From an uncultured Eubacteriales bacterium (GTDB lineage Bacteria > Bacillota > Clostridia > Oscillospirales > Acutalibacteraceae): a stretch of 24,143 bases of DNA. A program made the position numbers and the translations under genes. This document shows, one piece after another, positions 1-24,143 of this stretch (position 1 is its first letter; each line of letters begins with the position of its first letter). Location: assembly GCA_900313125.1 (NCBI GenBank), contig OMPZ01000124.1:1-24143 (forward strand), read 5' to 3'. Under the pieces are notes generated by a model that was given only the letters and a program-made list of their open reading frames with translations, searched no databases and had not been told where the DNA came from.

Positions 1-51
1 CGACGTTTCGATCTCAACAATTTCCATCTGTGGAGTTAAGTATTCTTTCAT
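1..51 (-). CDS. Small peptide, N-terminal 17 codons only (MKEYLTPQMEIVEIETS...), runs off the left edge; possible RiPP-type precursor
   Basis: Reverse strand reads GAGGAG-atcgcg-ATG (ATG at 51-49), with an open frame to the window edge. Not in the ORF track because it is truncated. Confidence 0.7.
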   Translation of the reverse strand, partial: MKEYLTPQMEIVEIETS

Positions 52-292
52 CGCGATCTCCTCTTCTTTAGTATTTGTGCAGATTGCAGCGCTGCACCGC
101 ATTATTTTAGGCACGCTGCATCAAATACGGAGTGCTCCGTAACGATACTGCTGTGCCATAGCGCTGAAAAGTGTATTTCCGAACGACCACCTCGTATCAA
201 ACAGTAATCAGTATTACTTGTATAACTGCACCTGATTAAATGCAGCAAAAGCCAAAAAAAGGTGCATTTCTACTACATAAATACTTGTCACT

Positions 293-322
293 ATTTTAAC
301 ACATACTCACAGCTTTTGTAAA
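293..322 (-). promoter_or_regulatory. Sigma-A-like promoter facing the small leftward peptide gene
   Basis: Minus strand TTTACA-N18-TAAAAT, with TG one base upstream of the -10 (extended -10). Confidence 0.45.
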
Positions 323-520
323 TAGAAATTTCATAAATGTAGTGCTTTTTGAATTATTTAACTTTTGCTTCATAACTGACGTACCGTCATTCGCCGAAAC
401 GATCAAAATTCTATGAAAATTTACATATTTTTAATTATAAACCGCGCCGATTGTAGTACAATATCGTTTAGGGAAAAACAAAAAAGATGTCCGTTTTAAA
501 TAATTTCTCTCAGAGGGAAT

Positions 521-558
521 ACCGAAGGGGTGCAGGGGGCGACCGGAAAGCCCCCTGC
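521..558 (+). repeat. GC-rich REP-like hairpin repeat, copy 1
   Basis: ACCGAAGGGGT-GCAGGGGGC-gaccggaaa-GCCCCCTGC; near-identical copy at 3327-3363. Confidence 0.8.
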
Positions 559-681
559 GATCGGTTAAATCGGAAGTATATAAAACACGCAAATTATCTT
601 TACTAAACCACTCCGCAGTTTTTATTATTTTGAAAGTTGAGGAGTTCTGAATAGTTACAATTTTATTTATCGAGGCAAAAT

Positions 682-1173
682 ATGTATAGTCCTTATGATG
701 TGCTCGGCGTGAGCAAAAAAGCCGACGCCGCCGAGGTGAAAGCCGCCTACACAAGGCTCGCAGCGGAATATTACCCGGCTCATGACGCAGCTTCGGCAAA
801 AAAAATGAACGAGCTCGACGACGCCTTCGACGAGCTTATGAAAAAACTGAAACCACAGAAAAAATGCGGTGAGAACGCCGCGCCGCAGTTCCCCGATGTG
901 CGAAGGCTCATCTCGGAGAACAGGCTCGCCGACGCCGAGGAGCTTCTCGACGGCGTGTGCGGTCAGTCGCGGGGCGCGGAGTGGAATTACCTCAAATCGC
1001 TGATACTTTTCAAGCGCGGCTTTCTCAAGGAAGCGTGCCTGTATATCGAAAGAGCGTTAGACAAAGACGCAGATAACGGCGAATTTGCCGATCTTTACGA
1101 AACGCTGAACCCCTCGAAGAAAAAGCTCCCTGGATTCCTGTCGGGCATCGCGCGAAAGCTGCGCCGATGCTGA
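682..1173 (+). CDS. J-domain-like protein with C-terminal TPR-like helices; HPD motif degenerate
   Basis: N-terminus PYDVLGV...EVKAAYTRLAAEYYPA...KKMNELDDAFDEL is DnaJ J-domain-like. AEWNYLKSLILFKRG..EACLYIERAL..D..N.E is TPR-like. GAGG upstream of the ATG. Confidence 0.75.
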   Translation: MYSPYDVLGVSKKADAAEVKAAYTRLAAEYYPAHDAASAKKMNELDDAFDELMKKLKPQKKCGENAAPQFPDVRRLISENRLADAEELLDGVCGQSRGAEWNYLKSLILFKRGFLKEACLYIERALDKDADNGEFADLYETLNPSKKKLPGFLSGIARKLRRC

Positions 1174-1210
1174 ATTGCGCCCAAGTGACCGCAAAAGGGG
1201 GACATATATA

Positions 1211-1729
1211 ATGAAAACAAGCGTCAGAGCCGCTTTCTGCGGGATACTCACCGCGCTTGCCGTGCTGTTTATGCTGCTTGTGCCCGTGCTGCCGATACTT
1301 GTGTATTGCTGTCCGCTGCTTTCGGGGTTGTGCGTGGCGTTCGCCGTCGAGGAGTGCGGTGTGCGCCATTCCTTCGGCGTGTTCGCGGCAGCGTCGATAC
1401 TTTCTCTGATACTCGTCGCCGACAAGGAAGCTGTGATCGTTTTTATCCTGTTCACAGGCGCGTACCCGATCTTGAAAAATATCGTCAAAAGCGTGAAAAC
1501 GCCCGGTAGGATAGCCGTAAAGCTATTGTTTATCAACGCGGCGGCTGTGGCGTACTACTTCGCCGCGACTGCTGTTTTCGCTGTGCCGCGCGACAGCTTT
1601 GGCGACGCGCCCATACTTTTGCTGCTGCTCACAAATGTGATAATGCTTATGTACGACAAGGTTATCGATAAATACTGCCTTGTCTATAGAAATAGATTCA
1701 GAGAAAAAATAATGAAAGGCAAATGGTGA
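1211..1729 (+). CDS. Hypothetical multi-pass membrane protein
   Basis: About 5 hydrophobic segments. Start moved to ATG 1211, which follows AAGGGGG. 3' end abuts proC. Confidence 0.75.
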   Translation: MKTSVRAAFCGILTALAVLFMLLVPVLPILVYCCPLLSGLCVAFAVEECGVRHSFGVFAAASILSLILVADKEAVIVFILFTGAYPILKNIVKSVKTPGRIAVKLLFINAAAVAYYFAATAVFAVPRDSFGDAPILLLLLTNVIMLMYDKVIDKYCLVYRNRFREKIMKGKW

Positions 1730-1734
1730 TCTTT

Positions 1735-2535
1735 ATGAAAAAAATAGGTTTTATCGGCGCCGGAAATATGGCGACCGCAATTATCGGAGGTTTACTCAAA
1801 AGCGGCTCGGCTGACGGCGAGCATATAACGGTTTTCGACGTTATGCCCGACAAGCTTGAGCTTATGAAAAACGAGAAGGGTATACAGACCGCGCCCGACG
1901 CAAAAACCGTAGTCGAGGTGTCCGATATCACGGTGCTTGCCGTAAAGCCGCAGAATTACGCCGAGGTGCTCGAAAGCATAAAGCTCGCCGTAACGGAGAA
2001 CAAGGTCATCGTGACTATCGCGGCAGGCATTTCGACCGACTACATAGCAAAGACAGTCGGCGTTGAATGCCCGATGGTTCGTGTAATGCCGAATACGCCG
2101 CTTCTGCTCGGCAAGGGCGCGACTGCGCTCAGCCGCAGGAATATTTCCGACGAGGACTTCGCCTGCGTTTACGATATGTTCGCCAACGGCGGTGAAACGG
2201 CTATCCTCGACGAGTCGCAGATGAACAGCGTCATAGCCGTCAACGGCAGCAGCCCGGCTTACATCTATCTTTTCGCAAAGGCAATGGTCGATTACGCCGT
2301 TAAAGAGGGTATCGACGAGGGCGCGGCTATGAAGCTTGTCTGCGCGACGCTCAAGGGCAGCGCGGAAATGCTCGAAAAATCAGGCGATACGCCCGAAACG
2401 CTCATCAAGAAGGTATCCTCACCGGGCGGCACAACGCTCAAGGCGCTCGAAAAGCTCGAGGAGAAGGATTTCTACAATTCCGTCATCGAGGCAATGGACG
2501 CCTGCACAAAGAGAGCGGACGAGCTTTCAAAGTAA
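1735..2535 (+). CDS. proC: Pyrroline-5-carboxylate reductase
   Basis: GFIGAGNMA Rossmann motif, LAVKPQ, RVMPNTP, GSSPAY, VSSPGGTT. Start may be 1723 or 1735. Confidence 0.97.
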   Translation: MKKIGFIGAGNMATAIIGGLLKSGSADGEHITVFDVMPDKLELMKNEKGIQTAPDAKTVVEVSDITVLAVKPQNYAEVLESIKLAVTENKVIVTIAAGISTDYIAKTVGVECPMVRVMPNTPLLLGKGATALSRRNISDEDFACVYDMFANGGETAILDESQMNSVIAVNGSSPAYIYLFAKAMVDYAVKEGIDEGAAMKLVCATLKGSAEMLEKSGDTPETLIKKVSSPGGTTLKALEKLEEKDFYNSVIEAMDACTKRADELSK

Positions 2536-2540
2536 CGCCT

Positions 2541-2569
2541 GCATATTTTCCTTTCTCACGACATATCCT
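2541..2569 (+). promoter_or_regulatory. Putative sigma-E (mother-cell sporulation) promoter
   Basis: GCATATT-N14-CATATCCT fits the recalled B. subtilis sigE consensus (xxATAxx-N14-CATACAxT). It lies 38 nt upstream of a spoIIM-like gene. Confidence 0.6.
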
Positions 2570-2607
2570 GTACAAATAAAGAAGTCATGTGAGAAAGGAA
2601 ACTGCAA

Positions 2608-3279
2608 ATGAAAAGTATAGTGATAGCGCTGCCGCAGCCGGCACCGGAAGAAACACAAACGATCCGTCTTTCGCCGATACAGCGTTTAGGCGGATCTGTT
2701 CGCCGATACGGCGTCGCCATAACGATAACGCTGTTTTTGCTGTCGGGTCTCGTTTTCGGCGCGGTCAGATCGTCGCGCACCGGATTTTCCGTCAGCGGCG
2801 TGGACAGGTTCCTGATAATGCTGCCGGAAACGCTTGAGGGCAAAACGCCCGTGATGGTTTTCGCCGACTCGTTCTCCGTGTCGTTCCTGTTCGCGGCGGC
2901 GCTGTGCTTTCTTGCGCTCACGCCTTCGGGCATCGCGGCTGTTCCGGCACTCGTCTTTTTCAAAGGCTATGAGCTCGGGGTGATGTGCGGCGCGCTTTGC
3001 TCCGTAAGCGGATTTACGGGGCTTGCGTATTACATTTCGGTGGTGTTTGCCGGGGCTTTTTTGTCGTCGCTCGCGGTGATATATTTCTCGCAGTACTGCA
3101 TCGAGTTTTCCTTCTCGATACTGCTTGCGATATTCGGTCATTCCTTTGGCTGTTCTCTTCGCGAAAAGCTGCGCGGGCTCGTTCTCAACGGCTCTTACTC
3201 GCTGATAATGCTCGTGTTCGCGTCGCTCACCGATACGCTGCTTTATAATATGATAGGCAGACTGTTCGTATCATTATAA
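2608..3279 (+). CDS. spoIIM: Stage II sporulation protein M (SpoIIM)-like membrane protein
   Basis: 223 aa, multi-TM. The segment ...GIAAVPALVFFKGYELGVMCGAL..SGFTGL...V...F has the SpoIIM-family pattern. GAAAGGAA RBS; sigE-like promoter upstream. Confidence 0.65.
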   Translation: MKSIVIALPQPAPEETQTIRLSPIQRLGGSVRRYGVAITITLFLLSGLVFGAVRSSRTGFSVSGVDRFLIMLPETLEGKTPVMVFADSFSVSFLFAAALCFLALTPSGIAAVPALVFFKGYELGVMCGALCSVSGFTGLAYYISVVFAGAFLSSLAVIYFSQYCIEFSFSILLAIFGHSFGCSLREKLRGLVLNGSYSLIMLVFASLTDTLLYNMIGRLFVSL

Positions 3280-3326
3280 ATGATATTTATTAATGTGGCA
3301 ACAAAATATTAATTTTAATATTTGTA

Positions 3327-3363
3327 ACCGAAGGGGTGCGGGGGCGACCGGAAAGCCCCCGCA
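3327..3363 (+). repeat. GC-rich REP-like hairpin repeat, copy 2
   Basis: ACCGAAGGGG-TGCGGGGGC-gaccggaaa-GCCCCCGCA; same orientation as copy 1. Confidence 0.8.
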
Positions 3364-3440
3364 AGGTGTCTCTGCTTGAGAAACAGTTTTACTATTTACG
3401 ATTATTTAGTTGCCAAAGTAATAATGAAAAGGGGTATTTC

Positions 3441-4382
3441 GTGGCAAGCTATAAAATAAATCCCGACGCCAATTCGGAAAAGCCGATGCGGTCGGTACAG
3501 TTTTTCAACCTTTATTTTTCAAATTTCGGGAGCATAATGCTTGCGAATATACTGCTGCTGCCGTTTACGCTGCTCGCGGCTTTGTATGCGGCTGCGTCGT
3601 ACAAGCTGCTGGGAGGGCTGAATATCCCGATCGCGTCCGCGTCGCTGATAATCCTGAATGCCGGAATGTCGGGCGTCGCGCTCGTGTGCCGATACATCTA
3701 CACGAAAAAGGAATTTTCCGTTTTTCAGACATTTAAGAAGGGCGTCAAGGAAAACGCCGCGCGCTTCGCCGTTCACGGGCTGATCTTTTACATCGTTTTC
3801 GCGATAAGCAGCCTTTCCGTAACGCTTTACCACGGCGGCACTAAAACAAACGGTATTTTCTGGGTGCCGCTCGTAATAACGGCGCTCGTGTCGCTGTTTG
3901 TTCTCTTTGCTTCGTATTACATGAACGTAATGACGGTGACGATGGACATATCGCTGCGCGATACATACCGCAACTGCGCGCTGTTCTCGTTCGGTGAGCT
4001 GAAAAACAACATCTTCACCACGATCGCCCTCGCGGTCATGGGCGCGGTGATCTTCACTATCTGCTACATCGTCAACAATATGTGGGTGATATTGCTGATA
4101 CTTGCGCTGCTTCAGGCGTTCGTTATCCCGGCGACCGTCCAGTATATCATCACGTTCTATATCTACGACGATATGGTCGCTATCCTCGACGAGACAAACA
4201 GAAACCGCAAAGGCGACGAGCCGCAGGAGGAAAAAAAGCCCTCCATGCCTGTACTCGACAGGCAGGAAGCGGAGGATATCTCGCGTATAGCTTCCGACAG
4301 CAAGGACGAGTTTATTTACTACAACGGAAAAATGATAAAGCGCTCGGAGGTCGAAAAGCTGCTTTCCTCCGACGATGAATAA
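3441..4382 (+). CDS. YesL/DUF624-like integral membrane protein
   Basis: About 6 TM segments, F..F..G.KEN motif, charged C-terminal tail. True start is probably GTG 3441 after AAAGGGG; the track start at 3336 lies inside the repeat hairpin. Confidence 0.65.
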   Translation: MASYKINPDANSEKPMRSVQFFNLYFSNFGSIMLANILLLPFTLLAALYAAASYKLLGGLNIPIASASLIILNAGMSGVALVCRYIYTKKEFSVFQTFKKGVKENAARFAVHGLIFYIVFAISSLSVTLYHGGTKTNGIFWVPLVITALVSLFVLFASYYMNVMTVTMDISLRDTYRNCALFSFGELKNNIFTTIALAVMGAVIFTICYIVNNMWVILLILALLQAFVIPATVQYIITFYIYDDMVAILDETNRNRKGDEPQEEKKPSMPVLDRQEAEDISRIASDSKDEFIYYNGKMIKRSEVEKLLSSDDE

Positions 4383-4389
4383 ACAAACA

Positions 4390-4424
4390 GCCCCGGCAAA
4401 GGTTTAAAGACCATTCGCCGGGGC
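4390..4424. terminator. Probable bidirectional intrinsic terminator between convergent genes
   Basis: GCCCCGGC ... GCCGGGGC stem between stops at 4382 (+) and 4431 (-), with an A-rich 5' flank and a T-rich 3' flank. Confidence 0.65.
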
Positions 4425-4430
4425 GTATTG

Positions 4431-5246
4431 TTATTTCTTGTTTCTGATGTTTATCAGATATTCTTTTATTTTGTTTCCCATGTTCATTTTTTCGTGATCC
4501 TCGTCGCTCCAGACAGTAACTCTGCTGCTGAACTTTGTTATCCTGCTGACAAGGTACTTCTGAGGTCCGCTGAGACTTTCGGCGATGTTCCTCGCCCTCT
4601 CTTTCGTCTCCGCTTCGTAGTCAACGATCCTCTTTTTAAGCTGCGACGGGGTTGAGGCAACAGCCTGATACACCGATTCGCCGCGCTCGATGAACTCTTT
4701 GTTCGCGTTTTCAATCTTATCGAGCAGCGACGTCAGGCTCGCGTTCGTCAGAGCGTAGTCCGCGCCGAAGATACCGATAAGTATCAGCGCCGCCGTTTCA
4801 AACGCGACTGAGGGTATTATCTCGGCGGCAATGTCCATCAGCGGAAAAACGAACCGCACGAGCAACACGCCTGCAAGACCGAAGAAGACGCTTGCGGGCA
4901 GACATATCCTTCCGTTTATATTGAGCGGAAAATTGCTGTAATCCCACCAGCGCGCGTGGAAAATCGTCTCCATACTCCAAGACGTCACAAATTCAACTAT
5001 CGCGCTGCCGATCATACATACGAAAAACAGCTTGACGGTCGAGATATCGCCGCCCATGAATATCGGCACATGGTGAACGAGAAACTGCAGGAAAAGTATG
5101 CTGAACCCGTAGATCGGGCAGATCGGTCCGAAAAAGAAACCTCTGTTCTGAAAGCACTTTTCCTCAAACGGAGTGTATATCATTTCCCACACCCAGCCAA
5201 CAAAGCTGTAAAACATGAAAAACACAACTATCTGTGAAATACTCAT
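4431..5246 (-). CDS. Putative ABC-transporter permease family protein (PF06541/DUF1113-like)
   Basis: YSFVGWVWE...NRGFFFGPICPIYG...RWWDYSNFPLNINGRICL motifs, followed by a helical C-terminal tail. Confidence 0.85.
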   Translation of the reverse strand: MSISQIVVFFMFYSFVGWVWEMIYTPFEEKCFQNRGFFFGPICPIYGFSILFLQFLVHHVPIFMGGDISTVKLFFVCMIGSAIVEFVTSWSMETIFHARWWDYSNFPLNINGRICLPASVFFGLAGVLLVRFVFPLMDIAAEIIPSVAFETAALILIGIFGADYALTNASLTSLLDKIENANKEFIERGESVYQAVASTPSQLKKRIVDYEAETKERARNIAESLSGPQKYLVSRITKFSSRVTVWSDEDHEKMNMGNKIKEYLINIRNKK

Positions 5247-5285
5247 AAATCACCGCGATCTAAAAAATGCATAGCCGAAATACGA

Positions 5286-5579
5286 TCATTTTGCTGCGCT
5301 GCGGAAAACGCCCGTAACGATGCTCTTGAGCTTTTCGGCGTCGCTGCCTGTGAGCTTGCCGCCCTTCTTGAGTACCTCAAGCAGCTCGGGAGCCTGCTTT
5401 GCAACGCTGTCGATCGCCTGTGAAGTCGCGACTGTCCTTACAGCCGGAGGAAGCTTGTCGAGCACCTCCTTCGGTATCATAGAGACGATAGCGTCAGCAG
5501 CCTTATCGCTGCCGCCGGAAGTACCGCCTGCGTTTTTGAGCATATCCTGACCCATCTGGGCGAGTGAACCAAGATCCAT
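5286..5579 (-). CDS. 97-aa hypothetical protein (helical; see finding on resemblance to the F1-alpha C-terminus)
   Basis: AAAGGAGA RBS 8 nt before the ATG, its own sigma-A-like promoter, and codon style like its neighbours. Confidence 0.85.
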   Translation of the reverse strand: MDLGSLAQMGQDMLKNAGGTSGGSDKAADAIVSMIPKEVLDKLPPAVRTVATSQAIDSVAKQAPELLEVLKKGGKLTGSDAEKLKSIVTGVFRSAAK

Positions 5580-5664
5580 TGTACATATCTCCTTTCAAAC
5601 TTCTGTTGTTTTCGGTAAAGCTCCTTCGCAAAAATGCGGAGACCCTCATACCGTAATCATTATA

Positions 5665-5693
5665 ATTAAATCATAATTTTGCTCAAAAGTCAA
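5665..5693 (-). promoter_or_regulatory. Sigma-A-like promoter for the 97-aa gene and probably the PF06541 gene
   Basis: Minus strand TTGACT-N17-TTTAAT with TG-n extended -10. Confidence 0.6.
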
Positions 5694-5785
5694 CCAAAAA
5701 AGGAATAACTGTTATTTTTCATTTAAAAGGCACAATATGCGCTCGTGCAGTAAAGTTCTCCGACAGCAAAATCACATACATTAAT

Positions 5786-5816
5786 GAAAAACAACGGAGC
5801 ATGAAACCATGCTCCG
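5786..5816 (-). terminator. Intrinsic terminator of pgm
   Basis: Minus strand CGGAGCATG-gttt-CATGCTCCG followed by TTGTTTTTC, just after the pgm stop. Confidence 0.8.
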
Positions 5817-5828
5817 CAATTCTTTTAT

Positions 5829-7562
5829 TTATGCTTCGGGGAAGAATACTCCCGAATTTTTAACGTAGTCTATGAGACCGTTGGCTGTATTTACAGCGTC
5901 CTGCTCATCCTTGCCGACGCCCGTGAAGTAGATCTTGATCTTCGGCTCTGTGCCCGAGGGTCTTACTATGATAGCGTTGCCGTTTTCGAGGAAGAAGGAG
6001 AGAACGTTCGACTTCGGAAGGTCGATCTTCTTTTCCTCGCCCGTCTCGTAGTTCTTGTCGAACTGGAGAAGATAATCGGCGTGGCGCGTGATCTTGTAGC
6101 CCGCCATCTCGTCCGACTTGAAGTTCCTCAGGTTCTCCATGATGTTCTTCATCGTCTCCATGCCGGACGCGCCGTCAAACTCAAAGCTGAGAGTGATGTT
6201 CTTGTAGAAGCCGTACTGAGCGTAAAGACCGTTGATGACCTCAACGAGCGACTTGCCCTGCTTCTTGTAGTATGCTGCCATCTCGGCGATGAGCATCGAC
6301 GCAACAACGGCGTCCTTGTCTCTTACATAGCTGCCGGCAAGGTAGCCGTAGCTCTCTTCAAAGCCGAACACATATCTGTTCTCCTCGTTTTTCTGCTCAA
6401 GGAGAAGTATCTGCTCGCCGATATACTTGAAGCCGGTGAGAACGTTCTTTACCTCTACGCCGTAGTTTGCGGCAACACGGTCAACGAGCACGCTCGTAAC
6501 TACCGTCTTTACCATAACGGGATCCTTCGGCAGCGTGCCGAGCTCGATGCGGCTCTTGAGAATGTAGTCGGTGAGCATGATGCCCGTTTCGTTGCCTGTC
6601 ATAAGGCGGTAGCCGTCGCCGTCGGGAACAGCGATGCCTACTCTGTCGCTGTCGGGGTCGGTAGCGAGAAGAAGATCGGGCTTTACCTCCTCACATACCT
6701 TGAGACCCTCTTCAAGAGCTTCTCTGATCTCCGGGTTCGGATACGGGCAGGTGGGGAAGTTGCCGTCGGGCAGCTCCTGCGACTTAACGATATGTACGTC
6801 CTTAACGCCTGTTCTGTCAAGGATCTTTCTTACGAGCTTGTTGCCCGCGCCGTTGAGCGGCGTGTAAACGACCTTAAGGTCGGAGCCTTCGCAGATGCCC
6901 TTGCGGATAGACTGCTCCTCTACCTTTTCAAGGTAAGACTCATAGAACTCGTCGCCGATGTACTCGATAAGACCGCTGTCGAGAGCGTCCTTCATGCCGA
7001 TAAGCTTTACGTCCTTAAAGCAGTCGAGCTTCTGTATCTCGCTGTAGACCTCGTTTGCGGCGTTGTCTGTCATCTGGCAGCCGTCCGAGCCGTAGCACTT
7101 GTAGCCGTTGTACTTCGACGGGTTGTGGCTCGCCGTCACCATGATGCCTGCCTGGCTCTTGAAGTATCTTACCGCGTAGGAAACTACCGGCGTAGGCTGG
7201 AGCTCCTTTGAAAGGTGTACCTTTATGCCGTTTGCGGCAAGAACCCTTGCAGCCTCGTCCGCGAACAATGGCGAGTTTATTCTCGAATCGTACGATATGG
7301 AAACCGACGACTCGCTGTAATGCTTCTTGAGGTAGTTTGCAAGACCCTGTGTTGCAACTCTTACCGTGTAAATGTTCATTCTGTTCGTTCCGGCGCCGAG
7401 AACTCCGCGAAGTCCCGCCGTGCCGAACTCAAGCGACCTGTAAAAGCGGTCGTAAATATCATCATCGCTGCCGGCTACGCTCTTGAGCTCTTCTGTAAGA
7501 GCAGCGTCGTCTACAGCATTTTCAAGCCATTCTTCATAAAGCGCTCTGATCTTTTTTTCCAT
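5829..7562 (-). CDS. pgm: Phosphoglucomutase/phosphomannomutase (alpha-D-phosphohexomutase)
   Basis: FGTAGLRG, catalytic TASHNP, metal-binding DPDSDR, GFEESYG, RPSGTEPKIK. Start at ATG 7562 after AGGGAG. Confidence 0.95.
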   Translation of the reverse strand: MEKKIRALYEEWLENAVDDAALTEELKSVAGSDDDIYDRFYRSLEFGTAGLRGVLGAGTNRMNIYTVRVATQGLANYLKKHYSESSVSISYDSRINSPLFADEAARVLAANGIKVHLSKELQPTPVVSYAVRYFKSQAGIMVTASHNPSKYNGYKCYGSDGCQMTDNAANEVYSEIQKLDCFKDVKLIGMKDALDSGLIEYIGDEFYESYLEKVEEQSIRKGICEGSDLKVVYTPLNGAGNKLVRKILDRTGVKDVHIVKSQELPDGNFPTCPYPNPEIREALEEGLKVCEEVKPDLLLATDPDSDRVGIAVPDGDGYRLMTGNETGIMLTDYILKSRIELGTLPKDPVMVKTVVTSVLVDRVAANYGVEVKNVLTGFKYIGEQILLLEQKNEENRYVFGFEESYGYLAGSYVRDKDAVVASMLIAEMAAYYKKQGKSLVEVINGLYAQYGFYKNITLSFEFDGASGMETMKNIMENLRNFKSDEMAGYKITRHADYLLQFDKNYETGEEKKIDLPKSNVLSFFLENGNAIIVRPSGTEPKIKIYFTGVGKDEQDAVNTANGLIDYVKNSGVFFPEA

Positions 7563-7663
7563 AAAAACACATCTCCCTGTCATCAGATCGTAAACTTGTC
7601 AAAGCGATAAAAAGCAGCGTTTTTAAAGGGCGGGTCATTATTTCGCCCTTTTCGCTATCATAT

Positions 7664-7692
7664 ACTATAGCACAAAATAGGAAAATTTACAA
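7664..7692 (-). promoter_or_regulatory. Sigma-A-like promoter of pgm
   Basis: Minus strand TTGTAA-N17-TATAGT with TG-n extended -10. Confidence 0.65.
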
Positions 7693-7931
7693 TTGGCCGA
7701 AAAGAATTATTTGATTTTTATTTTGACAAAAAACTAAAGCTTCCTGCTCATTATATTTCCGAATAAGGAAATATGACACATTTTTGTTTCATCTTTTTCA
7801 GTTAGTCACCAAAAATACGGAGAAATTCACGCATTGTTATGTGCAAAATGCAGAATTTGCTTTTCCGCGATACAGTATCGCTTTGCAGTGCGTCTCAGAC
7901 CGAGTTTTTTTCTGTAATTCCATAATTTCAC

Positions 7932-7960
7932 TTGTATATTACGGGAAAATGTTGTAAAAT
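7932..7960 (+). promoter_or_regulatory. Sigma-A-like promoter of the 7996 gene
   Basis: TTGTAT-N17-TAAAAT. Confidence 0.6.
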
Positions 7961-7995
7961 AGATGTGTACGCATCAAATTGAAGGAGGCATCGCT

Positions 7996-8943
7996 ATGTC
8001 CGAAAAGTCCCGGAATGAAGAAAAAGAGAAGGAGCTTTCTCTTGGAAAAACAGATGAGGAAAATGACGCAGAGTCAAAGAATAATACAGCCGAGGGTGAA
8101 GATACCCCGCAGGAAAACAGACCCTCCGAAGCCGATAACGAAGAAGCTGACGAAAAGGAAGCCGAGCCAAAGCCCGTACTGCCGAGAAAAAGAAAGATTA
8201 CAAAGAACATACAGCTTTATGTTTCATGCGGCGTTGTGATATGCGCGGTGCTGACTCTGATAGTCTGGAGCCTTTTCTTTGACCAGAATATCATCGGCGA
8301 ATGGCATTATAACGCGGAGGGCTCGTATACCGAGACTTCCGACGATCCCGAAGCCGCCGAGAGCGCCGATGACGCTTCCGAGACGAAGGAATATAATGAA
8401 AGTATAACGTATGAGTTCACCGACGACGGTGTCTGCCGTGTAACGCTCGGCTCTATGACGCTTGAGGGTACATATCAGCTTGCCAGCACGAAGGACGACG
8501 GCAATCTTATGTCAGTAAACGTTGTCTACAACTATTCGCCCGTGTTCTACGGAACATACGTCTACAAGGTCAAGGGCAACCCCTTCACGGGCAAGAAGCT
8601 CGTGCTGACCGACAGATACAGCAGCTCCGAGGATCAGATACTGGAGGAGGGCGCTGCGGAGGATCTGCTCGTACCCTTTGAAAATGGTGAGCTTGACGAG
8701 AACCTGACAGGAGAATGGTACGATCCCGTTAATGAGATCACTTACCAGTTTACACCCGACGGCTACATGATAAGATCGACGTCCGACGGCTTTACAATAA
8801 GGAACGTTTATACTGTCATGTCGGAAGGAGTACTTCTCGTGACTTATTACAGCGACAAGGAGCAGTCCGACACGCTGAGCTATCAGTATAACGACGGTGT
8901 CCTTGCCATCGACGGCTACGAGCTTACAAAGATAAGCGGCTGA
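7996..8943 (+). CDS. Single-pass membrane protein with an acidic N-terminal tail and two repeated beta-rich extracellular domains
   Basis: GAAGGAGG RBS before ATG 7996. E/D/K-rich first ~70 aa, one TM (LYVSCGVVICAVLTLIVWSLFF), then two copies of GEW...ITY(E/Q)FT.DG. Confidence 0.85.
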   Translation: MSEKSRNEEKEKELSLGKTDEENDAESKNNTAEGEDTPQENRPSEADNEEADEKEAEPKPVLPRKRKITKNIQLYVSCGVVICAVLTLIVWSLFFDQNIIGEWHYNAEGSYTETSDDPEAAESADDASETKEYNESITYEFTDDGVCRVTLGSMTLEGTYQLASTKDDGNLMSVNVVYNYSPVFYGTYVYKVKGNPFTGKKLVLTDRYSSSEDQILEEGAAEDLLVPFENGELDENLTGEWYDPVNEITYQFTPDGYMIRSTSDGFTIRNVYTVMSEGVLLVTYYSDKEQSDTLSYQYNDGVLAIDGYELTKISG

Positions 8944-9020
8944 TATGTATAATAAATAAACCGCCGCGCCATGAAGCGGAAAAGATCTTCGCGCGCGGCT
9001 TGTGTAAAGGTGTGTATTAA

Positions 9021-9947
9021 ATGGAAACAGAACGCAGATGTGAGGAGCTTAACAACCATGACGTTTCTCTGCTTGTAGAGGAGCTGCTCGACAGCTACTG
9101 CAACTACGAGCTCACCTGCCGGATAGATAAACACAACATGGTCAACAAGGGCGTACTCGTGAGCATCGTCGAGGAGCTGAGGAAAATAGTTTTCCCCGGG
9201 TTCTTCGACAACAACAAGGTGCGCAGCGAGTATTCGCGCTACCTTGTCGGCGAGAAGCTTGAGTACGTTCAGTATAATCTGAAAAAGCAGATCGCGAAGG
9301 CTCTCGACAACGTAAAAGATGAGGACGACACCCGCGAGGACGTTATCGAAAAGGCCGACGAGATCACCTATAAATTTTTGCAGACGCTGCCGAAGATCAG
9401 GGAGTATCTCGCGACGGACGTTCAGGCGGCCTTCAACGGCGACCCCGCCGCGTTCAGCACCGACGAGATAATCTTCTGCTACCCGGGAATGCTTGCGATA
9501 ACGGTATACAGGATAGCCCATGAGCTGTACACGCTCAACGTGCCGCTCATACCCCGTATAATTTCCGAGTATGCCCACAGCATCACCGGTATAGATATCC
9601 ACCCCGGAGCCGACATCGGCAAGTATTTCTTTATCGACCACGGAACGGGCGTAGTTATCGGCGAAACGACCGTCATCGGCAAGAACGTCAAGATCTATCA
9701 GGGCGTTACGCTCGGCGCGCTTTCCACAAGAAAGGGTCAGCAGCTTCGCGGCACAAAGCGTCACCCCACGCTCGGCGACAATGTGACGATCTACTCCGGC
9801 ACCTCCGTTCTCGGCGGTGAAACGGTGATCGGCGACGGAGTTACTATCGGCGGCAACGCGTTTATTGTCAGCTCCGTGTCGAAGGGCACAAAGGTCAGCG
9901 TAAAAAATCCGGAGCTTGAGTTTATCCGTCCGGAAGAAACGGAATGA
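9021..9947 (+). CDS. cysE: Serine O-acetyltransferase (CysE/EpsC type)
   Basis: [53 protein letters not shown] hexapeptide-repeat motifs. Confidence 0.95.
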
Positions 9948-11014
9948 TAATGATGAAGAAAAAAATACGGCTGCTCGCCGTGCTGACGGCTTTCGCGGTC
10001 ATCATGAGCGCGCTTTCGGCGTGCAGCCTGAAGCTTACCGTTGACGACGACGAGACAGCAGTCTCGTCGCAAAGCGGCGGGGACGAGGGAAACGAGAGCA
10101 CGTCCGCAAGAAACGTGTCTGTCTCGATAATACAGTATTCCGACTATTCGTCGCTCAACGAGTGCTGCAGCGGCATCACGAAAAAGCTCGACGAAGCAAA
10201 GATCGGCTACGAGGTCACGGTCGGCTCGGAGCATAACGAAGCGAGCGACTGCGAAGAAAAAGCGCAGGATATCGCCATAAACAGCTCGTGCGACCTTGTC
10301 ATCGCGATAGGAACGCCCTGTGCCGAGACTGTCTGCCCGATCATCAGGTCGGCAGGCAGAATGCCGGTCGTGTTCTGCGCCGTGACCGACCCCGTCGGGA
10401 TCGGCATAGTTGACAGCACTTCGTCGCCCGGAGAAAACTGCACCGGCGTTGCCACAGCGTTCGATATCGACGAGCAGCTCAACATGATAAACACCTTCCA
10501 GCCGACGATAACGAGACTCGGAGTGATATACACAGAGTCGGAGCAGAATACGGCCGCTCAGCTCAAAACGCTCAAGGAGGGCGCGGAGAAGCTCGGCATC
10601 ACCGTCTATGCGGAGCCTGCCGACGACCCGTCGAAGCTTTCGGAGATAACGAAGGAGCTAATGACGAAGGTCGAAGCGATAGTTCTTCTGCCAGACAACA
10701 TGATCGCGAAAAATTCGTGGAATATCACGAGCCAGACGATCGCCGGTATGATACCGCTGTACGGCGTGAACCTTTCACAGGTGCAGGAGGGCGCGCTTGC
10801 CGGCTACTGCTACGACTTTTCGGCGCTCGGAGCGAAGGCAGCCGATAAGGCGATAGATATACTTCACGGCGAGAGCGCGGCGGATATGTCCGTTTCCGTG
10901 GAGCGCAGCGGTACGCTGTATGTAAACAAAGACCGCCTGAAGGACCTTGAGATGGAGATACCCGACGAGTACAAGCAGGCGGCGAACGAGGTAGCCACTT
11001 CTTACGAAAAATGA
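9944..11014 (+). CDS. ABC transporter substrate-binding lipoprotein (PF04392-like)
   Basis: Lipobox [25 protein letters not shown] and LGVIY...E.N motifs. ATGA overlap with the cysE stop; start could be 9944, 9950 or 9953. Confidence 0.88.
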
Positions 11015-11033
11015 TATATAAGGAGGCGTAAAA

Positions 11034-11411
11034 ATGAAGATCAGAGAATCGGCAGAGGATTATCTTGAGACGATCCTTATCCTGAAAAACAGAAACGGCG
11101 ATGTAAGGTCGATCGACATTGCGACAGAGCTGGGATATTCAAAGCCGAGCGTCAGCATTGCGATGAAGAACCTTCGCGAAAACGGCTACATCAGCGTTGA
11201 CTCGAAGGGCTACATCACGCTTGAGGAATCGGGCAAGGCGATCGCCGAGAAGATATACGAGCGGCACACGTTTTTGTCGGCGTGGTTCATCGAGCTGGGA
11301 GTAGACCCGAAAACAGCGGTTGAGGACGCCTGCCGTATGGAGCATATTATCAGCAACGATACGTTCGCGGCGATCAAAAAGCACGTAAAGCGTGTTAAAG
11401 GTGAAAAGTGA
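11034..11411 (+). CDS. mntR: Metal-dependent transcriptional regulator, DtxR/MntR family
   Basis: ESAEDYLETI, HTH SIDIATELGYSKPSVSIAMKNL, YERH, EDACRMEH metal-site residues. AAGGAGG RBS. Confidence 0.88.
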   Translation: MKIRESAEDYLETILILKNRNGDVRSIDIATELGYSKPSVSIAMKNLRENGYISVDSKGYITLEESGKAIAEKIYERHTFLSAWFIELGVDPKTAVEDACRMEHIISNDTFAAIKKHVKRVKGEK

Positions 11412-11420
11412 CCGTATGGT

Positions 11421-11443
11421 ATATGCCCTCTCTGAGGGCATAT
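11421..11443. other. Perfect 10-bp inverted repeat (hairpin or operator) between mntR and the next gene
   Basis: ATATGCCCTC-tct-GAGGGCATAT; only a weak T-run follows. Confidence 0.5.
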
Positions 11444-11486
11444 TCTTCGGATCAAACGCATAGCTTTGTTGGAGATATAGGTAAAT

Positions 11487-12380
11487 ATGGATCATTCTGT
11501 TTATGATGTACTTTTTCTGTTTATTATATACGCCTTTATGGGCTGGTGCGTTGAGGTCGTTTTTCACGCCGTGGTAAAGGGCAAGTTCATCAACCGCGGC
11601 TTTCAGATAGGTCCCATTTGCCCGATATACGGTTTCGGCGCGCTGTCGGTGATCCTTTTCCTCGAGCCGCTCAAAGCGTATTGGGGTCTTTTCTTCGCGG
11701 CGTCGGTCGCTTTCACTACGCTGATAGAGTTCATCGCGGGCTTTCTGCTCGAGAAGCTCTTTCACGAAAAGTGGTGGGACTACTCAAACGAGCCGTTCAA
11801 CATCAAGGGCTACATTTGCCCGCGCTTCTCGCTGATGTGGGGCTTCGCCTGCGTTATCGTCGTTTACGTCGTTCACCCGACCGTAATGGCGTTCGTGGGG
11901 CTGATACCCAAAACGCTGGGGATAGCGCTGCTTGCCGCTTTTTACTCCGCGTTCGCGGCAGACCTTGCCGTCACCCTGATAAACGTAATGCATATCAGGA
12001 GCAGCCTGAAGGCTATCGCCGAGATCGAAGGCTCGCTTGAAAGGCTTTCGGTGTCTATCGGTACAAATCTCAGCGATTCAACGCTCGCCATAGTCGATAA
12101 GACCGAAAAGCTCAAAACGGAGCTTGACGAGAGACAAGCCGAGCTCAAGGAGGCTGTCGAAACAGCGCAGTACGACCTGAGAGACGCCAAGATAAAGAAG
12201 CAGTCGCAGAAAAAGCTCGAAGAGCAGCGCCGCCGCGAGGAATACGAGAAAATGGCGGAGAAGCTCAGACAGTACAAAGAAAACGTATCGAAGCGCAGCC
12301 GCAGACTTCGCGCGGCATTCCCGAACATCGGTCAGGGGAGATACAAACACATTTTCAATGCGCCGCACGGTGATAAATAA
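11487..12380 (+). CDS. Putative ABC-transporter permease family protein (PF06541/DUF1113-like) with coiled-coil tail
   Basis: YAFMGWCVE...NRGFQIGPICPIYG...KWWDYSNEPFNIKGYIC motifs and an E/K/R-rich C-terminal helix. Confidence 0.85.
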   Translation: MDHSVYDVLFLFIIYAFMGWCVEVVFHAVVKGKFINRGFQIGPICPIYGFGALSVILFLEPLKAYWGLFFAASVAFTTLIEFIAGFLLEKLFHEKWWDYSNEPFNIKGYICPRFSLMWGFACVIVVYVVHPTVMAFVGLIPKTLGIALLAAFYSAFAADLAVTLINVMHIRSSLKAIAEIEGSLERLSVSIGTNLSDSTLAIVDKTEKLKTELDERQAELKEAVETAQYDLRDAKIKKQSQKKLEEQRRREEYEKMAEKLRQYKENVSKRSRRLRAAFPNIGQGRYKHIFNAPHGDK

Positions 12381-12428
12381 CGCTGTGTGCGTTACAAAAC
12401 CCGTATCAAACGGACGGAGGTAATATAT

Positions 12429-14018
12429 TTGTCAGATTTAAAAACCGAGATCAACAAACGGCGAACATTCGCCATAATTTCCCACCCGGACGCCGGTAAA
12501 ACTACGCTTACCGAAAAGCTGCTCCTTTACGGAGGCGCGATAAATTCGGCAGGCGCGGTAAAGGGCAAGCACTCCGCAAAGCACGCCGTTTCCGACTGGA
12601 TGGAAATTGAAAAGCAGCGTGGTATTTCCGTTACCTCGTCCGTACTTCAGTTCAGATACAACGGCTATTGCATAAACATTCTCGACACCCCCGGTCACCA
12701 GGACTTCTCCGAGGACACCTACCGCACGCTCATGGCTGCCGATTCCGCAGTCATGGTCATCGACGGGTCGAAGGGCGTTGAGAATCAGACGAAAAAGCTT
12801 TTCAAGGTCTGCGTTATGCGCCATATCCCGATCATCACGTTCATCAACAAAATGGACAGAGACGCCCAAAGCCCGTTCGACCTTCTCGAGGATATCGAAA
12901 CGGTGCTCGGGATAAACACCTGCCCGATGAACTGGCCTATCGGCAGCGGCAAGGAGTTCAAGGGCGTTTACGACAGGAAAAGCGAAAAGGTACTCGCCTT
13001 CACCGCCGCGATGAACGGTCAGAAGGAGGTCGAGAAAACCGAGATCGCGCTCGATTCGCCCGAGTTCGACGAGCTTGTCGGCTCGTATTACAAGCAGGAT
13101 CTTCTCGACGAGATCGAGCTGCTTGACGGCGCGGGCGACAACTTCGATTTGAGCGAAGTCCGCGCGGGACGTCTCACTCCCGTTTTCTTCGGCTCGGCGT
13201 TGACAAACTTCGGCGTAGAGCCGTTTTTGGAGGAGTTTTTGAACATAACGACTCCGCCCCTGCCGCGTGAAACGAACGTATCGACAGTCGATCCGGTAAA
13301 CGACGATTTCTCGGCGTTCGTTTTCAAGATACAGGCAAACATGAACAAGGCTCACCGCGACAGGATAGCGTTCATGCGTATCTGCTCGGGCAAGTTCGAC
13401 AAGAGCATGGAGGTCTACCACGTTCAGGGCAACAAAAAGCTCAGGCTCTCGCAGCCGCAGCAGCTCATGGCTCAGGACAGAGAGATAGTCGAGGAAGCGT
13501 ACGCCGGCGACATCATCGGCGTGTTCGACCCGGGCATCTTCTCGATAGGCGACACGGTCTGCGCGCCGGGCATGAAGGTGCAGTTCAAGGGTATCCCGAC
13601 CTTTGCGCCGGAGCATTTCGCGCTTATCCGCCAGAAGGACACCATGAAGCGCAAGCAGTTCGTCAAGGGTACGACTCAGATCGCCCAGGAAGGCGCGATA
13701 CAGATGTTCCAGGAGCTTGGCGGCGGTATGGAGGAGATAATCGTCGGCGTTGTCGGAACGCTCCAGTTCGACGTTCTCAAGCACCGACTCAGCAGCGAGT
13801 ACAACGTCGAGATAATCATGGAGACGCTGCCGTATCAGTTTATCCGCTGGATAACGAACGCCGTTATCGACCCGAAAACGCTCGACCTTGCGTCCGACAC
13901 AAAACGTATCCAGGATCTGAAGGGCAATTATCTTCTGCTCTTCACGAGCCAATGGAGCATCAACTGGGCGCTTGAACACAACAAGGGGCTGATGCTCGAA
14001 GAGTTCGGCTCAAAATAA
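12429..14018 (+). CDS. prfC: Peptide chain release factor 3
   Basis: RRTFAIISHPDAGKTT, DWMEIEKQRGIS, LDTPGHQDFSEDTYR, NKMD. Probable TTG start at 12429 after ACGGAGG. Confidence 0.97.
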   Translation: MSDLKTEINKRRTFAIISHPDAGKTTLTEKLLLYGGAINSAGAVKGKHSAKHAVSDWMEIEKQRGISVTSSVLQFRYNGYCINILDTPGHQDFSEDTYRTLMAADSAVMVIDGSKGVENQTKKLFKVCVMRHIPIITFINKMDRDAQSPFDLLEDIETVLGINTCPMNWPIGSGKEFKGVYDRKSEKVLAFTAAMNGQKEVEKTEIALDSPEFDELVGSYYKQDLLDEIELLDGAGDNFDLSEVRAGRLTPVFFGSALTNFGVEPFLEEFLNITTPPLPRETNVSTVDPVNDDFSAFVFKIQANMNKAHRDRIAFMRICSGKFDKSMEVYHVQGNKKLRLSQPQQLMAQDREIVEEAYAGDIIGVFDPGIFSIGDTVCAPGMKVQFKGIPTFAPEHFALIRQKDTMKRKQFVKGTTQIAQEGAIQMFQELGGGMEEIIVGVVGTLQFDVLKHRLSSEYNVEIIMETLPYQFIRWITNAVIDPKTLDLASDTKRIQDLKGNYLLLFTSQWSINWALEHNKGLMLEEFGSK

Positions 14019-14054
14019 TTTCTGTATATTTTTGCGGTTTCTGCAATTTTCGAC

Positions 14055-14098
14055 TCGCCGCCGAATATAGATTTATCATGATCTATATTCGGCGGTGA
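14055..14098 (+). promoter_or_regulatory. 18-bp stem-loop overlapping the sigK Shine-Dalgarno; possibly also the prfC terminator
   Basis: TCGCCGCCGAATATAGAT-ttatcatg-ATCTATATTCGGCGGTGA has one G-U pair and is followed by TATTTT-ATG. Confidence 0.6.
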
Positions 14099-14104
14099 TA
14101 TTTT

Positions 14105-14794
14105 ATGTTAGAGACAATAATTTCTTTTTTGAGCAATTTCGCACTCGTCGCGCTTCTGCACGTCGTGGGGGCAGGCTCGTTCCCTAAGCCTCTCTCTCCG
14201 AAGGAGGAGAAGCGTCAGCTTGAGCTGATGAGTGCCGGCAGCAGAGAAGCGAGAAATACGCTGATCGAGCATAATCTGCGACTCGTTGCCCACATCGTGA
14301 AAAAATACAGCAACATTCCCTGCGACAGCGACGACCTTGTTTCCATCGGAACGATAGGTCTCATCAAGGCGATCGACAGCTTTGACAACTCGAAGAACAC
14401 GAAGCTGTCAAGCTATGCGTCGCGCTGTATCGAAAACGAGATACTTATGTATTTCCGCAGCCGCAGGAAAAACGCGCTTGACATCTCTCTCGACGACACG
14501 ATAGATACCGACAAGGACGGCAACGCCCTGACGCTTATAGACATTCTCGCCGACGAGGTCGATATCCCCGAGCAGACTGCGATAAAGATCAACTCGGAGA
14601 AGGCGGCGCAATATCTGCAAGACCTGCCCGATCGCGAGCGCGAGATAATAGTGATGCGCTTCGGTCTCGACGGCAGCGACGCGCTCACTCAAAAGCAGAT
14701 AGCGTCTATGCTCGGGATATCGCGCTCGTACGTCTCGCGGATAGAAAAGCGCGCCGTAGAAATGCTCGCGGAAATGTTTGGCGAAACAAGGTAA
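14105..14794 (+). CDS. sigK: Sporulation sigma factor pro-SigK, uninterrupted
   Basis: Hydrophobic pro-sequence, then SFPKPLS, LIEHNLRLVAHIVKKY, DDLVSIGTIGLIKA, YASRCIENEILM, IGISRSYVSRIEK-like region 4 (LGISRSYVSRIEKRA). Confidence 0.93.
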   Translation: MLETIISFLSNFALVALLHVVGAGSFPKPLSPKEEKRQLELMSAGSREARNTLIEHNLRLVAHIVKKYSNIPCDSDDLVSIGTIGLIKAIDSFDNSKNTKLSSYASRCIENEILMYFRSRRKNALDISLDDTIDTDKDGNALTLIDILADEVDIPEQTAIKINSEKAAQYLQDLPDREREIIVMRFGLDGSDALTQKQIASMLGISRSYVSRIEKRAVEMLAEMFGETR

Positions 14795-14845
14795 AGCTGC
14801 GATAAAAGATTAAAGAAATGTAATTTTTATGATATTTAGTGTCTA

Positions 14846-14874
14846 TTGCTTTATCAGGCAGTATGTGGTAAAAT
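14846..14874 (+). promoter_or_regulatory. Sigma-A promoter of the nusB-recN cluster
   Basis: TTGCTT-N17-TAAAAT with TG-n extended -10; the predicted start near 14881 leaves a ~275-nt leader. Confidence 0.7.
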
Positions 14875-14923
14875 GATAAGAAGAGTTGTCGGCATCTGCC
14901 GATAATACAAAATAAGCCACCGT

Positions 14924-15147
14924 GAACAGGGGCAATGTTATCAGCTTAAAGATCATTAGATATCTGATCTGAACTGAAAACAGAAGAATGAATATTGAAG
15001 GCTCGGCGACCTCTCAGTCGCTTCGCTCCCGATCATACATACAGTATCTTGAGATCATAATAATAAAACAGCGCAGCGATCTTCCGATATTATTCATTCT
15101 TCAGTCTTAAGTTTTCAGCCTTAAATTGATGACATTGGGAACAGGGG
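14924..15147 (+). mobile_element. ~205-nt inverted-repeat-bounded structured element flanked by 9-bp direct repeats (MITE-like insertion or structured leader RNA)
   Basis: GAACAGGGG at 14924-14932 and 15139-15147. Inside: 14933-14944 pairs with 15126-15137, 14974-14981 with 15111-15118, and 14983-14994 with 15091-15102. No ORF. The structure is directly visible; the mobile-element identity is inference. Confidence 0.45.
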
Positions 15148-15154
15148 TACTTTT

Positions 15155-15622
15155 ATGAGCAGCAATAACGTTAAAGGCCACTCTAAGGAGGAGCGCGACG
15201 CTTTCATCGCAAAAATGCGCGATGCCCGCGAGCAGTGCTTTGCTATACTTTTTGAAATGACATTTACCGACGACAGCTATCAGGATATCCTCGATACGGC
15301 AGTTGAATCGCGCCTTATCGTTGCGGATGAGTTTACGGTAAAGATACTAGAATATTTCACGAACAACCGCGAGTCGGTCGACGATACGATAAAGTCGAAC
15401 CTCAAGGGCTGGACTTTCGAGCGGCTTGCGCGCGTTCCGCTCAGCATACTTCGCCTTGCGCTTTGCGAGCTTGCCTGCTGCAAAACGCCCGACAGCGTTG
15501 TGATAAACGAAGCGGTAGAGCTTACGAAAAAGTACGGCGCGGAGAAAGAGCCTGCGTTCGTAAACGCGGTCCTCGGCGCGGCGGTACGCAAAAAGAAGGA
15601 AAAAACAAACGATGAGCAGTAA
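15155..15622 (+). CDS. nusB: Transcription antitermination factor NusB
   Basis: AREQCFAILFE, W..ERL..V..SILRLA..E, VVINEAVEL.KKYG, FVNAVLG. Confidence 0.93.
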   Translation: MSSNNVKGHSKEERDAFIAKMRDAREQCFAILFEMTFTDDSYQDILDTAVESRLIVADEFTVKILEYFTNNRESVDDTIKSNLKGWTFERLARVPLSILRLALCELACCKTPDSVVINEAVELTKKYGAEKEPAFVNAVLGAAVRKKKEKTNDEQ

Positions 15623-16568
15623 GTGGGTACTCGGCATCGACACGAGCAACTACACGACCTCGGCGGCTCTTTTAGAGCTTGAGACCGGCAGAGTCGTCCA
15701 CAAAAGGAAGCTGCTGCCGGTAGCGCAGGGCGGCAGAGGGCTAAGACAGAGCGACGCCGCTTTTCACCACACCGCGCAGCTTTACCGCGTGATAGGCGAG
15801 ATGTACGGCGAGCTCGGCTTTACGCCCGAGATAGCCGCGGTAGGAGTGTCGGCAAGACCGCGCGACGCCGAAGGCTCGTATATGCCGTGCTTTACGGTCG
15901 GCGTCAATACGGCGTATTCCATAGCGTCCGTGCTTGGCGTTCCCGTTTATGAGTTTTCTCACCAGGCGGGTCACATCGCGGCGGCAGTTTACTCGTCGGG
16001 TCACAGCGAGCTTTACGAAAAGCCGTTTGCCGCTTTTCACGTTTCGGGCGGCACGACCGAAGCTGTTCTCGTCACGCCCGATGACGAGCATATTTTCAAA
16101 GCCGAGATCGTCGGGAAAACGCTCGACCTTCACGCGGGTCAGGCGGTAGACCGTGTCGGCGTAAAACTGGGTCTGTCCTTCCCGTGCGGCGCGCAGCTTG
16201 AAAAGCTCGCGCTTTCGTGCGATAAAAAAGTAAACGTCAGGGTCTGCGTAAAGGGCAGCGACTGCTGCCTTTCGGGTATCGAGAATATATGCTCGAAAAT
16301 GGCGGAAAATAATATTGACCGCTCCGAGATCGCGCTGACCTGCCTGATGTTTATAGAAAAAACTCTCGAAAAAATGTGTGAGAACATTTTAGATAAATAC
16401 GGCAGCCTGCCGGTAATATTTGCAGGCGGCGTTATGTCCGACAGCATCATCAGAGACGCGCTCAAAGCGCGCTTTGACTGTCTGTTCGCGTCCGCCGAGC
16501 TTTCGAGCGACAACGCCTGCGGAACGGCTGTACTCACGGCTCGCAAACTAAAGGAGTTGACAAAATGA
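15612..16568 (+). CDS. TsaD/Kae1-like ASKHA protein (peptidase M22 family paralogue)
   Basis: LGIDTSNYTTS, AAFHH, HQAGH, VSGGTT, TLDLHAGQAVDR, GGV, SDNA. Family is clear; orthology to canonical tsaD is not established. Confidence 0.85.
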   Translation: MSSKWVLGIDTSNYTTSAALLELETGRVVHKRKLLPVAQGGRGLRQSDAAFHHTAQLYRVIGEMYGELGFTPEIAAVGVSARPRDAEGSYMPCFTVGVNTAYSIASVLGVPVYEFSHQAGHIAAAVYSSGHSELYEKPFAAFHVSGGTTEAVLVTPDDEHIFKAEIVGKTLDLHAGQAVDRVGVKLGLSFPCGAQLEKLALSCDKKVNVRVCVKGSDCCLSGIENICSKMAENNIDRSEIALTCLMFIEKTLEKMCENILDKYGSLPVIFAGGVMSDSIIRDALKARFDCLFASAELSSDNACGTAVLTARKLKELTK

Positions 16569-17776
16569 CGGCAAATGTCCTGACCGTTTCTCAGGTCAAC
16601 AGCTACGTCAAGCAGATACTTGACGGCGATAAAAACATTAAAAATATTTTCGTAAGCGGAGAGATATCAAACTTCAAGGGGCACTACTCCTCGGGGCATT
16701 GGTATTTTTCTCTGAAGGACAGTAAAAGCACCATCAGCGCGGTAATGTTTGCCGGCAATGCGTCAAGAGTCCGCTTCAAGCCCGAGGACGGAATGAAGGT
16801 CATCGTTTCCGGCAGAGTGTCTCTCTACGAGGTCACGGGGCAGTATCAGTTTTACATCGAAAGTATGCAGCCCGACGGCAAGGGCGCGATCGCGCTCGCG
16901 TATGAGCAGCTCAAAAACAAGCTCGAAGCAAAGGGCGTTTTCGACGTAAGCCACAAAAGACCGATCCCGCTCATGCCGCGAAGGATAGGCGTTATAACCT
17001 CGGCTACGGGTGCCGTTATCGAGGACATCAAAAAGGTAGTCTCGCGCCGCTGTCCTTTAACGGAGATCTACCTTTATCCCTCCGCCGTTCAGGGCGAAGG
17101 CGCAGCCGAGCAGCTTACGAACGGAGTAAAGTATTTCAACAGACAGAAAAACGTTGACGTTATCATCATAGGCAGGGGCGGCGGCTCGTTCGAGGATCTC
17201 TACTGCTTCAACAACGAAATGCTGATCTGGGCTATCTACGATTCCGTCATACCGATAATCTCGGCGGTGGGTCATCAGACCGACGTTACCCTCTGCGATT
17301 TCGCGGCGGACAAGCGCGCGGCAACGCCCACGGAAGCGGCTGAATTTGCCGTGCCTGACAAAGCGGAGCTTGAAAAGGGCATCGACATACTGTTTGATTA
17401 TATGAAGTCAAAGGTAAGCGACATTATTTCCGTGTCGTATCAGGATATAGACAGGCTAAACGACTCTATCTCCTCGCTCCACCCGGAAAAATATATCGAA
17501 AACGAGCTGTTATCGGTAAAGCTCGCGGCGTCGCGGATAGATTCCGCCGCCGAAAATATGCTCGCCATAGAACAGGCGCGTATAGACGCACTTGCGAACA
17601 ATCTCAACGCGCTCAGCCCCGTGCGGCTTTTGCAGAAGGGCTATTCCGTTACGACGAAAAAGAAGAAATGTATAACCTCAGTCGATTCGCTAAAGGCGGG
17701 GGACAAGATAGATGTGCGCTTTGCAGACGGCAGCGCGGAATGTATCGTTAATAAAACAAACAAGCTTGGAGGCTAA
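16565..17776 (+). CDS. xseA: Exodeoxyribonuclease VII large subunit
   Basis: GEISNF, SGHWYFSLKD, IGVITS.TGAVIED, GRGGGSFEDL, SAVGHQTD, RAATPT. Confidence 0.96.
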   Translation: MTANVLTVSQVNSYVKQILDGDKNIKNIFVSGEISNFKGHYSSGHWYFSLKDSKSTISAVMFAGNASRVRFKPEDGMKVIVSGRVSLYEVTGQYQFYIESMQPDGKGAIALAYEQLKNKLEAKGVFDVSHKRPIPLMPRRIGVITSATGAVIEDIKKVVSRRCPLTEIYLYPSAVQGEGAAEQLTNGVKYFNRQKNVDVIIIGRGGGSFEDLYCFNNEMLIWAIYDSVIPIISAVGHQTDVTLCDFAADKRAATPTEAAEFAVPDKAELEKGIDILFDYMKSKVSDIISVSYQDIDRLNDSISSLHPEKYIENELLSVKLAASRIDSAAENMLAIEQARIDALANNLNALSPVRLLQKGYSVTTKKKKCITSVDSLKAGDKIDVRFADGSAECIVNKTNKLGG

Positions 17777-17781
17777 AGGCA

Positions 17782-18003
17782 ATGAGCAGCAACAAAACGG
17801 AATTTGAAACATATACCGAAGCGAAGCTCCGTCTTGAAGAGATCGCAAAGGCGCTCGAAGAGAAGAGCATAACGCTCGAAAGATCAATGGAGCTTTACGA
17901 AGAGGGCGCAAAGCTCGTCAAGCTCTGCTACGAAAAGCTTGACAGCGCAAAGCTGAGATTCACTCAGATCAACGATGAGCGGCAGGTGGCGTCGGATGAA
18001 TAA
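17782..18003 (+). CDS. xseB: Exodeoxyribonuclease VII small subunit
   Basis: LEEIAKALE...TLERSMELYEEG.KL...C...L pattern directly after xseA. Confidence 0.92.
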   Translation: MSSNKTEFETYTEAKLRLEEIAKALEEKSITLERSMELYEEGAKLVKLCYEKLDSAKLRFTQINDERQVASDE

Positions 18004-18868
18004 CAAGTACCTTCCGCTTATCGAGGAAAGCCTGAAAACCTTTCTCCCCGATGAGAACTGCCGCGAAAGCAGCGTTATACGTTCGATGAGCTACAGTCTG
18101 CTCGCGGAAGGTAAAAGACTTCGCCCGACACTTACGCTTGCGTTTTGCGAAATGCTCGGCGGCAGCGTTTCGGCGGCAATGCCGTATGCCTGCGCCGTTG
18201 AGATGATACACGCGTATTCGCTCATACACGACGACCTCCCCTGCATGGACGACGACGACCTTCGCAGAGGGCGCCCATCGAATCATATCGTTTTCGGAGA
18301 GGACATCGCCCTGCTTGCGGGCGACGCCCTTCAGTCGCTTGCGTTTGACGTTATGCTGTCAGAAAGTGCGCTTACGGAAAACGGCGCAAACGGCGCGAAG
18401 GCGGCAGGGATACTTGCCCGCGCCTGCGGCGCTGTCGGCATGGTGGGCGGTCAGGTGATAGATCTCGAAACGGAGGGCAAGGACCCCGACCTCGACACCA
18501 TCACCGAGATGTACGCAAAGAAAACGGGCGCGCTTATCAAGGCTGCGTGCCTTATGGGAGCCGTGCTTGCAGGCGCGGACGAGACTGCGCTCGCAGCCGC
18601 CGAGACGTATGCCGAAAAGATCGGTCTTGCGTTCCAGATCGTCGATGATATCCTCGACATAGAATCCGATACGGCGACGCTCGGCAAGCCCGTCGGCAGC
18701 GACGAAGAAAACGAAAAGGTCAATTACGTTACAAAGGTCGGCGCAGACGCCGGCAGAGAGCTTGTTTCCAAGCTGACAGACGAGGCTCTGAGCGCGCTCG
18801 ACGCCGTTTCGGCAGATACCGCATTTTTAAAGGAGCTCGCGGTCGGTCTTTCGCACCGCGTGAAGTAA
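17996..18868 (+). CDS. ispA: Polyprenyl (farnesyl/geranylgeranyl) diphosphate synthase
   Basis: GKRLRP, HAYSLIHDDLPCMDDDDLRRG, GQVID, KKTG, FQIVDDILD. Start ATG 17996. Confidence 0.95.
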   Translation: MNNKYLPLIEESLKTFLPDENCRESSVIRSMSYSLLAEGKRLRPTLTLAFCEMLGGSVSAAMPYACAVEMIHAYSLIHDDLPCMDDDDLRRGRPSNHIVFGEDIALLAGDALQSLAFDVMLSESALTENGANGAKAAGILARACGAVGMVGGQVIDLETEGKDPDLDTITEMYAKKTGALIKAACLMGAVLAGADETALAAAETYAEKIGLAFQIVDDILDIESDTATLGKPVGSDEENEKVNYVTKVGADAGRELVSKLTDEALSALDAVSADTAFLKELAVGLSHRVK

Positions 18869-18920
18869 ACGGGCGCAAAGCGCCGATCATTCTCAGGAAA
18901 TTCGGAAGGAATGAAAACTT

Positions 18921-20777
18921 TTGGAGAATAGCCGGTATAAATATCTTGACAAAATAGATTCGCCTGCCGATCTGAAAAAGCTTTCGATAGACGAGCTTTA
19001 TATACTGTGCGATGAGATACGCGATATGCTGATAAAGACCGTGTCGCAAAACGGCGGTCATCTTTCGCCGAACCTCGGAACGGTCGAGCTGACCGTCGCC
19101 ATGCACTACGTCTACGATCTCCCGAAGGACTCGATCGTCTGGGACGTAGGACATCAGGCGTATACGCACAAGATACTCACGGGCAGGCGCGACCGTATGT
19201 CTACGATACGTCAGAAGGGCGGTCTGTCCGGCTTTCCTAAGCGTTCGGAGAGCAAGTACGACGCCTTCAACGTCGGTCACAGCAGCACGTCTATATCTGC
19301 TGCATACGGCATTGCGCGCGCAAAGGCGCTCAAGGGCGATAATTCCCGTACCGTCGCTGTGATCGGCGACGGTGCTTTAACGGGCGGACTTGCCTACGAG
19401 GGTCTTAACAACGCGGGACGTTCGCCGAAAAATTTCACGATAATTCTCAACGACAATAAAATGTCGATCTCAAAAAACGTCGGGTCAATGGCAAAGTACC
19501 TCACACACATCAGGATAACGCCCGGCTATATAAAGGTAAAGAAGGCTGTGGAGAAGGTGCTTCTCCACACTCCCCTGATAGGCAATCCGATACGCAGTCT
19601 GCTTTTGAACTCTAAATCAAAGCTGAGGATCTCAGTTTACAGAAACACTATATTTGAAGATCTCGGCTTTGTGTATTACGGTCCTGTAGACGGTCACGAT
19701 ATCAGAAAGCTTATCCACGCCTTGAACGCGTCTAAAAACGTGACTCAGGGCGTTCTTATCCATGTCATTACAAAAAAGGGCAAGGGCTACAGCTTTGCCG
19801 AAAACGACCCGAAGTCATACCACGGCGTCGGCAAATTCGACATCGACACGGGCGAGCCGCTCTCCTCGCGAAAGGGCTACTCGGCGCGCTTCGGTGAGAT
19901 AATGTGCGATTTCGCCGGAAAGGACGAAAAGCTGTGCGCCATAACGGCTGCCATGCAGTCGGGTACGGGACTCAGCGGCTTTGCGAGAAAGTATCGCGAG
20001 CGTTTCTTCGACGTAGGCATCGCCGAAGAGCACGCCGTGACGTTTGCTTCGGGAATGGCGGCGCAGGGCATGATACCCGTGTTCGCCGTATATTCCTCGT
20101 TTTTGCAGAGAAGCTACGACCAGCTTATCCACGACGCGGCGGCGCAGGATCTCCACATCGTTCTCGGAGTTGACCGCGCAGGCATCGTCGGCGACGACGG
20201 CGAAACGCATCAGGGCGTTTTCGATGTTGCCATGCTCAACTCGATACCGAACGCTACGGTCTATTCGCCGTGCTATTTTGACGAGCTGAAAGCAGATCTC
20301 GACAGGGCTATCTACCACGATACGGGCATTGCCGCTGTCAGATACCCACGCGGCGGCGAGCCGTTCAGACCGCTCGACTACAGAAGCGGCGGAGTCTGTA
20401 CCGTTTACGGCAGCGGAAAGGCGGCTGTCCTCGTGACGTACGGCAGGCTGTTCGCCAATGCCGTCCAGGCGGCTCAGGTGCTCCGCGACAAGGGCACCGA
20501 TATCACGATCGTCAAGCTTGAGCTTATTCGTCCGATACCCGAGGAAGCCGTTGAGACGGCAGCGTCGTTTGACCGCGTATATTTCTTTGAAGAGGGCATC
20601 GAGCAGGGCGGCATAGGAGAGACGTTCTTCATGCGCCTTCGCGATCACGGCTTCAAGGGCAGCTTTGAGCTTACGGGAATAAAGGATAGATTCGTTCCCC
20701 AGTCAACCGTTGACGAAGCGTTTGCAGACCTCGGTCTCGACTGCGCCGGAATGGTCGGCAAGCTTACATGGAACTAA
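18921..20777 (+). CDS. dxs: 1-deoxy-D-xylulose-5-phosphate synthase
   Basis: GGHL..NLG, WDVGHQAY, GHSSTS, GDGALTGG, LNDN, GIAEEHA, DRAG.VG.DG.THQG. TTG start after GAAGGA. Confidence 0.97.
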   Translation: MENSRYKYLDKIDSPADLKKLSIDELYILCDEIRDMLIKTVSQNGGHLSPNLGTVELTVAMHYVYDLPKDSIVWDVGHQAYTHKILTGRRDRMSTIRQKGGLSGFPKRSESKYDAFNVGHSSTSISAAYGIARAKALKGDNSRTVAVIGDGALTGGLAYEGLNNAGRSPKNFTIILNDNKMSISKNVGSMAKYLTHIRITPGYIKVKKAVEKVLLHTPLIGNPIRSLLLNSKSKLRISVYRNTIFEDLGFVYYGPVDGHDIRKLIHALNASKNVTQGVLIHVITKKGKGYSFAENDPKSYHGVGKFDIDTGEPLSSRKGYSARFGEIMCDFAGKDEKLCAITAAMQSGTGLSGFARKYRERFFDVGIAEEHAVTFASGMAAQGMIPVFAVYSSFLQRSYDQLIHDAAAQDLHIVLGVDRAGIVGDDGETHQGVFDVAMLNSIPNATVYSPCYFDELKADLDRAIYHDTGIAAVRYPRGGEPFRPLDYRSGGVCTVYGSGKAAVLVTYGRLFANAVQAAQVLRDKGTDITIVKLELIRPIPEEAVETAASFDRVYFFEEGIEQGGIGETFFMRLRDHGFKGSFELTGIKDRFVPQSTVDEAFADLGLDCAGMVGKLTWN

Positions 20778-20814
20778 ACAATAATTTTTTACGATAAAAT
20801 ACAGAGGTGATCTT

Positions 20815-21633
20815 TTGCCTGCAAAAAAAAGATTGGACGTGCTGCTTTTCGAGAAGGGCTTTGCCGAAAGCCGCGAAAAAGCGAAGGCTATCATCATGTC
20901 CGGCATAGTTTACGCAGATAATCAGAAGGCCGATAAGCCCGGCACGACCTACCCCGAGGACATAAAGCTCGAGGTGCGCGGCAGCACGCTGAAATATGTC
21001 AGCCGCGGCGGTCTCAAGCTTGAAAAAGCGTTAAGTGTTTTTCCTATTGATCTGAACGGCGCTGTCGCTATGGATATCGGCGCGTCGACGGGCGGTTTTA
21101 CCGACTGTATGCTCCAAAACGGCGCGAGAAAGGTCTTTTCTATCGACGTGGGCTACGGTCAGCTTGCGTGGAAGCTGCGTCAGGACGAGCGCGTAGTGAA
21201 TCTCGAGCGCACCAATTTCCGCTATGTAACGGACGAGCAGATCACGGAAACGGTCGATTTTTTCAGCGTGGACGTTTCGTTTATCTCGCTGAAAAAGATA
21301 CTCCCCGTTGCACGCGGCTTTATCCGCGACGGCGGTACTGCGGTCTGCCTTATCAAGCCGCAGTTTGAAGCAGGCAGAGAAAACGTCGGTAAAAACGGCG
21401 TTGTCCGCGACCCTAAGATCCACGAGAACGTTATAAGAGATATCATCGAATTTGCCGCCGCAAACGGGTATTCCGTTCTCGGTCTTGACTTTTCCCCGGT
21501 GAAGGGTCCGGAGGGCAACATCGAGTATCTTCTTTACATATGCAAAAGCGGCGAGACGTCGATCTGCGAAAAGGCGGATCCCGGCGAGGTAGTCAGACTG
21601 TCGCACGAAACGCTCGATACGGTGCAGAAGTAA
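20815..21633 (+). CDS. tlyA: TlyA-family RNA methyltransferase (S4 + FtsJ-like domains)
   Basis: KRLDVLL, YVSRGGLKL, DIGASTGGFTD, DVGYGQL, DVSFISL, LIKPQFE, GPEGNIEY. Confidence 0.95.
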   Translation: MPAKKRLDVLLFEKGFAESREKAKAIIMSGIVYADNQKADKPGTTYPEDIKLEVRGSTLKYVSRGGLKLEKALSVFPIDLNGAVAMDIGASTGGFTDCMLQNGARKVFSIDVGYGQLAWKLRQDERVVNLERTNFRYVTDEQITETVDFFSVDVSFISLKKILPVARGFIRDGGTAVCLIKPQFEAGRENVGKNGVVRDPKIHENVIRDIIEFAAANGYSVLGLDFSPVKGPEGNIEYLLYICKSGETSICEKADPGEVVRLSHETLDTVQK

Positions 21634-21660
21634 CGCACGAGAGACCGGAGGGTCATTCAG

Positions 21661-22518
21661 ATGAAATTGGCTATAATCCCGTACCCGGGGAAAAAGCTCG
21701 CGATCGAATATTCGCGCAGGATAATCAGGCATCTTTCGGAGCTTGACTGCACGTTCGCGATACCGAACGCGTTTCGCGATACGATAAAGTGCGAACGTTC
21801 GGAGTACTTCAACAATACTTTTGAAACTGTCGAGTCAGCCGATATAGCAATTTCGGTCGGCGGCGACGGCACGATAATACACACGGCGAAGGACGCGGCG
21901 CTTCTCGGTAAGCCCGTACTCGGCGTCAACTGCGGCAGAGTCGGCTTCGTAGCCGGGCTCGAGCCGACAGAGCTCGACCTTCTGCCAAAGCTTCTCACGG
22001 GCGACTACACCGTTGACGAGCGCATGATGCTCGAGGTGTCGGTCATACAAAACGGCGAAACGCACAAGGCGTTCGCCCTCAACGACGTAACTGTAACTCA
22101 CGGCGCGGTCTCCAGAATGATAGACCTTGACGTTTATTTAAACGGCGAATTTATAAACGAGTACCGTTCCGACGGCATTATACTTGCCACGCCGACAGGC
22201 TCGACGGCGTATTCGCTTTCGGCGGGCGGCCCCGTTATCGAGCCGCACATGAAATGTATCCTGCTCACGCCGATATGTCCGCATTCGCTTTTCTCGCGCT
22301 CCGTTCTGGTGTCGGACGACTCCGAGCTTTCCATCTACCGCGGGCGCGACAGCCGCGAAAATCCCTTCGTGACGGTCGATGGGCGGCGCTCCGAGCCGAT
22401 AGGCGAAAACGACAGCATCGTTGTGAAAAAAGCCGATATCAGCGCGAGATTCATACAACTCAACAGGAAGAATTTTTACAGGATACTGAACGAAAAGCTT
22501 ATTGAAAGGATGGGCTGA
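21661..22518 (+). CDS. nadK: NAD(+) kinase
   Basis: GGDGT, GVNCGRVGF, LND, DGIILATPTGSTAYSLSAGGP. Confidence 0.95.
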   Translation: MKLAIIPYPGKKLAIEYSRRIIRHLSELDCTFAIPNAFRDTIKCERSEYFNNTFETVESADIAISVGGDGTIIHTAKDAALLGKPVLGVNCGRVGFVAGLEPTELDLLPKLLTGDYTVDERMMLEVSVIQNGETHKAFALNDVTVTHGAVSRMIDLDVYLNGEFINEYRSDGIILATPTGSTAYSLSAGGPVIEPHMKCILLTPICPHSLFSRSVLVSDDSELSIYRGRDSRENPFVTVDGRRSEPIGENDSIVVKKADISARFIQLNRKNFYRILNEKLIERMG

Positions 22519-22519
22519 G

Positions 22520-22972
22520 ATGAAACGAGGCAGACAGGAAAAGCTTCTCAACCTTATACAAACGAAGGATATAAGTACGCAGGACGAGCTGATAGCGGAG
22601 CTTCGTGCCTGCGGCTATAACGTGACACAGGCGACCGTTTCGCGCGACATCAAGGAGCTGCAGCTCGTCAAAACGCTGTCGCGCTCGGGCAAATACTGCT
22701 ACGCGCCGTCGGCTGCGAAGGATTCAGACGTAAACAACAGGCTCCGTTCGCTGCTGTCAACTTCGGTGATAGATATTGACTTTGCGGGAAATCTTGTTAT
22801 AATAAAAACCGAAGCGGGCATGGCGCAGGCTCTCTGCGCCGCGATAGATTCCGCCGAATACGGCGATATCGTAGGCTCGATAGCGGGCGACGACACGATC
22901 TTTCTCGCCGCAAAAACGGTCGATACCGCGTCTGCAACGGCGGCAGGCTTGAAAAAGCTGTCTACTATCTGA
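22520..22972 (+). CDS. argR: Arginine repressor
   Basis: TQDEL...L...G..VTQATVSRDIKEL and GSIAGDDTIF. Start ATG 22520. Confidence 0.95.
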   Translation: MKRGRQEKLLNLIQTKDISTQDELIAELRACGYNVTQATVSRDIKELQLVKTLSRSGKYCYAPSAAKDSDVNNRLRSLLSTSVIDIDFAGNLVIIKTEAGMAQALCAAIDSAEYGDIVGSIAGDDTIFLAAKTVDTASATAAGLKKLSTI

Positions 22973-23012
22973 CAGCAGTGAAGGTATTCGTTAAAGAAAG
23001 CAGGGTGAACAA

Positions 23013-24143
23013 ATGCTGACAAATATCTACATTGAAAACGTTGCCGTTATCGAGAAGGCAAGCATTGACCTCGACGAGGCGTTCAATATCCTCACAGGCG
23101 AAACCGGCGCCGGTAAATCTATAATCATAGACTCGATCAATGCGATAATGGGGCAGAGAATGTCGCGCGACCTGATAAGAACAGGCGCAAAGCAGGCATT
23201 CATCAGCGCGACCTTCTCGAACGTGTCAAAGGCGGCGGAGGAAAAGCTTTCCGAGCTTGGCTTTGACTCTGACGACGGCGAGTATATCCTTCAGCGAACG
23301 ATCACCGCTGCCGGGAAAAACACCTGCCGCATCAACGGGCGTCCTGCCGCGCTTTCGGCATTGCGCGAGGTCAGTATTTTTCTGATAAACATTTACGGTC
23401 AGAACGAGGGCTACGACTTCATGACCGCTGACAGCCATATAAAATATATCGACGCGGTCGGCGGCTATCCCGACCTCATCGAGGATTACAAGGAGAAATA
23501 TTCCGTATACAGCGAGCTGAAACGCCGTCTGAACGCGCTGTCCGACAATATCCAGGACAGAGAGCGGAAGATCGACCTGCTGAAATACCAGATCGACGAG
23601 ATAGACGAAGCCGAGCTTGAGCCGGGCGAGCTTGAACAGCTCGACGCGCGCCGCAAGATACTCGCAAACGGAGAAAAGATAAAGAACGGCGTCGCGATGT
23701 CGTATTCCTACCTTACGGGCGGCGACGACGAGGGCATACTATCGCGTCTTGAGACCGTGGCGGAGGAGCTGTCAGACCTTTCCGCCCTGCACCCCGATCT
23801 TGAGCCGATCGCCGAAAGAATGCAGTCGGCTTACGAGGAGCTGAACGACTGCCACTACGAGCTGCGCGACATTTACGACGACCTCGATTTCGATCCCGAG
23901 GAGATCGAGCAGGTCGAGGATCGCTGGGAGCTTATCAAAACGCTCTCGCGCAAATACGGCGACACGATAGAGGAGATACTTGAGTTCTGCGAAAGATCAC
24001 GCGCCGAGCTTGACGATCTTCTTCAGTACGATATAAACAAAGAAAAAACCGAAGCTGAGTTCAAAAAAGCCGAAGCGGCTTTGAAGAAGTCGGCGGACGC
24101 GCTCTCAAAGGCAAGGGCAAAGGCGGCGGCGGACTTCTCCGCG
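23013..24143 (+). CDS. recN: DNA repair protein RecN, 5' part (truncated by the window end)
   Basis: Translated by hand: MLTNIYIENVAVIE...LTGETGAGKSIII (Walker A), RING, coiled-coil region. Canonical position after argR. Not in the ORF track. Confidence 0.95.
   Translation, partial: MLTNIYIENVAVIEKASIDLDEAFNILTGETGAGKSIIIDSINAIMGQRMSRDLIRTGAKQAFISATFSNVSKAAEEKLSELGFDSDDGEYILQRTITAAGKNTCRINGRPAALSALREVSIFLINIYGQNEGYDFMTADSHIKYIDAVGGYPDLIEDYKEKYSVYSELKRRLNALSDNIQDRERKIDLLKYQIDEIDEAELEPGELEQLDARRKILANGEKIKNGVAMSYSYLTGGDDEGILSRLETVAEELSDLSALHPDLEPIAERMQSAYEELNDCHYELRDIYDDLDFDPEEIEQVEDRWELIKTLSRKYGDTIEEILEFCERSRAELDDLLQYDINKEKTEAEFKKAEAALKKSADALSKARAKAAADFSA

Follow-up and report, generated by a model that had tools for sequence, protein, structure and literature searches.

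Between prfC and a sigma-70-type sigma factor gene on one side and nusB, the first gene of an essential operon, on the other, the window (the whole 24,143-nucleotide stretch of DNA analysed here, from an uncultured Eubacteriales bacterium) carries about 200 bp that fold back on themselves and are bordered by short direct repeats. Is this stretch a mobile element that inserted into the leader of the operon, or an RNA that belongs there? A first-pass annotation, made from the sequence alone, had considered a domesticated MITE-like element, an intervening RNA processed by an RNase III-type enzyme and an undescribed non-coding RNA. We find that positions 14933-15137 are a 205-bp non-coding foldback MITE whose ends are those of an IS4-family insertion sequence, i.e., ordinary mobile DNA of a known kind and not a new RNA gene.

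A foldback element in the nusB leader

The window belongs to a 1.63-Mb MAG (G000; 289 contigs, 78% complete). Downstream of the element, nusB is followed by a TsaD-like gene, xseA, xseB, ispA, dxs, an FtsJ/S4 methyltransferase gene, nadK, argR and recN (Table 1 gives the coordinates of all features). The putative promoter of this operon, assigned by its match to consensus with a predicted start near 14881, lies upstream of the insertion, and both of its hexamers are invariant in an alignment with five congeneric species. Since the promoter is conserved at this position, the element should be transcribed within the nusB leader, giving a predicted leader of about 275 nt as compared with about 60 nt in the congeners. 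When 14881-15185 is folded in silico, the element is predicted to make up a perfect-ended hairpin of its own, and the Shine-Dalgarno sequence that follows it to be unpaired. A consensus scan of the sense strand of the element found neither a promoter nor a terminator.

As first read, GAACAGGGG occurs at 14924-14932 and again at 15139-15147, where it supplies the Shine-Dalgarno sequence of nusB and aligns with the GAGGAG Shine-Dalgarno sequence of the congeners. The repeats are a genuine target-site duplication, yet one of 10 bp (TGAACAGGGG and GGAACAGGGG, identical at 9 of 10 positions) rather than the 9 bp originally assigned. It follows that the "extra G" which had made the right end appear asymmetric is position 1 of the duplication, at which the two copies have diverged, and that the element itself covers 14933-15137. 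Between the repeats, the long imperfect hairpin was recovered with a minimum free energy of -57.2 kcal/mol (z -2.79 against dinucleotide shuffles, 1 of 200 shuffles being as good), together with the side hairpins GATCA/TGATC and GCGAC/GTCGC, the three occurrences of GATCAT and the two G-U pairs of the stem. The minus strand folds at -56.1 kcal/mol, about 1 kcal/mol from the plus strand. Each terminal inverted repeat is 18 bp long, and the sole open reading frame inside the element encodes 40 amino acids (14988-15110); there is no transposase gene.

Table 1. Features of the nusB leader in the window, full-length elements with matching ends and further sites of the right-arm module
Feature	Position or length	Strand	Description
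nusB-operon promoter (putative)	14846..14874	+	-35 TTGCTT 14846-14851; extended -10 TGgTAAAAT 14866-14874; upstream of the insertion
Small leader hairpin TCGGCA-tc-TGCCGA	14889..14902	+	belongs to the original short leader; paired in the predicted leader fold
Left target-site duplication copy	14923..14932		TGAACAGGGG; 9/10 identical to 15138-15147
MITE	14933..15137		205 bp: terminal inverted repeats, 7-nt periodic arrays, central hairpin region; no credible coding capacity
Left terminal inverted repeat	14933..14950	+	CAATGTTATCAGCTTAAA; 3 mismatches to the family consensus CAATGTCATCAACTTAAG
Conserved right-arm module	15065..15122	+	AGCGCAGCGA hairpin half, then TCTTCCGATATTATTCATT, then TTCAGTC/TTAAGTT heptamers
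Right terminal inverted repeat	15120..15137	-	CAATGTCATCAATTTAAG (minus-strand reading); 1 mismatch to consensus
Right target-site duplication copy	15138..15147		GGAACAGGGG; now the nusB Shine-Dalgarno region, 7 nt before the ATG
nusB	15155..15622	+	first operon gene, 3' of the insertion; ATG at 15155; Pfam NusB match, E 1.6e-28
L143, uncultured Clostridiales UMGS1211	1422 bp		10-bp duplication CCCCGAGGGG
L168, Clostridium hydrogenum	1593 bp		10-bp duplication TTTGGGCGTA
L081, Ectopseudomonas mendocina	1636 bp		same ends, duplication not clear
Solo and other module sites	window 15065-15122; G000:C39:~1880-1980, C62, C118, C289:~45-100, C211:~2170-2420, C270, C192		

Related species carry the empty site

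If the element is an insertion, its removal together with one repeat should restore an ordinary short leader, as the first-pass annotation had expected. The orthologous interval between the sigma factor gene and nusB lacks the element in five congeneric species (G017, G005, G002, G019 and G008), in which the BLAST pieces flanking the insertion lie 8-80 bp apart, as compared with at least 228 bp in the window. When 14933-15147 is deleted, the window becomes collinear with all five congeners from the promoter into the Shine-Dalgarno sequence and ATGAGT; the collinear stretch comprises the invariant promoter TTGCTTTAT ... TATGTGGTAAAAT, the small hairpin, AGCCACC..GTGAACAGGGGTACTTTTATGAGC and nusB. 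Given that all five congeners are empty and that the window is collinear with them after the deletion, the insertion is derived and specific to the lineage of the window.

The small hairpin of the original leader is clear in G017, G005 and G002 and degraded in G019 and G008. The G019 locus (L023, G019:C51, about 1000-1330) further contains an unrelated insert of ~325 bp, without the ends described here, between the sigma factor gene and the nusB promoter, and its leader has an additional hairpin of ~45 nt.

We also searched metagenome contigs with a 19-mer of the left flank for the empty or the filled allele, and the single match was an unrelated chance match. Among the contigs of four rumen and gut runs, whose coverage of the locus is too thin to bear on polymorphism, no joint skips the element, and one 151-nt contig of X2, which may be the source sample, spans the right junction.

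A family of copies, each with its own 10-bp duplication

A BLAST search of the element against its own genome returned 17 matches, 16 of them at other places, and more were obtained with sensitive BLAST. The copies share an architecture of 18-bp terminal inverted repeats, with the consensus CAATGTCATCAACTTAAG, around a variable interior. This end motif occurs 24 times in G000 at up to 3 mismatches, as compared with 0 for the reversed control, and 48 times (again versus 0) in the congener G002 at up to 2 mismatches, where it mostly forms inverted pairs 180-270 bp apart. The left half of the window copy is poorly similar to the other copies.

Our census of the family comprised 62 unique end-to-end elements of 45-450 bp, 59 of which could be scored for their flanking 10-mers. 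These were identical at 10 of 10 positions in 20 elements, at 9 in 11 and at 8 in 3, so that 34 of the 59 agree at 8 or more positions. As the flanks of complete elements are identical over 10 bases, the duplication length of the family is 10 bp. The further genomic copies with different flanking duplications that the first-pass annotation had proposed to look for were thus found, each complete copy with a 10-mer of its own (e.g., CCCGGCAAAG, ACCGGAGACC, GGGCGAGAAG, CGTGTATACT and GGCGGAGATC), which argues against the duplication being part of the repeat unit.

Several copies are of separate note. One G002 element (L051, G002:C14, 1029-1299) has mixed ends, one beginning CAATGTCAAC.. and the opposite one CACTATCCGC..; since the window genome contains both variants, either subfamilies may have recombined or there may be two related specificities of transposase. 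MAGs assigned to two different species share identical 198-bp copies of the window type (L011, G010:C136, and L012, G018:C143) and could reflect an orthologous site, a recent transfer or overlap in binning. In G000, a 50-bp MITE consisting of ends only (C221:75-124) and a 176-bp MITE with a hairpin/heptamer interior (C50:3361-3536) sit at the same point of two loci that have similar right flanks; they may represent paralogous sites, or the gain or loss of an interior. Widely spaced end pairs in G002:C14 and G018:C192 were considered as full insertion sequences and turned out to be two separate MITEs flanking ordinary genes (rapZ, whiA and a membrane protein gene).

The ends match IS4-family insertion sequences

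The first-pass annotation had also proposed a search for transposases bordered by matching CAATG termini. The exact 18-mer, searched for in a single genome of each prokaryotic species, matched at least 119 contigs. Among the matches listed, most fell in Clostridia MAGs from gut and rumen that bear the labels Oscillospiraceae, Faecousia or Ruminococcus, and three were full-length elements with the motif at both ends (L143, L168 and L081; Table 1). Each of the three encodes one protein of 423-444 amino acids that exceeds the cut-off of the NCBIfam model NF033592, "IS4 family transposase" (235, 169 and 158 bits, respectively, versus 115), and the L081 protein also matches Pfam DDE_Tnp_1. In an alignment of these partner transposases with those of IS1675 and IS4, D124, D202 and E295 are invariant, as is the series Y288-x2-R291-x3-E295-x6-K302; these residues are the DDE and YREK (Y-2-R-3-E-6-K) hallmarks of the IS4 family. 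When a partner transposase was compared with a plasmid collection, the matches listed included IS4-family genes named IS1675, IS4 and ISCro3.

Closer to the window, a search of 300 genomes from its bacterial family with the L143 protein found relatives in 4 only. One of the family's elements, L175, has ends CAATGTCATTAACTTAAG and a 10-bp duplication, and L176/L179 have the same ends with a 9-bp duplication; several of the MITE copies in the window genome likewise have this variant of the ends. Twenty PF01609 loci in 40 relatives included none with the ends described here. Within the MAG itself, PF01609 and tblastn searches found no IS4-family transposase. These three results speak against our interpretation, although the MAG is only 78% complete and insertion sequences often fail to assemble, and the result for the MAG bears on current mobility and not on origin.

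The IS4 subgroup (De Palmenaer et al. 2008, PMC2266710) is listed with ends of the form -AATR--------WTW---- and with direct repeats of 10-13 bp (PMC2266710, Table 1). The family consensus conforms to this signature (A2 A3 T4 G5 and T14 T15 A16), and the family's 10-bp duplication falls within the stated range. Of the individual elements, IS1675 of Lactococcus (at NCBI, "IS4-like element IS1675 family transposase") has ends CAATGTCATTAAGTTAAG that differ from the consensus at 2 of 18 positions, and its 10-bp target duplication (AAGTATACCC in pLLN8-2) has the same length. IS1675 is, however, a 1604-bp autonomous element with a transposase gene, which has only its ends in common with the 205-bp window element, and its transposase is only about 25-28% identical to those of the exact-end elements. 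IS4 of Escherichia coli, the type element, shares the end signature and, like the partner elements, encodes its DDE/YREK transposase in a single open reading frame, and its 11-bp duplication, about one helical turn, is comparable to the 10 bp seen here; its ends (TAATGCCGATCAGTTAAG), however, agree at 11 of 18 positions, and it too is autonomous.

An early candidate for the parent was IS231, a first guess based on the IS231A end, which we dropped since the end signature and the transposase matches favour the IS4 subgroup. Of the 8 positions in the IS231 end signature, CAT-------AA--TAA---, the window family agrees at 7 and has A instead of T at position 3, and the plasmid matches listed for the partner transposase were of the IS4/IS1675 type and not of the IS231 type, with no Bacillus among the ten organism groups named. 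For both of these reasons, we do not file the element under the IS231 subgroup. IS231/MIC231 and the IS231-type MITEs of the Bacillus cereus group nonetheless resemble the window family in how they are built and where they insert: they likewise carry IS4-family ends around unrelated modular passenger DNA, are mobilised in trans and generate a duplication of roughly 10 bp at a G/C-flanked palindromic target. The target of IS231A is GGG-N5-CCC, and IS231/MIC231 elements are modular.

Taken together, the other copies, the empty sites and the full-length elements with matching ends make us highly confident that the element is a non-autonomous MITE derived from, or mobilised by, an IS4-family insertion sequence of the IS4 subgroup with IS1675-like ends.

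Target preference probably accounts for insertion into a ribosome-binding site

To describe the target, we pooled the reconstructed empty sites of the 36 elements whose duplications are at least 9/10 identical. The resulting consensus, CCY-N4-RGG, is palindromic across the 10 duplicated bases and is of the same type as the IS231/MIC231 targets. With such a target, G-runs such as AGGGG constitute half-targets, and in AT-rich intergenic DNA these are often Shine-Dalgarno sequences. The preference thus explains both the hit on the G-rich Shine-Dalgarno site of nusB and its regeneration.

The nusB copy has counterparts in this respect. Four complete G000 copies, at nusB, C273:1479-1680, C273:10119-10268 and C149:1415-1698, end 17-23 nt before a start codon preceded by a Shine-Dalgarno sequence, which in each of the four was re-created by the duplication; a looser count of open reading frames, without the Shine-Dalgarno requirement, adds a copy on C38, so that 5 of the 10 complete copies precede a start by 18-26 nt. 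We do not regard a location at ribosome-binding sites as typical of the family, for while it applies to 4 of the 10 complete G000 copies, only 4 of the 62 elements overall come within 30 nt of a start codon, and these 4 all belong to G000. Rather, the copies beside Shine-Dalgarno sequences would reflect target preference combined with the survival of harmless insertions.

These observations, along with the known chemistry of the IS4 family, suggest how the window copy may have arisen. A full-length element that shares the 18-bp ends would have provided a DDE transposase in trans, and this enzyme would have bound both terminal inverted repeats, excised the MITE and pasted it into a staggered 10-bp cut in the G-rich Shine-Dalgarno stretch of the nusB leader, the repair of which would yield the 10-bp duplication. 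The duplication would have rebuilt the Shine-Dalgarno sequence beside the ATG, so that the operon, although essential, could tolerate the element in its leader. At present the element would be transcribed as an autonomous 205-nt hairpin, with the Shine-Dalgarno sequence single-stranded at its foot. The copy itself is probably an immobile fossil, given that its left end has 3 mismatches to the consensus and that no IS4-type transposase was found in the MAG.

A modular interior

The interior of the element is not derived from the insertion sequences found, as a comparison with the full-length elements established. Its left side consists of ACTTAAG/ACTGAAA arrays and its right side of TTATTCA/TTCAGTC/TTAAGTT arrays, both with a period of 7 nt and in inverted order, an arrangement that produces the long stem; the centre is a hairpin region with GCGAAGC-type motifs. 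The right-arm module comprises a hairpin of 5-6 bp, the triloop of which is GAA or GCA, followed by TTCC(R)N(Y)ATTATTCATT and then by the 7-nt arrays. In its short-tandem-repeat interior the window MITE resembles BrickBuilt of Porphyromonas gingivalis, a MITE with an internal minisatellite (PMC4596501); its sequence, ends and host are unrelated.

In other MITEs that share these ends the interior is formed by GC-rich hairpin modules instead, and the family is modular, combining the same ends with quite different interiors. One such GC-rich hairpin repeat, ACCGAAGGGGTGC..GGGGGCGACCGGAAAGCCCCC..GC, stands alone in the window at 521-558 and 3327-3363 and is also the interior of same-end MITEs on G000 contigs C80, C17, C149 and C38. 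In G002, this repeat is itself the target of a MITE insertion (L187).

Could the interior be a mobile or functional repeat in its own right? One possibility, which we entertain only tentatively and consider the less probable course of events, is that the element is a composite, in which a minimal IS4-type MITE consisting of ends only (cf. G000:C221:75-124) acquired a second, independent repeat, perhaps one that is mobile or functional. In keeping with this, the right-arm module has about 20 genomic occurrences that lack IS4-type ends (28 matches versus 3 for the control; see Table 1), its hairpin stems differ among occurrences by compensatory changes, and no other block of the element is as well conserved in an alignment of 8 copies. 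Its depth in the four rumen and gut runs forms a sharp, high peak with many different flanks, and the varied interiors of the same-end MITEs point the same way. Against it, the terminal repeat finishes on its inner side with ACTTAAG, which is itself a heptamer unit, so that slippage starting at the ends could just as well have generated the arrays. A composite origin would complement the MITE origin of the element and does not exclude it. That the module is an independent unit with a function or mobility of its own, e.g., as a single-stranded DNA hairpin or a leader RNA motif, we regard as improbable.

Does the element act as an RNA?

A MITE by origin could nevertheless have been exapted as a regulator, its leader hairpin serving as an RNase III substrate or a 5' stabiliser that sets the mRNA level of the nusB operon. 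A precedent is offered by the Correia/NEMIS elements of Neisseria, foldback MITEs of about 100-200 bp that often lie between promoter and gene and are co-transcribed as a hairpin, and whose stems are documented to be cut by RNase III when they lie in leaders (PMC10969869). By analogy they may serve as a model for the RNase III processing of the window hairpin, which is possible if the hairpin is transcribed; they differ from the window element, however, in having other ends, a TA duplication, a parent transposase that is unknown and promoters of their own. The conserved promoter upstream, from which the element should be transcribed, and the predicted autonomous fold that leaves the Shine-Dalgarno sequence free are compatible with such a role, as is the position of the four G000 copies before Shine-Dalgarno-preceded start codons. 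These four, along with a copy on C115 about 50 nt upstream of a start, moreover carry the conserved module in the sense orientation. Yet the stem displays neither covariation nor strand bias, as detailed below, five congeners do without the element, and the position near a start codon is not shared across the family. Since the CCY-N4-RGG preference and purifying selection account for the insertions at Shine-Dalgarno sequences, we consider exaptation unlikely, and the domestication proposed in the first-pass annotation is not supported.

The evidence on covariation and strand bias is as follows. RNAalifold, applied to eight copies of the window type, gave a weak consensus fold of -12.6 kcal/mol with an unfavourable covariation term of +2, and only 1 of the 31 consensus pairs shows a double-sided (compensatory) change. 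Conservation across these copies is lopsided, the right arm being nearly invariant and the left arm variable. When 12 copies were folded on both strands, the plus strand folded better in 6, the minus strand in 5, and 1 was equal. The two G-U pairs of the window stem had been taken as a hint of RNA-level selection; while the pairs are real, the chance that two such pairs fall on one strand is one in four, and neither the compensatory changes nor the folding of the two strands supports that reading.

Searches against Rfam gave a concordant picture. Within the window, there was no match at gathering thresholds and nothing meaningful at E values up to 10, and the 8 loci that hold other copies likewise gave no match. 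A 6S-like RNA, which the first-pass annotation had already doubted, is rejected: the element has no match to the covariance model (RF00013) even at E 10, and the genome's own 6S RNA gene lies elsewhere, at G000:C38:8984-9171 (minus strand; locus L203, 73.5 bits). About 370 bp from this 6S gene there is a MITE whose ends place it in the window element's family (C38:9543-9686).

The idea that the element only looks like a transposon and is instead a gene for a structured non-coding RNA, or a cis-regulatory leader, be it 6S-like, riboswitch-like or of a new class, could draw on the long stable hairpin (z -2.8), the position between a promoter and an essential operon and the two G-U pairs on the sense strand, but it is effectively refuted by the lack of any Rfam match, by the same leader without the element in five congeners, by copies whose contexts are unrelated and whose 10-bp duplications differ from one to the next, by the near absence of compensatory pairs and by a minus strand that folds about equally well.

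Implications

Identifying the element as an IS4-type MITE explains the odd predicted 275-nt leader on an essential operon, and its main practical value lies in annotation. No new biological question is opened by it unless the interior hairpin/heptamer module proves functional. Should that module be an independent unit, its sense copies beside Shine-Dalgarno sequences (at nusB, a nadD-like gene, a plsX-like gene and one more) would point to selection on expression and not to mere tolerance. For the MITE family of rumen and gut Clostridia, the analysis supplies a defined end motif (CAATGTCATCAACTTAAG), a 10-bp duplication, the target consensus CCY-N4-RGG and, as candidates for its mobilisation, IS4-family transposases of the IS4 subgroup. 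The target preference, in turn, offers a simple reason why these elements can land on ribosome-binding sites without killing the gene.
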